NCBI GenBank assembly: GCA_963749655.1
Contig: CAVVOB010000012.1
Span: 32,001-96,000, forward strand
Source of the DNA: Nitrospirota bacterium
Lineage (GTDB): Bacteria; Nitrospirota; UBA9217
Length of the DNA: 64,000 nt
Direction: 5' to 3'
In this document: positions 1-64,000 of the stretch, piece by piece
How the letters are laid out: each line of letters begins with the position of its first letter
Numbering within the stretch: the stretch's first letter is position 1
The notes under the pieces: generated by a model
Told to the model about the DNA's origin: nothing
Seen by the model: the letters and a program-made list of their open reading frames with translations, nothing else
Databases searched by the model: none
Translations under genes and position numbers: made by a program

Positions 1-113
1 TCATCGAACAGGACGATCAGGAAGCCCCGCACCCTCGGTTGGTCGCCGTCGATCGTGGCGACGAAGCAGACGGGGTTTTCCCGAACAAACCGCATGACCT
101 CCTCTTTTGACAT
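1..113 (-). CDS. Pyridoxamine 5'-phosphate oxidase family protein, N-terminus (runs off window)
   Basis: Manual translation from ATG 113: MSKEEVMRFVRENPVCFVATIDGDQPRVRGF, with the family-typical ATxDGxQPxVR motif and an AAGGAG RBS upstream. Not in the ORF track. Confidence 0.75.
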   Translation of the reverse strand, partial: MSKEEVMRFVRENPVCFVATIDGDQPRVRGFLIVLFD

Positions 114-633
114 GGCAGTCTCCTTTCGTTCCCGGCTGTCCCACTATAAAGAATCACGATGAGGGACGCCTTCAAAATCCGATCATTTTTTTTAAGAATT
201 CCATTATTCTTCAGGAGCTGAAGAAGTATCCCGTGACAAGTGCAGTCCCCGCGTTCCCCGCGTCTCCGCGTGAGGCGCCTTCTTCTGTTAAGGAACGTGC
301 TGAAATAGCGGAGGGGACATCTTGGTTTTTGTATCACGCGGAGGCGCGGAGGAAGGCATTCTTAGGGAGGCCGAAGTTATCATGGTAAGTTTATTGTCCA
401 CATGGCTTAGCTGCTGAACGAAAGGAAGTGATCTCATGGGAAACGGAACAGGCGGCAGCGAGCATTGCAGAAGCAAAAGGGGAAGAATGCGAAAGACGGG
501 GAAAACAGTCATGAAAGATACATCATTCTTGCGGCAGGGGACAGGCCGGTGGTGTCCCTCCCCGTTTTTTTGTGTCAGGGAGGGGCTCCGGTCCCCTGCG
601 GTTGCGTCTCGTCAAGCAACAGGCGCCTGCGAT

Positions 634-1020
634 TTATTTCAGCCCGTCCACGCTCCATTTGACGCCGCCCCGGCAGGCAATGAGGAGGAAAACGAAACAG
701 TAGAGAACGGCCAGTTCGCCTTGGTTCACTGCCGGAAAGAACTTGGGTCCCAGCTGGAACTTCCAGTGGAACTGGATATACGCCACTGCCATCTCGCCGC
801 TGCAGAGGAAGGCCGCCCAGCGGGTCTTCAATCCCAGCATGACCGCGAGCCCCGCGACGAGCTCGATGAGCCCGCCGAACCAGAGTTGGGACCCCAGGGG
901 CGGCTGGAAGTCGGAGAGTATTCCCAGGATCTTCTGGGCGCCGTGGAACGCGAACATGAATCCGGTGATGATTCGCATCAATGCATAGGCGTGGTCGGAG
1001 TACTTTGCAAGCATTTTCAT
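634..1020 (-). CDS. DoxX family membrane protein
   Basis: RIITGFMFAFHGAQK...GLIELVAGLAVMLGLKTRWAAF...NQGELA motifs, four TM segments. Confidence 0.9.
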   Translation of the reverse strand: MKMLAKYSDHAYALMRIITGFMFAFHGAQKILGILSDFQPPLGSQLWFGGLIELVAGLAVMLGLKTRWAAFLCSGEMAVAYIQFHWKFQLGPKFFPAVNQGELAVLYCFVFLLIACRGGVKWSVDGLK

Positions 1021-1198
1021 GAGGGCATCCTCCTTAACTGTGCGGTGATGGCATCTTGATAGAATTATACCCCCGGGAAAAGGAGGCGGGGGATTTGAGG
1101 GGAAATATTCTCTGGAAGACCGGCATGGGTCAGACGGAGGGCGCCTTCCTATCGGGGGGCGATCTTCCGGTGAATCGTATCAATCCCGCCGGGGCCTG

Positions 1199-2611
1199 CT
1201 AGGAAGGGGTATCAGGTCCATCTGGACGGGATAGCAGCGGGAGGGGAATATTTACCGACACACAGGTGCCGGCATCGGAGGTGAACATGACGGTGCCGCC
1301 GATTTCGGCGGCGCGGACCTTCATATTCGATACGCCGCGGCCCTTGCCGGAATGCGCAGCATGGTCGTAGCCGAGCCCGTTGTCCCGAATGGTAAGCGAG
1401 ATTCGTTCCTTGTTCACCTGAAATCCCACGGTGACATTTTTTGCTTTCGAATGCTTGATGACGTTGGTGAGGGCCTCCCGGTAGATCCGGAACAGGTGCA
1501 GGCACAGAAGGCTTCCCGGCCTCGTAACGCTTTCATCAATTTCCGCTTTTAAATCGAATGCGATCGCGTGGTGCTCGACGGTCTTTGTGCCCCGGTTGCG
1601 CAGCTCGGCGATGAGCGTGTGCCAGTTCAGATCGTTCCGGTCGAGACTGTACATAAGGCTCCTGATCTCTCCCATCCCTTCGCGCGACAGCTCCAGAATC
1701 GTATTCAGCGATTTGCTGATATCCTCCTGCGAAGATGCTTTCAGGGCGACTTCGGTGAGCATGCATATGTTCGTCGTTATGCCGCCGATGCCGTCGTGAA
1801 TGTCCATGAGAATCTTTTGAAACGCCTGCTGGGCCGCCCGGCGCTCATCAAGCATCGTATTAAATGCTGTTGCAAGCTTTCCTACTTCGTCCGTTCCCGT
1901 TACGGGCACCTGGGTGACTATGCCTCCCTGGCCCATGACCCTCACATTCTCAGTCAGCGCCTCCAGAGGATGCGTGATTTTTTTCACCCCCAGATATACG
2001 ACAAAGGCGCTCGCGCAGATGAAAATAAAGGCGATGATCGCATTTCGTTTCAGCATGCACAGGATCTCCCGGTCCAGGGCTTCTTTGCCCAAAACGATCC
2101 TTACATGCCCGATCACGCGGGTATTCGTGCCGGGCTCCTGATCGCCGAAATAGAGCACCTTTTCTTCATTCGGATAAATCGTTAGAACGACGGGCTTCAT
2201 GAACTCCAGCGTACGATCGGTAGCCTGTGTCGGCGTGGCCAGTTCCGTTTTTATGACCTCATCAGGCGTCCCGGGTTCCCGATTAAAATCTGTATTCGCC
2301 GACGATTTGCTGATCACGTATAACTGCTTCATGTCGGCGTTGTATATTTCCACGAGAACGACGTCCGGTTCAGCGGCTACACCGGCGGCAACGTCCTTCA
2401 AAAGATCCCTGTTTTCCGCAAAAACGCCCGTCCGAGAACTGTATGCAAGGAGGTTCGTCAGCAGCTCGCCCTTGTTCGTGAGCTCCTTTCGCACCCGTCG
2501 CTCCTCCGAGAAAACGGCGAAAAGCGTATAGACCGTGAGCATGGTCACAATAATGAGAATGGATGCGCTGAGCAGCCTGAATACGAGGCCTTTTTCAGGG
2601 AATAATTTCAT
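1199..2611 (-). CDS. HAMP-domain sensor histidine kinase (HisKA_3/NarX-UhpB-like)
   Basis: Two TM segments flanking a periplasmic domain, HAMP (PLEALT...DEVGKLATAFNTM), H-box DIHDGIG, N-box EALTNVIKHS, G-boxes DNGLG and GRGVSNM. Start taken at MKLFPEK. Confidence 0.9.
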   Translation of the reverse strand: MKLFPEKGLVFRLLSASILIIVTMLTVYTLFAVFSEERRVRKELTNKGELLTNLLAYSSRTGVFAENRDLLKDVAAGVAAEPDVVLVEIYNADMKQLYVISKSSANTDFNREPGTPDEVIKTELATPTQATDRTLEFMKPVVLTIYPNEEKVLYFGDQEPGTNTRVIGHVRIVLGKEALDREILCMLKRNAIIAFIFICASAFVVYLGVKKITHPLEALTENVRVMGQGGIVTQVPVTGTDEVGKLATAFNTMLDERRAAQQAFQKILMDIHDGIGGITTNICMLTEVALKASSQEDISKSLNTILELSREGMGEIRSLMYSLDRNDLNWHTLIAELRNRGTKTVEHHAIAFDLKAEIDESVTRPGSLLCLHLFRIYREALTNVIKHSKAKNVTVGFQVNKERISLTIRDNGLGYDHAAHSGKGRGVSNMKVRAAEIGGTVMFTSDAGTCVSVNIPLPLLSRPDGPDTPS

Positions 2612-2615
2612 TTCG

Positions 2616-3566
2616 CTACTCCACTTTTTCCGCATTTCGAATTGCCTCTTCGTCGAGCCGTAATCCGATTTTTGCAGCAACCTTCGTGTTCACGATGAGG
2701 TGGGGGGTTCTTGCATAAGCGCGAGAGGGAGCTCTTTCGCCCCCGGTCAGGTGCCGTACCTGCTCTCCGGCCTGGACTCCCATATCGTAGGGGTCAATCG
2801 TCAATGCGGCCACCGCCCCTCGCTCGACGTATTTTTTTGCGAAGGAGAAGACCGGCAGCTTGTTCTGAAAGGAAAAGAGCATCAGGTACTCGATTGTTTC
2901 GGAGTTGACGAGCGTCGAATCCGGCAGCATCCACAGAATATCAACCTTGTCCCGCAGTTCATTCAAAGCCGCAGGCACCTGCTGCGGATTGCCGACCGGC
3001 TTGATGATCAGGGTCATCCCTCTGTTCCGGGCGACGGCTGACGCCTCCTCGACGAAGGGGCCCGTATGTTCAGGGTCAAAGAGCACCCCGATCCTTTTGG
3101 CCGAGGGAAAAAGCGGGGCCATGGCTGCAAAGTACGTTGCCGGCGCAATGTCCATGCTCACGCCCGATACGTTGTCCGCAGAAAGAACCGCCGTTTCGGA
3201 CGGGATCACCATGGTGTAGATTATCGGAACGTCCTGGATAGTTCGCGCTTTTTTGAACGCCTTGGTGCCGACGGCGAAGATCGCGCTGGGGCGCTCGGCT
3301 TCGACGATGGCCAGCACGTCGTTGTCCGAAAGCCCCAGCTCTTTCATCGTGCAGCCGCAGGCGGTCTTGAATCCCTGAATTGCGTCACGGTAGGGTTTGA
3401 TATCGGTGTCTTTTATGACGATGACTTCATGAGCTGCTGCGGGGAGGGGCAGACCGAACAGGCACAGCATGAGCGCAGCCCCGACAACGACGGCGCTCAG
3501 TTTGCTGCCGTGAATAATGCAGGGCCGGTGAGTGGCAGATGGACGGAGGTTATGACTTGTCCGCAT
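2616..3566 (-). CDS. ABC-type substrate-binding protein (ABC_sub_bind-like) with no permease or ATPase nearby
   Basis: Signal peptide ending AAA-HE; IFAVG, GVS, KRIGVLFDP, WMLPD, YVERGA, GVQAG and LIVNTKVAAKIGL motifs. Start overlaps the radical SAM stop. Confidence 0.85.
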   Translation of the reverse strand: MRTSHNLRPSATHRPCIIHGSKLSAVVVGAALMLCLFGLPLPAAAHEVIVIKDTDIKPYRDAIQGFKTACGCTMKELGLSDNDVLAIVEAERPSAIFAVGTKAFKKARTIQDVPIIYTMVIPSETAVLSADNVSGVSMDIAPATYFAAMAPLFPSAKRIGVLFDPEHTGPFVEEASAVARNRGMTLIIKPVGNPQQVPAALNELRDKVDILWMLPDSTLVNSETIEYLMLFSFQNKLPVFSFAKKYVERGAVAALTIDPYDMGVQAGEQVRHLTGGERAPSRAYARTPHLIVNTKVAAKIGLRLDEEAIRNAEKVE

Positions 3567-4857
3567 TATCGTATTTGACGTCTTGAAGTACGAGCGATTG
3601 CAGCGCTTTGTCGAAATAGTGCTTTCTGCAATCGATACCCTGCATGCTTCCGTCATGGATAAGTTTCATGTACTTGCATCCCCCGAAACAGAGCGGCAGA
3701 TAGCAGCAGGAAAGGCATTTCTCGTTTTTCCAGTCGTCAAGCGCATGGGATCGCCGGTAGTCGGCCAACCCGTTCCTGAGATCGCCTACGCTGCAATGTT
3801 CCCTTCCGATCATGCCGGGGCACTTGTACAGCGTTCCGTCGAAGTTCACTACAATGTTTTCGTGAATTGCCATCATGCAAATCGCCGGACCGACCTTCCG
3901 CGTGCGAAATCCGCGCTTCAAAATTTCTTCTCTCAGAAAGGTCCCGGCGTCGATCAGCCATGGCTCTTCCGACGACATGCAGCCGTCATGAAAATCGGGA
4001 GGGGAGAATTCTCCCCGTTCGTTGATGACCGGGCCGAAACTCACGAATGAAATTTTTTCGGGGGTGAGGCCCGTGTCGAGGAAATGATCGAGCAGCCGGG
4101 GGAAGACCCGGTAGTGCTCCCGGGTATAATTGCCACCGACCTGCACATCGATCAGACCGCAGACGTCGCGGAGATTGCCGACAATAGTGTCGAACGACCC
4201 CGTGCCGGATTTGAAGGGCCTGAACAGGTCATGTACCTCGCGGGGACCGTCCAGAGTCACGCCTGCTCCGGCAAGCCCGAGAGGCTTCAGTTTTTCCACG
4301 ATGCGCCGCGTAAGCAGTGTCCCGTTCGTGATCAGGGAAAATGTGAATTCCATGTTCCGTTCTTCCGCAAGGCCCCTCATTTCCTCGGCAACACGAACGA
4401 TCATGTCAGTGCTCAAGAGCGGTTCGCCGCCGTAGAACGTGATATTGATTTCGTCCTTGTCTTCCAAGTCCCTGGACCGGACAAAAGCGGTGAATTGCTT
4501 TGCTGTCTCGACGGACAGATAGTGTTTGCCTTTTCTCGTGCCTTCGAAGCAGTATTTACATCCGAGGTTGCAGTCGAGATTGAGCACGACGAGGGCGCAG
4601 AACGCGTTGTTGCCGCTGTTCAGCTCATCGAGGTATGTGCGCATCTGCCGCTCTTCGGTCTGGGGGCTCCGCACGAGGAACCCCTCGGAGCTGAGAGTCC
4701 TGCGTTCTCCGGCCGGCAAACGGCCTTTCTCGATATCATCGAGAACCTCAGGCGAAACGCTGACCACGGACGTCGTCCGTGTTGAAAAGAGCGATACAAG
4801 ACCTGGTTCTTCAGGATCATGAAAGCGTATGCAGTATCTGGATAAGTGCATGGTCAT
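3550..4857 (-). CDS. Radical SAM/SPASM peptide maturase (geopeptide maturase-like) with N-terminal RRE-like domain
   Basis: CNLGCKYC radical SAM motif, FYGGEPLL, TNGTLL, TLDG; SPASM cysteines ICMMA...YKCPG...CLSCCYLPLCFGGC...IDC; N-terminal ~60 aa ending L-x-x-x-GFLV as in RRE/PqqD folds. Confidence 0.9.
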   Translation of the reverse strand: MTMHLSRYCIRFHDPEEPGLVSLFSTRTTSVVSVSPEVLDDIEKGRLPAGERRTLSSEGFLVRSPQTEERQMRTYLDELNSGNNAFCALVVLNLDCNLGCKYCFEGTRKGKHYLSVETAKQFTAFVRSRDLEDKDEINITFYGGEPLLSTDMIVRVAEEMRGLAEERNMEFTFSLITNGTLLTRRIVEKLKPLGLAGAGVTLDGPREVHDLFRPFKSGTGSFDTIVGNLRDVCGLIDVQVGGNYTREHYRVFPRLLDHFLDTGLTPEKISFVSFGPVINERGEFSPPDFHDGCMSSEEPWLIDAGTFLREEILKRGFRTRKVGPAICMMAIHENIVVNFDGTLYKCPGMIGREHCSVGDLRNGLADYRRSHALDDWKNEKCLSCCYLPLCFGGCKYMKLIHDGSMQGIDCRKHYFDKALQSLVLQDVKYDNADKS

Positions 4858-4863
4858 CTCAAT

Positions 4864-4898
4864 GAAAAAGAAAGAACAGGGGAGAGCGAGCTCTCCCC
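4864..4898 (-). terminator. Intrinsic terminator/attenuator between precursor and maturase
   Basis: Perfect 8-bp stem GGGGAGAG/CTCTCCCC (4879-4898) with a 4-nt loop, followed on the minus strand by TGTTCTTTCTTTTT. Confidence 0.75.
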
Positions 4899-4911
4899 GA
4901 ATGAGTTGTTG

Positions 4912-5100
4912 CTAGCGACGGTACGTGATCATTGTCCCCCAGGGACAGCATAATGGCATTGAGGCTTTGGCCTTTGCCGACTTCTTCTTGGCTGTTTTCT
5001 TTTTTGCTGCCTTCTTCTTGGTTGCCTTTTTCTTTGTTGCTTTCTTCTTTGCCGACTTCTTCTTTGTTGCCTTCTTCTTGACCTTTACGCGTGCCGCCAT
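4912..5100 (-). CDS. Putative RiPP precursor: Lys-rich (KKKxx)7 leader plus Cys-Cys core, 62 aa
   Basis: Strong RBS GAGGAGGTG before ATG 5100; MAARVKV-KKKAT-KKKSA-KKKAT-KKKAT-KKKAA-KKKTA-KKKSA-KAKAS-MPLCCPWGTMITYRR; lies directly upstream of the rSAM/SPASM gene. Confidence 0.75.
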   Translation of the reverse strand: MAARVKVKKKATKKKSAKKKATKKKATKKKAAKKKTAKKKSAKAKASMPLCCPWGTMITYRR

Positions 5101-5147
5101 CTTTTTCACCTCCTCATTGGATTGACTTCCCCGACATATGTCATCCC

Positions 5148-7022
5148 CTAAAACTTGCAACGAATTCCGGCTTCGTACCATCGTTCAGGGTTCTTATATA
5201 CATCTAGTACATACTGGGAGCCGTTAAAAATATTGTGGGCAGCCGCAAAGACCTCCAGGGACGAATATTTGCGAACAGACATCTTTTTTGTCATGGTGAG
5301 ATCGAATATAAAGGAATCGTATTTCCCGTTGTAGGAAGGATCCGCGTTCCAATCGACATAGCGTCCCTGGAGCAGGGCCTTGAGCGATCGCGTGTCGTCG
5401 TAGCGGAGAGCAAGATCATAGACCTGTGTCGGTATGTTGTGCAATCTCTGGCCCGTAGCGGCGTCAACTGCATCGACGTACTCCGCGCCCGCAGAGAGGG
5501 AGGTATTGTATACGGGAACGGTCTTCATGGCGAACTCAATCCCCTGGCGGCGCTGGCTTCCGCCATTTACGAGCAATATTGTCGTCGCCGAGCTTGTATC
5601 TACGGTGATGGCGTCATCGATGTCGTTCCTAAATGCGGAAAGTTTCAGCCAGAGGGACTTCACTGCAGTCGTTTCCGCTCCCACTTGGTACGCTATGACC
5701 GTCTCCATTTTGAGATCGGGATTAGCGGTGAAGTAAATGCCGTCCCCGAAGGTTTCTGCAAGCGTGGGGATGCTGAATCCCCGTGCGGCTGAAGCCCTCA
5801 GAATTGTGCTGTTCGCAATGCCGTAGGTGAGCCCCAGGCTCGGACTTGCCATATCTCCATTCGTATTGGTGCTGTCATACCGGATGCCGGGGGTGACTGA
5901 AAGCTTGTTGAACGTAAGGGTATCATTGGCATAGAAGGCAGATTTCTTAATTCCCTGCTCCCCGTTCGCCAAATTGTTCCATTTCAGCCTCTTGTCATCA
6001 TAATCGGCCCCCGCGACGATCGTCTGAGAGGGACTTTTCCAGGTCAGTTTCGCGCTTGCGCCGTATCCCTCATCAACAGCTCTGCTTTCCTGGAGAAATG
6101 CGCCCGTACTGAGCTGATGGTTCGTACTTATAAAGTCCTGACGAAGAGTTCGGAGAGAAACGTTCAGGTCCAGGTTCTTGCGGAGAGTGGAATTCAAGGC
6201 CATGGTTGCATGCAGGATTTCCAGGGAGTTCTCATAGGACAGATCAAAGAGTGGATCAAGTCCCGTATTGCGGGTTGTATTCATATAGCCGACCGCAGCA
6301 AGAATATCGGTATGGTCCGAAAGATCATAGGAGAATTTTGCATAGGTATTGTTCTCCCTGACATCGGAGTAGAGCGTCAGACCGTCCGACTGCAGGTTCC
6401 CGGCGGAGAGATAGTAACCGAACCCGTTCTGCTTGCCCCGCGCCTCCGCACGCGAGTCGATTGTGTTCCTTGTTCCGTAGGATGCGGAAACCATACCGCC
6501 GCTGTTGTCTTTCGTTCCGGACTTGGTGATGATGTTGATTACGCCCCCGAGGGCCGAGCCCCAGGCCGAGGATGCCGGACCTTTGATGATCTCGATTTTT
6601 TCGATGTTCTGCACGGGGAGAATCCCGAGGTCGGCGATATTGTTGGCGACGTTGTTCAGGATGATTCCATCAATGATCACGGTCACGTGCTTGGTGTCCG
6701 ATCCTTGTATATATGCTTGGGCTATCTGTCCGGGGCCCCCGGTCATCCATACGACGACGCCGGGGACCGTATTCAGCACCTCGGCAACGGTATGGGCGTT
6801 CATGAGCTCGATGTCCGCGGCCGTGACCACGGAAATGTTCTCGGCGGTCCGGGAAATCGGTTTGGAGCTCCGCGTTGCGGACTGCACAACAAGCTCTTCT
6901 TCTTTGAAGTACATCAGGAGAAAGTTTTTTTCTTCGTCGGGCTGCGCCAGGGCGGGGGAACAGAAGGTCAACAGATAGGCGATAGCGGCTAGAACGCTGA
7001 CGGTCTTGGCAAGTCTTTTCAT
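5148..7022 (-). CDS. TonB-dependent receptor
   Basis: Signal peptide, TonB-box-like ELVVQSATR, plug motifs (EVLNTVPGV, IEKIEIIKGPASSAWGSALGGVINIITK), NPDLKME, C-terminal Phe. Confidence 0.93.
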   Translation of the reverse strand: MKRLAKTVSVLAAIAYLLTFCSPALAQPDEEKNFLLMYFKEEELVVQSATRSSKPISRTAENISVVTAADIELMNAHTVAEVLNTVPGVVVWMTGGPGQIAQAYIQGSDTKHVTVIIDGIILNNVANNIADLGILPVQNIEKIEIIKGPASSAWGSALGGVINIITKSGTKDNSGGMVSASYGTRNTIDSRAEARGKQNGFGYYLSAGNLQSDGLTLYSDVRENNTYAKFSYDLSDHTDILAAVGYMNTTRNTGLDPLFDLSYENSLEILHATMALNSTLRKNLDLNVSLRTLRQDFISTNHQLSTGAFLQESRAVDEGYGASAKLTWKSPSQTIVAGADYDDKRLKWNNLANGEQGIKKSAFYANDTLTFNKLSVTPGIRYDSTNTNGDMASPSLGLTYGIANSTILRASAARGFSIPTLAETFGDGIYFTANPDLKMETVIAYQVGAETTAVKSLWLKLSAFRNDIDDAITVDTSSATTILLVNGGSQRRQGIEFAMKTVPVYNTSLSAGAEYVDAVDAATGQRLHNIPTQVYDLALRYDDTRSLKALLQGRYVDWNADPSYNGKYDSFIFDLTMTKKMSVRKYSSLEVFAAAHNIFNGSQYVLDVYKNPERWYEAGIRCKF

Positions 7023-7186
7023 ACAGGCCCCACTTGATGGAAAAAGATATGGTGATGCGAACTAAGGAATCAGGCTTCGGAGCAAGTCCGCCGCCAGGGT
7101 TATCGTTTCGAAGGTTATCAGGCAACAATGCCGCGTGAAGGTATACGGAAGAGGGAACGGCGCATCGGCGCCTCTCCACGGGGACG

Positions 7187-7215
7187 AGAGTACACTAAAT
7201 ATGAAAAAATTGCAA
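7187..7215 (-). promoter_or_regulatory. Sigma70-type promoter of the TonB/RiPP operon
   Basis: Minus strand TTGCAA-17 nt-TACTCT. Confidence 0.55.
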
Positions 7216-7333
7216 GAATCTCTTGCGGATACAGAATTTCCCGGCGGTCCGTTTCAGCGTGATCACGGTACGACGCGGGCGCGGAGAGGATATATCTCTT
7301 CCGTCTGAAGAATAGAACGTGTCGAGGGGTTTT

Positions 7334-8053
7334 CTATTGCGGTATATCGATCCTGTCTTTGTTCCTGAAGCTCCTGACCAGGATTTTGCCGCGCGACCAG
7401 GTGTAGATATGCACCCGAGCCTTGCTCCTGGCCGTTACGCAGGTTGCGCCGAAGTCGTCGTAGTGAATGGCCGCGAAGTTGTCGCAGGCTATGCCGACCA
7501 TTCTTTCCCGCGCGATCATTGCCTTGAACGAGGCATGACGTTTTTCCGAATCCAGATGGGGGCAGTACAGCCCCGGGCGGAGACCGAGCGACCGGACTTT
7601 TATGTAGGACCAGTTTTTTCTGCCGGAAAAGGAGCGTGAATCGGAATGGCCCCACTCGTGCCAGCAGATAGCGCCCGCACTCAGGCCGGCAAGCACCGTT
7701 CCTTCATGCGCGGCCCTGATCAGCATCCTGTCGACGCCGAAACGGCGCCACATCTTCATCATACGAAGCGTATTGCCGCCGCCTACATAGATAAGATCAG
7801 CTGCCTTGATCTTCCTTGCCGCAGCGGCGCGGTCCTCGGGCCTCCGGTAAAGAAGGAGATGGTCAGTTCTGCATCCGAGCAGATCCCCGTAGATATGGTC
7901 AAAAGCCCTGCGGTAATCTTCGTCATCATTGTTCGCCGTGGGGATGAAGAGCGCCCGCGGAGACTTCTTGCCCGTGAGCTTTACGATGTATGTGTCGATC
8001 GGGAGGGTCTGCTTCTTCTTCAGGCTGCCGCCGCCGATGGCAATGATGTTCAT
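7334..8053 (-). CDS. Peptidase S51 (peptidase E-like)
   Basis: IIAIGGG, FIPTA, IYVGGGNT, nucleophile elbow GLSAGA, CPH. Confidence 0.88.
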   Translation of the reverse strand: MNIIAIGGGSLKKKQTLPIDTYIVKLTGKKSPRALFIPTANNDDEDYRRAFDHIYGDLLGCRTDHLLLYRRPEDRAAAARKIKAADLIYVGGGNTLRMMKMWRRFGVDRMLIRAAHEGTVLAGLSAGAICWHEWGHSDSRSFSGRKNWSYIKVRSLGLRPGLYCPHLDSEKRHASFKAMIARERMVGIACDNFAAIHYDDFGATCVTARSKARVHIYTWSRGKILVRSFRNKDRIDIPQ

Positions 8054-8646
8054 GTCCTTCTCCTTGTTCTTTCCTGCTGCACTTCCCGATATCTGAAGCA
8101 GTCGACGAGGTGATCGTTGACCATCCCCGCCGCCTGCATGAAGGCATAACAGATGGTCGAGCCGACGAACTTGAAACCCCGCTTCTTCAGGTCCTTGCTC
8201 ATGCTGTCTGATTCCGGCGATGTTGCCGGGATCTGGGTGAGGCGATTGAACCGGTGCTGTATGGTCTTATTGCCGACAAATTGCCAAATGTATGCATCAA
8301 AGGATCCGAACTCCTTCCGGATCTCGATAAACTTTTGTGCGTTCGTGATCGCTGATTCGATCTTCAGTCTGTTGCGTATGATGCCGTCGTTTTTCAAAAG
8401 ACGCTGCACATCTTTTTCATCGTAGCGCGCAATAACGGTCGGATCGAATCCGTTAAAGGCTTTTCGGTAGTTCTCGCGTTTCCGGAGCACGGTGGACCAC
8501 GAGAGCCCTGCCTGCGCCCCGTCCAGCACGATGAATTCGAAGAGCTTACGGTCGTCGTGGAGCGGTACGCCCCATTCCGTGTCATGGTAGGCGATCATGA
8601 GAGGATCGTCGGAAGGCCAGGAACATCGTCTTATTTTCTTAGACAT
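8050..8646 (-). CDS. tag: DNA-3-methyladenine glycosylase I
   Basis: RCSW...YHDTEWG, QAGLSW, GIIRNRLKI, GFKFVGSTICYAFMQAAGMVNDH...C. Confidence 0.95.
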   Translation of the reverse strand: MSKKIRRCSWPSDDPLMIAYHDTEWGVPLHDDRKLFEFIVLDGAQAGLSWSTVLRKRENYRKAFNGFDPTVIARYDEKDVQRLLKNDGIIRNRLKIESAITNAQKFIEIRKEFGSFDAYIWQFVGNKTIQHRFNRLTQIPATSPESDSMSKDLKKRGFKFVGSTICYAFMQAAGMVNDHLVDCFRYREVQQERTRRRT

Positions 8647-8846
8647 GGAGGTCTCCAAAACGTCTCTGGCATATGAGAGGCTTTTGAAGAGAAGATACTA
8701 TACCGTGAGAAACAAGGCAAGTGTTCGATGCGATTTTTTAGGTATGCGGCTGTAGCTGCGGGCCAGGAGGGCACGAGCCGTTATCCAGCAGTCGTAAACG
8801 ATTGAAGAGTTCGAAGCAGCGCGGAGTCGGGTATGCGTGCTGTGAA

Positions 8847-9978
8847 TCAGGTTCCGCCGGTCAACATCCTTTCAATGATATCCCAGCACACCCTTCCGCC
8901 CTCGGCTCCGCCGACATTGGTCACGACAACGAGCCCCTTTTTTCGTGCAGGATTGATGGCCATATAAACCAGGAAATTGCCGGCAGAGCCGGCGTGCAGG
9001 TGTAGAGCTTCTCCATTGACGTTCTGAACCCCCCACCCGGCGGCATAGGCTGATTCGAAGGGCCCGCCGGTCATGACCCGTATCTCGTGGAGCTGCACGA
9101 TCATTTGAGCGGTGATTCCCGAGTCATCCTGCCCCATCAAACCGCGAAGATGGAGCTGAACGAACCGTGCATAATCCCGGAGGGTCAAGCTGACGATCCC
9201 GGCCGGAGCGAGCACCTCCGGGATGGACTGATCGATGACCCGTGCAGGCGCGGCAGCTCCCCAATTCGAGGTGTTGCCCACCGGCTGATCAGAACCGAAG
9301 TCCTTGGGAAAGCCAAAATATGCCTTGATGCCCAGGGGGCCGAAGAGCAGTTTGTTCATGGCCTCCTGATAGGAAAGGCCTGTGCGGCGTTCGATGACCG
9401 CTCCCAACGCAGCATAGCCGTTGTTCGAATACAGGTAACGGCCTCTGCGGATCCAGGACGAACCTTGGAGCACCTCGACCAAGATACTGCGTTCTGGACC
9501 CGTGGTACATGCGCAGATCGTCCCACGTGGCAGGGTCTCCGCCCGGCGGAAGTCCTGCCTGATGTGAAGCAAGGTCGCCGAGGGTTACGTCACGGTAGGC
9601 AGAGTCGGCTGTTGCCGCGAACTCGGGGAAGATCTCCAGAAGCCGTGTGTCCCAGGAGAGCGAACCGTCCTGCATGAGCTTCTCCAGTGCCGTAGCCGTC
9701 ATGGCCTTGGTGCAGGAACCGAGCTGATAGAGTGAATCTGCCGTCACCGGACGTTCGCTGTCGAGCCGCGCTTTTCCGACCGGACCATAGGTGACGATAT
9801 CGTCTACGGTGATCTCGGCGACCCCCAGCGACGGCACAAAGTACCGCTCGCGAACGCCCTCCAATATCGGTGCGGACCATGTCCGGCGTCAGCGTCCGAA
9901 ACGGGCCGGGACATCCGCTGACATGAAGGTCAGCGCTCCAATCGCAATCATCTGATAACAGCGTCTCAATGTATTCAT
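8847..9978 (-). CDS. Serine hydrolase (beta-lactamase/S12 family), probable lipoprotein, broken by several indels
   Basis: Fragments in different frames carry SxxK (GSCTKA), LASHQAGL, YSN and HAG; MNTLRR...LTFM/SGC signal peptide spans a frameshift. Confidence 0.75.
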
Positions 9979-9987
9979 TATTCACCC

Positions 9988-10940
9988 TCAGAAAGAAAGA
10001 CTTGCATTTAATCCCATGACTGCGCCGTCGTCAATGGCAAGCTTGTTGTCCTTTGACCCGATCTTTCGGTTGAACTCCCATCCGAGCGAGGCGTTCAGGA
10101 CACGACGGTCCGATGGTCAATATAATAGAGATACGTCCAGTCAAGGCCCGCGCGCTGAGCAGAGTAGGCGACGCTTTTCACATTCGGCCCTTCCAGCCGG
10201 TACGCCCAGCTATTGCCGGCATAGGACAGGCGGAGGATGTTCTGCTCAGTGACTTTATAGGAAATTCCGCCGCCCGTCGACATCGACCAGTCAGGATGGG
10301 GGGAGAAAGCAAAATTGAGCAAGGGGTATCCCACCGTGATTGTCCATCGGTCATGGGTAGTGTTGACGTACTCTACGACGGGGTATATCTGGTCTTCCAG
10401 GGTATCCGTCTGGACATAGGCATACCCGAAGGCCCATGCTATGCCGGGTTCGCGGGAGACTGCGGCCAGGCCGACAAGGTCGAAGGTATCGCGAACGGTT
10501 ATCGACGGGCTGTCGGTCCAGCTTCGATTGCATCGGATTGACTGGCTGAGCGACCAGTCGCCGGAGGTGATGTGCTTGTATACGAGCGCGGCCCCTGCAT
10601 TTTCCAGCCGGTCAGGCATGGCAAAACCGTCAGGCAGAGCGAGTTTTCGATCGAGCTCCCGCCTGCCGTACTGAATGCCGGCAAGCACCTGGTTGCGTTC
10701 GTTGTTCCATATATTGGACGCCGCAAACAGATAGTCAAAGGAAATGCCGGTGTTTTGCCCGTCACTCGTATTCGCGCTGTCGTCTCGTGAACCGCCCGCG
10801 CCGATCATATGAACATCCCTCATAAACGAGGGGTTCGTCGCTGCATCAAAGAAAACATCCGCCCCGGCCGCGCCTGCTTTTGCCATGAGCGCTCCTGAGC
10901 TGAGCAATACTATTGCGATACTACGGATGTACTTGTTCAC
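9988..10940 (-). CDS. Putative outer-membrane beta-barrel protein (frameshift near 10100)
   Basis: Signal peptide and alternating beta-strand pattern; an alternative frame continues VLNASLGWEFNRK...GLNASLSF* ending in the OMP-type terminal Phe. Confidence 0.6.
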
Positions 10941-11199
10941 GGATGTGTTCTCCTCTTTCTGAATATCTGTGATCGCCGATTCCCGGGAGACGGTCCGTTG
11001 GCGGGAATATACTGAATAAACCGGGTCTTGCCATGCGATCTGAATCTGTAATGATTCCGAGTATACCGGATCGGACGGTATACGTCGTCCCGCCCGATAG
11101 GAAGGGAAAACTTTTTTCGTTAGATTTACAACACGTTATGCAAAAAGGGATAAAAACACAATCAGTTGACCGGATATCCGGTTACGTTTCTCAGACCTC

Positions 11200-12428
11200 C
11201 TAAATGGTCTGTTCCGGGCCCTTCTGATTCTTCCTGTACTGAGAAGGAGTCATGCCCGTATTTTTCTTGAAAGCCGAATAAAAAGCATTTTTGGAATTGA
11301 ATCCCGCGTCCATTGCGATCCCGAGGATGGAGAATCGGCCGGATTCGGGCGAGCAAAGCGCTTTTTGGGTTTCCTGGACCCGGTATTCATTGACGAAGTC
11401 AAAAAAACTCTTGCCCAGTTTCCCGTTGATCACCTGAGAAAGATGATGGGAAGATACGTCGAGCATATTCGAGAGCATCGGGAGGGTAAGTTCCATTTCG
11501 AGATAGGGTTTCTTCTTTTTCATAAGGTCGGTGAGTCTGGAGAGGATCTCCCCGGCCTGCTGATCGCTGAGCGAGGATTTTGCATATTTTCCAGTTTCTT
11601 CCGGTTCCCCAGGCCGCATGTGATGTTTCGTCCGGTTTGTCCCGTCGCTGTCCCGTTGTGTCGCCTCATCGGGGGGAAAGAGTTCGGAGGCGGTAAATAT
11701 CTTCGTCTGGCTGATGCCTTTATATCCCATGACGTAAATGATGCCGACAACCGCAAGGTTGTAAATAAAAGCGGCCTGAAGAAATATTCCGTAAATCGGC
11801 AACAGAATGGTGACCAGTAAAAAGATTCCGAGCAGGAACAGGAAAAGAAGGAGAAGGTTCCTGAGCCAGGAAAGATTGATGCGCTCGATGGAGGAATAAT
11901 TCTGTTTGATGGTGCGGGAATGCACTGAGAGCAGACGGAGAGACAGGATGAGGTATCCGGCTATCTGTACGGTGAAGACGAGGACCATGGGATTTGCGAG
12001 GCCGGAGTAATTCTTGAACAAGCTTTGGAGGAGCCACTGGTTCGCTTTAACGTCGGCGTTTAAAAGAAAAAGCGGCGCCAGGGAGGCGGCGAAAATGACG
12101 GCCGGCAGGAAGTGCAATAACACTCTCCATGCTTCGATCCGCTGCCAGGCTTCGTCAAGGACTTGATATAAAAATATGTGAGCGGCCCGTATGCGGCCAT
12201 TAGCGGCCATTGGAGACCGATCAGGGAAGGATACCGGAGATAGTAGTAGGTTACGGACATGAACCCGTCAACGAGCCCGAGGGAGAATACAAGAAGCAGC
12301 AAGGCAAGAAACCAGTTTGCCACGCGGTTCCCGGTCTTCATCCGAGCAAGCAGCAGGGCGAAGAACAGCCCCTGTGCCGCGCCGGCAAGGAGCAGGACGG
12401 AAATCAAGCTGATCGAAGGTGTCTTCAC
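11200..12428 (-). CDS. Membrane-anchored AraC family regulator (multi-TM N-terminus; frameshift near 12140)
   Basis: TM segments with YGPLTYFY and LLHFLP; C-terminal AraC HTH HHLSQVIN...FFDFVNEYRV...GFNSKNAFYSAFKK. Confidence 0.85.
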
Positions 12429-12471
12429 GTGAGCCTCGTTTCGTTCATCAATGTCCTCGTTGTCGTTCGAG

Positions 12472-13014
12472 TTATTTTTCCGAAGCATTACGTGCGGGTT
12501 TCAATTCCAGATACCATGCTGCGATAATCACGATCAGAAGAAGAATCGCCACGCCCAGGCCATGCCTGTCGAGAAATCCGGATGTTATGTAGTATCCCAT
12601 TATCTTCCACCGGCCGTCCTTGTCGGGCGTGAGCATGACGGTCTCGGTCGCGGAATGCAGATTCTGAAATGACGTCTTGAACCGAACAACGGCGCTCTGC
12701 TCTTCGGTCAAGCCCGGGTTATCGTCAATGAAGCTGACGGTATCGATCGTTCTGGTCATGACCCTGCCGAGAGGGCCGCGTATCAACGGCAAAGCGTGCA
12801 CCCATCTGTCCCGGTTGACCGCCGACTGGAACACTTCCGATGCTTCATGCCAGCTTGACGCATAGTCGCCCGCGTCGATGAGCGCGATCCAGTTTTCGGC
12901 AGCGGTGATCGCGGCCTTCTTCGTGCCATCCTCGTCCGCCGCTTCCGTGACGCCGGGAAGGAGCGCGCATACGGCCATGAGTCCGATGATCGTATTTTTA
13001 AAAAGTTTGACCAT
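12472..13014 (-). CDS. DUF4019 domain exported protein
   Basis: AENWIALIDAGDYASSW...R.PLG...FKTSF...ETV...DGRWKIMGYYI plus a C-terminal TM helix. Confidence 0.8.
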   Translation of the reverse strand: MVKLFKNTIIGLMAVCALLPGVTEAADEDGTKKAAITAAENWIALIDAGDYASSWHEASEVFQSAVNRDRWVHALPLIRGPLGRVMTRTIDTVSFIDDNPGLTEEQSAVVRFKTSFQNLHSATETVMLTPDKDGRWKIMGYYITSGFLDRHGLGVAILLLIVIIAAWYLELKPARNASEK

Positions 13015-13143
13015 TATGCAGTGCTGTGAAAAAGGATGGAATGGGCAGTGCCGGATTGCGAAAAATTATATCGGAATTCATCGAGGGAATAAAGAACAAA
13101 AGAAAAAAATCTGCGCGATGGGGGTGCGGATCCGCCGCCGGTT

Positions 13144-15060
13144 TTACGGTTCGGACTTCCCGCCGAACAGTTCTACAATCTTTGCTGTAAGGGCAGACAG
13201 CGAGGGGTCCCGCGCTCCCATGAGAAGAATGCAGTCTCCCGGTCGAGCGTCGGTTTTGAGTCCGGCCAATAATTCGTCGCGGTCCATTACCGCTTGCGCA
13301 CGGAACGATATTGAACCGAGGCCGGCGATGATGTCCTGCGACGAGATGTTCTTTTGCGCCGTACCTCCGGCGTAATATATAGGAAGGAGATAGAGCGAGT
13401 CGTTCTGCCGGAAGATGGCCTGGAACGTGGCGATGTATTCATCTTTCAGGAATCGCGTCGGACCGAACCCGTGGGGCTGGTACAGGGCGATGATGCGCTC
13501 CGAGAGGCCGCGCGCCGCCCGAACAACGGCTGCGATCTTTGCCGGATTGTGGGCGAAGTCGTCGACTACCATCACGTTCCCCTTCGTCCTGGTCACGGAA
13601 AAACGACGGGCCACTCCTTCGTACTGCTGTACCGCATCGGCAAGGGCGGCCTCTTCGCACCCGAAGTGCTCGCACACGCACAATGCAGCGCGGAGGTTCT
13701 CCAGATTATGATCGCCGGGAAGGGGCAGGTGGTATTCCGTACTGCCGCGGAACAGCTTGACCGATCCCGGAAGGAGCTGCTCGTGGTCGGACCGCCATGA
13801 GCCCGATCCGTTGCGGCCGAAGCGCTCATGGGCGGGAAGGGAGGCGAGGACAGGGTCGTCGGCGTTGGACGCGGTCCATGCAGACCGGGAAGCGAGGACG
13901 GAGAAGAGGCTTTTTATCTCGTCAATGGTCTTGTGGTCCTTTGAAACATTCAGGATGACCGCGGCCGCGGGCCGGTATTTCACGAGCGTGCCGTCGCTCT
14001 CGTCCGCCTCGACGACCAGGAACTCGGAGCCGCCGCCGTAGGCATTGCCGATGAGTCCCTGTCTTTCAAGCCTGCGCAGCGCCGCGCCGCTGATGAGGGA
14101 CGGCGACTTCCCGCAGGCAGTCAGAAATTCGAAGATCATGGCCGTCACCGTGGACTTGCCGCTCGTGCCTGCGACGGCGATAGTCGTTCTTGTCTCTATG
14201 ATCGCGCTCAGCACGTCCGAGCGGTGGATAACGGGAATGCCGAGACTGCGGGTAGTTCTGATGTCGGGATTCGATTCCTCGATCGCCGTTGATATGCAAA
14301 CTACATCGATGCCGGCACTGATGCCGGAGCCGTCCTGGGGAACGACGGCGCATCCCAGTCGTTCCAGTGATTGCCGGATGAATGCAGTGTCCCCGCTCGT
14401 GTGAAAACGATCGGAACCCGAGACCGCGATCCCCTGAAAACGCAGGTACTGCGCGAGGGCGCTCATGCCGCTGCCGAACAGGCCGGTGAAATGGATGCTG
14501 CGGCATTGATGCCCGTCGACCATCAGGGCGGGAGGGTCGATATACACAATGGTGCCTTCCGGGACAAGGTCAAACAAGCGGATGACGTCGAGATTGCGCA
14601 TGCAGACGCACCCGTGCGAGAGCGGCGTGCCGACCAGGTCCTCCCGTCCGGTGCCGTGAATATAAATGTACCGCTCGTACGAATCGATGCCCTCGCCTTT
14701 ATTGATCCCTTCCTCCAGGCCTTCGAGACGGAGAATGCGCGTCAGGATCAGATTGTCTCCGGTCTGACTGTGGTCCCAGTCTTCACCCGTATCCTCGCGG
14801 TCCCTGAAAATGCGGCCTGCAGGCGCGCCTGCTCCGTACTTCTCCCTGACCCGGTGGATGCCGAGCGGCGTTTTGAGCGAGTTTTCCCGGTTCCCGTGGC
14901 CGAAACGGGAGGTCGATGCATCATATCGTTCGACAACGGTCTCGTTCTCGCAGACCAGGAGCGTCTGCTTCTCGATGGATACGACGAGATAACGAGCCTG
15001 CGGGAAAGATAACAATGGGCGGAGTTTTTTGTAAATGCGGTTCAGGGGGGTTGGTTCCAT
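13144..15060 (-). CDS. YkuD (L,D-transpeptidase-like) domain fused to MurC/Mpl-like Mur ligase
   Basis: N-terminal TPLG...IYIHGT...SHGCVCM; C-terminal HFTGLFGSGMSALA, GTSGKST, VEADESDG, GVARRF, DDFAHNP, QPH; one uninterrupted 638-aa ORF. Confidence 0.88.
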   Translation of the reverse strand: MEPTPLNRIYKKLRPLLSFPQARYLVVSIEKQTLLVCENETVVERYDASTSRFGHGNRENSLKTPLGIHRVREKYGAGAPAGRIFRDREDTGEDWDHSQTGDNLILTRILRLEGLEEGINKGEGIDSYERYIYIHGTGREDLVGTPLSHGCVCMRNLDVIRLFDLVPEGTIVYIDPPALMVDGHQCRSIHFTGLFGSGMSALAQYLRFQGIAVSGSDRFHTSGDTAFIRQSLERLGCAVVPQDGSGISAGIDVVCISTAIEESNPDIRTTRSLGIPVIHRSDVLSAIIETRTTIAVAGTSGKSTVTAMIFEFLTACGKSPSLISGAALRRLERQGLIGNAYGGGSEFLVVEADESDGTLVKYRPAAAVILNVSKDHKTIDEIKSLFSVLASRSAWTASNADDPVLASLPAHERFGRNGSGSWRSDHEQLLPGSVKLFRGSTEYHLPLPGDHNLENLRAALCVCEHFGCEEAALADAVQQYEGVARRFSVTRTKGNVMVVDDFAHNPAKIAAVVRAARGLSERIIALYQPHGFGPTRFLKDEYIATFQAIFRQNDSLYLLPIYYAGGTAQKNISSQDIIAGLGSISFRAQAVMDRDELLAGLKTDARPGDCILLMGARDPSLSALTAKIVELFGGKSEP

Positions 15061-15120
15061 CAGAAGACGTTCTCCTGATGCAAAATACTGTATTTTGAAA
15101 AAAACGACAAGGGATTTTTA

Positions 15121-15211
15121 AGCAGAGAGCAGAGAGCAGAGAGCAGAGAGCAGAGAGCAGAGAGCAGAGAGCAGAGAGCAGAGAGCAGAGAGCAGAGAGC
15201 AGAGAGCAGAG
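15121..15211. repeat. Perfect heptamer tandem repeat (AGCAGAG)13
   Basis: 13 exact copies counted directly; intergenic, upstream of the YkuD-MurC gene. Confidence 0.97.
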
Positions 15212-15268
15212 AGATTCCACCCTCTGCGCCATGCTCTATGCACTATGCAGAAGTTTTTTCACGACGCA

Positions 15269-15889
15269 TCAGCGCTTCGCCACCCGGTACCGGATGATCG
15301 TATAATACTTCTGCGGATCGCCCTTAAAGAACATCCCCGGTCCTTTCACATATTCCTCCTCGTGGAGTCCGATGATCGTGTAACCGTTCTGTTTTATGAA
15401 TTGGTGAAGTCGTTCGATGGTCGGCGTCTCCTCTGCATAAGGGCCGATGTAGAGGATCTCGGCGACTTCGCCGTATTCCCACGTGGTCAGCTCGACCGTC
15501 AGGCCGGGCTCCTTATTGACTGCAGGGAGCGACGTGACTCCGTCGGGAACGGGCAGTGCATAATATCCGGTCCAGGAGGATTTTACCTTCATATCTCCCG
15601 CCCACCGGGCGCGGGGCGCGGATTGTTCCGGACCTTTTGCGGCACCCTCGATCTTAAAATAGGTTTTGAACAGAAGGCCGAACGCCTTGCTCCCGACAAC
15701 GTTCGGGTCGCCCAGGGCCGTGACGACCAGCATCTTCCGGGCCGGTATCGTCGTTATGCGGGGTTGCTTCAAAAATTCATATTTGGTCAGGTCCGGTCCT
15801 TTGGGCATGAGAAAAAACAGTGAAAGGACTGCGACGACCAGGACTGCGCCTGCTCCGATGATAATTTTCTTCAGCATGATCTCCTCCAC
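15269..15889 (-). CDS. GyrI-like small-molecule-binding protein with N-terminal membrane anchor
   Basis: GDPN, EILYIGPYAEE, HEEEY...GDP...TIIRY. Confidence 0.75.
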   Translation of the reverse strand: MEEIMLKKIIIGAGAVLVVAVLSLFFLMPKGPDLTKYEFLKQPRITTIPARKMLVVTALGDPNVVGSKAFGLLFKTYFKIEGAAKGPEQSAPRARWAGDMKVKSSWTGYYALPVPDGVTSLPAVNKEPGLTVELTTWEYGEVAEILYIGPYAEETPTIERLHQFIKQNGYTIIGLHEEEYVKGPGMFFKGDPQKYYTIIRYRVAKR

Positions 15890-15983
15890 ATGACAATTTT
15901 TTCATCATTCCGAATGACGAAATAACGGTATGCAGCCGTAGTGAATCTGCAGATGACTGGTCGACTTCGGGTTATCGACGCTT

Positions 15984-16862
15984 CTATTCGATCGGCACAT
16001 GGATTTCAGTCCTCAGATTCTCCGGCTTCGTCCTCTGCGGGTCACGGTTCAGGTAGATATCAAAGCACGGCAGGTCCCTGAATTTTTCGCCGCTCGCCGG
16101 ATACCACAGGGCCATGATGGCATCATAGGTTTTGCTGAAATTGCGATAGGGCCCCTCATGAAGAAAGACGGCGTAGCGTCCGCCGGCAATGGTCTGAATG
16201 CCCACGTCTCCTTCAGGCCTGATCGTGCCCTTGAATGTGAGGCAGGCATCATAGCGGATCTTGTCTTCAGGGGTGATGTCGGGGCTGTCGTGAGAAATGC
16301 CGATGGCCTTCGTGTCCCTGCCGATTATGCGGCGGGAATAGGCAAATTTCATAAGCGCGCCCCACGCCTCGGCTGCCGTTTTTGCATAGGGGCCGGTCTT
16401 TCTGACAAAGAGGACACTCTGCTCGGGTAACGTGCGTATCTCGGGTTCCATCGGCTTCACCTTCCTTCCCGGAGGACCGGCGCTGATGAGCCCCCTGTCG
16501 GCAAGAGAATTCGATTTTTTTGATTTTTTATACTCCGTGGGATTCACACCGAAGTGCTGTTTGAAGGCTTTCGTGAAGGCAGCCGGCGTTTCGTAGCCTG
16601 CGGTCAGCGCGATGTCCGTGACCGGTTCCTCGTTGCGGGACAGCTTCTGGGCTGCCCTCTCGAGCCGGACGCGGCGAATGTGCTGGTTGAGCGTTTCTCC
16701 GATGTACGCGGAAAAGATGCGGTGGAAATGAAAGGGGGAGAAGTTTGCGACAGCTGCCAGGGGCGCCAGGGCCAGCGGCCGGTCGATATGCTCCTGGATA
16801 TGGACCAGGACCCGGTTCATGCGTTCCCGATGGTCGTTCAGCGTTTCCGATCTGTTCGTCAT
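15984..16862 (-). CDS. AraC family regulator with C-terminal GyrI-like effector domain
   Basis: FSPFHFHRIF...RLERAA...GYETPAAFTKAFK; HDSPDITPEDKIRYDAC; HEGPY. Confidence 0.93.
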   Translation of the reverse strand: MTNRSETLNDHRERMNRVLVHIQEHIDRPLALAPLAAVANFSPFHFHRIFSAYIGETLNQHIRRVRLERAAQKLSRNEEPVTDIALTAGYETPAAFTKAFKQHFGVNPTEYKKSKKSNSLADRGLISAGPPGRKVKPMEPEIRTLPEQSVLFVRKTGPYAKTAAEAWGALMKFAYSRRIIGRDTKAIGISHDSPDITPEDKIRYDACLTFKGTIRPEGDVGIQTIAGGRYAVFLHEGPYRNFSKTYDAIMALWYPASGEKFRDLPCFDIYLNRDPQRTKPENLRTEIHVPIE

Positions 16863-16985
16863 TATCCGAGTCTACCATGGCTTCGAAATGCGCGCTATTC
16901 CAATCTTGCGAAAATCATTGTAAGCCCTGCAGGCGCTCTAATGCCCGACCGGCCCGGGGAACAGGAACATGACCTGCCGTGTGGT

Positions 16986-17903
16986 TCATGAGCGGTTCCG
17001 ACCTTTGCTGCGTCGGTTTGTCCCTTCGCGACCGGCCGCCTTTCTCTGATATTCCGACGGCGTCAGGTTGAAGGCCTTGTGAAAACAAGTAGAGAGGTAC
17101 GACGGACTGTTGAAGCCGCAGTCGAGGGCTATTTCACTGACCGACTTGTCGCCGGCAAGGAGCAGCTTCTTTGCCCGTTCCAGACGAAGGTCCTGCACGT
17201 ACTCCATGGGCGGCTTGCCCGCTTCCTGCCGGAAGACCCGCGCAAAATGAGACGGCGAGAGGCGGGCGATCGCGGCGAGGACCTCGATCGTGATGGCGGC
17301 ATCGAGGTTGGAATGGATGTATTCCATGGCCCGGCCTACCTCCACCCGGTCCGCCATCCGATCCCGCGCCGCCGGCGCCTTGACGATCGACCGTATCAGG
17401 GAATGACATATTTCAACGGCTAAGGCCGACAGGATAGCATCGGTCCCTGCAATCCCGCTGTCGGACTCGATCATGAATCGTTTGAGGAGCTGCAGCAGCC
17501 CCCGGTCCGGCTGAAAGGAGGAGCAGCGAAAGACGGGCGGCTTTCTGCGGGAATAGAGGCGGTACTGTTGATGGAAAAAATTCCGGTCTATCATTACGGC
17601 AATGTAGCGGGGAGGGACGTCGGAAGGAAGCTCCTGGTGCGGGATGCCGGGGGAAAGGGCGGAGAACATTCCCGGCGCTCCGGGTATTACCCTGGTGTCC
17701 ATTTTCACGGACGTCTGGTCGTCGAAGTGGAGAATGAAACTGTACGCCGGATGGGTATGCTCGGGAGTGAGGGCGTAGAAGCACGACCCGCCCACGGGCA
17801 TGAACAGGGCTATCGTGTCAACAGCGAAGCAGTCCACGTACCGGAGCTGCTCCCTGGTGACTTCACCCACCAGACGGCGAATGGCGGCAAGTTCGTTTTT
17901 CAC
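16986..17903 (-). CDS. AraC family regulator with cupin-like N-terminus
   Basis: HTHPAYSF; LSPSHFARVF...RLERAK...GFNSPSYLSTCF. GTG start at 17903 inferred. Confidence 0.88.
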   Translation of the reverse strand: MKNELAAIRRLVGEVTREQLRYVDCFAVDTIALFMPVGGSCFYALTPEHTHPAYSFILHFDDQTSVKMDTRVIPGAPGMFSALSPGIPHQELPSDVPPRYIAVMIDRNFFHQQYRLYSRRKPPVFRCSSFQPDRGLLQLLKRFMIESDSGIAGTDAILSALAVEICHSLIRSIVKAPAARDRMADRVEVGRAMEYIHSNLDAAITIEVLAAIARLSPSHFARVFRQEAGKPPMEYVQDLRLERAKKLLLAGDKSVSEIALDCGFNSPSYLSTCFHKAFNLTPSEYQRKAAGREGTNRRSKGRNRS

Positions 17904-18073
17904 GGCCCGATTATCGCACAAATATCTCCCTGCTGACAAGCTTCCGGTGAATATAACCTGCGCAATTGAAAAACTGTTGAAATCCCCAACCTGCGCACAA
18001 ACGCACACAAATTTTGGGAAACATGCGATTCTCCCCGCAATGATTCATTATATATATCAACAGGGTATTATGT

Positions 18074-18089
18074 TGGCATGCCATGTGCA
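18074..18089 (+). promoter_or_regulatory. Putative sigma54 promoter
   Basis: TGGCATGCCATGTGCA has correct -24 GG / -12 GC spacing and an AT-rich upstream region. Confidence 0.55.
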
Positions 18090-18212
18090 ACCTTCAGAAA
18101 CAGAAAGCACGATTATTGGTTTTTTTTGTGCCGGCCTGTAAAGACCGGATTAATGTGTCATCGTCCCGAGGCATGCCTCGTTACTATTTCGCGCGACAGG
18201 GGGGGAAGCATC

Positions 18213-18530
18213 ATGGCCAAGAAAAATTGTTGGGATTTCAAGAAATGCGAACGGCAACCCGGCGGCAGGCTGGTCGGCGAACTCGGCATCTGTCCTGCAT
18301 CCACGGAAAAGGCGCTGAGCACCGTTCATGGCGGAGTCAATGCGGGACGGGCGTGCTGGGTCGTGGCGGGCACGTTCTGCGGCGGCGTGGTCCAGGGCAC
18401 TGAAGCGCATAAGCAGCACAATTGCTGGAAATGCGATTTTTTTCAACATGTGAGAAAAGAAGAGGAAGCTGCGCCTGCCGGATTTTCAGGTACCCTGCTC
18501 GGCATGCAGAGGGTCCTTGCAAAAAGGTAG
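18213..18530 (+). CDS. Two-CW domain Cys-rich protein
   Basis: KKNCWDFKKC...GICPA...GRACWVVAGTFCGG...CWKCDFF. Confidence 0.8.
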   Translation: MAKKNCWDFKKCERQPGGRLVGELGICPASTEKALSTVHGGVNAGRACWVVAGTFCGGVVQGTEAHKQHNCWKCDFFQHVRKEEEAAPAGFSGTLLGMQRVLAKR

Positions 18531-18734
18531 CTTCGTCGTTGCGGGGGAGGGACAGTCTGCGCCGGGTACGACGGCAATCCCGCAGTTCCACCTGGCATCC
18601 GTGCATACGCACTCGTAACCGCCGGGTGCAGGCGGGAGGTCGTTATGATTTTGAGTCCCGACAAGTCGGGATGCCGGAGGGGGCTCCACTGACTGCGTCC
18701 GGTGAAGGACTTTACAAGATCAGCGGGAGGGTCG

Positions 18735-19574
18735 TCAATCCCCGAAGATCTCACCGTCAAGAACACCCTCGCCCACGCGGGTGACCGGGCCTTTCATCGA
18801 TATCGAAAAATCCTTCGATACGGCGATGTCGATCGTGCCGCCCGGCATGACGACCTGCACCGGGGAGTCGCAGAGGCCCAATCTGCAGGCCACTGCTGCC
18901 GCTGCCGAGCTGCTGCTGCCCGATGCGAGCGTATATCCCGCGCCGCGCTCCCAGATCTCGATCCGGATAGCGTGGCGGTCAATGGCGTTCATGAACTGGA
19001 CATTGGTGCGGTTCGGGAAGCGGTGGTCCCTCTCGATCATCGGGCCGTAGTGCCGGGCCGCCTCTTCCGTGGGTGCATCGAAGAGGACGACGCAGTGGGG
19101 ATTGCCGATCGTGGCGGCGCAGAAAGTAAAATGTCGTCCCTCGAGATCGATCGTTTCGTTCAACACCTCCCGCTTCGGACCTGCCACGGGAATGCGGCTG
19201 CTGTCAAAGCTTACCCTTCCCATCTCCACGGTGACCACGCGGCCTCCGGGATGGACCTGCGCCGAGACCAGCCCGCCGGGGGTCAGAATAGTGAAGGGCT
19301 TGAAGGACACGAGCCCCTTATCCCAGAGATACCGCGAAAAAATCCGGAGCCCGTTCCCGCTTTTTTCCGCCTCGCTGCCGTCGGGATTGAAGATGCGCAG
19401 GGCAAAGTCGCATTCCGGCGCACTGATCGGTCCGAAAAGGATCCCGTCTGAGCCGATTCCGTAATTGCGGTGGCAGATGCGCCGGATCTGCTCCGGCGTC
19501 AGCAGGGCCTTCGTGTCTGCGGGCGGAATGACGAGGTAGTCGTTGCCGAGGGCGTGGTATTTTGTGAAGTGCAT
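18735..19574 (-). CDS. dapF: Diaminopimelate epimerase
   Basis: FTKYHALGNDY, GIGSDG, NPDGSEAEKSGNG, GNPH, TNVQF, WERGAGYTLASGS. The usual catalytic Cys positions read Ser. Confidence 0.88.
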   Translation of the reverse strand: MHFTKYHALGNDYLVIPPADTKALLTPEQIRRICHRNYGIGSDGILFGPISAPECDFALRIFNPDGSEAEKSGNGLRIFSRYLWDKGLVSFKPFTILTPGGLVSAQVHPGGRVVTVEMGRVSFDSSRIPVAGPKREVLNETIDLEGRHFTFCAATIGNPHCVVLFDAPTEEAARHYGPMIERDHRFPNRTNVQFMNAIDRHAIRIEIWERGAGYTLASGSSSSAAAAVACRLGLCDSPVQVVMPGGTIDIAVSKDFSISMKGPVTRVGEGVLDGEIFGD

Positions 19575-19829
19575 GGACGATAGACGAGCCAGAAGAGTTT
19601 TTGCCACGGAAATCACCGAACAGCGGAGAAACATCAAAGTCAAGCATCTTGAGACAACAGCGAACGCCCTTCCGACCGCATGTCGGAGACTTGGTTTTTG
19701 AGTTAAGTTTTTGAACTAAAAAAGGAAACCTATTTTCCCGCTGAGTCGCTGAGGCGCAGTGAAAAAGCTTCGAAACTTTTCAGCGTCCCTGCGTTTCCGC
19801 GCGAGACCGTTTCCGATTCTGAATTCATA

Positions 19830-20738
19830 TCACGGCGGGCACTGGGCGCAGACCGATGTGAAGAGGGCCGTGCTGAGGTAGCGGTCGCCCCGGTCGGGCA
19901 GGATCACGACGATCGTCCCGTCCTTCATCTCCTTCGCCTTCTGGATCGCGCCCCACATGGCCGCGCCGCTGCTCATGCCCACGAAGAGCCCTTCTTCGAG
20001 CGCCAGTCTGCGGGTGGTCGTGAAGGCCTCGTCATCGGGAACGTTCCGCTTCTCATCGAGCGCTGAAGGATTGAAAATTTTCGGGACGATGGCTTCGGTC
20101 ATGTTCTTGAGCCCCTGGATCTTGTGCCCAAGGTTGGGTTCGATGCCCACAACGGTAATGGAGCTGTTGAGCTCCTTCAGGCGCCTGCCCGCTCCCATGA
20201 GCGTGCCGGACGTGCCCATGCCCGCGACGAAAACGCTGACATCTCCCTTTGTCTGCTCGTACGCCTCTTTGCCCGTCGTTTCGTAATGGGCACTGACGTT
20301 TGCGGTATTGTCGAACTGATTGGGCATGAAGTAGCCGTTCCGGTGCTCGTCGTAGATTTTATGAGCAAGCCGGATCGCGCCGTCCGTGCCCTCATTCCCC
20401 GGGCTCAGCACGAGTTCGGCGCCGAAGGCCTCCAGGATTTTTCTGCGCTCCATACTCACGCATGCGGGCATGACGAGCTTGACCTTGTAGCCCCGCGCAG
20501 TGCCGACCATGGCAAGCCCGATGCCGGTGTTGCCTGATGTGGCTTCCAGAATGGTGGAGCCTTTCGCGAGCTTTCCTTCCTGTTCAGCGGTCTTGACCAT
20601 GTACCAGGCGATGCGGTCCTTCACCGAGCCGCCGGGATTGTTGCCTTCGAGCTTGGCAAGAAGCCTCACCTTCGGGTTCGGATTGATCCTGTCCAGCCTT
20701 ACGAGCGGCGTGTTGCCGATGGTATCGAGAACACTCAT
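19830..20738 (-). CDS. cysM: Cysteine synthase B
   Basis: IGNTPLV, NPGGSVKDR (PLP Lys), EATSGNTGIG, GMGTSGT, PDRGDRYLS. Confidence 0.92.
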   Translation of the reverse strand: MSVLDTIGNTPLVRLDRINPNPKVRLLAKLEGNNPGGSVKDRIAWYMVKTAEQEGKLAKGSTILEATSGNTGIGLAMVGTARGYKVKLVMPACVSMERRKILEAFGAELVLSPGNEGTDGAIRLAHKIYDEHRNGYFMPNQFDNTANVSAHYETTGKEAYEQTKGDVSVFVAGMGTSGTLMGAGRRLKELNSSITVVGIEPNLGHKIQGLKNMTEAIVPKIFNPSALDEKRNVPDDEAFTTTRRLALEEGLFVGMSSGAAMWGAIQKAKEMKDGTIVVILPDRGDRYLSTALFTSVCAQCPP

Positions 20739-20818
20739 GAATGATTTCCCCCTGGCATCCGGACACGGGCGCAGGCTTTCGCGGGACTCCCGCACTCGCG
20801 GTCAAAAACAGCGCGATC

Positions 20819-20847
20819 ATAGTACTCTCTCCCCGAATTGATGTCAA
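20819..20847 (-). promoter_or_regulatory. Sigma70 promoter of cysM
   Basis: Minus strand TTGACA-17-TACTAT. Confidence 0.7.
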
Positions 20848-20917
20848 CCGCCAACAGTTTGAGGAAGGGGCGTAAGTCCTCCTCCTTTATGACAGGACTG
20901 CGCAGCTCACCCCGGCG

Positions 20918-21976
20918 TCATTGGCCCGGCGGCTTCCCGTCCCCGGCAGGACCGGGATGGTTTTCAAGCCACGCTTGAAGGAGCGCAACCCGCTTTTTCA
21001 CTTCCGGAAGCTCCATCGGCGCATACCGTGCAACCGCGCCCGGACCCCGCTTGAGCAGTACTTCATAGGGCTCGCCGAGGACAACGGTGAAATGGTACCA
21101 GGTCGCCAGTTCGGCGAAGTCATCGGCCCAGTTCTGGCTGCCGTAAAGCGAGACAAAAGGAGTCCTGGCCAGCCGTTCGTACAGTGCCGGAGCGTCGTCA
21201 ATGCCGATCCTGGGGCCGCCGGCCAAGCCGTAAAAAGTAATGTCCTTTCTGCCGTCGAAATCAAAGGCGGGAACCGGTGTCGAAATATCGCGCCATATTC
21301 CTTCGGTCAGGAGCGTCGACGAAGGCAGGTTCTGCTGCAGCATGTTTTTTATCGTAGTGTCGGTGAACGGCGTGGCGCGTTCCACATAATCGACGACGTG
21401 GGCGGCTTCATGGAGCAGGATATACAGAAAGCCCCGGTACCGGGAGCCGCAATTTACGGCGATGCTTATCTGCGGATTGTTCCGGAGAAAACAAGTATTC
21501 TCGCGATAGGTCATCCACGTGGAAATGCCCGCCTTCAGCACGTCCGGGTTGAACACGATCACCGTGAAGGGTTCTCCATGATCGCCGATTACGGCGAAGG
21601 TCATGCCGCTGCCGACGAAGTTGCCGATAAAGTAGAAGGCGATGAGCCTGCGCTGCAGAACTTCTCTTTGATATTCAGGAAGGAGGTCCAGGTACTCCTT
21701 GATGAGGGCGAGTTCATCAGGTGCCGGCGAGTAGGACGAGTAATCGTGCCGTTTGTCGGATTTTTTTAAAAAATCCAGGACAAAACCGGGAACAGGCTTC
21801 ACCCGGTCTATCAGGGTACTCCCGGAGTTGAAGGCAAAGGAGCGGAGCTGTTGCGCCCGGGCCTCGGGCAGTCCTTTCCTGGAAGAGAAAACGCAGGAAG
21901 AGCAAAGGACCAGGATTGCGAGAACGGCGAAAACCCGGTGCAGCAGAGGTCGAGGAAAGCGGAAGAGCACGGACAT
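20918..21976 (-). CDS. Putative zinc metallopeptidase lipoprotein
   Basis: Lipobox-like LCSSC; HEAAH (HExxH); SLYGSQNWADDFAE third-ligand motif. Confidence 0.6.
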   Translation of the reverse strand: MSVLFRFPRPLLHRVFAVLAILVLCSSCVFSSRKGLPEARAQQLRSFAFNSGSTLIDRVKPVPGFVLDFLKKSDKRHDYSSYSPAPDELALIKEYLDLLPEYQREVLQRRLIAFYFIGNFVGSGMTFAVIGDHGEPFTVIVFNPDVLKAGISTWMTYRENTCFLRNNPQISIAVNCGSRYRGFLYILLHEAAHVVDYVERATPFTDTTIKNMLQQNLPSSTLLTEGIWRDISTPVPAFDFDGRKDITFYGLAGGPRIGIDDAPALYERLARTPFVSLYGSQNWADDFAELATWYHFTVVLGEPYEVLLKRGPGAVARYAPMELPEVKKRVALLQAWLENHPGPAGDGKPPGQ

Positions 21977-22032
21977 GGATGGGGTCGTACCTCCTTAATA
22001 ACGATCGCGCAGCTCTTAGTGCGGCATGTGCG

Positions 22033-22061
22033 AGTGTAGGATGGGCAGGAGGGATTGTCAA
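22033..22061 (-). promoter_or_regulatory. Sigma70 promoter of the metallopeptidase lipoprotein
   Basis: Minus strand TTGACA-17-TACACT. Confidence 0.65.
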
Positions 22062-22113
22062 TTGGATTGTGAGAGAGAGCGGTCAAGACCGGGGTGCAGG
22101 GTTTTTCTTTAAA

Positions 22114-22142
22114 TTGACATTCAAGGACTGTTCGGTTACAAT
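22114..22142 (+). promoter_or_regulatory. Sigma70 promoter of purH
   Basis: TTGACA-17-TACAAT. Confidence 0.75.
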
Positions 22143-22193
22143 TCTACACGTTCTTCATCGTTTTTCCATCACATCTTTCGGAGGTTCTACAAC

Positions 22194-23753
22194 GTGGCCA
22201 AAGTGACCCGCGCGCTCATCAGCGTATCGAACAAGGACGGCATCCTCGATTTTGCACGGGAAATTTCCAAGCTCGGAATCGAGATCCTCTCGACCGGAGG
22301 GACGGCGAAAATGCTGCGCGACTCCGGTGTGGCGGTGAAGGACGTGTCGGAGTTTACGGGATTCCCGGAGATGCTCGACGGCAGGGTCAAAACTCTGCAT
22401 CCGAAGGTCCACGGCGGCCTCCTCGGCATCCGGAGCAATCCCGAACATGTGAAGCAGATGAAGCAGCACGGGATCGAGCCCATAGACCTCGTCGTTGTGA
22501 ACCTCTATCCCTTCGAGCAGACCGTCGCGAAGCCCGGCGTGAGCTTCGAAGAAGCCATTGAGAACATCGACATCGGCGGGCCGACCATGCTCCGCTCGGC
22601 GGCCAAGAACCACCGCGACGTCGCCGTCGTCGTCTCGCCGCGCGATTACAGCCGCGTGCTCGACGAGATCCGGAAGACGGGCGAGGTTTCGGCCAAGACG
22701 CGCTTCGAGCTCTGCCGCACCGTGTTCCTCCATACGGCCCGTTACGACAGCGCCATCTCGGCATGGCTCGACAGCCAGGTGCCGGCCGACGAGAAAACAC
22801 GCTTCCCGAACATTCTGACGCTGCAGTTCGAGAAAGTGCAGAACCTGCGCTACGGAGAGAACCCGCACCAGCAGGGCGCTTTCTACCGCGAGTTCGGCCG
22901 CAAGGAGCCGTCGGTGTCCAGCGCCCGGCAGCTCCAGGGCAAGGAGATGTCGTTCAACAACTTCCTCGACGCCAACAGCGCGCTCGAGCTCGCCAAGGAA
23001 TACGACGGGACCGCTGCGGTCATCGTGAAGCACAACAATCCCTGCGGCGTTGCCGTGGCATCGAGCCTTGCAGAGGCGTACCGGAAGGCTCGGGACTGTG
23101 ATCCCGTCTCGGCCTTCGGGGGAGTGATCGCCTTCAACCGCATGGTGGACAGGGAAACGGCGAAGGAGCTGACGGCTACCTTCGTCGAAGTCGTGGTGGC
23201 CCCGGAGTTCGCACCCGATGCGCTCGAGGAGTTGAAAAAGAAGAAAGATCTGCGGGTCCTGGACATCGGTCCGTCCGTCGCCGGGACGCCGGAAGGCATG
23301 GACCTCAAGAAGGTCGTGGGCGGCGTCATTTACCAGGACCGCGATCTCGGCAGGATCGCCGACGTCAGGACGCTCAGGGTGGCGACGAAGCGAAAGCCCA
23401 CGGACGACGAATATGAAGCGCTCGCCTTTGCCTGGAAGGTGTGCAAACACGTCAAGTCCAATGCCATCGTGTTCACCACAAAAGACCGGACCGTCGGCAT
23501 CGGCGCCGGCCAGATGAGCCGCCTGGATTCGGTGAAGATCGCCAGAATTAAGGCCCAGTCCCCGCTCAAGGGAACCGTGCTGGCGTCCGACGCGTTCTTC
23601 CCCTTCCGCGACGGCCTCGACGAAGCCGCGGCAGCGGGCGTGACCGCCGTAATCCAGCCGGGCGGATCGCTCAAGGATGATGAAGTCATCAAGGCGGCCG
23701 AGGAACACGGCATCGCCATGATCATGACGGGGATGAGGCATTTCAGGCATTGA
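22194..23753 (+). CDS. purH: Bifunctional AICAR transformylase/IMP cyclohydrolase
   Basis: RALISVSNK, GRVKTLHP, IDIGGP, LRYGENPHQ, KHNNPCG, ASDAFFPF, MRHFRH. Confidence 0.98.
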   Translation: MAKVTRALISVSNKDGILDFAREISKLGIEILSTGGTAKMLRDSGVAVKDVSEFTGFPEMLDGRVKTLHPKVHGGLLGIRSNPEHVKQMKQHGIEPIDLVVVNLYPFEQTVAKPGVSFEEAIENIDIGGPTMLRSAAKNHRDVAVVVSPRDYSRVLDEIRKTGEVSAKTRFELCRTVFLHTARYDSAISAWLDSQVPADEKTRFPNILTLQFEKVQNLRYGENPHQQGAFYREFGRKEPSVSSARQLQGKEMSFNNFLDANSALELAKEYDGTAAVIVKHNNPCGVAVASSLAEAYRKARDCDPVSAFGGVIAFNRMVDRETAKELTATFVEVVVAPEFAPDALEELKKKKDLRVLDIGPSVAGTPEGMDLKKVVGGVIYQDRDLGRIADVRTLRVATKRKPTDDEYEALAFAWKVCKHVKSNAIVFTTKDRTVGIGAGQMSRLDSVKIARIKAQSPLKGTVLASDAFFPFRDGLDEAAAAGVTAVIQPGGSLKDDEVIKAAEEHGIAMIMTGMRHFRH

Positions 23754-23809
23754 TCCGAAGGAACGTTTCCGGCTGTGACGTCCATGCAACGGCGTGCGGC
23801 ATGTGAACT

Positions 23810-24367
23810 ATGAAAAAGACAGCACTAACACTGGTCATCTGCCTCGTCCTCCTCGTCGCCTGCAAGCGACCGGATCCCCGCAAACCGACGGTCATCCTGC
23901 CCGTGACCGAGCATAACGGGAAGGAAGAGAAGACCCTGGCCCCTTATTACCACGGCCTGATCGAGGAATACCGGACCATCCTTGCCGAGGATCCGAATAA
24001 TCTTGCGGCGATCATCGGGCTGGGCAACGCCTACTACGACAACGGGGAGTGGAAAAGAGCGATTACCATGTACCAGCACGCGCTGGCGATCGATCCGCGG
24101 AACTCCGACGTGCACACCGACATGGGGACCGCATTCCGGAACATGCATATGACGGAGCGTGCGCTGGCCGAGTATCGGATCGCCCTCAGGTACGAACCCG
24201 GCCATCTGAACGCCCGCTACAATATGGGCGTCATCTACGCCTACGACACCAAGGACATCAAAGCCGCCATCCATGTGTGGGAGGAGCTCCTGAAGCTGGC
24301 CCCGAACTTCCCCCATGCCGAATATATACGTACGAGCATTGCCGACCTGCACGAGAGGCTCAAATAA
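23810..24367 (+). CDS. TPR lipoprotein
   Basis: Lipobox LVAC; repeated TPR helices (LGNAYYD, MGTAF, MGVIY). Confidence 0.85.
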   Translation: MKKTALTLVICLVLLVACKRPDPRKPTVILPVTEHNGKEEKTLAPYYHGLIEEYRTILAEDPNNLAAIIGLGNAYYDNGEWKRAITMYQHALAIDPRNSDVHTDMGTAFRNMHMTERALAEYRIALRYEPGHLNARYNMGVIYAYDTKDIKAAIHVWEELLKLAPNFPHAEYIRTSIADLHERLK

Positions 24368-24374
24368 GGAAGAT

Positions 24375-24635
24375 ATGATTCGCAGCCTGCTTTTACTTGC
24401 CTGTATCGCCGCGGTCTACTTTGCGTTGAAGACCCTGTTCCGGTCCGCCGTCCACGGCTACCAGTCCGAGGACCGTCAGCGCGGCCGGCTCATGGGCGAA
24501 GATATGGTGCTCGACCCCGAGTGCCGGACCTATGTTCCGAAACGCCGGGCCGTGACCCGGCGCATCGGGGGCGTCCCGTGCTTCTTCTGCAGTGAAGCCT
24601 GCGCGAAGGCGTACCAGGAAAAGCACGAGGCCTGA
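24375..24635 (+). CDS. YHS/TRASH-domain small membrane protein
   Basis: DMVLDPECRTYVP...FFCSEAC. Confidence 0.8.
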   Translation: MIRSLLLLACIAAVYFALKTLFRSAVHGYQSEDRQRGRLMGEDMVLDPECRTYVPKRRAVTRRIGGVPCFFCSEACAKAYQEKHEA

Positions 24636-24649
24636 TTGCGGACACCGGT

Positions 24650-25279
24650 ATGGCATTGTTCCTTCCCAAAGACTTTTTCTTGTTACGGCTTCTTGCTTCG
24701 CTCCTGCTGCTGAGCTGCATGGCACCCGTATCCGAAGCGCCGTCGAAACAGGCTGTCCTGGCGTCTCTGTCCGACCCGGCCACGGGCCCCCTCATGATCG
24801 TCATCAGGAAATCGGGCTACACCCTGACACTCTACAAAGGCGACACGGCGGTGAAGACCTACCGTGCGGCCTTCGGCAAAGGATTCGACGACGGCGACAA
24901 GCGGAGGCAGGGAGACAAACGGACGCCAGAAGGCGCTTTCTACATCTGCTCCATGAACCCGAGCAAGCGGTTCTACAAGTTTCTCGGCCTGAGCTATCCG
25001 AGCCTGAAACACGCGGAGTACGGGCTCCAGGCAAAGTTGATCACGCCCGAGGAGTTCCTGGCGATCAAAAAAGCACTTGAGGAACGGCAGCCGCCGCCCT
25101 GGGACACTCCTCTCGGAGGCGCCGTGGGAATACACGGCAGGAGTCTCGACAACCCGACATCGGGCCTGTCCGTAACGGACACGAATTGGACCGACGGCTG
25201 CATCGCACTGGACAACGCGGCCGTGGACGAGATCTACGGTGTGGTAAGCCTCGGGACCCCCGTTCTGATCACGCCGTAA
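24650..25279 (+). CDS. L,D-transpeptidase (YkuD) family protein
   Basis: GDKRTPEG, LSYP, GGAVGIHG, WTDGCIAL. Confidence 0.88.
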   Translation: MALFLPKDFFLLRLLASLLLLSCMAPVSEAPSKQAVLASLSDPATGPLMIVIRKSGYTLTLYKGDTAVKTYRAAFGKGFDDGDKRRQGDKRTPEGAFYICSMNPSKRFYKFLGLSYPSLKHAEYGLQAKLITPEEFLAIKKALEERQPPPWDTPLGGAVGIHGRSLDNPTSGLSVTDTNWTDGCIALDNAAVDEIYGVVSLGTPVLITP

Positions 25280-25334
25280 TAAAAGGATGTTCCCGGCCTG
25301 GAGACAGGTTTCCCTTCAGATGCCGCACCGGCAA

Positions 25335-26624
25335 ATGACACAACCCTCTTTTCATAGGTCTTTACAAGCTTCGCTTCTTGAGCCCTTCCGCAGGGAGATC
25401 GAGCGTTGCGTCCGGTGCGGCGCCTGCCGCGCCGTCTGTCCTCCCTTTCTGCAGGAACGGGGCGAGTCGTTCTCAGCCCGCGGCAGAATGGCCCTGATCA
25501 AGGCTGTGCTGGACGGAAAGCTCCGGGTCAGCACGCTTTTCCGGGACCGACTCACCACCTGCACGGGCTGTCTTGCCTGCGAAGCCTCCTGTCCCAGCGG
25601 CGTGCCCGTGACGGAAATCATCCAGGCCGCAAAAGAGCAGGCCATCGCCGAGGCAGGGACCGGACTTATCGACAGGATCCTTGCCGGCGTGGCGAACCAC
25701 CCCGCTGCGTTCCGCGCGACTGCGTGGCTTGCGCCGGCTATGCTGCACTATTCGCGAGGTTACAAACCACGAATTCGGAATGCGGAATCCCCGATAGTAT
25801 CGGGACAGGTCTCCATGCGGAATGAAGCAAAGACAGCCAGTACCGGCACGGTAGCGTTTTACCCGGGATGTGCGGTCAACTACCTTCAGCAGGACATCGG
25901 CAGGGCGACAGTTTCAGTGCTCGCCATGCTCGGCTGGAAGGTGCTCATTCCCGAAGGGCTGAAATGCTGCGGCAAGCCGCTGCTCTCGCTCGGCGACCGC
26001 GCAGCTGCGCAGGAGTTGGCGGAGCACAATTCTGCGGTCCTCGCCGGGGCGGGTGCTGATGCGATTGTTACCGTCTGCGCCTCCTGCGGCTTGACTTTCA
26101 AAAGGGATTATCCTAAACTGCTGCGGCCCGGAAAGAAACCGCCCGTTGTTCTCGATATTCACGAATTTCTCGCCGGTCCCTTTTCGCGCGCGGAGTCCGG
26201 CCCGGTCCGCCGGCGGGTGACCTGGCACGACCCCTGCCACCTTTCACGGGGGCAGGGCCTGTCCTCGACGGCGCGCGCAGTCATCCGCTCGATCCCCGGA
26301 ATCGAACTGGTCGAGATGAACGATGCCGACCGCTGCTGCGGCTTCGGCGGTCTGATGCGCGTCACGCATCACGACCTCTCGGACTCAATTGCGAAAGAAA
26401 AGGCAGGAAACATCATCGCGACCCGTGCGTCGGCGGTCGTTACCGGCTGCCCCGGCTGTTGCATGCAGATCTCCCATGCGTTGAAGAGAGCGGGCTCGGA
26501 CATTGAAGTGCTGCACACGGTGCAGCTGATTGAAAAAGCGATGTCCAATGCGGAATCGCCGATAAAATCGGGACGGGTTTCCCTGCGGAATGGGGAATTG
26601 GAAAAGACGGGACAAACCGCGTAG
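25335..26624 (+). CDS. (Fe-S)-binding oxidoreductase, GlcF/HdrD-like
   Basis: CVRCGACRAVCP and CTGCLACEASCP ferredoxin motifs; two CCG domains. Confidence 0.88.
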   Translation: MTQPSFHRSLQASLLEPFRREIERCVRCGACRAVCPPFLQERGESFSARGRMALIKAVLDGKLRVSTLFRDRLTTCTGCLACEASCPSGVPVTEIIQAAKEQAIAEAGTGLIDRILAGVANHPAAFRATAWLAPAMLHYSRGYKPRIRNAESPIVSGQVSMRNEAKTASTGTVAFYPGCAVNYLQQDIGRATVSVLAMLGWKVLIPEGLKCCGKPLLSLGDRAAAQELAEHNSAVLAGAGADAIVTVCASCGLTFKRDYPKLLRPGKKPPVVLDIHEFLAGPFSRAESGPVRRRVTWHDPCHLSRGQGLSSTARAVIRSIPGIELVEMNDADRCCGFGGLMRVTHHDLSDSIAKEKAGNIIATRASAVVTGCPGCCMQISHALKRAGSDIEVLHTVQLIEKAMSNAESPIKSGRVSLRNGELEKTGQTA

Positions 26625-26681
26625 CCGCAGGTTTCAGCCTGCGAAATAAAAATGACAATATTCTGGCAGGAAAGGAAAACC

Positions 26682-27329
26682 ATGAAATTTTTTATTGACA
26701 CGGCAAACGTGAAGGAAATCCGCGAGGCAGCGGCGCTTGGAGTGGTCGACGGGGTCACGACGAACCCGTCGCTCATTGCGAAGGAGGGGCGGGACTTCAA
26801 ACAGGTGATCGCCGAGATCTGCTCCCTTGTCGACGGCCCGATCAGCGCCGAGGCCGTGAGCCTCGAGGCGGACAAGATGGTCGCCGAGGGGGAGGACCTT
26901 GCAAAGATCCATCAGAACATCGTGGTCAAGCTCCCCATGACCAAGGACGGGCTCAAGGCGACGAAGATCCTCGCTGAAAAGGGCATCAGGGTGAACATGA
27001 CGCTGGTGTTCTCCCCCACGCAGGCGCTGCTCGCGGCAAAGGTCGGCGCGGCCTTTGTGAGCCCCTTTGTCGGAAGGCTCGACGACATCAGCCACTACGG
27101 CATGGACCTGGTGCGGCAGATCGTGACGATCTACGGCAATTACGGTTTCGGGACGGAAGTCATCGTCGCAAGCGTAAGGAACCCCCTCCATGTCGTCGAT
27201 GCGGCCCTTGCGGGGGCCCATATCGCCACGATTCCCTTCGGCGTCATCGACCAGCTGGTGAAACACCCGCTCACGGACATCGGGATCGACAAGTTCCTTG
27301 CGGATTGGAAGAAACTGGAGAAGAAGTAA
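26682..27329 (+). CDS. fsa: Transaldolase / fructose-6-phosphate aldolase
   Basis: [38 protein letters not shown]. Confidence 0.93.
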
Positions 27330-27346
27330 AGCCGGAGAAGAACTTT

Positions 27347-27443
27347 AACCACAGATGAACGCGGATAAAAGATTCAAAGCCAAAGGGATGTTGTGGTCAT
27401 TATACTTTGCATCATCTGTGTTAATCCGTGTTCATCTGTGGTT
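27347..27443. repeat. Intergenic inverted repeat with 9-nt periodicity
   Basis: AACCACAGATGAACGCGGAT / ATCCGTGTTCATCTGTGGTT, a 20-bp stem with one G-T pair. Confidence 0.8.
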
Positions 27444-27517
27444 ACAACTGCCGTTTCCGAGATGATTGGTCCCCGCATTTGGGAGTTCTCTTTTCGGCCT
27501 GCCGAAAAGGAGTACCT

Positions 27518-27739
27518 ATGCCTATCTATGAATATCACTGCGATGCCTGCGGCGCGGATTTTGAGAAGCTGGTCTTCGGCGCCAAGCCTGCCGTGACCTG
27601 CGAGAAGTGCGGATCGGGCAGAACGGAAAAGCGCCTCTCGCGGTTCGGCATGGGCCGGTCCTCGAACGGACCTTCGTCCCCTGCGAGCGGCTCGGGCTGC
27701 GGCAGCTGTTCCTCGTCGTCCTGCGCAGGATGCAAGTAG
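27518..27739 (+). CDS. FmdB family zinc-ribbon protein
   Basis: MPIYEYHCDACG...CEKCGS with a C-terminal CGSCSSSSCAGC. Confidence 0.9.
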   Translation: MPIYEYHCDACGADFEKLVFGAKPAVTCEKCGSGRTEKRLSRFGMGRSSNGPSSPASGSGCGSCSSSSCAGCK

Positions 27740-27889
27740 CGTGAAAAACGGCGTACTCGCTGCGGTCCGCTAACCCCGACAGGCAGTCCCCTTCGCCCTC
27801 CCTCTCTGCTTCGATATCTTCTGCTATAATAGAAATGCGTCTTCTGCCCTAAATCGTGCCGCAGGTGCTTCCGATCGACAGGATACCGC

Positions 27890-28828
27890 ATGCCCCTGGT
27901 AGGAATCATTACAGTTTTTTCAGTCGTGACGCAGCTGACAACTGCCGTCATCGCCCTGCGACTTATCGGCGTCACGAAGAAACGTGCTGCCTGGGGCTTC
28001 CTTGCCGCCGCTTTCACCCTGATGGGGTTGCGGCGCCTTGAATCGCTCGTAAAGATCCTTTCCGCCGACCCCTCCTATACGCCCGACCTTTTATTCGAGG
28101 TGATCGGCCTCGCGCTTTCCGTGCTCATGCTGATCGGGATCTGGCTGATCAGGCCGATCTTTTTGTCGATCGCCCGCGCCGAGGAAGAGCAGCGCGCTTT
28201 GAGCGCAAAACTCTTCACGCTTTCGGAAGAGCAGCAGCTCCTGCTCGAATACACGAAGGACTTCATCTACCGGCACGATCCGAACGGGATGATCACGTAT
28301 ATTTCGCCGGCTGTTGAACGGATTACGGGATTTACCTCCCGGGAATGGCTTGCGCATTTTTCAAAACACTATACCGACAATCCCCTGAACAAGGGCGCAT
28401 TTGCCGCCACCGAGGAGATGCTCAGAACGGGCAGGGAAGGGCATCCCTACATCATCGAGGTCTATCATAAAAATGGGGGAAGGGTATGGCTCGAAATCAA
28501 CAAGCAGCCCTTCAACCGCGACGGCCGCGTGGCCGGGTTCATCGGCGTGGCGCGGGACATTACGAAGCGCGTGCATCTTGAAGAAGAGCGGGAAAAACTC
28601 ATCGCCGAGCTGAAGCAGGCCCTGAGCAGCATCAAGAGGCTCAAGGGGCTTCTGCCGATCTGCTCGTCCTGTAAAAAGGTCCGCGACGACAAAGGATATT
28701 GGAATCAGATCGAAGCCTATGTGAGTGAACATTCCGATGCCGAGTTCTCCCACGGAATCTGTCCCGACTGCGCGCAGCGGCTGTACCCCGAATATTCGTC
28801 CCCCGAAACGAAATGCAACAAAGAGTGA
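27890..28828 (+). CDS. Membrane PAS-domain sensor with C-terminal Cys/His motif
   Basis: Three TM segments, PAS/PAC (YISPAVERITG...GVARDIT), LPICSSCKKVRDDKGYW...SHGICPDC. Confidence 0.85.
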   Translation: MPLVGIITVFSVVTQLTTAVIALRLIGVTKKRAAWGFLAAAFTLMGLRRLESLVKILSADPSYTPDLLFEVIGLALSVLMLIGIWLIRPIFLSIARAEEEQRALSAKLFTLSEEQQLLLEYTKDFIYRHDPNGMITYISPAVERITGFTSREWLAHFSKHYTDNPLNKGAFAATEEMLRTGREGHPYIIEVYHKNGGRVWLEINKQPFNRDGRVAGFIGVARDITKRVHLEEEREKLIAELKQALSSIKRLKGLLPICSSCKKVRDDKGYWNQIEAYVSEHSDAEFSHGICPDCAQRLYPEYSSPETKCNKE

Positions 28829-28940
28829 CTGACTTCCAAAAAATACTGTTGACGGCGCAGGGGAGAAGGAGTAGCATGTACGTGTTTGCAGGCTTTTATT
28901 ATACTTATATCATTTACAGCGTCATCGCGAAAAAGCGTCC

Positions 28941-29627
28941 ATGGCATTCATTCTCTATCTTGCAGCAGGATTCATTCTCATTCCCTCGGTGGCACTTGCG
29001 TGGGGTCCCATGACCCACATGTTCCTTGGCAATGAACTTCTCTCCTGCGCTCCTCTTCTTCCCGCCGGCATCTACGCCCTTCTGAAAAAGCACAAGCAGG
29101 ATTTCCTGTACGGCAATCTCATGGCCGATATGATCCTGGGGAAGAAGTATCTCCCCGATGACAAGAGCTCCCACTCCTGGGATGTGGGTCTGAGGCTGCT
29201 CGACCAGGCGAAAACCTGGCCCGAACGCGCCTTTTCCTACGGCTACCTGGCACATCTCGCGGCAGACACGGTGGCGCATGAAACGCTCACGGACGACCTG
29301 GGAAATATGGGCCACACCTGGATCGAGCTGAAAGCGGACAGCATTATCAACAAGACCTACTGGCTCCAGACCATCATGATCAGCAAGGCCGTCCGCAAAC
29401 GCAGCGACCTGCTGCTCGAAAATTCGCTCGACAGCTATATCTTCTCCATCAAGACCAACAAGCGGATCTACAAAAGCATGGTGTTCTTCTCGTTTCTAAA
29501 CAAGAAACGGCGGCGCGGCGTGGACCGGGCGCTCATCCACGAGCTGCATGAGGAGTCCATCAGCCGCATGCTCGATTTGCTCCAGCACGGGACAGAGTCC
29601 GTGGTGCTCCAGAAGAATCCACTCTAG
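28941..29627 (+). CDS. Zinc-dependent phospholipase C family protein
   Basis: Signal peptide, AWGPMTH, GYLAHLAADTVAH, H.WIE. Confidence 0.8.
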   Translation: MAFILYLAAGFILIPSVALAWGPMTHMFLGNELLSCAPLLPAGIYALLKKHKQDFLYGNLMADMILGKKYLPDDKSSHSWDVGLRLLDQAKTWPERAFSYGYLAHLAADTVAHETLTDDLGNMGHTWIELKADSIINKTYWLQTIMISKAVRKRSDLLLENSLDSYIFSIKTNKRIYKSMVFFSFLNKKRRRGVDRALIHELHEESISRMLDLLQHGTESVVLQKNPL

Positions 29628-29838
29628 CTCCGCCCGCATTCCGGGCGATCCCCAATCAAATGAATTGAACGGGCCTGCACCGCTGTTCGCGGACACCGGA
29701 AGGAACATGTCCGCTTGCACCCGAAAGACCGCTTCTGCTTTGAAGTCCTGACGCGGCGCAAGGCGATCCGTTCCTCATGCCGGGCCCCGGCGTCAGGATA
29801 GAAATGTCACTGCATTCTGGAAGGAACATGGCTAGGCA

Positions 29839-31116
29839 ATGAACCGCGGTCTGCGCATAAAGCTGTTGAAACGGCTGTTTCTCGTGTCCGTCGTTATGGC
29901 CGCTCTTTCCGGTTTTTTCGTGTACCTCCTTGAGATGCAGCGGGTCAACGAGCAGGTCGTTTCCCTTGCCCTGGAGGAATCCCACGGCCTCATGGAGCAC
30001 ATCTCCTTTCTCTCGGCGAGGGACAAGGAGGATTACGACCGCGTACGGGACCAGGCAGCGCAGCATATCCTCGCCGAGCACGTGATCAAGGGGCATTTCA
30101 TCACCATCGAGCTGTATGACCGGGGAAAAATCAAAGTGCTCGAGGTTACCGACCCCGAGTTCGATTCGGTCGATCAGGAGATCGACCGGAAAAAACATGA
30201 TGTCATGCCGGGTGAGGCGGTGGATTACCAGAAGTTCTATATGCGCTCCGCCCTATACGTGGATATCTTCGCGCCGCTCAAACTTGCCTCCGACGAGACG
30301 GTCGCCTATTTCGAGGGGATCTACCGGATCGATGCTCATGCCCTGAACGACATTTACCGCCGTCTGCTCTTGACGGTCCTGCTGGTGATCGTCATCGTTT
30401 TCTTCACGACCATCGCCCTCTATCCCGTCATTATCAGGCTGAACCGCGACACGGTCAGACTGTCGGACGATCTCACGAGCGCGAACATGGGCATGCTGGA
30501 GGTCCTGGGAAGCGCTGTCGCGAAGCGGGACCGTGGTACCAATGATCATAACTACCGCGTTACCCTCTATGCGATCCGCCTGGCCGAGGCGGTCGGACTT
30601 GGCAGTGAGAGGATCACCGGCCTGATCAAGGGGGCCTTTCTGCACGACGTGGGCAAGATCGGCATCGCCGACGCGATCCTGCTGAAGCCTGCGGGGCTCG
30701 ACGAGCAGGAGATCAGGATCATGGCGATCCATGTGCAGCACGGCGTGGACATCATCGGAAAGTACACCTGGCTTCGGGACGCCCTGGACGTCATTCGCTA
30801 TCACCATGAAAAGTACGACGGCACCGGCTATTTGTCCGGGATTGCAGGCAGGAATATCCCGCTCGCGGCGAGGATCTTCGCCGTCGTGGATGTTTTCGAT
30901 GCATTGACGACGAAACGGCCGTACCGGGACCCGGCCACGCTGGAGACCACGCTGCAGATCATGCGGGAAGACCGGGGGAGGGCGTTTGATCCCTCTGTAC
31001 TCGATGTTTTCCTGGGAATGGCGCCCGACCTGTACCGGGATGTCTGTCTCGCAGGTGAAAAGGACCTGGAGCGGAGTCTGGACGGGTATCTGAAGAAATA
31101 CTTTCTCCAGGCATGA
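29839..31116 (+). CDS. Membrane HD-GYP domain protein (c-di-GMP phosphodiesterase-like)
   Basis: Two TM segments; RD..T..H..RV, LHDVGKIG, HHEKYDGTGYL, ARIFAVVDVFDALTTKRPY. Confidence 0.9.
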   Translation: MNRGLRIKLLKRLFLVSVVMAALSGFFVYLLEMQRVNEQVVSLALEESHGLMEHISFLSARDKEDYDRVRDQAAQHILAEHVIKGHFITIELYDRGKIKVLEVTDPEFDSVDQEIDRKKHDVMPGEAVDYQKFYMRSALYVDIFAPLKLASDETVAYFEGIYRIDAHALNDIYRRLLLTVLLVIVIVFFTTIALYPVIIRLNRDTVRLSDDLTSANMGMLEVLGSAVAKRDRGTNDHNYRVTLYAIRLAEAVGLGSERITGLIKGAFLHDVGKIGIADAILLKPAGLDEQEIRIMAIHVQHGVDIIGKYTWLRDALDVIRYHHEKYDGTGYLSGIAGRNIPLAARIFAVVDVFDALTTKRPYRDPATLETTLQIMREDRGRAFDPSVLDVFLGMAPDLYRDVCLAGEKDLERSLDGYLKKYFLQA

Positions 31117-31293
31117 CGTTCCTCTCGCTGATTTTGTCGCCTGTCGCCGCAGTTCCGACAGACGATGCTGTTGCCCTGCTTCGCAGTTGGAAATCGGTCC
31201 CGCAGGCAGGCCCGCCATCCCCCTTTCTCCCGGAAAATCTGCTATAGTTATTTCTCAATAGACCGATATCGTTCGAGTAGCAACGAGGTGCTC

Positions 31294-31701
31294 GTGCAGC
31301 TGAACGAATGGAATGAAGACTTTGCCGTCCAGATCGAAGTGATCGACGACCAGCATAAAAAACTGGTGGGCATCCTGAACCGTCTGGGTGACGCCATGTC
31401 CGAAGGAAAGGGCCGCACGGTGCTGGGCGATGTTCTGGCCGACCTGGCGGATTACACAGCCTATCATTTTCAGACCGAGGAAAGCCTGCTCCAGCAGTAT
31501 GCCTACCCTGAGCTGGAGCGGCACAAGGCATTGCACGACGAAATGACGGTCAAAGCGAAAGAACTCAGAGACGATTTTGAGGCGGGGAACTGGATGCTCA
31601 TCATCGATACATTGAAGTTTCTCGGTGCCTGGCTGAAGGAGCACATTCTGGGCGAGGACAGAAAATACGCACCGTTCCTGAAGGACAAGGGCGTAAAGTG
31701 A
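31294..31701 (+). CDS. Bacteriohemerythrin
   Basis: W...IDDQHKKL, HFQTEE, HKALH, WLKEHILGED. Confidence 0.93.
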   Translation: MQLNEWNEDFAVQIEVIDDQHKKLVGILNRLGDAMSEGKGRTVLGDVLADLADYTAYHFQTEESLLQQYAYPELERHKALHDEMTVKAKELRDDFEAGNWMLIIDTLKFLGAWLKEHILGEDRKYAPFLKDKGVK

Positions 31702-31714
31702 TTGGGAGGTTTCC

Positions 31715-32197
31715 ATGGAACTGACGACCGTCAAGATCGACATCCCCGAGGGCTGCAATGTCATCCTCGGCCAGACCCATTTCATCAAGACCGCAGAAGA
31801 CCTGTATGAGATCATTGCCACAACCGTGCCGCAAGCGAAGTTCGGCGTGGCCTTTACCGAAGCCTCGGGGCCGTGCCTCATCCGAACAGAAGGGAACGAC
31901 GAGGGAATGATCGCCTCCTGCGTCCGGGCCCTGCAGTCGATCGCCGCGGGCCACGTGTTCTGCATCTATCTTAAGAACGCGTTCCCCATCAACGTGCTGA
32001 ACCAGATCAAGAACTGCCCCGAGGTCTGCCGCATCTTCTGCGCCACGGCCAATCCTCTCGAGGTCGTCGTTGCGTCGACGAGCCAGGGCAAGGGGATCGC
32101 AGGCGTGATCGACGGCGCTTCGCCCAAAGGCGTCGAGACCGAAGAAGACAAGGCGCAGCGCAGGGGGTTCCTGAGAAAGATAGGATATAAGCTGTAA
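31715..32197 (+). CDS. Adenosine-specific kinase / AMP-protein transferase (DUF355)
   Basis: NVILGQTHFIKTAEDL, EASGPCL, AGHVF, CATANP, GVIDG, IGYKL. Confidence 0.88.
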   Translation: MELTTVKIDIPEGCNVILGQTHFIKTAEDLYEIIATTVPQAKFGVAFTEASGPCLIRTEGNDEGMIASCVRALQSIAAGHVFCIYLKNAFPINVLNQIKNCPEVCRIFCATANPLEVVVASTSQGKGIAGVIDGASPKGVETEEDKAQRRGFLRKIGYKL

Positions 32198-32313
32198 GAT
32201 TTAGGAGCCAGCAGCCAGGGGCCCCAGGAGAGGCCTGTTGCGCAAGTGGCGCATTCCTTGACCCTTGCTTCCTTCCCCTTCACCCTCCTTCCCAAACCTG
32301 TTACAGTGTCTTC

Positions 32314-33446
32314 ATGGCAGACAAACAGCGGGCAGAAACGATCATTTCCATCGGCGGCGGCAAGGGCGGCGTGGGCAAGAGCATCCTCTCCATTGCGCTC
32401 GGCACGGTCCTGGCCCGCAGCGGCAGGAGCGTGGTTCTTGCGGACCTCGACCTCGGGGCCGCGAATCTCCATACCTACCTCGGCATCCTCGGCAGGACGC
32501 CGACCATCGCGGACTTCATCCTGAACAAAGTCCCTTCCCTCGAAAATCTCATGGTCGAGACACCGGTAAGGAACATGGGGCTCATCAGCGGGGCAGAGTT
32601 CATCCCGGGCATCACCAATCCGGCCCACTGGATGAAACTCAAGCTCATGCGCCATCTGCGCGCGCTTCCCGCGGACTATGTCATCATCGACCTGGGGGCG
32701 GGCGTCCATTTCAACACTCTCGATTTTTTCGGCATTTCCGACCGCGGCGTCGTGATCACGGCGCCCGAGCCCGGAGCGGTGATGAACGCCTACAGCTTCG
32801 TGAAGGGCGCCCTATTCCGCAAGATGCAGAGCATCTTCAGAAACAATCCCGCGGTCGCCGCCCTCATCGAGGCCGAGACAGGGCGGGGCGACGGCGAGAG
32901 CCGGTTCACCCTGGACTGGCTCAAGGGGGCGCTTGCGAAGACCGCACCCGATCTGCTTCCGCTGGTGTCCGAGATCGAGATGTCGTTCACGCCGGCGCTC
33001 ATCATCAACCGCGCGCCCGAAGGTCATACCCATGTGCTCGTCCGGAACCTTATTTCCCTGTGCTCGGAAAAACTCGGCATTACGCTGGAGCATGTCGGCG
33101 ACCTGCCTGAGGCGCGGGAACTCACGAACCATCTCCTGAACGTTCCCCGGTTCTTCGACCTGCCCGGCGGCGCGGCCTATTTCTCAGCAGCCGGCCGGAT
33201 CGCCGAGCGGATTCTGCGGCACGCCGCACCGGGGCAGGTTCCGACGCGGCGCCCGTGGATTTCAGCGACGAAGAGCGGGACGAGATCCTGCGCTTCATCG
33301 ATTCCCTGGACGAACGCGTATTCAGCCGGACCAGCAAGAACGCCTGGAAGCTCAGGATGTTCTTCAAGCCTGCCGACGTGGTGAGCTACCTCGTCAGCCG
33401 CGGCGCAAAGCACGACCTGTTCTTCAAGCCTTCGAAAATAAACTAG
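32314..33446 (+). CDS. MinD/FlhG-like P-loop ATPase (frameshift near 33245)
   Basis: Deviant Walker A GGKGGVGKS, DLDLGAANLH, IIDLGAG; the C-terminus continues in ORF 33255-33446. Confidence 0.8.
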
Positions 33447-33631
33447 GTCCGGCTGCAGGCAGCAGGAGTCTGGGAAAGCGACGGGGGAAAAGCCTTTACG
33501 CACGTGAAGGCCCTGTGCGCCGGAGAAACATTCCTTGATTATTTTCTTTAAAAGCAGTAAAATCCGCGAATCCGTAAAAAAAGTCATGTCCGGAGAAGTT
33601 CCTCTGCAGAGACCAGGAAAAGGGAGAAACC

Positions 33632-34396
33632 ATGAACGGTGTTCGTGTACAGCAGCAACATTCTCGTTTGCAGTCATGATGGTGCTCAGCGGAGCGGCTT
33701 TCGCTGCGCCGACAGCCGCGGAAAACCCCTCCGACCGGCAAGATGAAGGCGAAGGAAGCGGCGGCACAATTGTCGTCTCGCTTTCGGGAAAGGTCGTGGA
33801 AACCATGAACTCCGGCGGGTATACCTATGTCTGTCTTGAAAAGGCCGGAAAGAAGACTTGGGTGGCGGTGCCGGAGACGAACAGTGGCCAGTGGGCCGGG
33901 AGATGGCGTTTCAACCCGGAACACCGATGTCCAATTTCACGAGCAAGTCCCTCAAAAGGACCTTCGACGTAATCTATTTTTCGAGCGGACCGACATCTTC
34001 CGGGGAAGCGGGCGAAGCAGCCGGCAACGGCTCCGGCCAGGAAAAAGATCCGCTCCTGCTCCGATTAAGAACGTAAAGGTGGAAAAGGCAGCGGGCCCCG
34101 ATGCTTATACCATAGCGGAAGTTTTCGGAAAGCGGGCCAAGCTCCACGGAAAAAGCGCGGTCATCCATGCAACGGTGGTGAAGGTCGCGACAGGCATCAT
34201 GGGCAAGAACTGGCTGCACCTGCAGGACGGTACCGGTGACGCAGCGAAGAACACCAACGATCTTGTCGTGACGACGGAGGATACGGCGGAGATCGGCGAC
34301 GTCGTGACGGTCAAGGGAACAGTCTTCAAAGACAAGGATTTCGGCTCGGGATACAAGTACAGCGTTATCCTTGAAAAGGCGAGCATCCAGCACTGA
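33632..34396 (+). CDS. Exported OB-fold protein (frameshifted)
   Basis: [15 protein letters not shown]...WVAVP and [15 protein letters not shown]...[10 protein letters not shown] in successive frames. Confidence 0.65.
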
Positions 34397-34425
34397 TCCG
34401 GGGCCGTGACATTCCCAGCGACAAT

Positions 34426-34455
34426 GAGCCCCGTGTTCTCGCGGGGCTTTTTTTT
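34426..34455 (+). terminator. Intrinsic terminator
   Basis: AGCCCCG...CGGGGCT followed by a T run. Confidence 0.75.
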
Positions 34456-34488
34456 AATCAGGGAAGCAGTGATCAAGGGAGAGGGAAC

Positions 34489-36276
34489 ATGCAGAAGGGA
34501 TCGAAGAACGAAAAGCTGAACGCCTGGATCAGTGAAGTCGCCGATCTGTGCAAGCCCGATACAATCGTCTGGTGCGACGGCTCCAGCGAGGAATACGACC
34601 GGTTGATGGCAGCCATGCGCGAGGGCGGCATGGCCATCCCGCTCGCAAAGAGGCCGAACAGCTTTCTGTTCCGCACCGATCCGAGCGACGTGGCACGCGT
34701 GGAGGACCGCACCTATATCAGCACCTCTTCCCGCGACGAGGCGGGGCCGACGAACAACTGGATCGCCGTTGCTGAACTCAAGAAGACCATGTCCGATCTA
34801 TACCGAGGCTGCATGAAGGGCCGTACGATGTATGTCATCCCCTTTTCCATGGGTCCCATCGGCTCCCCCATCTCCAAGATCGGCGTCGAAGTGACCGACA
34901 GCCCCTATGTGGTCTGCAACATGCACATCATGACCCGCGTCGGCACGAAGGTGCTCGACGCGCTCGGAGCGAACGGAGCGTTCATCCCCTGCCTGCACTC
35001 CATCGGCGCACCGCTCGACAAGGGGCAAAAGGACGCCGCCTGGCCCTGCGCTCCCATTGAACAAAAATACATCAGCCACTTTCCCGAGGAGAACCTGATC
35101 TGGTCCTACGGCTCGGGCTACGGCGGCAACGCCCTGCTCGGGAAAAAGTGCCTCGCCCTCCGGATCGCCTCGAACATGGCCCGGAAGGAAGGCTGGATGG
35201 CGGAGCATATGCTGATCCTGCGCCTGACCAGCCCGGAAGGCAAACGCTACCATATCGCCGCCGCGTTCCCCTCGGCATGCGGCAAAACGAATCTTGCCAT
35301 GATGCAGCCTTCGCTCAAAGGCTGGAAATGCGAATGCATCGGCGACGATATCGCGTGGATGAAGATCCGGGGAGACGGCAGGCTCCATGCCATCAATCCC
35401 GAAAGCGGCTTCTTCGGCGTCGGACCGGGCACATCGTATACCACGAACCCCGCGGCCATGAACACGCTCAGGGAAAACATTATTTTCACGAACTGCGCGC
35501 TCACGGACGACGGCGATATCTGGTGGGAAGGCATGACCGAGGACGCGCCTGCCCATGCCCTGGACTGGAAGGGGCGAGACTGGACCCCGGCGAGCCGCGA
35601 AGAGGCGGCCCATTCCAACGCGCGGTTCACGGCGCCGGCGCGTCAGTGCCCCGTCATCTGTCCGGACTGGGAAAATCCCGAGGGCGTGCCGATCGACATC
35701 TTCATCTTCGGCGGCCGCCGCGGCAGCGTCGTGCCCCTCGTATCCGAGGCCTACTCCTGGGACCACGGCGTGTTTCTCGGCGCCACCGCGGCTTCGGAGA
35801 CCACGTCGGCCAACATCGGCGCGGTCGGCAACCTGAGAAGGGACCCCTTTGCCATGAAGCCCTTCTGCGGCTACCATATGGGCGACTACTTCCATCACTG
35901 GCTCTCGATGGGCGACCGTCTGGGGAGCAAAGCGCCGCGGGTCTTCTATGTGAACTGGTTCCGGAAGAGCAGCGAGGGCAGGTTCCTCTGGCCCGGGTTC
36001 AGCGACAACAGCCGCGTGCTGAAGTGGATGTGCGACCGCGTTGACGGGAGAGTCGGCGCCAAAGAGACGCCCATCGGGCTGATGCCGAAAGACGGCGACC
36101 TCGATCTCACGGGTCTTTCAGTCACGCAGGAAAATATGAAGGCCCTGATGAACGTCGATATGAAAGAGTGGAGATCCGAGATCCCGGACATCGAAAAGCA
36201 TTTCGCGCTTTTTGGGAGCCGGCTGCCGGAGAGGCTGAAAAAACAGCTCGACGAATTCCGCAAGCGGTTGGGGTAG
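34489..36276 (+). CDS. pckG: Phosphoenolpyruvate carboxykinase (GTP)
   Basis: [45 protein letters not shown]. Confidence 0.97.
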
Positions 36277-36429
36277 GTTTTCGAACCAGTGCCGAAACCA
36301 AAAGCATCTTCGCGCAAACAGACGCAAAGGCGCCAAGGGAACCATAACTAAGCTCAAATCAGGCCTTTCTTTGCGGCTTGGCGGCTTTGCGCGAGATGGT
36401 TCAGTTTTTTCATCGTTTTTTCACCAGCA

Positions 36430-38157
36430 GTGAACAGCATGCAAAAAATCTCCCCTCAAAAGTCCCTCGTGAACGTGCTGGGCGTGGTGTACCTTCACAC
36501 CAAGACCGAGGACGGCGGTGATCTGTACCTCACGCGTCATGCCCAATCCCACCAGGAGCACCTCAATATCCAGAACTGGTATGAAGAGGAATGGTTTGCC
36601 GCGCACCGTGTCAGACTGCTCGGAACCAGCTCCGTGTACCGTGTGTCAACGAAACCGGTCAAGAACGTGAGTCTCGACCTCGTGGTCAAGAACTGCCGCG
36701 TGGGAGAGGACGTCCCGATCAACACCCACACGCTCGAGGAGTTCGTCAGCGCCGAGTTCAACAGCCCCTGGGAGGAGTTCGCCCTGGTCATGGAGATGGA
36801 CGATCGTCAGGTCGGCCAGCGGATCGGGTGGATCAGGGTTCAGCGGCCCCTCGCCATTTACGTCCCGCCCCAGACCATGCAGCTCTGGCAGAGCGGCCGG
36901 TCCCGGTCCCGCATCAACCGCATCCGCGCGCGCCATCCCGGCATCGACCTCGACATCCTCAAGCAATACAAGCTCGTCTACGAGTGGATCCGGGGAAAGA
37001 ACCTGATCGAGATCTTCGAAGGGATCAAACTCGAGTTTCCCGACATCGTGGAACACCTCAAGATCATGCAGAAGATGGCCTTCGATGACCTGAGCACAAA
37101 AGGGTACCACATGGCGGACATGAAGCCCGAGCACGTCATCATCGATGAGGCTGACTGCGAGCGCATCGAGCTTGCCGGAAAAGGCGGGAATGCCGAAGCG
37201 ACAAACAGGCAGGTGGACCTCGTCTACCAGCTGCTCCGGGGCGGGAACTATTCGGTCATCGATTACGAGCTGCTCTTTCGCACGCCCGAACACGAAGACC
37301 GGGTCAAGGCATCGAGGCGGCACTCGTACCTGGACGACATGCGGGACCGCTTTACGCCGACGCCGCTTCCGTCGCATCTTGCGCGCACGGAGATCTTCGG
37401 CGTTCCCTATATCTTCGGCCATGCAGAGAGCACCGGCGGCCGCATGTGGGTCGTGGGCAGGAACGGGCGCCTGTTCGATTATTTTCTGCCCGAGCGCTGG
37501 CGAAAGACGCCGAGCCTGAGCCTGTCGGACACCAATGAGGTATACTACACGGTCACGAAGGACAACATCCATCTCGTCTGGAAGGCGTCTCGTGTGGGAG
37601 AGATTCCCGCTGTCAAAAAATACAATGCCGAGGAGATCGAGAAGATCAGGCACTACGGCATCAACAGTCCCTTCGAGGAGTTCGCCGTATCCCAGGCGCT
37701 GAACGAACAGGGCATCCATTCCGTCTATGTCCGCGCCATCTATATGACGGGCAGCCTGAAGATCGAGATCTCGTCGGACCCCCGGAAGTACCAGTCCCAC
37801 AAGCAAATCGTCGATACCGACGGCAATCCCGTGCTGGCGGTGGAGCACAATTACATCACGATCCGCGGCTTCTACAACGGACCTGATGCCTGGGTGTCTC
37901 AGCGCGAAGAGACATCGCTGCTCACGCCCGTCGACCTGGCAAAGGCAGTGCGCAAGAAGATCATCGATGAACGAACCTGCACAGCATATCTGGAGCGCGT
38001 CAGGGACCGGCTGCTCACCGCGGGATATGACGGTTCGCTGCTCAAGGCCAATGATCTTCTGCTCGCCCTCGATTCCCATGGCCAGATCATGAAGGACAAA
38101 TCGGGCGAGCCGGACATCATCATCTGCAACTTCGAGATCATCTGGAAGATCTTTTAG
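36430..38157 (+). CDS. Hypothetical protein with two tandem protein-kinase-like domains
   Basis: Internal duplication (LVVK..RVGE / LVWK..RVGE; NSPWEEFA / NSPFEEFA); first half has ADMKPEH and VIDYE. Confidence 0.6.
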   Translation: MNSMQKISPQKSLVNVLGVVYLHTKTEDGGDLYLTRHAQSHQEHLNIQNWYEEEWFAAHRVRLLGTSSVYRVSTKPVKNVSLDLVVKNCRVGEDVPINTHTLEEFVSAEFNSPWEEFALVMEMDDRQVGQRIGWIRVQRPLAIYVPPQTMQLWQSGRSRSRINRIRARHPGIDLDILKQYKLVYEWIRGKNLIEIFEGIKLEFPDIVEHLKIMQKMAFDDLSTKGYHMADMKPEHVIIDEADCERIELAGKGGNAEATNRQVDLVYQLLRGGNYSVIDYELLFRTPEHEDRVKASRRHSYLDDMRDRFTPTPLPSHLARTEIFGVPYIFGHAESTGGRMWVVGRNGRLFDYFLPERWRKTPSLSLSDTNEVYYTVTKDNIHLVWKASRVGEIPAVKKYNAEEIEKIRHYGINSPFEEFAVSQALNEQGIHSVYVRAIYMTGSLKIEISSDPRKYQSHKQIVDTDGNPVLAVEHNYITIRGFYNGPDAWVSQREETSLLTPVDLAKAVRKKIIDERTCTAYLERVRDRLLTAGYDGSLLKANDLLLALDSHGQIMKDKSGEPDIIICNFEIIWKIF

Positions 38158-38452
38158 GATCCTTGGTTGTCATCACCGCGCTGTCAGTATTCTCCGACGG
38201 TTTTCCGATCTCGCTCATACTTTAGCCTCAACAATCGTCCGCCCTCTTCTTCGATCTCAATCAGCCCTGTGCTATGATTTAAGCATCAGTGAACCTCTGT
38301 CAGCATCATCTCCGAGCGGCTGCCAGGCGCTTTTGTAAAGAAACCAACGGCACTCCGCGGCCGCCGGGTACGCATCCCGACCCACATGCGACAGCAATTG
38401 CTGCTGCAGAACAAGAGGACAAAAAGAATACGATGAAGGAGAGGAGGCTGCC

Positions 38453-39568
38453 ATGAAGACCACCGTGAGCGTGATCAAAGCTGATATCGGTTCCGTCGGA
38501 GGTCATATCTGTCCCTCGGAAAAGCTGCTTGAAACCGTGAAGAAGCATGTGACGGAAAAGGGCCGGGATATTCTGATCGACAACTATGTGAGTTTCACCG
38601 GTGACGACATTGCGATCCTCATGACCCACCGGTCCGGCGAGGGAAATGAGCAGGTCCACAAACTTGCCTGGGACGCTTTTGTTGCCGGGACTGCCGTTGC
38701 GAAATCACAGGGCCTCTACGGCGCTGGCCAGGACCTCTTGAAGGACGCTTTCTCCGGGAATGTCCACGGCATGGGCCCCGCTGTCGCGGAAATGGAATTC
38801 GACGAGCGGCCCGGGGAACCTTTCCTGTTTTTCGCTGCGGACAAGACCGACCCAGGCGCGTACAACTTCCCGCTTTATCTCGCGTTCACCGACGCCATGA
38901 ATACGCCCGGCCTTATGCTTTCTCCAAAAATGGCCCAGGGCTTCAGCTTCACGATCATGGACGTGAACCATACGGAAGGCGATCGCGTCGTCGAGCTCTC
39001 CGCTCCCGAAGACCTCTACGATATCGCTACGCTGCTCCGCGACCCTGAGCGGTATGTGGTCGAGTCCGTGTGGTCGCGCGCGGCGGGCACACAGGCTGCG
39101 GCAGTGGCAACGTCGCGGCTTCACAACATCGCGGGAAAATACACGGGCAAGGACGATCCCGTGATGCTGGTCAGGAGCCAGATGGATTTTCCTGCAACAG
39201 GCGAGATCCTCCAGCCCTTCTCCGTCGGCCACTTCGTGGCGGGTTGCATGCGGGGTTCGCACAACATGCCGATCATGCCCGTGAAGCTCAATACGACCAT
39301 CAGCTGGTTCGACGGTCCGCCCGTAGTCAGCTGCGCGGCCTTCTCGCTTCGCGACGGAAAGCTGACCGGACCGGTGGACGCCTTCGACCATCCGTTCTGG
39401 GACCGGGTGCGCGCGCACGTTGCCGACAAGGCAATGGACATGCGGAGGCAGGGTTTCTTCGGCGCCGCCATGCTGCCGATGAACGAGCTGGAGTACACGG
39501 GGATCATGGAAAAGCTTGCCGCGATCGAGAAGAAGTTTGCGGTGCGGGCGATGAAAAAAGCCGCATAG
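38453..39568 (+). CDS. fbp: Fructose-1,6-bisphosphate aldolase/phosphatase (class V FBPase)
   Basis: SVIKADIGSVGGH, GDDI, YGAGQDLLKDAFSGN, DKTDPGA, YTGKDDP, MRGSH, ELEYT. Confidence 0.96.
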   Translation: MKTTVSVIKADIGSVGGHICPSEKLLETVKKHVTEKGRDILIDNYVSFTGDDIAILMTHRSGEGNEQVHKLAWDAFVAGTAVAKSQGLYGAGQDLLKDAFSGNVHGMGPAVAEMEFDERPGEPFLFFAADKTDPGAYNFPLYLAFTDAMNTPGLMLSPKMAQGFSFTIMDVNHTEGDRVVELSAPEDLYDIATLLRDPERYVVESVWSRAAGTQAAAVATSRLHNIAGKYTGKDDPVMLVRSQMDFPATGEILQPFSVGHFVAGCMRGSHNMPIMPVKLNTTISWFDGPPVVSCAAFSLRDGKLTGPVDAFDHPFWDRVRAHVADKAMDMRRQGFFGAAMLPMNELEYTGIMEKLAAIEKKFAVRAMKKAA

Positions 39569-39821
39569 CTGTATCGGTCCTCTCGGGCACAAGATGACGG
39601 CCGGGGCAAAAGTCCCCGGCTTTGTCATCTCTGGATTGAGAGGATCGCACTCTCGTAAATACCGGAAGAAAAGCCTAATACGCTTTTTTTGCCACGAATG
39701 AGCACGAATTTTCACGAATGTAAATAGCGCATTCAGTCTGTGCTCATCAGTGTTTATCAGTGGTCCCAACGGTCTGTTGCGTAGGGTGCTACAATAAAAA
39801 TAGACGAAAAAGCAGGGTGCC

Positions 39822-41571
39822 ATGAAGAACCAGCAGATCGCAAAGATCTTCAACGAGATCGCCGAGCTTCTCGAATTGAAGGGCGAGAACGTGTTCCGCA
39901 TCCGCGCCTATCGCAGGGCTGCCCAGAACATCGACGGCCTCTCGAAAGACGCGGCCGCGCTGACCGATGAAGAGCTTGCGGCAATCCCGGGGATCGGCAA
40001 GGACCTTAGCAGCAAGATCCGCGAGTATCTTGAAAAAGGCATTGTTTCCAAACACGAGGAATTGAAAAAGGAGATCCCCGCCGGCGTTCTCGATCTTCTG
40101 CGGGTGCCGGGACTCGGGCCGAAAAAGGCCAAGCAGTTCTACGACACCCTCGGGATCAAGAGCGTCGATGAGCTGGAAGCAGCAATCACCGCGGGGAGGC
40201 TTGCGGGCCTTCCGGGGATCCAGAAAAAGACCGAGGAGAATATCCTCAAAGGGATCGCGCTGATCAAGCGGGGGACCGACCGCAAACCCCTCGGCCGGGT
40301 TCTCCCGCTGGCCGAAGACATCATGCGGCGAATGAAGGAAAAAGCGCCGATCGACCGGATCGCTGTGGCGGGCAGCATCAGGAGAATGAGGGAGACGGTG
40401 CGGGACATCGATATCCTGACGACGTCGAGGGAGCCCGCTGCGGTCATGGACGCTTTTGTGAAGCTGCCGCTCGTAAGCAGGGTGCTCGCGCAGGGAGAGA
40501 CGAAATCTTCGATCGTCACCGACGACGGGATCCAGGTGGACCTTCGGGTCGTCGAAGAAGGCTCCTTTGGTGCGGCGCTCCAGTATTTTACCGGGAAGCA
40601 AACAGCACAATATCAAGCTCCGGGAAATGGCGGTGCGGGCCGGCCTCAAGGTCAACGAATACGGCGTGTTCAAAGGCCCGGGCGAGAAGAAGATCGGCGG
40701 AAAAACGGAGGAGGAAGTCTACAAGGCGCTCAACCTTCCCTACATACCGCCGGAACTGCGGGAAGACCAGGGCGAGATCGATGCAGCGCAGAGCGGCACG
40801 CTTCCGTTTTTTGTAACGTTAGAAGACATTAAAGGCGACCTGCATGTCCATACGAAGTGGTCAGACGGCAGCCACGATCTCGACGCCGTGGTCGAGGCGG
40901 CAAGAGGCAAGGGTTACCGGTACGTTGCGGTCACGGACCACACGAAGGGCCTGGGCGTGGCGCACGGGCTTGACGAGAAGCGGCTGGCCGAGCAGATCAG
41001 GCTCATCGACGAAGCGAACCGGCGCCTGACGGGATTCAGGCTGCTCAAGGGCACGGAGATCGATATCCGGTCCGACGGCAGGCTCGACCTGCCTGACCGG
41101 ACGCTTGCAGAACTGGACATCGTCGTTGCGTCGATCCACTCCGGGTTCAGGCAGGATCGGGACCAAATCACGAAGCGGATCCTGTCCGCCGTCAGGCATC
41201 CCTCGGTCTGCGTGATCGCCCATCCCACAGGGCGGCTGATCGGAGAGCGCGACGCCTATGACGTGGATATCGAGGCCGTGCTGCGGGAGGCAGGGAAGCT
41301 GGGCGTCGCCATGGAGATCAATTCCTATCCACTCCGGCTCGACCTGAACGACCACCACGTACGGCTGGCGAAGGAGTACGGCGTGCCTCTGGTGATCAGC
41401 ACGGACATGCACGTGAAGACCCAGTTCGACTTCATGAACTACGGGGTGGCGATTGCACGGCGCGGATGGCTGGAGAAGAAGGACGTTTTGAACACGCTGG
41501 AGTATGACGAACTGATGCGGCGGATCAGGACCATGAAGACGAACAAAGCGAAGAACCTGAGAACGGGATGA
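39822..41571 (+). CDS. polX: DNA polymerase X / PHP (one indel near 40595)
   Basis: GIGK and GLGPK HhH motifs, GSIRR, DID, QVDLR, YFTGSK; PHP motifs DLHVHT, TDH, AHPTGR, STDMH. Confidence 0.92.
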
Positions 41572-41637
41572 CGGCCTTCATCACGGGAGCGAAGAGCAGG
41601 CAGCGGGCGACGAACGCTTCCGGCCCGGAGGGCTTTA

Positions 41638-42284
41638 TTATCCCTTCCTGACCTGGCAGGTTCTGAAGGCCTGTTCGACCTCCATTTTGAGATTGTTGAA
41701 GTCCCCCCGGCCTTTTGTCCTGATGACCACCTTGCGATACCCTTCTTTTACCCCCTCGTAGGACGTGAGGATTCCCTGGAGGCGGAAGTTATGCTTCCTG
41801 ATGATGTCGGCAACATCCTTGATCGATCCCGCGCGGTCTTCGATCGTGACGCAGATCCGGTGGCCTCCGTGCCTCACTCCCGTAATGTCCACCAGGGCGC
41901 GGTAAATGTCCCGGTCCGAAATGATGCCGACCAGGTTCGCTGCCGTCGACCACGGGAAGGCAGCCGATGTTTTCATCCAGCAGCGTCATGGCCGCTTCTT
42001 CCACCGGCATATCGGACGGGGTCGGTAATGATCTTGGTTTTCATGATCTCCTTGATCCTGGTTTTGGCGAGGAGATAATGCAGCTCGTAGATGTCGAGGG
42101 ACGTGGCCTTGGAGGGGGTGTATTCCTTGATGTCCCGGTCCGAAACAAGGCCCTTGAGCTTTCCGCTCTTGACGACCGGAAGATGCTTGATGCTCTTTTC
42201 CTTCATCAGCGGCAGGGCATCGGAAAGATAATCATCGGGCTCGACGGTAAAGACCTTCTTCGTCATCCAGTCGGAAACGTACAT
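41638..42284 (-). CDS. CBS + ACT domain protein (AcuB-like), frameshifted
   Basis: MYVSDWMTK, HLPVV, SDRDIKEYTPSKATSLDIYEL, EDRAGSI. Confidence 0.85.
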
Positions 42285-42402
42285 GGGCTGAACCTCCCTG
42301 TGTCGGTTGCTGCAAATCTCAAATCATCTTCATCTTTAACTCAAAACACAAAACTAAAAACTCAAAACGGTATTCACGCTTTCCTGGCCCTTGTGCGGTT
42401 TC

Positions 42403-43114
42403 CTACATTCCCAGGTAAGCCCTTCTTACATGTTCGTTATTCAGCAGTTCGTTGCCCTTGCCCTGCAGCACGATCCTGCCCGTTTCGAGGACGTAGCCGC
42501 GGTCGGCGATCCTGAGCGACTGGAACACGTTCTGTTCAACCAGCAGGATGGTGACTCCCTGCCTGCGGATCTCGGCGATGATCTCGAAGATGGACTTGAC
42601 CAGGAGCGGCGAAAGACCGAGCGACGGCTCGTCGAGCAGCAGCAGCTTCGGCTCGGCCATGAGCCCTCGCGCGATGGCGAGCATCTGCTGCTCGCCGCCG
42701 GACAGGGTGCCGCCCAGCTGTTTTTCCCGCTCCTTGAGGCGCGGGAACAGTGCGAACGACCCGCTCCATGTTCTCGCTCCGCCGGTTGCGCGCGCGTGCC
42801 TGATGAACGATCCCATGCGCAGGTTCTCCATGACCGTCATCTGCGGGAAGATCTTCCTGCCTTCGGGCACCTGGACGATGCCGAGTTCCACCACTTCGTG
42901 GGCTTCGAGCTTCGCCAGGTCCGTGCCGTTGAAGGTGATGCTGCCGGACCCGGGCTTCGAACGAGCCGCGAGATGTTCTTGAGGAGCGTTGATTTGCCGG
43001 CGCCGTTCGCGCCCGACGACCGTTACGATCTCGCCTGTCCTGCACCTCGATGTTCACGTCCCAGAGCACCTTGAGGTCGCCGTAGCTGAAGTGCAGGTTC
43101 TCGATCTTAAGCAT
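42403..43114 (-). CDS. livF: Branched-chain amino acid ABC ATPase (frameshifted)
   Basis: VPEGRKIF, LSGGEQQMLAI, LLDEPSLGL, RRAYLG. Confidence 0.85.
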
Positions 43115-43834
43115 TGCTTTCTCCGAGATAGGCATGAACCACGGCCTGGTTCGAAACGATCTCCTGCGGGACTGCCCTCGGCCAGCTTTTCGCCGGAGTT
43201 CAGGACCACGATCCGGTCGGAGATGCGCATGATCGCCTTCATGTTGTGCTCGATGACCATCTGGGTGATGCCCAGCTTTTTGATGTCGAGGATCAGCCTG
43301 GATGATCTCTTCGCTTTCGGCGGGATTGAGGCCGCCCATGACCTCGTCGAGCAGCAGCAGCTTGGGCCGTGTGGCAAGGACGCGCGCGACCTCGAGCTTC
43401 TTGCGTTCGCCGATGGGCAGGCTGCCGGCCTTGACGTCGGCGCGCTGCTCCAGATGGACGACCTTGAGCTGTTCCCGGGCCGCCGCGCGCGCCTTGCGTG
43501 AGGGAATTGGTCCGGCAGAGGGCGCCGACCATGACGTTGTCCACCACGCTCATCTTGGCCAGCGGCCGCACCTTCTGCCAGGTGCGTGCCATGCCGAGCT
43601 TGCATACGGCGTCCGGATGCAGTCCGTTCATGCGTCTGCCGTCAAACACGACCTCGCCGCGCGACGGCGGATAGTAGCCGGTGATGCAGTTGAACAGGGT
43701 CGTCTTGCCGGCGCCGTTCGGACCGATCAGCCCCAGTGATCGATCCCCGGCTCCACGGTCGAAGGAAACGTCGAGGTTCGCGGCGAGGCCCGCCGAAGAA
43801 TTTGCTGACGCGCTTGTATCTCAAGAATGGCCAT
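43107..43834 (-). CDS. livG: Branched-chain amino acid ABC ATPase (frameshifted)
   Basis: GPNGAGKTT (read across frames), [22 protein letters not shown]. Confidence 0.8.
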
Positions 43835-44914
43835 CAGGCAGCCTCCTTTCTGTTTTTTCGCCGCAAGCTTCCTGATAAATCCCAGCACGCCGTCGGGCAT
43901 GATACAGGATCACGACGACGAGGAGGATGCCGTAGATCAGCACATGGGCATGCGACAGCTGGTCCTTCAGGAAAGAGCCGAGGCGCCGAGTTTTCCCTGA
44001 CCAGCCCGGAGTCGATCAGGGCCTGGGCGATCACATTGCTGCGCAGGGCCTCGGAGAACGGCACCAGCACGACGGCGCCGATCATGCGGTCCGAAGATCG
44101 TGCCGATGCCGCCGATGATGCAGGTCATGACGATCTGGACCGAAAGCCCCAGGTCCAGGACCGTTCCCGGATCGATAAACCCGACATAGAGGCCGTACAG
44201 GCTGCCGGCAAGGGACGTGAAGATCGCCGAGAGGGCAAGGGCCATGTTCTTGTACAGCGTCAGGTTGATGCCCAGCGAGTGCGCCGCGTCCTGGTCCTCC
44301 CTGATGGCCTGGAAATAGTAGCCGAGCTTCGAGTTCTGGACCAGCCAGGTCACGATGATGACGGCGATCGCCATGACGAGTCCGGTGTAGTAAAAGGGGA
44401 CCTTGGACATGAAATCGGTGATGACCGCGCCGCCGATCGTGAGCGGAGGGATCTCGGTGATCAGGATCCCTTCGGCGCCGTTCGTCAGGTCCTTCAGGTT
44501 CAGGGCGCGAGACGCGGAAGATCTCGGCAACGGCGATGGAGGCGAGGACGAAGTAGGGCCCGCGCAGACGGAAGCAGATGGAGCCGATGATCAAGGCCGA
44601 CGGCCACGGCCACGGCGACGCCGGCCCAGATGCCGTACCAGGGCGCAAGGTGCCGGTACTGCAGCAGGATCATGGTGGTGTAGGCGCCAACGCCGAAGTA
44701 GGCCGCATGACCCACGGAGTACTGGCCCGTGTAGCCGCCCAGGATGTTCCAGGCCGACCCCGTGATGACGCTGATGAAGATCAGGATCATGATATGAAGC
44801 GCATAGGTGCTCGTCACGAATTTCGGGAGCAGGAAGAGCAGCGCGAATCGCGACGATGCCGAGGACGACCGGAAGAGTGCTGATGCCGCTATTATTGTTC
44901 GTCAATCGTTTCAT
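43834..44914 (-). CDS. livM: Branched-chain amino acid ABC permease (frameshifted)
   Basis: [41 protein letters not shown]. Confidence 0.85.
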
Positions 44915-45063
44915 ATTCCTTGATCTAGTAAACAGCGATTCTTGAACCGCGAAGGCGCAAAGGTCGCAAAGTAAATCTATTCATTAAAGTCCGTGTTTAA
45001 GTTTTCCTCGCGTTCGCGGTTACGCGTTTTGTGTCGCATCGACGCCTGCAATCCTGCCCACAG

Positions 45064-45933
45064 TCAATCCCTGGACGTGCCCAGCAGGCCCGAAGGCTTG
45101 AACAAAAGCACCAGCAGGAACAGGACGAACACAATGACGTCCTTCCAGCCGGACCCGAGATAGACGCCGCCCACGGACTCGGCAATGCCGATGAGCACGC
45201 CGCCCAGGGTCGCGCCGACGATGCTGCCCATGCCGCCGAGCACGGTGATGACGAAGGCCTTGAGCGTGAAGACGCTGCCGACCTGCGGAAAGATGTAGTA
45301 CGTGGGCGAAATGAGCGCGCCGGCGGTGGCGGCCAGGGCTGTTCCGATGCCGAAGGCGATGATCGACATGCGCTTGACATTGATCCCCATGAGCTGGGCG
45401 GCCTCGCGGTCCTGGGCCGTCGCTCGGATGGCCTGGCCCGTGTCGGTCCGGTACAGAAACCAGTACAGCGCGGCGGTTATGGCCGACGGTGATGATGAAC
45501 GAGATAGACCAGCGGTTCGGAGATCGAGATTCCCAGGACCGACACGCTGCTGGACGAATAGGTCGTGGAGAGGATCTTGTAGTCCGACGTGAAGGCAAGC
45601 ATGATCGAGTTGCTCATGACCAGGCCCATGCCGATGGTCAGCAGGATCTGGTTCTGCGGCAGGGCGTTGAGCGCGCGGTTGATGAAGACCTTCTGGAGAA
45701 ATGCGCCGTACAGGAACATGACCGGAATGGTGATCACGATCGAAACAAAAGGATCGATGTGCAGCACAGCGAACAGAAAGTAGGTAAGCGTACATGCCGA
45801 GCATCAGCAGGTCGCCGTGGGCGAAATTGATGATCCGCATGACCCCGAAGATGATGGTCAGGCCGATGCCGATCAGCGCGTAGACGCCGCCGATCAGGAT
45901 GCCGCTGATGAGTGATTGAAAGAAGACCGTCAT
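45064..45933 (-). CDS. livH: Branched-chain amino acid ABC permease (internal compensating frameshifts)
   Basis: GGVYALIGIGLTIIFG, INFAHG, GQAIRA, VLGGMGS, KPSGLLG. Confidence 0.88.
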   Translation of the reverse strand: MTVFFQSLISGILIGGVYALIGIGLTIIFGVMRIINFAHGDLLMLGMYAYLLSVRCAAHRSFCFDRDHHSGHVPVRRISPEGLHQPRAQRPAAEPDPADHRHGPGHEQLDHACLHVGLQDPLHDLFVQQRVGPGNLDLRTAGLSRSSSPSAITAALYWFLYRTDTGQAIRATAQDREAAQLMGINVKRMSIIAFGIGTALAATAGALISPTYYIFPQVGSVFTLKAFVITVLGGMGSIVGATLGGVLIGIAESVGGVYLGSGWKDVIVFVLFLLVLLFKPSGLLGTSRD

Positions 45934-46075
45934 AGTTATCTTTTGCCGGACGCGTCAAAAGCAAAAGCGTCTCGCGCAGAGGCGTAAAGAGAGACACAAA
46001 AAAATCAAAGTTTGAAGTTTATCTTCGAACCAGGAACTCAGGTTCTCTTTGCATTTGGCGCGAAAACAAGGTTTT

Positions 46076-46110
46076 AAAAAAAAGGAGCGGGCCTCGGGTA
46101 CGCTCCTCCG
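46076..46110 (-). terminator. Terminator-like hairpin after livK
   Basis: Minus strand GGAGCG...CGCTCC followed by a T run. Confidence 0.6.
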
Positions 46111-46116
46111 GAGCGC

Positions 46117-47274
46117 TTACTTCTTCCAGCCCGGGAAGGGCCAGATGGGCTTCTTGGCCGCATCCTCAAGCGGCCACACGGTTTCATGCTGTCCGTTCTG
46201 CACCTGTTCGACCAGCATCACGGCTTTGCGCTGGTTCTGGTAGCCTTCGTAGTCCTGGAAACGGACCTCGCCGAGGATGCCGTTCCACTTCCCGGTGCGG
46301 AGCGCCTCTCGCGTTTTTTCACGGTCCCCGCCCCCAGCCGCTGCCGCCTGTCCCATGATCATCATCGATTCATAGGCGCAGGCCGCATGGTACGTAGGCG
46401 GTTTGCCGAATTGCTTCTCATAGCGCTGGAACCATGCCTTGGAGCCGGCCCAGGGCGCGTCTTCCGTCCATTGCGTGGAGGAAAAGACCGCCTCGCTGAT
46501 GTCCTTTTCCTTGGCAAATTGCACCACGGAGAAACCGGCGCCCGCACCCAGGAATGCCATGGGAGTGAGCCCGATTTCACGCGACTGCCGCATCAGGAGG
46601 ATGGCATCGGCAACATAGGAAACCATGAACACGATGTCGGGATTCGTGGCCTTTACCTTGGCGAGTGTTGAACGGTAGTCAGGCGAGCCCTTTGGAGTAG
46701 GCTTCTTCGAACACGACTTTGATGCCCTTTTTTTCAGCGATGGTCTTGGCGCTCTTGGCCGCCGACACGCCGAAGTCGGTGTTCTCGTTCAGAATGGCGA
46801 TGGTCTTGGGTTTTCCGAGGGTGGTTGCGAGATCGAGCAAAACGCCCGCATAATCTCCCGTGGTGCCCGAGACCCGGTAGGTCCATTTTAGCCCTGCTGG
46901 GTGATCTCCTCTTTGGAGGCGGCGGGAATGACCAGCGGGACCTTGTAGCGCTCTGCCACCTTGGCGTCGGCATTCGCCGTGGCGGAAGTGTAGGGGCCGA
47001 CGATGCCGACGACGTTGTCGCGCGTTGCAAGCTTCTCGAATGCGGCGAGCGATTTGTCAGGTTTGCCGGTGTCGTCCTCCTTGACCAGGTCGACGTCGAT
47101 CCCTTTTTTCTTCAGATCTTCGATGGCGAGGGTGACGCCGTTCGTCAGGTTTTCTCCGATGGGCGCTTCCGGCCCGGTGATGGAGTTGATGAAGCCGAGC
47201 TTGAGGGTTGCAGCCCGTGCTCCCCCGGGAAAGATGAACGTCACTGCCAGTAGTACCAATAGCAATCGTTTCAT
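46117..47274 (-). CDS. livK: Branched-chain amino acid ABC substrate-binding protein (frameshifted)
   Basis: Signal peptide, LKLGFINSITG, EDD, GPYTS; the C-terminal fragment is ORF 46117-46632. Confidence 0.8.
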
Positions 47275-47399
47275 GATGCCCTCCTTGAAAGAATTTGCAT
47301 GCAGAAAGAATTTACATGCAAATTTACGGTTCTAACTATATTCTAGCATGATCGAAACCGTCCTTTTTCCCGCCGCAGGGAAGCATGTAAGGACGAAAG

Positions 47400-47960
47400 T
47401 CAAACGCCTTTCAACCGCCGCGCCCAGGCCACGAGGCTTTCGATCAGCTCCCTGATCTTCTTTCTCGTAAGCTCATCCGTAAGTCGTCCGTTCTCGTCGA
47501 GCTTCTCTTTTACGAGCGGGACCATGACCTCGGGTTTGTTGAGGACGTGCATGTTCAGAAATACGCACGACTGACGCAGGTGATACTGGGCCCGGGCCGT
47601 GCCGATCATTCCGTTGGCAGCGCCCATGATGGCCAGGGGCTTGTCGTCGAAACAGTTGTCGCCGAAGGGCCTTGAGCCCCAGTCAATGGCGTTCTTGAGC
47701 ACGCCGGGAACCGAGTAGTTGTACTCCGGCGTCGCTATCAGGATTGCATCAGCCGCCCTGACCTTTGCCTTGAACTCTTTGATGATGGCAGGGGGCTGCT
47801 GCTCCAGATCCTGGTTAAAGGGCGGGATGCCTTCAAGATCGAAGATCTCCAGCTCCGCGCCCGGAGGCAGCAGCTCTGCTGCGGCACGGAGGATGGATTT
47901 ATTGTACGACCCTTTTCTCAGGCTTCCGGCAAAACCGAAGACATGGAATGAGCTGGCCAT
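47400..47960 (-). CDS. NADPH-dependent FMN reductase (ChrR-like)
   Basis: GSLRKGSYN, TPEYNYSVPGVLKNAIDW, GTARAQYHLRQ. Confidence 0.93.
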   Translation of the reverse strand: MASSFHVFGFAGSLRKGSYNKSILRAAAELLPPGAELEIFDLEGIPPFNQDLEQQPPAIIKEFKAKVRAADAILIATPEYNYSVPGVLKNAIDWGSRPFGDNCFDDKPLAIMGAANGMIGTARAQYHLRQSCVFLNMHVLNKPEVMVPLVKEKLDENGRLTDELTRKKIRELIESLVAWARRLKGV

Positions 47961-47975
47961 GGGATTGCCCTTTCA

Positions 47976-48716
47976 TTACGGCAGTCGTGACCTGATGAAC
48001 TCGCGGTTCAGCTTCGCGATGAATTTTACCTTGATCCCCTTGGGGCAGACGGATTCGCATTCATAATGGTTGCTGCAGTTGCCGAACCCCTGGGCGAGCA
48101 TTTTCTCGGTCATGACGCAGACCCTGCGCGCCGCTTCGACCCGTCCCTGGGGCAGCATTGCGAGATGTGATACCTTTGCAGCGGTAAACAGCATGGCAGA
48201 GCCGTTGGGACAGGCGGCGACACAGGCCCCGCAGCCGATGCATTCGGCGGCATCCATCGCCGTATCAGCGTCATGCTTCGGGACCAGGATCGTGTTTCCG
48301 TCCGGCACGCCGCCCGTGTGGACGGAAATATAGCCGCCAGACTGAATGATCTTGTCAAATGCGCCCCGGTCCACGATCAGGTCTTTGATCACGGGGAAGG
48401 CTTTTGCGCGGAAAGGCTCGATATAGATCGTGTCGTTGTCCTTGAAGTGGCGCATGTGGAGCTGGCAGACCGTGGTTTTTCGGCGCGGTCCGTGAGGCAC
48501 GCCGTTGATCACCTGAGAACAGGCGCCGCAGATGCCCTCGCGGCAGTCATGGTCAAAGGCGATGGGCTCCTGCCCCTTTTTGACCAGGTCTTCGTTCACG
48601 GTGTCGAGCATTTCGAGGAAGGACATGTCGGTCGAGATGTCCTTTGCTTCGTAGCGCTCGAGCCGGCCTTTGTCCTGCGGCCCCTTCTGGCGCCAGATGT
48701 AGAGAGTCAGATTCAT
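47976..48716 (-). CDS. sdhB: Succinate dehydrogenase/fumarate reductase Fe-S subunit
   Basis: [36 protein letters not shown]. Confidence 0.95.
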
Positions 48717-48816
48717 AGAAAACCTCATGGAAACCGGGAGGCGGGAGAGCGAAAGGCGGAAGGGGATTAAGCTCTTTCTCCTTACTCCTTACGCCTGACT
48801 CCTCACGGGTTCATCG

Positions 48817-50731
48817 TTACTTATAACTTCTCGTCGCCAGGTGCGCGTACTCGAATACGAGCGGTTCCTTGTGGAGCTCCGGTTCCTTGCCCTCTCCCTG
48901 GTATCCCCAGGCTGAGACGTAGCTGTAGTTCTCGTCGTCTCGCAGGGCCTCGCCTTCAGGGGTGGAGTACTCGACGCGGAAGTGCGCGCCGCAGGATTCA
49001 TTCCGTGACAGGGCGTCCCTGGTCAGGAGCTCGGCGAAGTCGAGAAAGTCCGCAAGTCTTCCGGCTTTTTCTAGCTCCTGGTTCAGCTCCCCGCCGGTGC
49101 CGGTGACCATGACATTGTTCCAGAATTCCTCGCGAAGCTCCGGTATGCGTTTGAGCGCTTCCTTGAGGCTCGCCTCGCTCCTGGTCATGCCCACGTTGTC
49201 CCACATGAGCCTGCCCAGGTCCCGGTGGAACTCGTGCACCGTTTTTTTCCCTTTGAGCGAAAGCAGTCTCCGGGTAAACGTTTCGACTTCGGTCCGTGAT
49301 TGCCGGAATTCGCTGCGGTCGGTCGATACGGACCCGGGCTTCGTATCTGCAAGATAGTTCGCAATGGTGTAGGGAAGAATGAAGTAGCCGTCTGCAAGGC
49401 CCTGCATGAGCGCGCTCGCGCCGAGGCGGTTCGCGCCGTGGTCCGAAAAGTTCGCCTCGCCGAGCACAAAGAGTCCCCGGAGGTTGCTTTCCAGATTGTA
49501 ATCCACCCAGAGTCCGCCCATGGTGTAGTGCGGGGCCGGGTACATGCGCATGGGCTGCTGGTAGGCGTTCTCCGCCGTGATGCGTTCGTACATCTCGAAG
49601 AGGTTCCCGTAGCGCTCGCGGATCACGTTTTCGCCCAGCCGTTTGATGGCGCCGTTGAAGTCGAGGTAGACGCCCCTGCCGCCAGGACCGACGCCGCGGC
49701 CTTCGTCGCAGACTTCCTTGGCAGCGCGCGAGGTGACGTCGCGGGCCGCGAGGTTGCCGTAGGCAGGAAATTTGCGTTCCAGAAAATAGTCGCGTTCCTG
49801 CTCGGGAATGTCCTGGGGCAGCCTCGCGTCGCCCTTGTCTTCGGCACCCAGACCCTGCCGTCGTTCCGGAGCGACTCGGACATGAGCGTGAGCTTGGCCT
49901 GGTGCTCGCCGGTGACGGGAATGCAGGTGGGATGGATCTGGGTGAAGCAGGGGTTCGCGAAACAGGCGCCCTTCTTATAGGCCCGGAAGGTCGCGTTCAC
50001 ACTCGACCCCAGCGAGTTCGTCGTCAGGAAAAAGACATTGGCGTACCCGCCGGAGGCAGAGGCAGACCGCGTCGGCGGCAAAGGATTCGATCCTGCCGGT
50101 CACGAGGTCGCGCACGGTGATGCCTTTTGCATCGCCGTCTACGACCACGAGGTCGAGCATCTCCGTGCGGGGATGGAGCGTCACGGTGCCTGCACTTGAT
50201 CTGGCGCGAGAGCGCGCCGTACGCGCCGAGCAGGAGCTGCTGGCCTGTCTGGCCGCGGGCGTAGAAGGTGCGCGAGACCTGGGCGCCGCCAAAGGAGCGG
50301 GTCGCGAGGTAGCCTGCGTAGTCGCGGGCAAAAGGCACTCCCTGGGCCACGGCCTGGTCGATGATGTTGGCGGAGAGCTGGGCGAGGCGGTAGACGTTCG
50401 CTTCGCGCGACCGGAAGTCGCCGCCTTTGATGGTGTCGTAGAAGAGCCGCTCGATGCTGTCGCCGTCGTTGGGATAGTTCTTGGCGGCGTTGATGCCGCC
50501 CTGGGCAGCGATGCTGTGGGCGCGGCGCGGAGAGTCCTGGAAGCAGAAGACATCCACGTTGTAGCCCAGCTCGCCGAGCGAAGCGGCCGCCGACGCGCCG
50601 GCCAGGCCCGTGCCGACCACGATGATGCGGTACTTCCGCTTGTTCGCCGGGTTGACCAGCTTCATCTCGGCCAGACGTTTGTCCCACTTCTCATGAAGGG
50701 GGCCTGATGGTATTTTGCCGTCGAGGATCAT
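48817..50731 (-). CDS. sdhA: Succinate dehydrogenase/fumarate reductase flavoprotein (frameshifted)
   Basis: [44 protein letters not shown] spread over several frames. Confidence 0.93.
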
Positions 50732-50850
50732 AATGTTCACCTGAAGCTATAAGCCTTGAACCGCGAGGGCGCGAAGGACGCGAAGAAGGCTAAAAATGTT
50801 TTTACGGTTTCCTCGCGCTCTTTGCGCCTTAGCGGTAATAGGTTCGGCCT

Positions 50851-51522
50851 TTATTGATGCAATAGTCCAACCAAGATCGTAACGGGAATCGCCACATACC
50901 ACAGGAACAGAATGAACGAAGCAATGGTGCCTGTCTTTTCGACGACCGGGAGAGATTGTTCGTTGTTGAGCCCCCAGGTCTGGAACGAACTCTGGACGCC
51001 GTGGAGCAGGTGCAGTCCCAGGGCTGCCAGGGAAATCACATAGACGCCGGAAATACCGATATTCCGAAAGCTCTGAACCACCATCGTGAAGATGTCGGGT
51101 CTGCCCAGCGAGTCCGGGTGGGTGTCCGCGGCGATACCCGGATTGGTCACCTGGAAGGTGAACTGGAGAAGGTGATATATAAGGAAGGCCGCGATAATAA
51201 CGCCGGTCCAGATCTGATACCTGCCGGAGAAGGTGGCGCGGTCGATAGTGAACGTACCGCGTAGTGCCGGCGGCTTTGCCGAATAATTCTCCAGTTTCAG
51301 CACGGAACCATACCATATATGAAGGGCGAAGGCGGCGAGCAGGACGAGCCTCCCGCCCCAGACAAACACCGGCAGGGTGTACAGCGCAACGACATAGGCG
51401 TTGAGCTTGTGGAAGAAGATAGAGGAGTTTCCGGCAATGTGGAAAACGATGAAGATCACGAGGATCTGGCCTGTCAGAGCCATCATGATCTTTCTGCCGA
51501 TTGTGGAGGTGGGTAGGAACAT
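50851..51522 (-). CDS. sdhC: Succinate dehydrogenase cytochrome b subunit
   Basis: IGRKIMMALTG, heme His residues (FHIAGN, LHI, YHLL, LHLLHG); operon context. Confidence 0.9.
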   Translation of the reverse strand: MFLPTSTIGRKIMMALTGQILVIFIVFHIAGNSSIFFHKLNAYVVALYTLPVFVWGGRLVLLAAFALHIWYGSVLKLENYSAKPPALRGTFTIDRATFSGRYQIWTGVIIAAFLIYHLLQFTFQVTNPGIAADTHPDSLGRPDIFTMVVQSFRNIGISGVYVISLAALGLHLLHGVQSSFQTWGLNNEQSLPVVEKTGTIASFILFLWYVAIPVTILVGLLHQ

Positions 51523-51626
51523 GGTTAGCCTTTTAGTCTCAAGTCTCGAGTCTCAAGTTTCGGGTCGTAGGTCTTGCTTCAATGTTTTTAACTTGAGACC
51601 CGAGGCTTGAAACGTAAAACTGGTCC

Positions 51627-53006
51627 TTATTCAGTCATTTTCGACGGATCGAGCAGTCTGTTCAATTCCTCTTTCGAGAGGTTCGTCATCTCGGCGGCGA
51701 CATCCTTTAACGGCCGTCCCTCGGCATAGGCTTTTTTTGCGATCTCAGCAGCCTTGTCATAGCCGATCACGGGATTCAGGGCCGTCACGAGGATCGGGTT
51801 CTTGTCCACGAGCGCCGCGATGCGCTCGCGGTTGATGGTGAAGCCGGCGACCGCCTTGTCTGCAAAAAGCCGGGAAGCGTTGCCGAGCAGGGTAATGGAC
51901 TGGAGCAGGTTGTGGGCGATGACCGGCAGCATGACGTTCAGCTCGAAATTGCCCTGCTGGTTGCCGATTGTGATCGCGGCATCGTTTCCCGTGACCTGGG
52001 CCGCAGACCATCATCATCATTTCGCACATCACCGGGTTCACCTTGCCCGGCATGATGCTCGATCCGGGCTGCAGCGCCGGGAGCGCAGATTTCTCCCAGA
52101 CCGGCGATCGGGCCGCTGTTCATCCAGCGCAGGTCGTTGGCCATCTTCATGAACGACGAGGCGGTCGCCTTCAGCTGTCCTGAAAGCTCGACGGCCGCGT
52201 CCATGGTTGCCTGGGCCGCGAAGTGGTTGTCGGTCTCGACGAAAGGGAGCGAGGTGCGGCCCGCAAGCCGGGAAGCGACGATCTTGCCGAAGTCTTTCGG
52301 CGCGTTCACGCCCGGTGCCCACGGCAGTGCCTCCGAGCGCGAGCTTTGCCAGTCGCGGAAGCGTGGATTCGATGCGCTCGAGCGGCCTGTTGCACCTGAA
52401 ACGCCCAGCCGCTTATCTCCTGGAAAGCTTCACCGGCATTGCGTCCATCAGATGAGTGCGGCCGGTCTTGACGACGGTGCGGAACTCCAGCTCCCGCTTT
52501 TTGAGCGTCACGTGAAGATGTTTGAGGCCGGGGAGCAGCACTTCGCTTACTTCGAGATAAGCGCTCACGTGGATCGCCGCGGGAATGACGTCGTTCGACG
52601 ACTGGCCCATGTTCACGTGATTGTTCGGATGAACCTTCGTTTTTCCGTCGCCCAAAAGCTGCGTTGCCCGGCTTGCGATCACCTCGTTCGCGTTCATGTT
52701 CGTCGAGGTGCCGGAGCCGGTCTGAAAAATGTCGAGCGGGAATTGATCGTCCCATTTCCCCTCAGCCACTTCGAGCGCGGCCAGATGGATCGCATGGGCG
52801 AGGTTCGCGTCGAGCAGCCCGAGGCCGGCGTTCACTTCGGCGGCAAAGGCCTTGATGAGGCCGAGCGCCCGGATGAACACGCGGGGGAACCGGATGCCGC
52901 TCACGGGAAAGTTTTCAACAGCGCGCTGCGTCTGCGCTCCGTAGAGGGCGTCTGCGGGGACATTCACTTCGCCGAGGGAGTCTTTTTCGATGCGATAGGC
53001 GGTCAT
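51627..53006 (-). CDS. fumC: Class II fumarate hydratase (frameshifted)
   Basis: [51 protein letters not shown]. Confidence 0.93.
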
Positions 53007-53120
53007 AAGGGCTGAATCATAATCATTGCGAACATAGAATCAATTATACCTATTCTGTCTTGTTTTTGCACCGTGATTTTAAAAAATGAGAAAGGCTCAA
53101 GCTCCGCTTATCACGCCCGG

Positions 53121-53149
53121 TTGACCATGGGCGGTATTGAATCTATAAT
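53121..53149 (+). promoter_or_regulatory. Sigma70 promoter of malic enzyme
   Basis: TTGACC-17-TATAAT. Confidence 0.7.
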
Positions 53150-53168
53150 AAGACCAGAGGTGAACACT

Positions 53169-54591
53169 ATGACCGAGGTTTGCGCGCCCGGGCTGAACTG
53201 CAGCCCCAGCTACAGCATCACCATCAGGGTGGAGATCGAGAACAGGATCGGCATGTTCGCCAGGATCGCCACGGCCATCTCGAGCGCCGGCGGGGACCTG
53301 GGCTCCGTGGACATTGTGCGGGTGGAGCGGGGCAAGATCATCCGCGACATCACGGTGAACGCACAGAACGAGGAGCACGAAAAGGCGATCGTAAAGGCCA
53401 TCAAGACCGTTGCCGGAGTAAAGGTCCTCCGCGTGGCGGACCGGACGTTCTTCGCCCATGAAGGCGGAAAGATAGAGATCAGGAACAAGCTCCCGGTGCG
53501 CGACCGGAACGACCTGTCCAAGGTCTATACCCCGGGCGTTGCCCGCGTGTGCATGGACATTCATCATCACAAGGAGCACGCGTACCGGTATACGATCAAG
53601 GGCAACTCGGTGGCCGTTATTTCCGACGGGACTGCGGTCCTGGGCTTGGGCGACATCGGACCCGAGGCTGCCCTCCCGGTCATGGAAGGCAAGGCCATGA
53701 TCTTCAAGGAGTTCGCCGGGATCGACGCCTTCCCCATCGTGCTCGATACCAAAGATACCGACGAGATCGTCAACACGGTCAAGAACATCGCACCTGCTTT
53801 CGGCGGCATCAACCTGGAGGATTTTTCCGCGCCCCATTGCTTCGAGGTCGAAGCGCGGCTCAGGAAGCTGCTCGACATCCCCGTGTTCCACGACGACCAG
53901 CACGGCACCTCGGTCGTTGCGCTGGCTGCGCTCATCAATGTATCGCGGCTTTTTAAACGGGACCTCAAGAAGTTCAAGGTGGTCGTCGTCGGCGCCGGCG
54001 CGGCAGGAACAGCGGTCACCAAGATCCTGCTCGCTTCGGGCGTCCGGGACATCATCGTCTGCGACAGAAGCGGAGCGCTGTACGCGGGCAGGAAGCAGCA
54101 TATGGACCCGTATAAACGGCAGCTTGCCAAAATCACGAACCCCCGCACGGTGAAAGGGCAGCATCTCCGATGCCATGAAGGGGGCGAATGTATTTATCGG
54201 CCTGTCGGCGCCGAATGTGATCACGGCCGACGATGTGAGAAGCATGGCCAGGGACCCTGTTGTCTTCGCCCTCGCGAACCCGGACCCGGAAATATCCCCC
54301 GAGGAAGTCAACGAGTTCGTCCGGGTCATGGCCACTGGCAGGTCGGACTATCCGAACCAGATAAACAACATGCTCGGCTTCCCGGGCATCTTCCGCGGTC
54401 TTTTGGATGTCCGCGCCCGGGGCGTGAACGAAGCCGTAAAGCTTGCCGCGGCAAAAGCCATCGCCCAAAGCATCGAGACCGAAGAGCTGCACGAGGACTA
54501 CATCATCCCCAGCCCCTTTGACCGCAAGGTGCCGGCAAGGGTCGCCGCAGCCGTTGCAGAAACGGCAAAGAAAACGGGGCTTACAAAATAG
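53169..54591 (+). CDS. NAD(P)-dependent malic enzyme with N-terminal ACT domain (one indel near 54160)
   Basis: YTPGVA, DGTAVLGLG, VMEGK, INLED, FHDDQHGT, GAGAAG, ALANP, TGRSDYPNQINN. Confidence 0.92.
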
Positions 54592-54703
54592 GAGTTTTGA
54601 GTTTTTAGGTTTGAGTTCATAGTTGAAAATATGTCAGCATGCGGCCAGAACTTTTGCTACTCGAAACTCAAAACTCAAAACTCAGAACTAATAACTCATA
54701 ACT
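54592..54703. repeat. Inverted pair of heptamer arrays (GAGTTTT-like / AAAACTC-like)
   Basis: GAGTTTTGAGTTTTTAGGTTTGAGTT ... AACTCAAAACTCAAAACTCAGAACTAATAACTC. Confidence 0.8.
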
Positions 54704-54722
54704 GCCATCGAGCGAGGTATTC

Positions 54723-55994
54723 ATGAACCGCAACCACGAACGCCTGCATCTCGACGAGAAGGACCTTCGCAGTCTCGGCATGACCGAACTGCAGACCATT
54801 TACGCCGAACTCGGGCTCACCCAGGCAGAGCTGGACATCCTGTCCGTGCCCAGGCGGTCCTTTACCGTGGCCTTCCCCGTCAAGATGACCACGGGCAAGA
54901 CGCAGATGTTCACCGGCTACCGCGTGCAGTACAACGACGCGCGCGGTCCCGCCAAAGGCGGCATCCGGTTCCATCCGGAGCTGGACGAGGAGCATACGAG
55001 CGAGCTCGCCTTTCTCATGGCGCTCAAGTGCGCGGTGGTGAACATTCCCTTCGGAGGCGCGAAGGGCGGCGTGGCGGTCAGCCCCATGGACCTTTCGCGG
55101 CGCGACCTTGAGCTCGTGACCCGCGGATATATTCGCGCGATCGCCGATTACATCGGCCCCTTCAAGGACATTCCCGCGCCGGACGTGTATACCGATGAAC
55201 AGATCATGGCCTGGATCCTCGACGAATATGAGCGGATCAGGCGCGAGCACGTGCCTGCCGTGGTGACGGGCAAGCCTCCGGAGCTCGGCGGCGTGTCGGC
55301 CCGCAGATACTCGACGGCGCTGGGGGGCATTCATGTGCTCGAACAGGCGCTGAAGAAGCTGGGGAAGGACCCGCAAGGGCTGCGGGTCGCGATCCAGGGT
55401 TTCGGCAACGTGGGGGAACACACGGCGCGCCTGCTGCATGAACGGGGGTATGCGATTGTAGCCGTGACCGACGTGAACGGCGGCATCATGGCGCCCGGCG
55501 GCCTGGATATTCCCGCGGTGATCGGGCACAAGACACGAACGGGCACGGTTGTGGGTTTCCCGGACGCGAGGGCGGTTACGAACGCCGAACTGCTCACCAT
55601 TGACTGCGATGTCCTGGTCCCTGCGGCCCTGTCGAACCAGCTCGATGCAGCCAACGCGAAAGAGGTCAAGGCCCCGATCGTCCTGGAGCTGGCGAACGCG
55701 CCCACGACGGCCGCTGCAGACGATCTGTTCTTCGACCGCGGCGTCCTGCTCATACCGGACATCCTCGCGAACGCGGGCGGCGTGGTGGTGAGCTATTTCG
55801 AGTGGAGCCAGAACCTGAGCAATGATACGTGGCCGGACGAGAAGGTCCTGGACCGGCTGGAGCAGACCATGATCACGGCTTTCAATGACGTCTACGCACG
55901 CTGCAGCGAAACGCGCTGCAGGATGCGCAAGGCGGCCTATGAGCTTGCGGTCAGGAGGATCCTGGATGCCGAGCGCCTGAGGGGCAACCTCTGA
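54723..55994 (+). CDS. gdhA: Glu/Leu/Phe/Val dehydrogenase (glutamate dehydrogenase)
   Basis: GPAKGGIRF, FGGAKGG, DIPAPD, VTGKP, QGFGNVG, PDILANAGGV. Confidence 0.92.
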   Translation: MNRNHERLHLDEKDLRSLGMTELQTIYAELGLTQAELDILSVPRRSFTVAFPVKMTTGKTQMFTGYRVQYNDARGPAKGGIRFHPELDEEHTSELAFLMALKCAVVNIPFGGAKGGVAVSPMDLSRRDLELVTRGYIRAIADYIGPFKDIPAPDVYTDEQIMAWILDEYERIRREHVPAVVTGKPPELGGVSARRYSTALGGIHVLEQALKKLGKDPQGLRVAIQGFGNVGEHTARLLHERGYAIVAVTDVNGGIMAPGGLDIPAVIGHKTRTGTVVGFPDARAVTNAELLTIDCDVLVPAALSNQLDAANAKEVKAPIVLELANAPTTAAADDLFFDRGVLLIPDILANAGGVVVSYFEWSQNLSNDTWPDEKVLDRLEQTMITAFNDVYARCSETRCRMRKAAYELAVRRILDAERLRGNL

Positions 55995-56120
55995 CGGCCC
56001 GGCCGCGTCTATTCAAAATACTGCTATAATCAAAGAGGGAAGCGTGCCGCATTCCAATGCCGTGGGGGGAAGGATGGATTTCGAGCATCTGTCCGGGACC
56101 GTGCGGAGGAGGAGGGCGTC

Positions 56121-56954
56121 ATGGCGAAAGAACTGTTCAACAGCGGGAAACACAGGTGTATGGTCTTCGATGATCTCCTGAAGGAAGCGCACCTTCAGGG
56201 AGGAGACGTACAATCCAATCAGTTTCTCATCACCCACACCGGCCCCGATAACTACGAGGAAGGCCTCCTGTTCGACCCCGGCGGCAGCAAGCTGGTCACC
56301 ATCCTGCATCAGCAGTTGACGAAATACATTCCCACAAACCGGATCAGGAAACTCGTGCTCTCGCATCAGGACCCCGACATAGGGGCAGGCGCGGCCATGT
56401 GGCTCATGATGGCCGGAACGAACACGAAGATCTACGTCTCGAACCTGTGGGTCCGGTTCGTACCGCACTTCTCCCGCAGCGACATAAAGGACGACGTCTT
56501 TGTTCCCATCCCCGATGAGGGAATGACCATCGATCTGAACACCTGCAGCCTCCGCATGGTTCCGGCGCACTTTCTTCATTCGCCGGGCAATTTTCAGCTC
56601 TACGATCCGCTGGCCCGCATTCTTTTCTCCGGCGATCTCGGCACATCGCTCCTGTCCGGGGAACCCTTCAGCCCGGTGACGGATTTCGAGGGGCATATCA
56701 AGCACATGGAAGTTTTTCACCGAAGATACATGTCGGCGAACCGGGCCTGCAGGCTCTGGGCAGGGCTGGTTCGCAGTCTTGATATCGAGATGATAATCCC
56801 CCAGCACGGAACCAAGTATTTTGCCGGAAAAGCAATGGTGAATAAATTCATCGACTGGGTAGAGAGCCTTGCGTGCGGGGCCGATGTTCTTTCCGAGGAC
56901 CTCTATGCCGGGGCGAAAGCAGTAATCGTGTCGAATAAACGCTCGACAGCGTGA
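56121..56954 (+). CDS. MBL-fold protein, ODP (oxygen-binding di-iron)/FprA-like
   Basis: QSNQFLI, DPGG, SHQDPD, AHFLHSPGN, FSGD, FHRRYM, PQHG; no flavodoxin domain. Confidence 0.8.
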   Translation: MAKELFNSGKHRCMVFDDLLKEAHLQGGDVQSNQFLITHTGPDNYEEGLLFDPGGSKLVTILHQQLTKYIPTNRIRKLVLSHQDPDIGAGAAMWLMMAGTNTKIYVSNLWVRFVPHFSRSDIKDDVFVPIPDEGMTIDLNTCSLRMVPAHFLHSPGNFQLYDPLARILFSGDLGTSLLSGEPFSPVTDFEGHIKHMEVFHRRYMSANRACRLWAGLVRSLDIEMIIPQHGTKYFAGKAMVNKFIDWVESLACGADVLSEDLYAGAKAVIVSNKRSTA

Positions 56955-57183
56955 ATCTCTGAGTGAGCGTACGGCGAGGGTCATATTTCGACAGGGCGAG
57001 AGCTTTTAGCGCGGAGATTTTTGCCGTACTTCTTCTCGTGCTGCGGGTTTGACACACCAGGCGGTAAAAAAATGACACACTGGTGCTCGCGTTTTTGTTC
57101 CCTGTTATTCGCATCCTATTGATATTACGTACATCTGCCAGATCTCTGTTCGCAGCCCCTGCTTTCTCCACCCTTGTCAGGCA

Positions 57184-57199
57184 AGGCACAAATGTTGCT
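57184..57199 (+). promoter_or_regulatory. Putative sigma54 promoter
   Basis: AGGCACAAATGTTGCT matches GGCAC-N5-TTGC. Confidence 0.55.
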
Positions 57200-57464
57200 A
57201 TTTACTTATGCAGGCATAATTTTTTTTTATGCGGGACCGAATCTGCCCCTTTTCTGTATTATAATAAAATTTAAGGTGAGCGGACGAGGATGAGTCCGGC
57301 GTGCAGGCGTCCGCAGCAGCCGACGGGCGGCAGTGATTGAAAATGAAGCGGAAAGGGACAGGGGTGGCACGAGAGCTGTCATTCGCCCAAGGGGGGGCCG
57401 GGACACAGCAGCGAACTGTCGTTTATTTTTTTTACCATCCTGAAGAAAGGGTAGGTGATGAGTT

Positions 57465-57911
57465 ATGAAGAGGGAACTCGCCGACCAATTCAACCGGGAA
57501 GTGGAAAATTACCGGAGGGCCCTCCTGTATCATGCACAGACGCGCGACTGGAAAACATTCCAGGCAAAGGCAGGAAGGATGTTCGATTACGTGGAGTCGA
57601 TTGAGTTCAAGGAACTGGAACGGAGGTTTTTCAGGATTTTCAATCTCGTCCTGGGCGCCCTTGTCGTTGTCGTTATCGCCGTTTTCAACGTGGATTTCGA
57701 GATGCACGGGGACCTGCTGCCTCTGAAGAACAATGTCCTGTTTTCCGCGTTCGCCGTCAGCAGTTTTGAGCTCTATTTTTACATCGGCTACCGGCGGTAT
57801 GTCGGAGCAAGGACCGCCGAATACACGAAGCGGCGCGAGAAGTTCATTCGCGTTATCGAGCGCGATTTCCGGTCCTATACCACCCAACCGGAGGAGCGTC
57901 TGGCGGCATGA
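57465..57911 (+). CDS. Hypothetical two-TM membrane protein
   Basis: 148-aa ORF with RBS and two hydrophobic segments; family not recognised. Confidence 0.65.
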   Translation: MKRELADQFNREVENYRRALLYHAQTRDWKTFQAKAGRMFDYVESIEFKELERRFFRIFNLVLGALVVVVIAVFNVDFEMHGDLLPLKNNVLFSAFAVSSFELYFYIGYRRYVGARTAEYTKRREKFIRVIERDFRSYTTQPEERLAA

Positions 57912-58030
57912 GGAAATTTTCTCCTCACCCCGCGCGCTTCTCCGGGAAAAGACGCAAAACAGCAGGAGCGTCTATGAGTTTTGCTGCAGCCATGTCGCTG
58001 CACATCAGTATTCAGTTTGTCGAGAGAAGC

Positions 58031-58120
58031 GAGTCCCGATAAAGCCAAACCTTTTGCGAAAAGGGGACGGAATGTTACGAGTCCTTCGGTACGGGAAGAC
58101 GGCCGGGCTGCCGAAGGATG
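58031..58120 (+). ncRNA. c-di-GMP-I (GEMM-I) riboswitch
   Basis: CGATAAAG-CC-AAA-CCTTTT-GCGA-AAAGGG-GAC-GG-AAT-G...GTC...GAC-GGCCGGGCTGCCGAA matches the GEMM-I P2 with GNRA loop and the conserved 3' end. Confidence 0.8.
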
Positions 58121-58147
58121 TGAAGGCGCAGACCCGGCTTTTTGTTT
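58102..58147 (+). terminator. Riboswitch expression-platform terminator
   Basis: GCCGGG...CCCGGC-TTTTTGTTT; the 5' arm lies inside the aptamer. Confidence 0.65.
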
Positions 58148-58224
58148 GCCGGCATTGCGGGAAAGGACCGGCTGTATGCGGATCATTATGAAAGAGGATC
58201 GTCATGCCGGGAGGTGCACGGCAA

Positions 58225-58617
58225 ATGGATCGAAAGACGCCGGTTTTGATATACGATGCACAATGCCCCGTCTGCTCGGGCACGATCAAATGGATCGAGA
58301 AGAATGAAATTCCGGGCTCCTTTGAGATGGTTCCCTGCCAGTCCGAAAGCATGTCCGCGAGGTTCCCCGGAGTCCCTATGGACAATTGCATGAAAGCCCT
58401 GCACCTGGTCCTGCCCGGCGGCAACGTGCTTGTCGGCGAGGAAGCGCTGCCGGAGATTCTTGCCCGGACCGGACGTTTTCGCATGGCTGCGCTGCTGTTC
58501 AGGCTGCCCGGCGCTGCTTTGATCTCACGTATCCTGTACCGCTGGTTTGCCGATCGCAGGTACCGGATTGCGGGAATCCTGTCCCATGCGATGGGAAACA
58601 GGAAAAAACCGGGATAG
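58225..58617 (+). CDS. DCC family thiol-disulfide oxidoreductase (DUF393)
   Basis: LIYDAQCPVC (DxxCxxC); YRWFADRRY. Confidence 0.88.
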   Translation: MDRKTPVLIYDAQCPVCSGTIKWIEKNEIPGSFEMVPCQSESMSARFPGVPMDNCMKALHLVLPGGNVLVGEEALPEILARTGRFRMAALLFRLPGAALISRILYRWFADRRYRIAGILSHAMGNRKKPG

Positions 58618-58898
58618 AGCCGTGCGCGGAACTCTGGTGCGCTTTTTTTGTGCGAAGTGAAAGAACCTGCAACCGCAGTACCCCTCAGGGTGCGTGAACC
58701 CGCAGACCGACGATCCGATGCGTCCCCCGCCCCTTCAGCCAATTTCGCAAAATATCATTTTTTACTTTATCTTAGCTCTCATTTCATATATACTTTTTCA
58801 GTATCTTTGCGGGCAGCGATCCGCTGAGCCACCCGCCGCAGGCGGTCGGGCATTGGGGAAATCAACGGGAAGGCCCCGGGGGGGGGGAGTTTCTGATC

Positions 58899-59336
58899 AT
58901 GAAAATTTCCGAAATCATCAAACATGCAATCGAAAAGAAAGGGTATCGGAATCTCAAGGACGCGTCCAAGGCGGTCGGCATAAGCCCGGAGCTTCTGCGG
59001 GTGATCATGATAAAAGGACATGTTCCGAAAGACAAAACCCTCATCATGATCGCGAACAAACTGGGTCTGGACAAGTCTACGCTGATCCTGTCCGCTCACC
59101 AGGAAAAAGTTCCCCTCGAGGTGAAAGGGTTTTTCCTGGCGCCTGCTGAACCACGGTACCGGCAGGGAAAGCGGGTCTTCCCCCTGTCGACGGAGCAGTG
59201 CGACTACCTTGCCAAGGTCATGATGCCCGACGAGATTCAGGTGATCCGCAAATACCGGCAGGTTACCGACGAAGGCAGGACCCAGATCGCCGGCTATATC
59301 GATTACATGTTCGCGACAAAGCGGCAGCGAAACTGA
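58899..59336 (+). CDS. XRE-like HTH transcriptional regulator
   Basis: LKDASKAVGISPELLRVI HTH, IANKLGLD, C-terminal E..VI.KYR.V...GR. Confidence 0.65.
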   Translation: MKISEIIKHAIEKKGYRNLKDASKAVGISPELLRVIMIKGHVPKDKTLIMIANKLGLDKSTLILSAHQEKVPLEVKGFFLAPAEPRYRQGKRVFPLSTEQCDYLAKVMMPDEIQVIRKYRQVTDEGRTQIAGYIDYMFATKRQRN

Positions 59337-59407
59337 CAGGGCCGGTCCGCGCAAAAAGAGCGCGGCGTCACTCCGTCATGCCGCATGCCAGATTCAGTGA
59401 GGTCTGA

Positions 59408-60277
59408 TTGAAACGCTCCCTCTTTATCATCGTCACGCTGTCCCTCGTATTTCTGCGGTCGCCGGTTGCGGAGGCGGTGCCCCAGAAGGCGATCGCTGCC
59501 AAGGCAGCGGTGGTCATGGATTACTCCGGCGCGGTCCTCTATTCGAAGTTCGGGGACTCGAAACTCGCTCCCGCGAGCACCGTCAAGCTGGTCACCGCCA
59601 TGGTGGTCATCGACAGCATCAGTCCCGACCAAAAGGTGACGATCAGCAGGAACGCGGGCAGAATACGTTCCATTCAGCCGCGGATCCATTCCGACGAGGA
59701 ACTGACCGTTTCCGATCTCCTTCACCTTGCCCTGATGAAGTCCGTGAACTCCGCGGCTGTGGCTCTTGCCGAGGCAACGGCGGGCACGGAGCAGGATTTC
59801 GTCGTGCTGATGAACAATAAGGCGGCGGCAATCGGCGCGCACAACACACTCTTTGCAAATGCGTCGGGGCTCCCGCGAAGCGGTGTGCAGTATACAACGG
59901 CCGCCGATCTCGCTCTGATCCTCAGGACCGCGCTCACCTACCCTCTCATCAGGGAAATCCTCGGCAAAAAAGCGTGCATTATCAGGACCGGCGCGGGACG
60001 GGAGATCGTTCTCGAGAATTCGAACGGACTGCTCTGGGAGAACGACAACGTGATCGGCGGAAAGACCGGCTACACGGGTGATGCCCGGCACTGTTTCGTC
60101 TGTGCCATCAGCACGGACAAGGGCCCCTTGTTCACGGCAGTGCTCGGCGCCCGGTCGCGAAGCAGCCTCTGGAAAAGCACGCTCACGCTGACGGAAATCG
60201 GCATGCACCCCGATGAGATAAAACTGAAGGAAAAGACGCGCCTGCGGCGTCCGGCCCGGAACGAGGAACAGCACTAG
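59408..60277 (+). CDS. D-alanyl-D-alanine carboxypeptidase (S11)
   Basis: ASTVK (SxxK), SVN, FANASGL, KTG. Confidence 0.92.
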   Translation: MKRSLFIIVTLSLVFLRSPVAEAVPQKAIAAKAAVVMDYSGAVLYSKFGDSKLAPASTVKLVTAMVVIDSISPDQKVTISRNAGRIRSIQPRIHSDEELTVSDLLHLALMKSVNSAAVALAEATAGTEQDFVVLMNNKAAAIGAHNTLFANASGLPRSGVQYTTAADLALILRTALTYPLIREILGKKACIIRTGAGREIVLENSNGLLWENDNVIGGKTGYTGDARHCFVCAISTDKGPLFTAVLGARSRSSLWKSTLTLTEIGMHPDEIKLKEKTRLRRPARNEEQH

Positions 60278-60355
60278 CGCCCGGCGCCCCTTTACCTGTC
60301 TCACGAATGCGGGGAACAAAGACATCACGATTTGCGGAATGCCGGCCGAGAGGGA

Positions 60356-61147
60356 ATGACCCCGAGTATGGATACGGAGTATCTTTCCTGCAAGACGCCG
60401 ACCTGCCGAAGCACTGCTAACAACATTTCTGCGTCCGTTGCGCTTGCCTTGATCGAATACCACTCGCAGTATCGTCCCGGATACGCGTTGACCTCGGGAT
60501 GTGAACGGTGCAACCGGACCAGTTCCTACACCTGCGACGAGGTCCTCGCTCTCATCCCTCCGAGCCGGCGTCCCGCGTCCCTGCAGCACGACCATTTCTG
60601 GTCCTTTATCGTGATCGAATTTCAGACAGAAAAGAGCGGAGAATTTCGGACCTTCCTGGGCGACCGGCTGCTCGTGCAGCGGCTGTATACCGAGGCGGAT
60701 ACCGGCTGGTACGGCATTGTCAGGTCCCTGTCGCCGTACGCTTCAACCCTGACCATCGGCAGTTATGTCAGGGGCCGCCCCTGGGGCCGGTACGAGCACT
60801 GCGTGTCCGTTGTCGAGGAAGGAATTCCCAAGCCCCTGCCGCGGCCCGCAAAGATCACGCGCACCAGCAGTTATGCGATCTTCCTCTCCCCGGCAGCGAG
60901 CGCGCGCGACCTGCTGTGCGCCAATATCGCCTGCAGCAACCCTTCTTGCGGGTTCCTGTACAGCACCATCACTTTTGAAAAATTCAAAAAGGTTGCCGAA
61001 CCGGCGCCGGTGATCAAACCCTACTACAGCACCGGCGACGTACCGGTCATGACGCTCCATTGCGAGTTTTGTGGAGCCGCGCGCGTGGTCGATGAAAGGT
61101 CCTTTGAGGGGCTGTTTCGGGGAAACCTTTCGGAATTCAAGCAGTGA
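60356..61147 (+). CDS. Hypothetical protein with two Cx4C...CxxC zinc-ribbon motifs
   Basis: CKTPTC...CERC and CSNPSC...CEFC. Confidence 0.55.
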   Translation: MTPSMDTEYLSCKTPTCRSTANNISASVALALIEYHSQYRPGYALTSGCERCNRTSSYTCDEVLALIPPSRRPASLQHDHFWSFIVIEFQTEKSGEFRTFLGDRLLVQRLYTEADTGWYGIVRSLSPYASTLTIGSYVRGRPWGRYEHCVSVVEEGIPKPLPRPAKITRTSSYAIFLSPAASARDLLCANIACSNPSCGFLYSTITFEKFKKVAEPAPVIKPYYSTGDVPVMTLHCEFCGAARVVDERSFEGLFRGNLSEFKQ

Positions 61148-61159
61148 TATGAGGAGTTC

Positions 61160-61525
61160 ATGAAGACCAAGAAGAACATCATTATCGTCGGCGACCGGGT
61201 GCTCATCGATCCCGATGAGCAGATGAACAGGACCCCGTCGGGGCTCTACCTCCCTCCCACGGTCAAAGAAAAGGAAAAGATCCTCGGGGGCCACGTGGTC
61301 AAGGTCGGTCCGGGGTACGCCATCCCCGATACGACTCCGGACGAGTCCTGGCAATCAGGGAAAAAAGAAGTGCGGTACGTGCCGCTCCAGGCTTCCGAGG
61401 GGGATTACGCTGTTTTTTTGAAGGACACGGCAATGGAGATCGAGTTTGAAGAGAAAAAGTACCTCATCGTGCCCCATTCGGCGATCCTGGCGCTGGTGAG
61501 GACGGAAATAGCCGAGGACAATTGA
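61160..61525 (+). CDS. GroES family co-chaperone (no groEL adjacent)
   Basis: GDRVLI, TPSGLYLP, VVKVGPG, YLIVPHSAILA. Confidence 0.88.
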   Translation: MKTKKNIIIVGDRVLIDPDEQMNRTPSGLYLPPTVKEKEKILGGHVVKVGPGYAIPDTTPDESWQSGKKEVRYVPLQASEGDYAVFLKDTAMEIEFEEKKYLIVPHSAILALVRTEIAEDN

Positions 61526-61607
61526 CCACGGTGGCTCGATTTTGGCGGGCCGCTCATTCCCGCCGCGGGCCGGGGATAATCCGCAGAAATCACACCGGAG
61601 GTGTGCA

Positions 61608-62066
61608 ATGAATGCGAACAGTGCGGGCAGGATCACACCGGGACTCCTCATAATCATCGTCATCGTTCTTTTTGCGGCGATTCAACTGGTTCCCTACGGA
61701 AGGGACCACGTTAATCCGCGCGTGGTGCGGGAACCGCTGTGGGACAGCCCTGCTACCCGCGAGACCTTTTTCCGCGTGTGCAAGAACTGCCACAGCAACG
61801 AGACCCTGTGGCCGAGGTACGGCAACATCGCGCCCCTTTCGTGGGTGGTGCAGAGCGATGTCGACGAGGGGCGTTCGGAGTTCAACGTCTCGGAATGGCA
61901 GCGGCCCAAGAACAAGGGAAACAAGGCAGCCAAAGAAGTGCGTGAGAACGACATGCCCCCGTGGTATTACCGTCCGCTCCATCCCGAGTCCCGTTTGACC
62001 GACGGGGAGCGCGCGGCCTTTGTCCAGGGCCTGGTTCGCACCTTCGGCGAGGAAGCGAAAAAGTAG
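61608..62066 (+). CDS. Haem-binding domain c-type cytochrome
   Basis: CKNCHSNET.WP.Y...APLSW...GR..FN.S.W...MPP. Confidence 0.88.
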   Translation: MNANSAGRITPGLLIIIVIVLFAAIQLVPYGRDHVNPRVVREPLWDSPATRETFFRVCKNCHSNETLWPRYGNIAPLSWVVQSDVDEGRSEFNVSEWQRPKNKGNKAAKEVRENDMPPWYYRPLHPESRLTDGERAAFVQGLVRTFGEEAKK

Positions 62067-62213
62067 TTTGTAGTTTGTAGTTTTTAGTTTTGAGTTTTTA
62101 GTTATGAGTGTCGAATCAGAATAAAAATGCACGATCTGGAAACGAGAGGGATCCCGGCAATTCCGCTACTGACCGCACGGATCGTATGCTGAGACGCGTC
62201 TTTCACGGGAGCA

Positions 62214-63509
62214 TTGATGAAAATTGATCTTATCCAGCCGCTGCATGCCCACTACGGCGCACTCGGCAAGCGCGAGAGCCTGATCTTCAAACCGGCCCAG
62301 CTGACCATGCCCTATCTCGCGGCCCTGGTGCCTGACGACGTGCAGGTGACGGTCCTCGATGAAATGATCGCGCCGGTGGTGCCCGAGGACAGCGACGCCG
62401 ACCTCGTCGGGATCACCTTTGTCACGCCCTTCTCCCACCGGGCCTACGAACTCGCAGCCCGGTACCGGAAGCAGGGGAAGACCGTCGTGTTCGGCGGACC
62501 CCACGCCTCTCTCGTCCCCGAGGAAGCAAAGCTCCATGCCGACGCCGTCGTGGTGGGCGAGGCCGAGGACACATGGCCTCGGGTCATCGAGGACTTCAGG
62601 TCCAGGCGGCTGCAGAGCATCTACCGCTCGGGTACGTCAGATCTTTCCGCCCTTCCTTTTGCCCGGCGGAGCCTGCTGAAGCGCGCAAGTTACGTCGTTC
62701 ACGACGTAATCCAGGCGTCGCGGGGCTGCCCGTTCAGCTGCGATTTCTGCGCCCTCGGCTCCATCTACGGCCCCGGGCACCGGACGCGGCCCATCGACGA
62801 AGTCATCCGGGAGATCGAGACCTTCGACGGCGATACCTTCGTCTTCTGGGACGACAATATCGTGGGTTCGCCCGCCTATGCAAAAGCGCTCTTCCGGCGC
62901 CTGATCCCCTACAAGAAGAAGTGGCTCGGCCAGGGGTCGATCACGATCACCCGGGACCGGGAGCTTCTTCGACTTGCGGCGGAGAGCGGCTGCATCGGGC
63001 TCTTTGTGGGCATCGAGTCCGTGTCGCAGGGGAGCCTGGATTCGGTCAACAAGGGGTTCAACCGCGTCGAAACCCTGCGCGAGGAGATCGGCAAAATGCA
63101 CGATGCGGGCATTGCCGTGCTGGCAGGCATGATCTTCGGGTTCGACGACGACGACGCGGGAGTGTTCGACCGGACCATCGAGGTGGCCGAACGGGCGGCA
63201 ATCGACGGGATCAGTTTCAGCATTCTGACGCCCTATCCCGGAACGCGGCTTTTCGACCGGCTTTCGGCCGAAGGACGGTTGCTGCACCGCAACTGGTCCC
63301 TTTACAATTCCGAGCATGTCGTCTTTGTTCCCAAGCGCATGTCGCCGGAGCTGCTGGAAGAGGGCCACAACCGCGCGAACCGGGAATTCTACTCAATTTC
63401 TTCCATGGTGAAGCGCCTGCTCAGATCGCGGACGCAGCTGGGGCTCACCATAAAGCTGAACCTGGCGGACCGTAAGTATTCCTACGGGAGATTCAAGCCT
63501 GCGTCCTGA
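62214..63509 (+). CDS. B12-binding domain radical SAM protein
   Basis: GGPHAS, VGEAE, SRGCPFSCDFC, DDNI, GIES, TPYPGT. Confidence 0.92.
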   Translation: MMKIDLIQPLHAHYGALGKRESLIFKPAQLTMPYLAALVPDDVQVTVLDEMIAPVVPEDSDADLVGITFVTPFSHRAYELAARYRKQGKTVVFGGPHASLVPEEAKLHADAVVVGEAEDTWPRVIEDFRSRRLQSIYRSGTSDLSALPFARRSLLKRASYVVHDVIQASRGCPFSCDFCALGSIYGPGHRTRPIDEVIREIETFDGDTFVFWDDNIVGSPAYAKALFRRLIPYKKKWLGQGSITITRDRELLRLAAESGCIGLFVGIESVSQGSLDSVNKGFNRVETLREEIGKMHDAGIAVLAGMIFGFDDDDAGVFDRTIEVAERAAIDGISFSILTPYPGTRLFDRLSAEGRLLHRNWSLYNSEHVVFVPKRMSPELLEEGHNRANREFYSISSMVKRLLRSRTQLGLTIKLNLADRKYSYGRFKPAS

Positions 63510-63524
63510 CGCAGGGGAGCGCGT

Positions 63525-64000
63525 ATGCCCGAGACACGACATATCGCACGGAACATCCTGATCATGGTGAACGCCGTGATCGCGAGCGGCGCTTTTTTCC
63601 TGAAAATTCTCGACCCCATCGTGGTGAGATACACCGAGGAGATCCGCGCCGCCGATCTGTTCAACTTCCTCGTGTTCACGCCGATCATCATGGTCGTTCT
63701 GACCTTCCTGCTGCACCGCGCCATGCGGCCGATCGTGCGCCTCACCTCCCTTGGCGGGGAACTGAGCCCGGCACAGGCGCAGGAGCTCAGGACCGCGGCC
63801 TTCAACCTGCCGGTGAAGATTCTCTTCCTCTTCAACCTGATCATCCTCTCGGGCGTGGCCTTTGTCGCCCTGGGCTTCGATGCCGTGTTATATCCGTTCT
63901 ACCCGCTCTACAAGCGTGTCATCTCCATGGGGCTCATCTGGACTTACACCGTCTGCTCCTCCCTTGCCGTGTACGTATATGTCAAACGCCGCATGGTCCC
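63525..64000 (+). CDS. Multi-TM membrane protein, N-terminus (runs off window)
   Basis: Open frame from ATG 63525 (MPETRHIARNILIMV...) with about four hydrophobic segments; not in the ORF track. Confidence 0.6.
   Translation, partial: MPETRHIARNILIMVNAVIASGAFFLKILDPIVVRYTEEIRAADLFNFLVFTPIIMVVLTFLLHRAMRPIVRLTSLGGELSPAQAQELRTAAFNLPVKILFLFNLIILSGVAFVALGFDAVLYPFYPLYKRVISMGLIWTYTVCSSLAVYVYVKRRMV

Follow-up and report, generated by a model that had tools for sequence, protein, structure and literature searches.

A geopeptide cassette in a Nitrospirota genome points to possible uptake and sensing of a self-made peptide by anaerobic bacteria

Gene content of the locus

The window, by which we mean the whole 64,000-nucleotide stretch of Nitrospirota DNA analysed here (assembly GCA_963749655.1, 86.6% complete; contig CAVVOB010000012.1, positions 32,001 to 96,000), contains, in intact form, a conserved set of genes, a geopeptide cassette. 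Its five genes all lie on the minus strand, in the 5'-to-3' order TonB-dependent receptor (TBDT), precursor peptide, radical SAM (rSAM) maturase, binding protein (SBP) and sensor histidine kinase, with the following features:

7023-7333, minus strand: intergenic region upstream of the TBDT gene, the candidate promoter region
5148-7022, minus strand: TBDT of 624 aa; signal peptide, Plug domain and barrel domain
4912-5100, minus strand: precursor peptide gene, 62 aa, with a CC motif and GGAGG upstream
4972-5079, no strand assigned: tandem array in the precursor leader, 7.2 copies of a 15-nt period
4879-4898, minus strand: G+C-rich hairpin and a T-rich tract after it, directly 3' of the precursor stop codon
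3550-4857, minus strand: rSAM/SPASM maturase of the geopeptide family, 435 aa
2616-3566, minus strand: PF04392 (ABC_sub_bind) SBP, predicted to be periplasmic, its start taken as the ATG preceding the signal peptide
1199-2611, minus strand: sensor histidine kinase, 470 aa from the ATG at 2611

The original prediction of five co-oriented genes with tight junctions is borne out. The TBDT and precursor genes are separated by 47 nt and the precursor and rSAM genes by 54 nt, the rSAM and SBP genes overlap by 17 nt, and 4 nt lie between the SBP stop codon and the kinase ATG. The SBP reading frame stays open back to 3656 and that of the kinase back to 2680. Pfam searches of the neighbouring genes place Peptidase_S51 and Tag upstream of the set and DoxX downstream, and identify no permease, ATPase, exporter, leader peptidase or response regulator flanking it. 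These neighbour domains agree with the earlier reading of an SBP without permease or ATPase in an operon without exporter, leader peptidase or regulator. DoxX and Peptidase_S51 were considered as parts of the system and rejected, since DoxX matches the HvfX family at only 30 bits against a cut-off of 80 and neither protein has a homologue of at least 45 bits in 20 loci.

The maturase and its precursor peptide

The maturase matches the NCBIfam model TIGR04280, "geopeptide radical SAM maturase", at 582.7 bits (cut-off 400) over profile positions 1-427 of 428, and is the only copy above the cut-off in the genome. The geopeptide family is already named in NCBIfam, where TIGR04280 has the status of a hypothetical equivalog, and is known there as a database name only; a full-text search of open-access articles found no publication on the family or on TIGR04280. 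The CxxxCxxC motif (C96, C100, C103) and seven C-terminal cysteines (C327, C346, C381, C384, C390, C394 and C410) are invariant in 15 orthologues. Pfam assigns Radical_SAM and Fer4_12 to the protein, with no match to its SPASM model at E <= 0.01. The best non-self NCBIfam matches are CefB (154 bits), TIGR04463 (153), PapB (144) and the SCIFF maturase (103), all of them far below the family cut-offs; QhpD also matches below its cut-off. The nearest solved structure, 5wgg, is likewise a SCIFF maturase (83 bits). By family resemblance, the enzyme most likely cross-links a Cys-containing core via thioether bonds.

The darobactin-like DynA maturase is among the weaker NCBIfam matches, which would fit a microcin-like antimicrobial, that is, a toxin entering its targets via the TBDT, with the receptor kept for self-recognition or immunity-related regulation. 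Many diderm RiPP antimicrobials do enter via TonB-dependent receptors. However, with the uptake receptor encoded alongside the peptide, a producer would become sensitive to its own toxin, and the window gene set contains neither an immunity gene nor an exporter. Moreover, no extra gene is conserved across the annotated loci, which argues against a toxin-immunity set, and we consider a microcin-like role very improbable.

The window peptide is laid out like a geopeptide precursor: its short ORF immediately precedes the maturase gene, its leader is basic/hydrophobic, and a Cys(-Cys) core lies towards the C terminus. GGAGG lies 8 nt upstream of its ATG. The peptide begins with a lysine-rich leader, whose K-K-K-A-x repeats are encoded by the 15-nt tandem array (Tandem Repeats Finder), and ends with a C-C pair and a tail of 10 residues. 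To inflation of the leader by this array we attribute the lack of a match between the window peptide and the TIGR04229 geopeptide precursor model at E <= 10; the model matches 9 of 20 aligned precursors, with a best E of 3.8e-5. Other lysine-rich leaders are present in five relatives (L046, L054, L165, L167 and L182; numbers with L denote loci). In the alignment of the window precursor with those of 19 relatives, a leader motif is shared, the C-C pair is invariant, the remainder of the core is variable, and the C-terminal tail has 7-12 residues in the relatives compared with 10 in the window. A strong Shine-Dalgarno sequence precedes the precursor ORF in 19/19 relatives. An HMM of 17 short precursors found no further precursor elsewhere in the genome or in 20 maturase-less loci, but it also misses the lysine-rich precursor of the window, so the genome-wide negative is weak.

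An invariant Cys pair among variable core positions is what would be expected of a metallophore or cofactor carrier, namely a secreted, methanobactin-like C-C chelator whose loaded form is recovered by the TBDT and SBP while the kinase tunes its production. This role appears unlikely to us. The nearest maturase families (CefB, PapB, SCIFF maturase and QhpD) form thioethers, a reaction that would consume the thiols, and precursors with a single Cys are found in L049, L188 and L190.

Transcription signals

A single sigma70-like promoter had been proposed for all five genes, and this part of the original prediction is not confirmed: a consensus scan of 7023-7333 found no such site, and TTGCAA-17-TACTCT at 7215-7187, picked out by eye, matches the consensus at just 4/6 and 3/6 positions. 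A sigma54-like TGGC-N7-TTGC at 7096-7082 is found upstream of the TBDT in just 2 of 68 relatives and is treated as chance. No Rfam family matches positions 1-9000 at E <= 1, so a cobalamin riboswitch is absent there.

The hairpin at 4898-4879 is called as a terminator-like site and sits between the precursor and rSAM genes, with an MFE of -16.8 and a z-score of -3.0. An equivalent hairpin follows the precursor stop codon in 20/20 loci, in 19 of which z is <= -2. It is likely, judging from its predicted fold and conservation, to be an attenuator or partial terminator. With a terminator-like hairpin at this position, transcript levels may differ among the five genes.

The binding protein, the kinase and the missing regulator

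The SBP matches PF04392 at 91.9 bits, with 3lkv and 3lft as its nearest solved structures. According to Table 1 of PMC10443332, the ligands of solved PF04392 proteins are free Trp, Tyr or Phe. An aromatic tail of the precursor was considered as the SBP ligand, but F, W or Y occurs in just 16 of 45 core tails, so this offers no general explanation. In addition, a second PF04392 SBP is encoded in the window's genome, between an outer-membrane barrel and a chemoreceptor. The aromatic ligands of the solved proteins and this second SBP are both consistent with a purely regulatory role, in which the TBDT, SBP and kinase import and detect some other ligand from outside the cell and do no more than turn on a RiPP of separate function, be it antimicrobial, structural or intracellular. 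We judge such an arrangement improbable in view of the receptor phylogeny and linkage described below.

No permease or ATPase that would make up an ABC importer is found beside the SBP in the window or in the annotated loci of relatives, and the SBP is translationally coupled to the kinase rather than to a transporter. Both features speak against recovery of a metallophore. The kinase has the order TM, periplasmic sCache_4, TM, HAMP, HisKA_3 and HATPase_c, with no PAS domain detected by Pfam. The layout of the SBP and kinase genes thus fits an SBP-dependent (LuxPQ-like) sensor, in which docking of the SBP on the kinase is presumed.

The kinase was predicted to be an orphan. It does lack an adjacent regulator in the window, but this is peculiar to this copy, as the kinases of relatives are adjoined by a NarL/LuxR or NtrC regulator. 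Same-genus relatives L044 and L048, for example, encode a HAMP-PAS-HisKA_3 kinase together with a REC-GerE regulator. The cassette regulators of L006, L041, L044, L046 and L048 are 57-75% identical among themselves, whereas a search for a cognate regulator in the window's genome (an 86.6%-complete assembly) gave a best match only 31-41% identical to them. The best NarL-type regulator of this genome is paired with its own dCache_1 kinase.

The TonB-dependent receptor

The TBDT consists, according to Pfam, of Plug (78 bits) and TonB_dep_Rec_b-barrel (144 bits) alone, and has no N-terminal signalling extension. Near residue 43 lies E-L-V-V-Q-S-A, which reads by eye as TonB-box-like, and the genome has two TonB_C matches above cut-off. 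The best NCBIfam match of the TBDT is of the BtuB type, at 168.4 bits against a cut-off of 599.7. A role as the vitamin B12 receptor BtuB was rejected on this score, on a further one of 141.6 bits against 836, and on the lack of an upstream cobalamin riboswitch. The TBDT is the sole PF00593 barrel detected in the 86.6%-complete assembly, a point in favour both of import of the peptide as a signal, given the TonB matches, and of a metallophore receptor.

Within the window's family, TBDT matches are bimodal: all those of at least 44% identity adjoin a maturase, and the others are at most 37% identical. In the TBDT tree, the maturase-adjacent receptors fall in one clade of 22, which holds all 20 maturase-linked rows; its remaining members, L063 and L078, are likely secondary losses. 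In contrast, the TBDTs of generic receptor-SBP-kinase trios in other families are only 25-29% identical and form a separate branch, as distant paralogues. Both the shared clade and this distance count against a receptor whose ligand is unrelated to the peptide.

Conservation of linkage and the distribution of the sensing module

Linkage was surveyed in 60 orthologous loci from Nitrospirota and Desulfobacterota, 34 of which are flanked by at least 4 kb on each side. All 34 well-flanked loci contain both a TBDT and a PF04392 SBP within their 7 kb flanks, and the same arrangement in 34/34 loci is far beyond chance. L006 belongs to the window's own family and is therefore outside the cross-phylum evidence. 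By a comparison made by hand, at least 43 of 50 places with an above-cut-off maturase have an SBP-profile match within 4 kb. Among 20 maturase loci of a phylum sample, a TBDT orthologue is adjacent in 19, the SBP in 16, and a kinase stands beside the SBP in 15. Moreover, the TBDT, precursor and rSAM genes remain together where the SBP and kinase are divergently transcribed, and also where the two are absent (L042 and L052), which is difficult to reconcile with a receptor serving regulation only. No metal-regulator box and no metal-related neighbour is conserved in the annotated loci, a further point against a metallophore.

The SBP and kinase are, however, far from confined to geopeptide loci. 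An SBP homologue occurs in 180 of the 401 genomes of the phylum sample and the maturase in 54, and in one family the corresponding counts are 63 and 0 of 76 genomes. The SBP-kinase adjacency is kept in 15 of the 16 SBP-bearing maturase loci and in all 20 sampled SBP loci without a maturase, 11 of which also have a TBDT homologue. Kinases are not universal, since L215 and L184 (Geobacter-type) have none beside the SBP among their annotated genes. In L195, from Geotalea toluenoxydans JCM 15764, the draft sequence shows a split TBDT and a truncated maturase. In L061, from the same genus as the window, the SBP and kinase are kept, the TBDT orthologue is absent from the locus and the best identity in the genome is 30%. 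In the SBP tree the maturase-linked proteins do not form one clade, and at least three changes are forced. Pairs of SBP and kinase, along with some trios that include a TBDT, greatly outnumber the maturase, so the sensing module is generic, as a system for an unrelated external ligand would require. The caveat raised at the outset, that such trios might usually occur without precursor and rSAM, is thus realised in part, in the 11 of 20 maturase-less loci with a TBDT and in the excess of SBP homologues over maturases.

A sister clade of maturases from other phyla bears on all of these readings. Its members are 25-32% identical and score 256-308 bits against TIGR04280, below the cut-off, and their loci (L220, L221, L226, L231 and L233, among others) contain a TBDT, SBP_bac_5, C-C precursor, rSAM, ABC or MFS exporter, dCache_1 kinase and NtrC regulator. 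Judged from sequence, this clade repeats the TBDT/SBP/kinase layout with non-homologous parts, namely an OppA-type SBP, a dCache kinase, the NtrC regulator and the ABC or MFS exporters. Linked exporters occur in more than one clade: a half-size MFS protein is found besides the ABC/MFS genes of the sister clade. A peptide-type SBP has been swapped in with the layout kept, which argues against an external ligand unrelated to the peptide. Since SBP_bac_5 is the OppA/NikA family, the same exchange would also suit a metallophore; the best NCBIfam matches of the L220 SBP are Opp4A and the nickel protein NikA, all below cut-offs.

A proposed peptide-sensing circuit

The conserved gene set suggests that these anaerobes import and detect a peptide that they make themselves. 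Specifically, we propose, with confidence and doubt about evenly balanced, that cells release the modified peptide and recover it through the TBDT, after which it binds to the SBP and its presence is relayed by the kinase. This route, as originally predicted, is favoured by the linkage in all well-flanked loci, by L042 and L052 and by the sister clade, and is weakened by the generic nature of the sensing module, by the atypical precursor of the window and by the lack of an exporter, a leader peptidase and a regulator in its gene set.

In the proposed circuit, the maturase would modify the Cys-containing core of the precursor, the leader would be removed, and a product of ~1-2 kDa would leave the cell via an unlinked exporter. 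Such a product would be too large for porins, so it would re-enter the periplasm through the TBDT alone. There the SBP would capture it and, once loaded, would dock on the kinase at its sCache_4 domain. Phosphorylation by the kinase of a NarL/LuxR-type regulator, in relatives encoded beside the kinase and missing here, would follow, and this regulator would probably act back on the operon. The hairpin downstream of the precursor ORF might keep the precursor transcript in excess of those for the enzyme and sensor. The loop as a whole may act as a cell-density signal or as a readout of whether a metal or cofactor carrier is loaded. More tentatively, and with doubt prevailing, geopeptide cassettes and the sister clade could together represent a general, undescribed peptide autoinduction system of diderms with TonB-gated return and SBP-kinase readout, built at least twice from non-homologous parts in at least five phyla, on which receiver-only genomes eavesdrop.

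Peptide signals are the rule in monoderms and rare in diderms, whose outer membrane excludes molecules of that size. If the circuit is correct, TonB-gated re-entry combined with an SBP-kinase pair would be a simple and general answer to this problem of diderm peptide signalling. Should the product turn out to carry a metal or cofactor, RiPP metallophores would comprise a second type in addition to methanobactin, this one from anaerobes with a driving part in the cycling of metals and sulfur. In either case, a RiPP family known so far by name only gains a concrete hypothesis, which the conserved linkage makes directly testable in cultivable Geobacter relatives. In addition, the pair of PF04392 SBP and sCache_4 kinase is flagged as a widespread, uncharacterised sensing module.

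Comparison with known systems

The SCIFF, PapB and CefB maturases share with the geopeptide enzyme a Cys-containing substrate, although the geopeptide substrate differs in having just one or two Cys. Linkage to a TBDT, an SBP and a kinase is not known as a feature of these families.

Methanobactin operons resemble the geopeptide cassette in encoding a RiPP precursor and its maturase together with a TBDT and a permease-less binder. PMC7558416 describes MbnT as the TonB-dependent importer and MbnE as a periplasmic binder of the OppA-like kind for which no inner-membrane partner is known, with methanobactin being re-imported after secretion, so that by analogy the gene layout would be compatible with a metallophore. 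The methanobactin binder is of the OppA type, like that of the sister clade, whereas the window binder belongs to PF04392. The maturases also differ, being MbnB/MbnC in methanobactin operons, which have the exporter MbnM, and rSAM/SPASM as the sole maturase in the window. Methanobactin regulation relies on a sigma/anti-sigma pair, and the geopeptide cassette carries a two-component kinase instead.

SBP-dependent sensor kinases such as LuxP-LuxQ, which responds to AI-2, are reviewed with further pairs in PMC8050422; PF04392, ABC_sub_bind and TonB do not occur in the text of that review. Like the window, LuxP-LuxQ has an orphan periplasmic binder encoded beside a kinase with a periplasmic domain, with docking presumed in our case. 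The ligands would differ: AI-2 for LuxP-LuxQ, and in the window a ribosomal peptide needing a TBDT.

Finally, in the FecA-FecR-FecI and FpvA (pyoverdine) systems, a secreted molecule of the cell's own making is taken up via a TBDT, and word of its uptake is passed on to the transcription machinery. The window TBDT differs from FecA and FpvA in having no N-terminal signalling extension, and the report would pass instead via the SBP and a two-component kinase.

Organization of the cassette

The cassette is a run of five minus-strand genes, with a hairpin behind the second:

5148-7022, minus strand: TonB-dependent receptor (TBDT), 624 aa, with Plug and barrel domains (domain search)
4912-5100, minus strand: precursor ORF, 62 aa, with GGAGG ahead of its start (translation)
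4898-4879, minus strand: terminator-like G+C-rich hairpin directly 3' of the precursor gene
3550-4857, minus strand: radical SAM enzyme, 435 aa (the maturase)
2616-3566, minus strand: PF04392 "ABC_sub_bind" binding protein (SBP), its ATG at 3566 followed by a signal peptide
1199-2611, minus strand: histidine kinase in which two TM segments enclose a periplasmic sCache_4 domain, then HAMP, HisKA_3 and HATPase_c

From TBDT to kinase, the junctions measure 47 nt, 54 nt, a 17-nt overlap and 4 nt, and both the SBP and the kinase sensor domain carry signals for periplasmic location. The gene list and tight junctions of the original prediction are thus confirmed, and, as it stated, the operon includes no permease, ATPase, exporter, peptidase or regulator, the neighbours in the window being unrelated (a Peptidase_S51 protein and a Tag glycosylase upstream, DoxX downstream). 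The single sigma70 promoter it proposed was not confirmed: a scan of 7023-7333 returned nothing, and the readable hexamers at 7215-7187 are weak. A sigma54-like TGGC-N7-TTGC at 7082-7096, about 60 nt upstream of the TBDT start, was rejected as probably due to chance, because it is conserved in only 2 of 68 relatives. No PF00593 barrel other than this TBDT was detected in the assembly, which is 86.6% complete; the genome does have TonB (two TonB_C genes). Elsewhere in the window, a PF00144 beta-lactamase-fold gene (8850-9864, minus strand) is broken into two overlapping ORFs, 9289-9864 and 8850-9572, matching profile positions 11-135 and 140-316, respectively; a frameshift in the gene or a mistake in the assembly probably accounts for the break.

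A geopeptide maturase and its precursor

The maturase is a clear member of the NCBIfam family TIGR04280, "geopeptide radical SAM maturase" (it scores 582.7 bits, where the cut-off is 400), and its gene is the only one of that family in the genome. Its CxxxCxxC motif and seven C-terminal cysteines are invariant across 15 orthologues, and its best solved relative is 5wgg. The next-best NCBIfam families, all far under their cut-offs, are CefB, TIGR04463, PapB, SCIFF maturase and QhpD, every one a Cys-directed, thioether-forming SPASM maturase.

The small ORF of the window can be aligned with 19 precursors from relatives, with which it shares a leader of the type M-K-x-R-I-x-V-L-x-K-G and an invariant Cys-Cys pair followed by a tail of 7-12 residues; a strong ribosome-binding site precedes all 19 relatives' ORFs. 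The TIGR04229 "geopeptide" model matches 9 of these 20 precursors, the window's own not among them. In the window, a 15-nt tandem array of 7.2 copies encodes K-K-K-A-x repeats and inflates the leader. Similar lysine-rich leaders occur in five other loci (L046, L054, L165, L167 and L182), and the window's leader therefore represents a recurrent subtype rather than decay. One-Cys precursor variants are found in L049, L188 and L190. A G+C-rich hairpin directly follows the precursor stop in 20/20 loci (z ≤ -2 in 19/20). Such a hairpin is the usual device for keeping the precursor message more abundant than the enzyme message.

Linkage to receptor, binder and kinase

In a sample of 401 genomes of the window's phylum, the maturase exceeds the cut-off in 43, and 20 maturase loci with 8-kb flanks were fetched for a survey of neighbours. 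The co-occurrence expected by the original prediction was borne out: a TBDT orthologue adjoins the maturase in 19/20 loci, with the Cys-Cys (C-C) ORF between them in 18/20, and a PF04392 SBP is present in 16/20, adjoined by a kinase in 15. Moreover, places compared by hand put an SBP-profile match within 4 kb of at least 43 of the 50 maturase matches over the cut-off. TBDT matches in the window's family are bimodal, those of at least 44% identity all lying beside a maturase and the rest not exceeding 37%; the orthologue is found in 19 of 22 maturase-bearing genomes of that family, the three exceptions being a gene fragment or contig edges. The linkage of the maturase to receptor, binder and kinase is real. 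Decayed cassettes also exist: a Mutator-family transposase lies inside the TBDT of L048 (11219-12484), a group II intron reverse transcriptase/maturase (L041:3091-4422) is encoded upstream of a cassette with a TBDT split in two, and other genomes contain split TBDTs and maturase fragments.

The closest relatives of the TBDT are, by record titles, Nitrospirota, including Thermodesulfovibrionia, Dissulfurispiraceae and Candidatus Sulfobium. A search with the maturase alignment gave 79 loci, 60 of them orthologues at ≥37% identity from Nitrospirota and Desulfobacterota, the latter comprising Geobacteraceae (including Geotalea toluenoxydans JCM 15764), Desulfuromonadales, Desulfobulbales and Desulfobacteraceae; many compared loci derive from metagenome bins with submitter-given labels, and ORFs of relatives were called by a simple, tblastn-guided longest-ORF rule. 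Across all 60, a TBDT is present in 52, an SBP in 47 and a C-C ORF in 49, and TBDT and SBP occur together in every one of the 34 loci whose flanks reach 4 kb or more on each side. The kinase is frequent but not universal: tblastn finds it in 18 of these 34, Pfam adds L195, L216, L179 and L187, and the annotated genes of L215 and L184 include none beside the SBP. On the maturase tree, which like the TBDT tree was built by a quick method and bears SH-aLRT support only, the geopeptide clade (51 rows, support 100) places Nitrospirota rows beside Geobacter/Desulfuromonas rows.

Binder-kinase pairs without a maturase

The SBP profile matches 180/401 genomes (E ≤ 1e-25), whereas the maturase matches 54/401 (E ≤ 1e-60); in one family, 63 of 76 genomes have the SBP and none has the maturase. 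Trios apart from precursor and maturase, which the original prediction had named as counter-evidence, are partly borne out: in 20 SBP loci fetched for having no maturase nearby, a kinase homologue adjoins the SBP in all 20 and a TBDT homologue lies within 7 kb in 11, with no maturase or geopeptide-like ORF in any. Such pairs, some with a TBDT, are much more common than the maturase, and the trio is a generic sensing module. A role of the trio in regulation only, for an unrelated ligand, is one of two main rivals to the loop proposed below, and we consider it unlikely. The trees qualify the generic character of the module. All 20 maturase-linked receptors fall in one TBDT clade of 22 (support 94, quick method), which also includes L063 and L078, whereas those from three other families branch far away. 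The SBP tree unites 15 of 18 maturase-linked proteins in a single starred clade of 17 and forces at least three changes of state between maturase-linked and unlinked. L063, from a genome without a maturase match, is sister to the maturase-linked L056 on both trees, and L078 is a second trio in a genome with a full cassette. On the simplest reading of these relationships, the distant trios are paralogues serving other ligands, and L063 and L078 are receivers whose producer genes were lost or never present.

The L063 kinase (7911-10316) is one 802-aa ORF with a RadC-like JAB domain C-terminal to its receiver domain, either a fusion or two genes merged by ORF calling. In the same genus, L061 (G197:C3:109398-124276) combines an SBP orthologue of 46% identity with a hybrid kinase of 908 aa. 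TBDT, precursor and maturase are all missing from its surroundings, and its genome contains no TBDT orthologue (best match 30% identical); this retention of only SBP and kinase is explained well by none of the models. Near another, maturase-less SBP-kinase pair, L066:2518-5523 encodes a 1002-aa Cas9-like protein (HNH_4, RuvC_III, Cas9_a). The window's own genome has a second PF04392 SBP (L057, G000:C30:8000-23000, 1387-13183), in the order two multihaem cytochromes, a 634-aa outer-membrane barrel, the SBP, an sCache_3_2-HAMP chemoreceptor and a 954-aa chemoreceptor that includes a fused Phosphonate-bd SBP domain. Here, too, an SBP accompanies a sensor, and there is no maturase.

A sister clade with other parts

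Next to the geopeptide clade branch eight maturases that share 25-32% identity with that of the window and have TIGR04280 as best NCBIfam match, at 256-308 bits and so under the cut-off. By record titles they belong to Planctomycetota, Omnitrophota, Auribacterota, Myxococcota and unclassified bacteria.

Gene content of sister-clade loci
L220: TBDT, SBP_bac_5, C-C precursor, radical SAM, dCache_1-HAMP kinase, NtrC-type regulator
L226: NtrC, TBDT, SBP_bac_5, C-C precursor, radical SAM, ABC exporter, dCache_1 kinase
L221: SBP_bac_5, C-C precursor, radical SAM, two ABC exporter genes, dCache_1 kinase
L231, L233: NtrC, TBDT, radical SAM, SBP_bac_5, MFS, dCache_1 kinase
L222, L225, L227, L228: partial versions

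SBP_bac_5 is the OppA/NikA family for oligopeptides and metal chelates. Thus, the same logic is found again although binder, sensor domain, regulator type and exporter are non-homologous, and we regard this recurrence with swapped parts as the strongest argument that receptor, binder and kinase work on the peptide. Outgroup maturases (Bacillota, Atribacterota) lack all such neighbours in tblastn searches.

Regulator and exporter

In relatives, the kinase gene is usually followed by a sixth, which encodes a response regulator: of REC-GerE (NarL/LuxR) type in L040, L041, L043, L044, L045, L046, L048, L050 and L006, and of NtrC type in L049. The regulators of L006, L041, L044, L046 and L048 are mutually 57-75% identical, and that of L045 is 26-28% identical to them. 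The cognate NarL/LuxR regulator that the original prediction proposed to look for in the genome was not found in the 86.6%-complete assembly, since the best match is 31-41% identical and adjoins its own dCache_1-HisKA_3 kinase. A further difference from relatives of the same genus is that their kinases include a PAS domain and the window's does not. In three loci of other families, a half-size MFS_1 gene (185-189 aa, first half of the profile only, no NCBIfam name) immediately follows the maturase (L037:7414-7980, L053:7415-7969, L055:7423-7980); it is a candidate dedicated exporter, without counterpart in the window.

Proposed mechanism and comparison with known systems

A loop of product re-import and sensing has, in our judgement, an even chance of being correct. 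The maturase would cross-link Cys of the peptide, and unlinked functions would remove the leader and export the product. A peptide of about 10-16 residues exceeds the porin size limit, and re-entry would for that reason take the TonB-dependent route. The SBP may then capture the peptide and dock on the sCache_4 domain of the kinase, with phosphotransfer to a NarL-type regulator. In the other main rival, the product would be a methanobactin-like carrier, with uptake the point and sensing secondary; we hold this reading to be improbable. The parallel with methanobactin is close, MbnT being a TonB-dependent importer and MbnE an OppA-like periplasmic binder (PMC7558416). SBP-dependent kinases are well documented (review PMC8050422), the text of that review mentioning neither PF04392 nor TonB, and solved PF04392 proteins in Table 1 of PMC10443332 bind free aromatic amino acids.

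The maturase and precursor families have database names (TIGR04280, TIGR04229); a full-text literature search found no papers on them, nor a description of this combination. The present analysis contributes the 34/34 linkage over two phyla, a sister clade in which parts are swapped and exporters linked, and the far wider distribution of the PF04392-sCache_4 kinase pair as a module. It further contributes the loci that are receivers only and the hairpin found behind every precursor gene. For the window's copy it adds that a tandem array makes up the leader, that regulator and PAS domain are missing, and that the TBDT is the sole one. The cassette joins two known elements. One is a RiPP served by its own TBDT and periplasmic binder; the other is kinase sensing that depends on an SBP.

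What the first reader, a model, noticed from the sequence alone, without database searches (positions are those of the whole stretch)
3550..5100. RiPP precursor with a histone-H1-like polycationic leader and CCPW core next to an rSAM/SPASM maturase
Seen: a 62-aa ORF with a strong RBS, 24 Lys, seven KKKxx pentamers and no acidic residue, ending MPLCCPWGTMITYRR, directly upstream of an RRE-rSAM-SPASM gene. Known (from memory, needs HMM confirmation): the maturase resembles geopeptide maturases (TIGR04280), whose precursors (TIGR04229) are short, with acidic leaders and a Cys-Cys motif. Inference: the CC core is retained but the leader is replaced by a DNA-binding-like Lys/Ala repeat. Annotation tools would call it a histone-like protein or miss it. 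Possible products are Cys-based thioether or Cys/Trp/Tyr crosslinks. The cationic tail could tether the peptide to the nucleoid, polyphosphate or membranes, or aid export.
Basis: partly seen in the sequence, partly recalled or inferred. Interest (0 to 1): 0.9.

Follow-up and report, generated by a model that had tools for sequence, protein, structure and literature searches.

The report
Lysine-repeat spacer in a geopeptide precursor
A real 62-residue peptide gene sits in front of a radical-SAM peptide-modifying enzyme; it keeps the short docking motif and the Cys-Cys target of its family but carries a 39-residue lysine-repeat stretch inserted between them, an unreported variant of an uncharacterised peptide natural-product system.

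Summary
On the minus strand, 5100..4912 encodes a 62-aa peptide with 24 Lys, no Asp/Glu and seven KKKxx units, behind a GAGGAGGTG ribosome-binding site. It lies 54 nt upstream of an rSAM/SPASM gene that scores 582.7 bits against TIGR04280, the geopeptide maturase model (cut-off 400).

I examined 49 maturase loci from the window's phylum. 46 have a small Cys-Cys ORF at this position. 34 are short (27-40 aa), and in 32 of them a hydrophobic motif ending in G/A lies 8-11 residues before CC.

The window belongs to a maturase clade of 7 loci that keeps the N-terminal motif and the CC. In this clade Lys pentamer repeats between them stretch the spacing to 31-39 residues. A second, separate clade of 5 loci placed a Lys/Ala/Thr tract N-terminal of the motif. 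An AU test rejects a single clade (p 0.0105).

A complex prediction (0.80 against 0.10 for the best control) puts residues 4-12 on the enzyme's N-terminal domain and 47-59 in the catalytic domain. The repeat makes no confident contact.

The leader is therefore expanded, not replaced. The product chemistry and the role of the polycation remain unknown. The gene sits in a conserved cassette of TonB receptor, peptide, rSAM, periplasmic binding protein and histidine kinase. I rate this a new variant of a known, uncharacterised kind.

The parts
4912..5100 (-). Precursor peptide gene, 62 codons plus stop
   Evidence: Translation; composition; homologous small CC ORFs in 46 of 49 loci
5107..5115 (-). 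Shine-Dalgarno-like site GAGGAGGTG, 6 nt before the ATG
   Evidence: Sequence; a similar purine-rich site lies before the peptide ORF in all 46 loci that have a pick
5065..5091 (-). Codons 4-12: retained leader recognition motif (R-V-K-V-K-K-K-A-T)
   Evidence: Aligns with the N-terminal motif of short geopeptides; R4, K9 and K10 are invariant in 12 sequences. The complex model places residues 4-12 on maturase residues 28-38 and 51-59
4963..5079 (-). Codons 8-46: Lys pentamer repeat tract (seven KKKxx units plus a degenerate KAKAS unit), here read as an inserted spacer
   Evidence: TRF 15-bp period x7.2; the codon table shows diverged repeats with 19 AAG and 5 AAA; the tract is a gap of about 29 columns in the short relatives; residues 15-46 make no confident contacts in the complex model
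4915..4962 (-). Codons 47-62: core region. The invariant Cys51-Cys52 are encoded at 4945..4950
   Evidence: CC is invariant in alignments A2 and A3. Residues 47-59 contact the rSAM/SPASM domains in the complex model
4879..4898 (-). Terminator-like GC-rich hairpin followed by a T-rich tail, between the peptide stop and the maturase start
   Evidence: Pattern scan; fold of -18.2 kcal/mol, z -2.25; an equivalent hairpin with T tract in 37 of 46 loci
3550..4857 (-). Radical SAM/SPASM maturase, 435 aa, with an RRE-like N-terminal domain
   Evidence: TIGR04280 at 582.7 bits against a cut-off of 400; Pfam Radical_SAM; cysteine motifs; AF2 model pLDDT 93.8; best solved relatives are CteB 5WGG/5WHY
5148..7022 (-). 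TonB-dependent receptor, 624 aa, immediately upstream
   Evidence: Pfam Plug and TonB_dep_Rec_b-barrel. A homologue was found in 47 of 55 locus rows in the window's phylum and in 28 of 31 in a second phylum
2616..3656 (-). PF04392 periplasmic substrate-binding protein. The ORF is given as listed; the real start is probably the Met at about 3569, which precedes a signal-peptide-like hydrophobic stretch
   Evidence: Pfam ABC_sub_bind 5.7e-26; homologue in 44 of 55 locus rows. In the same genus it co-occurs with the maturase, apart from one genome
1199..2680 (-). Membrane sensor histidine kinase (sCache_4, HAMP, HisKA_3, HATPase_c)
   Evidence: Pfam; homologue in 35 of 55 locus rows

Best explanation
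The ORF is a genuine ribosomally made precursor peptide of the geopeptide class. The adjacent TIGR04280 radical SAM/SPASM maturase recognises it through a short N-terminal leader motif (residues about 4-12), which docks as a strand on the enzyme's RRE-like N-terminal domain. The C-terminal Cys-Cys core (residues about 47-59) enters the rSAM/SPASM active site. The seven-unit Lys pentamer repeat is an in-frame tandem-repeat insertion between these two elements. It lengthens the usual spacing of about 10 residues to 39 and loops out of the complex. Shown here: gene identity, family membership of the enzyme, recurrence of the peptide, the position of the insertion, and its restriction to one maturase clade. 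Inferred: the docking geometry, which comes from a model only. Also inferred, by analogy with CteB-type enzymes: a radical-mediated modification of one or both cysteines, most likely a thioether cross-link. A terminator-like hairpin after the peptide gene probably gives more peptide transcript than enzyme transcript. The conserved neighbours (TonB receptor, periplasmic binding protein, sensor kinase) suggest that the product, or something it binds, is taken up and sensed in the periplasm.
For: The enzyme scores 582.7 bits against TIGR04280, cut-off 400. It has rSAM and SPASM cysteine motifs. Its AF2 model has pLDDT 93.8 and a three-strand, three-helix N-domain. CteB is the best solved match by sequence profile (2.5e-35) and by fold (E 1.9e-22, TMq 0.66-0.69). 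CC small ORFs with ribosome-binding sites occur in 46 of 49 loci in the window's phylum and in 26 of 31 loci in a second phylum. In 32 short peptides the motif-to-CC spacing is 8-11 residues, and exactly 10 in 23 of them. In the 7 Lys-repeat loci of the window's clade it is 31-39. Alignment A2 shows M1, R4, K9, K10, C51 and C52 invariant, with the repeat appearing as an insertion. The 6 full-length maturases of these loci form one clade with 99/95 support, whose sister has a short peptide. Complex prediction scored 0.80 against 0.10 for the best of 3 controls. This mark was reached by 58 of 80 solved complexes and by 2 of 110 mismatched pairs. The runs agree in at least 77% of contacts, and the partner pLDDT is at least 52. 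Confident contacts involve peptide residues 4-12, 14 and 47-59. In 41 related genomes, the 8 full-length matches to the peptide profile all lie next to a maturase; the other 18 matches cover only the repeat and contain a stop. A profile search of 5.8 billion proteins found 5 hits, all of this same architecture. A terminator-like hairpin follows the peptide gene in 37 of 46 loci.
Against: The peptide has no hit to the curated precursor model TIGR04229, even at E up to 10. That 22-position model also misses 5 of the 6 ordinary short peptides from this phylum that I tried; the sixth scores 12.3 bits against a cut-off of 30. There is no expression or mass-spectrometry evidence. The complex pass may reflect the model's memory of solved leader-RRE complexes (CteB, SuiB and ChlB appear). 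My own alignments and riding ligands also differ from the tool's calibration. No acceptor residue is conserved next to CC, so thioether chemistry is only an analogy. The cassette encodes no protease or exporter, so whether and how a leader is removed or the product leaves the cell is unknown. 3 of 49 loci showed no CC ORF (L032, L051, L053).
Confidence: 0.8

Rival explanations
1. The Lys repeat is a functional polycationic module that stays on the product. It would bind nucleic acid, polyphosphate or the anionic cell envelope, so the mature molecule is a polycation carrying a modified Cys-Cys cap rather than a small cleaved core.
For: Lys-rich tracts were acquired in two separate maturase clades at different positions: after the motif in the window's clade, before it in the other. 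A single clade is rejected (p-AU 0.0105). The tract is kept Lys-rich and in frame across maturases only 55-60% identical to the window's, and its DNA repeats have diverged to 76% matches, so it is old. The conserved cassette contains no protease or exporter gene.
Against: There is no direct test. The AU group was named after the tree had been seen. Repeat number varies (5-7 units), as expected for a tolerated linker. None of 26 peptides in the second phylum sampled has such a tract, so the system does not need it.
Confidence: 0.3
2. The repeat is a selectively neutral product of replication slippage in a linker that tolerates length changes. It has no function of its own beyond connecting motif and core.
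For: It has a 15-bp tandem period. Copy number differs between close relatives, for example 51 against 56 aa in loci whose maturases are nearly identical. The complex model leaves the tract without confident contacts.
Against: In 32 short relatives the spacing is held within 8-11 residues, which argues that linker length is normally constrained. Two clades independently ended up with the same Lys/Ala/Thr composition. The repeats are diverged, not recent.
Confidence: 0.3
3. The ORF is an independent small histone-H1-like nucleoid protein that merely lies beside the rSAM gene.
For: Its composition resembles Lys/Ala-rich DNA-binding tails. There are weak sub-threshold hits to a histone H1-like model (12.7-14.5 bits against a cut-off of 80). 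A tiny Lys-rich ORF without a CC tail exists elsewhere in the genome.
Against: Every full-length relative lies directly upstream of a TIGR04280 gene. It shares its N-terminal motif and CC tail with ordinary short geopeptides. The histone model cut-off is missed by a wide margin.
Confidence: 0.03
4. The ORF is not translated, and the AAG-rich tract is non-coding repeat DNA.
For: The sequence is of low complexity. The window's own peptide did not appear among the proteins returned by the large-database profile search.
Against: The ORF has a strong ribosome-binding site. Its frame is preserved through all length changes in 7 loci, the CC tail is conserved, and a terminator-like hairpin follows the stop codon.
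Confidence: 0.02

Closest known systems
Geopeptide system (NCBIfam TIGR04280 maturase and TIGR04229 precursor). It is defined computationally, and I found no experimental paper
   Same: The maturase passes the curated cut-off. The precursor lies immediately upstream, has a C-terminal Cys-Cys and carries the family's hydrophobic leader motif. A TonB receptor neighbour is present, as in Geotalea toluenoxydans and other loci.
   Different: The precursor is 62 aa rather than 27-40. Net leader charge is +25, against -10 to +6 in the short forms. Motif-to-CC spacing is 39 rather than 8-11. The TIGR04229 model does not detect it.
CteB, the SCIFF thioether-forming rSAM/SPASM maturase (PDB 5WGG, 5WHY)
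   Same: It is the best solved relative by profile (2.5e-35) and by fold over the full length (TMq 0.66-0.69), with the same N-terminal peptide-binding domain, rSAM barrel and SPASM layout. The predicted docking of a leader strand on the N-domain matches this class.
   Different: Identity is only 20-22%. The SCIFF substrate has six cysteines with defined acceptor residues (recalled), whereas here only a Cys-Cys pair is conserved. The chemistry was not determined.
Anaerobic sulfatase-maturating enzyme anSME (PDB 4K36-4K39)
   Same: It is the second-best structural match (E about 1e-17). It is a SPASM enzyme that acts on a Cys side chain.
   Different: anSME lacks the N-terminal peptide-binding domain and acts on a folded protein's Cys or Ser to make formylglycine (recalled). 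It has no dedicated small precursor gene.
Lys/Ala-rich histone-H1-like bacterial DNA-binding tails (for example NCBIfam NF038053)
   Same: Similar composition and pentamer-like Lys/Ala/Thr periodicity.
   Different: Scores are far below the cut-off (12.7 bits against 80). The window peptide has a RiPP leader motif and a CC core, and it is always paired with a maturase.

Membership tests
TIGR04280 geopeptide radical SAM maturase | Whole-protein HMM score over the curated cut-off of 400 bits | tested here: met
   582.7 bits, E 4.6e-175, model positions 1-427 of 428
TIGR04280 geopeptide radical SAM maturase | Radical SAM CX3CX2C cluster motif and full SPASM cysteine motifs | tested here: met
   C96/C100/C103, C327...G341...C346 and C381/C384/C390/C394, all invariant in 47 sequences
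TIGR04280 geopeptide radical SAM maturase | Adjacent small Cys-Cys precursor gene | tested here: met
   The peptide gene ends 54 nt upstream
TIGR04229 geopeptide precursor | HMM score over the curated cut-off of 30 bits | tested here: not met
   No hit at E up to 10. Of 6 short peptides from related loci, only one hit, at 12.3 bits, so the model is narrow
TIGR04229 geopeptide precursor | Cys-Cys pair 9-15 residues from the C-terminus, with the gene directly upstream of the maturase | tested here: met
   C51-C52 of 62 residues. The same arrangement holds in 46 of 49 and 26 of 31 loci
TIGR04229 geopeptide precursor | Leader motif [IVL]-x-[IVL]-x-[KD]-x-[GA] about 10 residues before CC (derived here from 32 short peptides, not from the curators) | tested here: inconclusive
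   The motif is present (V-K-V-K-K-K-A at residues 5-11), but the spacing is 39 rather than 8-11
Sactipeptide/ranthipeptide-type thioether RiPPs (CteB-like) | Maturase fold with an N-terminal peptide-binding domain, rSAM barrel and SPASM | tested here: met
   AF2 model pLDDT 93.8; Foldseek top hits 5WHY/5WGG with TMq 0.66-0.69
Sactipeptide/ranthipeptide-type thioether RiPPs (CteB-like) | Cys sulfur-to-carbon thioether in the product | not testable with these tools
   Needs mass spectrometry or NMR of the modified peptide
Histone H1-like DNA-binding protein (NF038053) | HMM score over the curated cut-off of 80 bits | tested here: not met
   Not listed for the 62-aa form; 12.7 bits for the 89-aa reading

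The most novel reading that the evidence does not exclude
Two lineages of geopeptide systems independently turned their leaders into 25-65-residue polylysine-like tracts, one after and one before the docking motif. They did so because the tract is a working part of the final molecule. The cassette encodes no protease or exporter, but always a TonB receptor, a periplasmic binding protein and a sensor kinase. The product could therefore be an uncleaved polycation with a radical-SAM-modified Cys-Cys cap that sticks to anionic surfaces (outer membrane, nucleic acid, polyphosphate) and is re-imported and sensed. That would be a RiPP whose 'leader' is the effector or targeting domain.
Probability: 0.2. 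Interest if true: 0.85.

Novelty: new variant of a known kind. Interest (0 to 1): 0.6.

Why it matters
Geopeptides are a widespread RiPP family with no known structure or function. They occur in about 1 in 10 genomes of the window's phylum (43 of 401) and in 26 of 401 of a second phylum. This locus offers three things.

- It shows a natural experiment on a basic rule of RiPP biosynthesis, namely how far the core may lie from the leader's docking motif. Spacing is held at 8-11 residues in 32 short precursors but is 31-39 in one clade.
- It provides a case of apparently convergent polycationic leaders.
- It provides a compact, strictly conserved five-gene cassette linking a modified peptide to outer-membrane uptake and two-component sensing.

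Together these give clear handles for finding the product and its role. The study also shows that the curated precursor model and gene callers miss these peptides: the database hits are unnamed or called 'hypothetical protein', and 4 of the 5 carry extra residues before the start chosen here.

Tried and rejected
Histone-like protein reading: rejected. Model cut-offs are missed by a wide margin, and every full-length relative is tied to a maturase.

Riboswitch or other known RNA around the cassette, for example a cobalamin element before the BtuB-like receptor: Rfam found nothing at E up to 1 in window 1-12000.

Expression evidence: no RNA holder was listed. One DNA run held a 0.05 share of the words. 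I did not lay reads.

Origin of the repeat from the small Lys-rich ORF elsewhere in the genome: blastn shows only the similarity expected from identical K/A/T codons, so no inference was drawn.

Does the receptor / binding protein / kinase module exist without the peptide and rSAM? The own genome has no second copy. Of 5 same-genus genomes that lack the maturase, 4 have only 22-29% identical binding proteins. One (G003, L142) keeps a 46% orthologue with AT-rich non-coding sequence where the rSAM would be. This was too thin to build on.

Literature: 'geopeptide' found 0 papers. TIGR04280 / TIGR04229 found 0. 'radical SAM + RiPP + TonB-dependent + Geobacter' found 0. 'precursor peptide + lysine-rich + radical SAM + RiPP' found 1 general antibiotics review; I saw the listing only and it is not relevant. 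'SPASM + Nitrospirota + RiPP' found 0. My statement that the system is uncharacterised and the variant unreported rests on these five searches of open-access text. What I say about SCIFF, anSME and TIGRFAM descriptions beyond the tool outputs is recalled.

The nearest named records are MAGs labelled Nitrospirota/Nitrospirae (57, 55, 50 and 46% identity). After them come Deltaproteobacteria/Desulfuromonadales MAGs and Geotalea toluenoxydans.

Rows dropped: L018 and L019 were left out of the tree as fragments. L014, L017, L044 and L059 have no upstream sequence, and L015 and L058 are 31% identical and below the cut-off; these six were left out of the peptide count.
Full report
**What is there.** On the minus strand of the window, five genes run head to tail. 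They are:
- a TonB-dependent receptor (7022..5148);
- a 62-codon ORF (5100..4912);
- a 435-aa radical SAM protein (4857..3550);
- a PF04392 periplasmic substrate-binding protein (3656 or about 3569..2616);
- a membrane sensor histidine kinase with sCache_4, HAMP, HisKA_3 and HATPase_c domains (2680..1199).

The small ORF translates to MAARVKVKKKATKKKSAKKKATKKKATKKKAAKKKTAKKKSAKAKASMPLCCPWGTMITYRR. It has 24 Lys, no acidic residue, and seven KKKxx units at an exact five-residue period. These correspond to a 15-bp tandem repeat of 7.2 copies with 76% matches. GAGGAGGTG lies 6 nt before the ATG.

**The enzyme.** The radical SAM protein scores 582.7 bits against NCBIfam TIGR04280, 'geopeptide radical SAM maturase' (cut-off 400). 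The next family scores 154 bits, far below its own cut-off. The protein has the CX3CX2C motif at C96 and both SPASM cysteine motifs. All of these are invariant in an alignment of 47 homologues.

An AlphaFold2 model built from that alignment is confident (pLDDT 93.8, pTM 0.91). It starts with three strands and three helices (residues 9-73) before the barrel.

The best solved relative, by profile (2.5e-35) and by fold (E 1.9e-22, TMq 0.66-0.69 over the full length), is CteB. CteB is the thioether-forming maturase of SCIFF peptides. After it come anSME, ChlB, TigE and SuiB. The 'RRE-rSAM-SPASM' description is therefore supported by structure prediction, although Pfam itself reports only the Radical_SAM and Fer4_12 domains.

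**Is the small ORF a precursor?** The curated precursor model TIGR04229 (22 positions) does not detect it, even at E up to 10. That model also fails on five of six ordinary short peptides from related loci; the sixth scores 12.3 bits against a cut-off of 30. So I went through the maturase instead.

TIGR04280 is over its cut-off in 10 of 41 close relatives and in 43 of 401 genomes sampled from the window's phylum. I fetched the loci and looked upstream of each maturase with a script.

Of 49 loci with at least 40% identity and usable upstream sequence, 46 have a small ORF with a Shine-Dalgarno-like site and a Cys-Cys pair 9-15 residues from its end. The three without one are L032, L051 and L053.

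Thirty-four of the 46 peptides are short (27-40 aa). In 32 of these a motif of the form [IVL]-x-[IVL]-x-[KDNSE]-x-[GA] sits near the N-terminus, and the CC follows 8-11 residues later, exactly 10 in 23 of them. In the window's own taxonomic family these short leaders are basic (M-K-x-R-I-V-V-L-K-K-G type, net +1 to +6). In other families they are acidic (I-V-V-L-D-x-G type, down to -10).

**The Lys-repeat variant.** Seven loci, all in the window's family, carry Lys pentamer repeats: the window itself, L006, L007, L018, L027, L029 and L033. Aligned with short relatives, they keep the N-terminal motif and the CC (M1, R4, K9, K10, C51 and C52 are invariant in 12 sequences). The repeat appears as an insertion of about 24-30 residues between them. 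Motif-to-CC spacing becomes 31-39 residues.

All length differences among the seven (51-62 aa) are in frame. In a maximum-likelihood tree of 47 maturases (two fragments left out), the six full-length enzymes of these loci form one clade with 99/95 support. Their sister has a short peptide.

Five further loci in another family (L045, L047, L048, L052, L057; 35-88 aa) form a second, separate clade with 100/97 support. Their precursors are also rich in Lys, Ala and Thr. There, however, the tract lies N-terminal of a V-x-K-G-like motif, which keeps the usual spacing of about 10 residues to CC. A named Nitrospirae MAG (L062) has another of this second kind.

An AU test rejects a tree that holds all eleven enzymes together (log-likelihood difference 42.9, p 0.0105). 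The caveat is that I named the group after seeing the tree. Different insertion points and separate clades make two independent origins the simplest reading.

In a 401-genome sample of the phylum of Geotalea toluenoxydans, 26 genomes have the maturase over its cut-off. Of the 31 loci fetched there, 26 show a CC peptide, and none has a Lys-repeat tract.

A profile of the peptide alignment found only five proteins among 5.8 billion. All have the window's architecture, and all are unnamed or called 'hypothetical protein'. Four of the five carry extra residues before the start chosen here, from another upstream start or from the contig edge.

**Does the peptide occur without the enzyme?** I searched the peptide profile against 41 related genomes. 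It gave 26 places. The 8 that cover the whole profile all lie directly upstream of a TIGR04280 match. The other 18 cover only the repeat columns and contain a stop. In the own genome this second kind is a tiny Lys-rich ORF of 20-28 aa with no Cys.

**How it probably works.** A complex prediction used the maturase (47-row alignment), three 4Fe-4S clusters, SAM, and the peptide (12-row alignment) as partner. It scored 0.80 in the median of three runs, against 0.10 for the best of three controls. That mark was reached by 58 of 80 solved complexes and by 2 of 110 mismatched pairs. The runs agree in at least 77% of contacts, and the partner's pLDDT is at least 52.

The lowest-error contacts pair peptide residues 4-9 with enzyme residues 30-35, the third strand of the N-domain. 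Further contacts touch residues 51-59, which lie in a helix. Peptide residues 47-59 touch the barrel and SPASM region, at residues 89, 104, 140, 176, 199-201, 239-243, 273-278, 320-328, 346-348 and 389-397. Residues 15-46, the repeat, have no confident contact.

This is the canonical leader-on-RRE mode, with the repeat looping out. It is a model only. Solved complexes of the same class exist (CteB, SuiB, ChlB), so the pass may partly come from memory. My own alignments and the riding ligands also lie outside the tool's calibration.

The chemistry cannot be read from sequence. Only the two cysteines and a small residue two or three positions later are conserved, and no acceptor residue is. By analogy with CteB, the best guess is a Cys-derived thioether. 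Oxidation of a Cys side chain, as in anSME, is an alternative.

**Operon features.** A GC-rich hairpin with a T-rich tail lies between the peptide stop and the maturase start (4898..4879). An equivalent element is present in 37 of 46 loci. This fits the common RiPP arrangement in which partial termination gives an excess of precursor transcript.

The neighbours are conserved as well. A homologue of the TonB receptor was found in 47 of 55 locus rows, the binding protein in 44 and the kinase in 35. Several of the misses are at contig ends. In the second phylum the receptor is present in 28 of 31 loci.

Within the genus, the binding protein tracks the maturase. Four of five genomes without the maturase have only 22-29% identical proteins, and one keeps an orthologue beside what looks like a deletion. 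The conserved cassette contains no protease or exporter.

From this neighbourhood I infer, without any test, that the product or a ligand it carries is taken up through the outer membrane and sensed in the periplasm.

**What the Lys tract is for.** This stays open. A passive, slippage-derived linker would explain the variable copy number and the lack of contacts in the model. Against it stand three points:
- the tight 8-11 residue spacing everywhere else;
- the age of the repeats, which are diverged at the DNA level;
- the apparently independent gain of similar tracts in a second clade.

A working polycation that binds nucleic acid, polyphosphate or the envelope, possibly retained in the final product, is equally possible. 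I give each reading about 0.3.

**Comparison and novelty.** The enzyme is a member of TIGR04280 by every test I could run. The peptide is a geopeptide precursor by position, motif and core, but it fails the narrow curated model and departs from the family's spacing. It works like a CteB/SCIFF-type pair, but membership of that family is not claimed.

Five literature searches found nothing on geopeptides, on the two accessions, or on Lys-rich RiPP leaders. These cover open-access full text only, and supplements were closed.

I rate it a new variant of a known but uncharacterised kind, with interest 0.6. It is a neat natural test of leader-core spacing and a possible case of convergent polycationic leaders, in a compact cassette that is ready for experiment. 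It is not a new class of system.

**Limits.** The genomes are samples. Taxon names for the window's lineage come only from the titles of the nearest named records, which are Nitrospirota/Nitrospirae MAGs.

Noticed in passing
window 4879-4898 (minus strand); the equivalent intergenic site in L006-L057: The hairpin after the precursor gene is not only present in 37 of 46 loci. Its stem sequence (a GAGGGAGAGC-type arm and its complement) is itself conserved across many loci of the window's family, which is more than a generic terminator needs. It could be a regulatory or processing element.
   Followed up: partly
L151 531-617 (G000 contig C13); one match per genome in most same-genus genomes: A tiny ORF of 20-28 aa that is almost pure Lys/Ala/Thr pentamers, ends in TAG and has no Cys tail or rSAM neighbour. 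It is conserved across the genus. Its function is unknown, and DNA similarity to the geopeptide repeat is no more than the shared codons give.
   Followed up: partly
L022 2626-2745 and 2819-2938; L028 2717-2827 and 2892-2990: Two tandem, nearly identical precursor genes lie upstream of one maturase in two loci from other families of the phylum.
   Followed up: no
L024 2000-2095 versus maturase start at 2998: The precursor gene is separated from its maturase by about 900 nt of sequence with no obvious same-strand gene. This may be an insertion.
   Followed up: no
L142 (G003 contig C3), 1498-2430 and upstream: A same-genus genome keeps a 46% identical orthologue of the PF04392 binding protein, but has AT-rich sequence with only short ORFs where the rSAM and peptide would be. 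This looks like loss of part of the cassette.
   Followed up: partly
G013 (L007 and L016), G012 (L018 and L010), G369 (L052 and L041), G005 (L006 and L017): Single genomes carry two geopeptide cassettes. In three of them a Lys-rich precursor sits beside a short one; in G005 the second locus (L017) has no upstream sequence, so its type is unknown. This raises the question of whether the maturases discriminate between the two leaders.
   Followed up: no
window 5148-7022 (minus strand): The TonB receptor's best named matches are vitamin B12 receptor models, far below cut-off (168 bits against 600). It also hits, in the plug region only, several NCBIfam receptor families named for Cys/Sec motifs. 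No cobalamin riboswitch lies upstream.
   Followed up: partly
window 7334-8053 and 8050-8658 (minus strand); 634-1020 (minus strand): By eye, the genes flanking the cassette look like a peptidase E-type protein, a DNA-3-methyladenine glycosylase I and a DoxX-like membrane protein. I did not check them with any model, and they do not appear to belong to the cassette.
   Followed up: no
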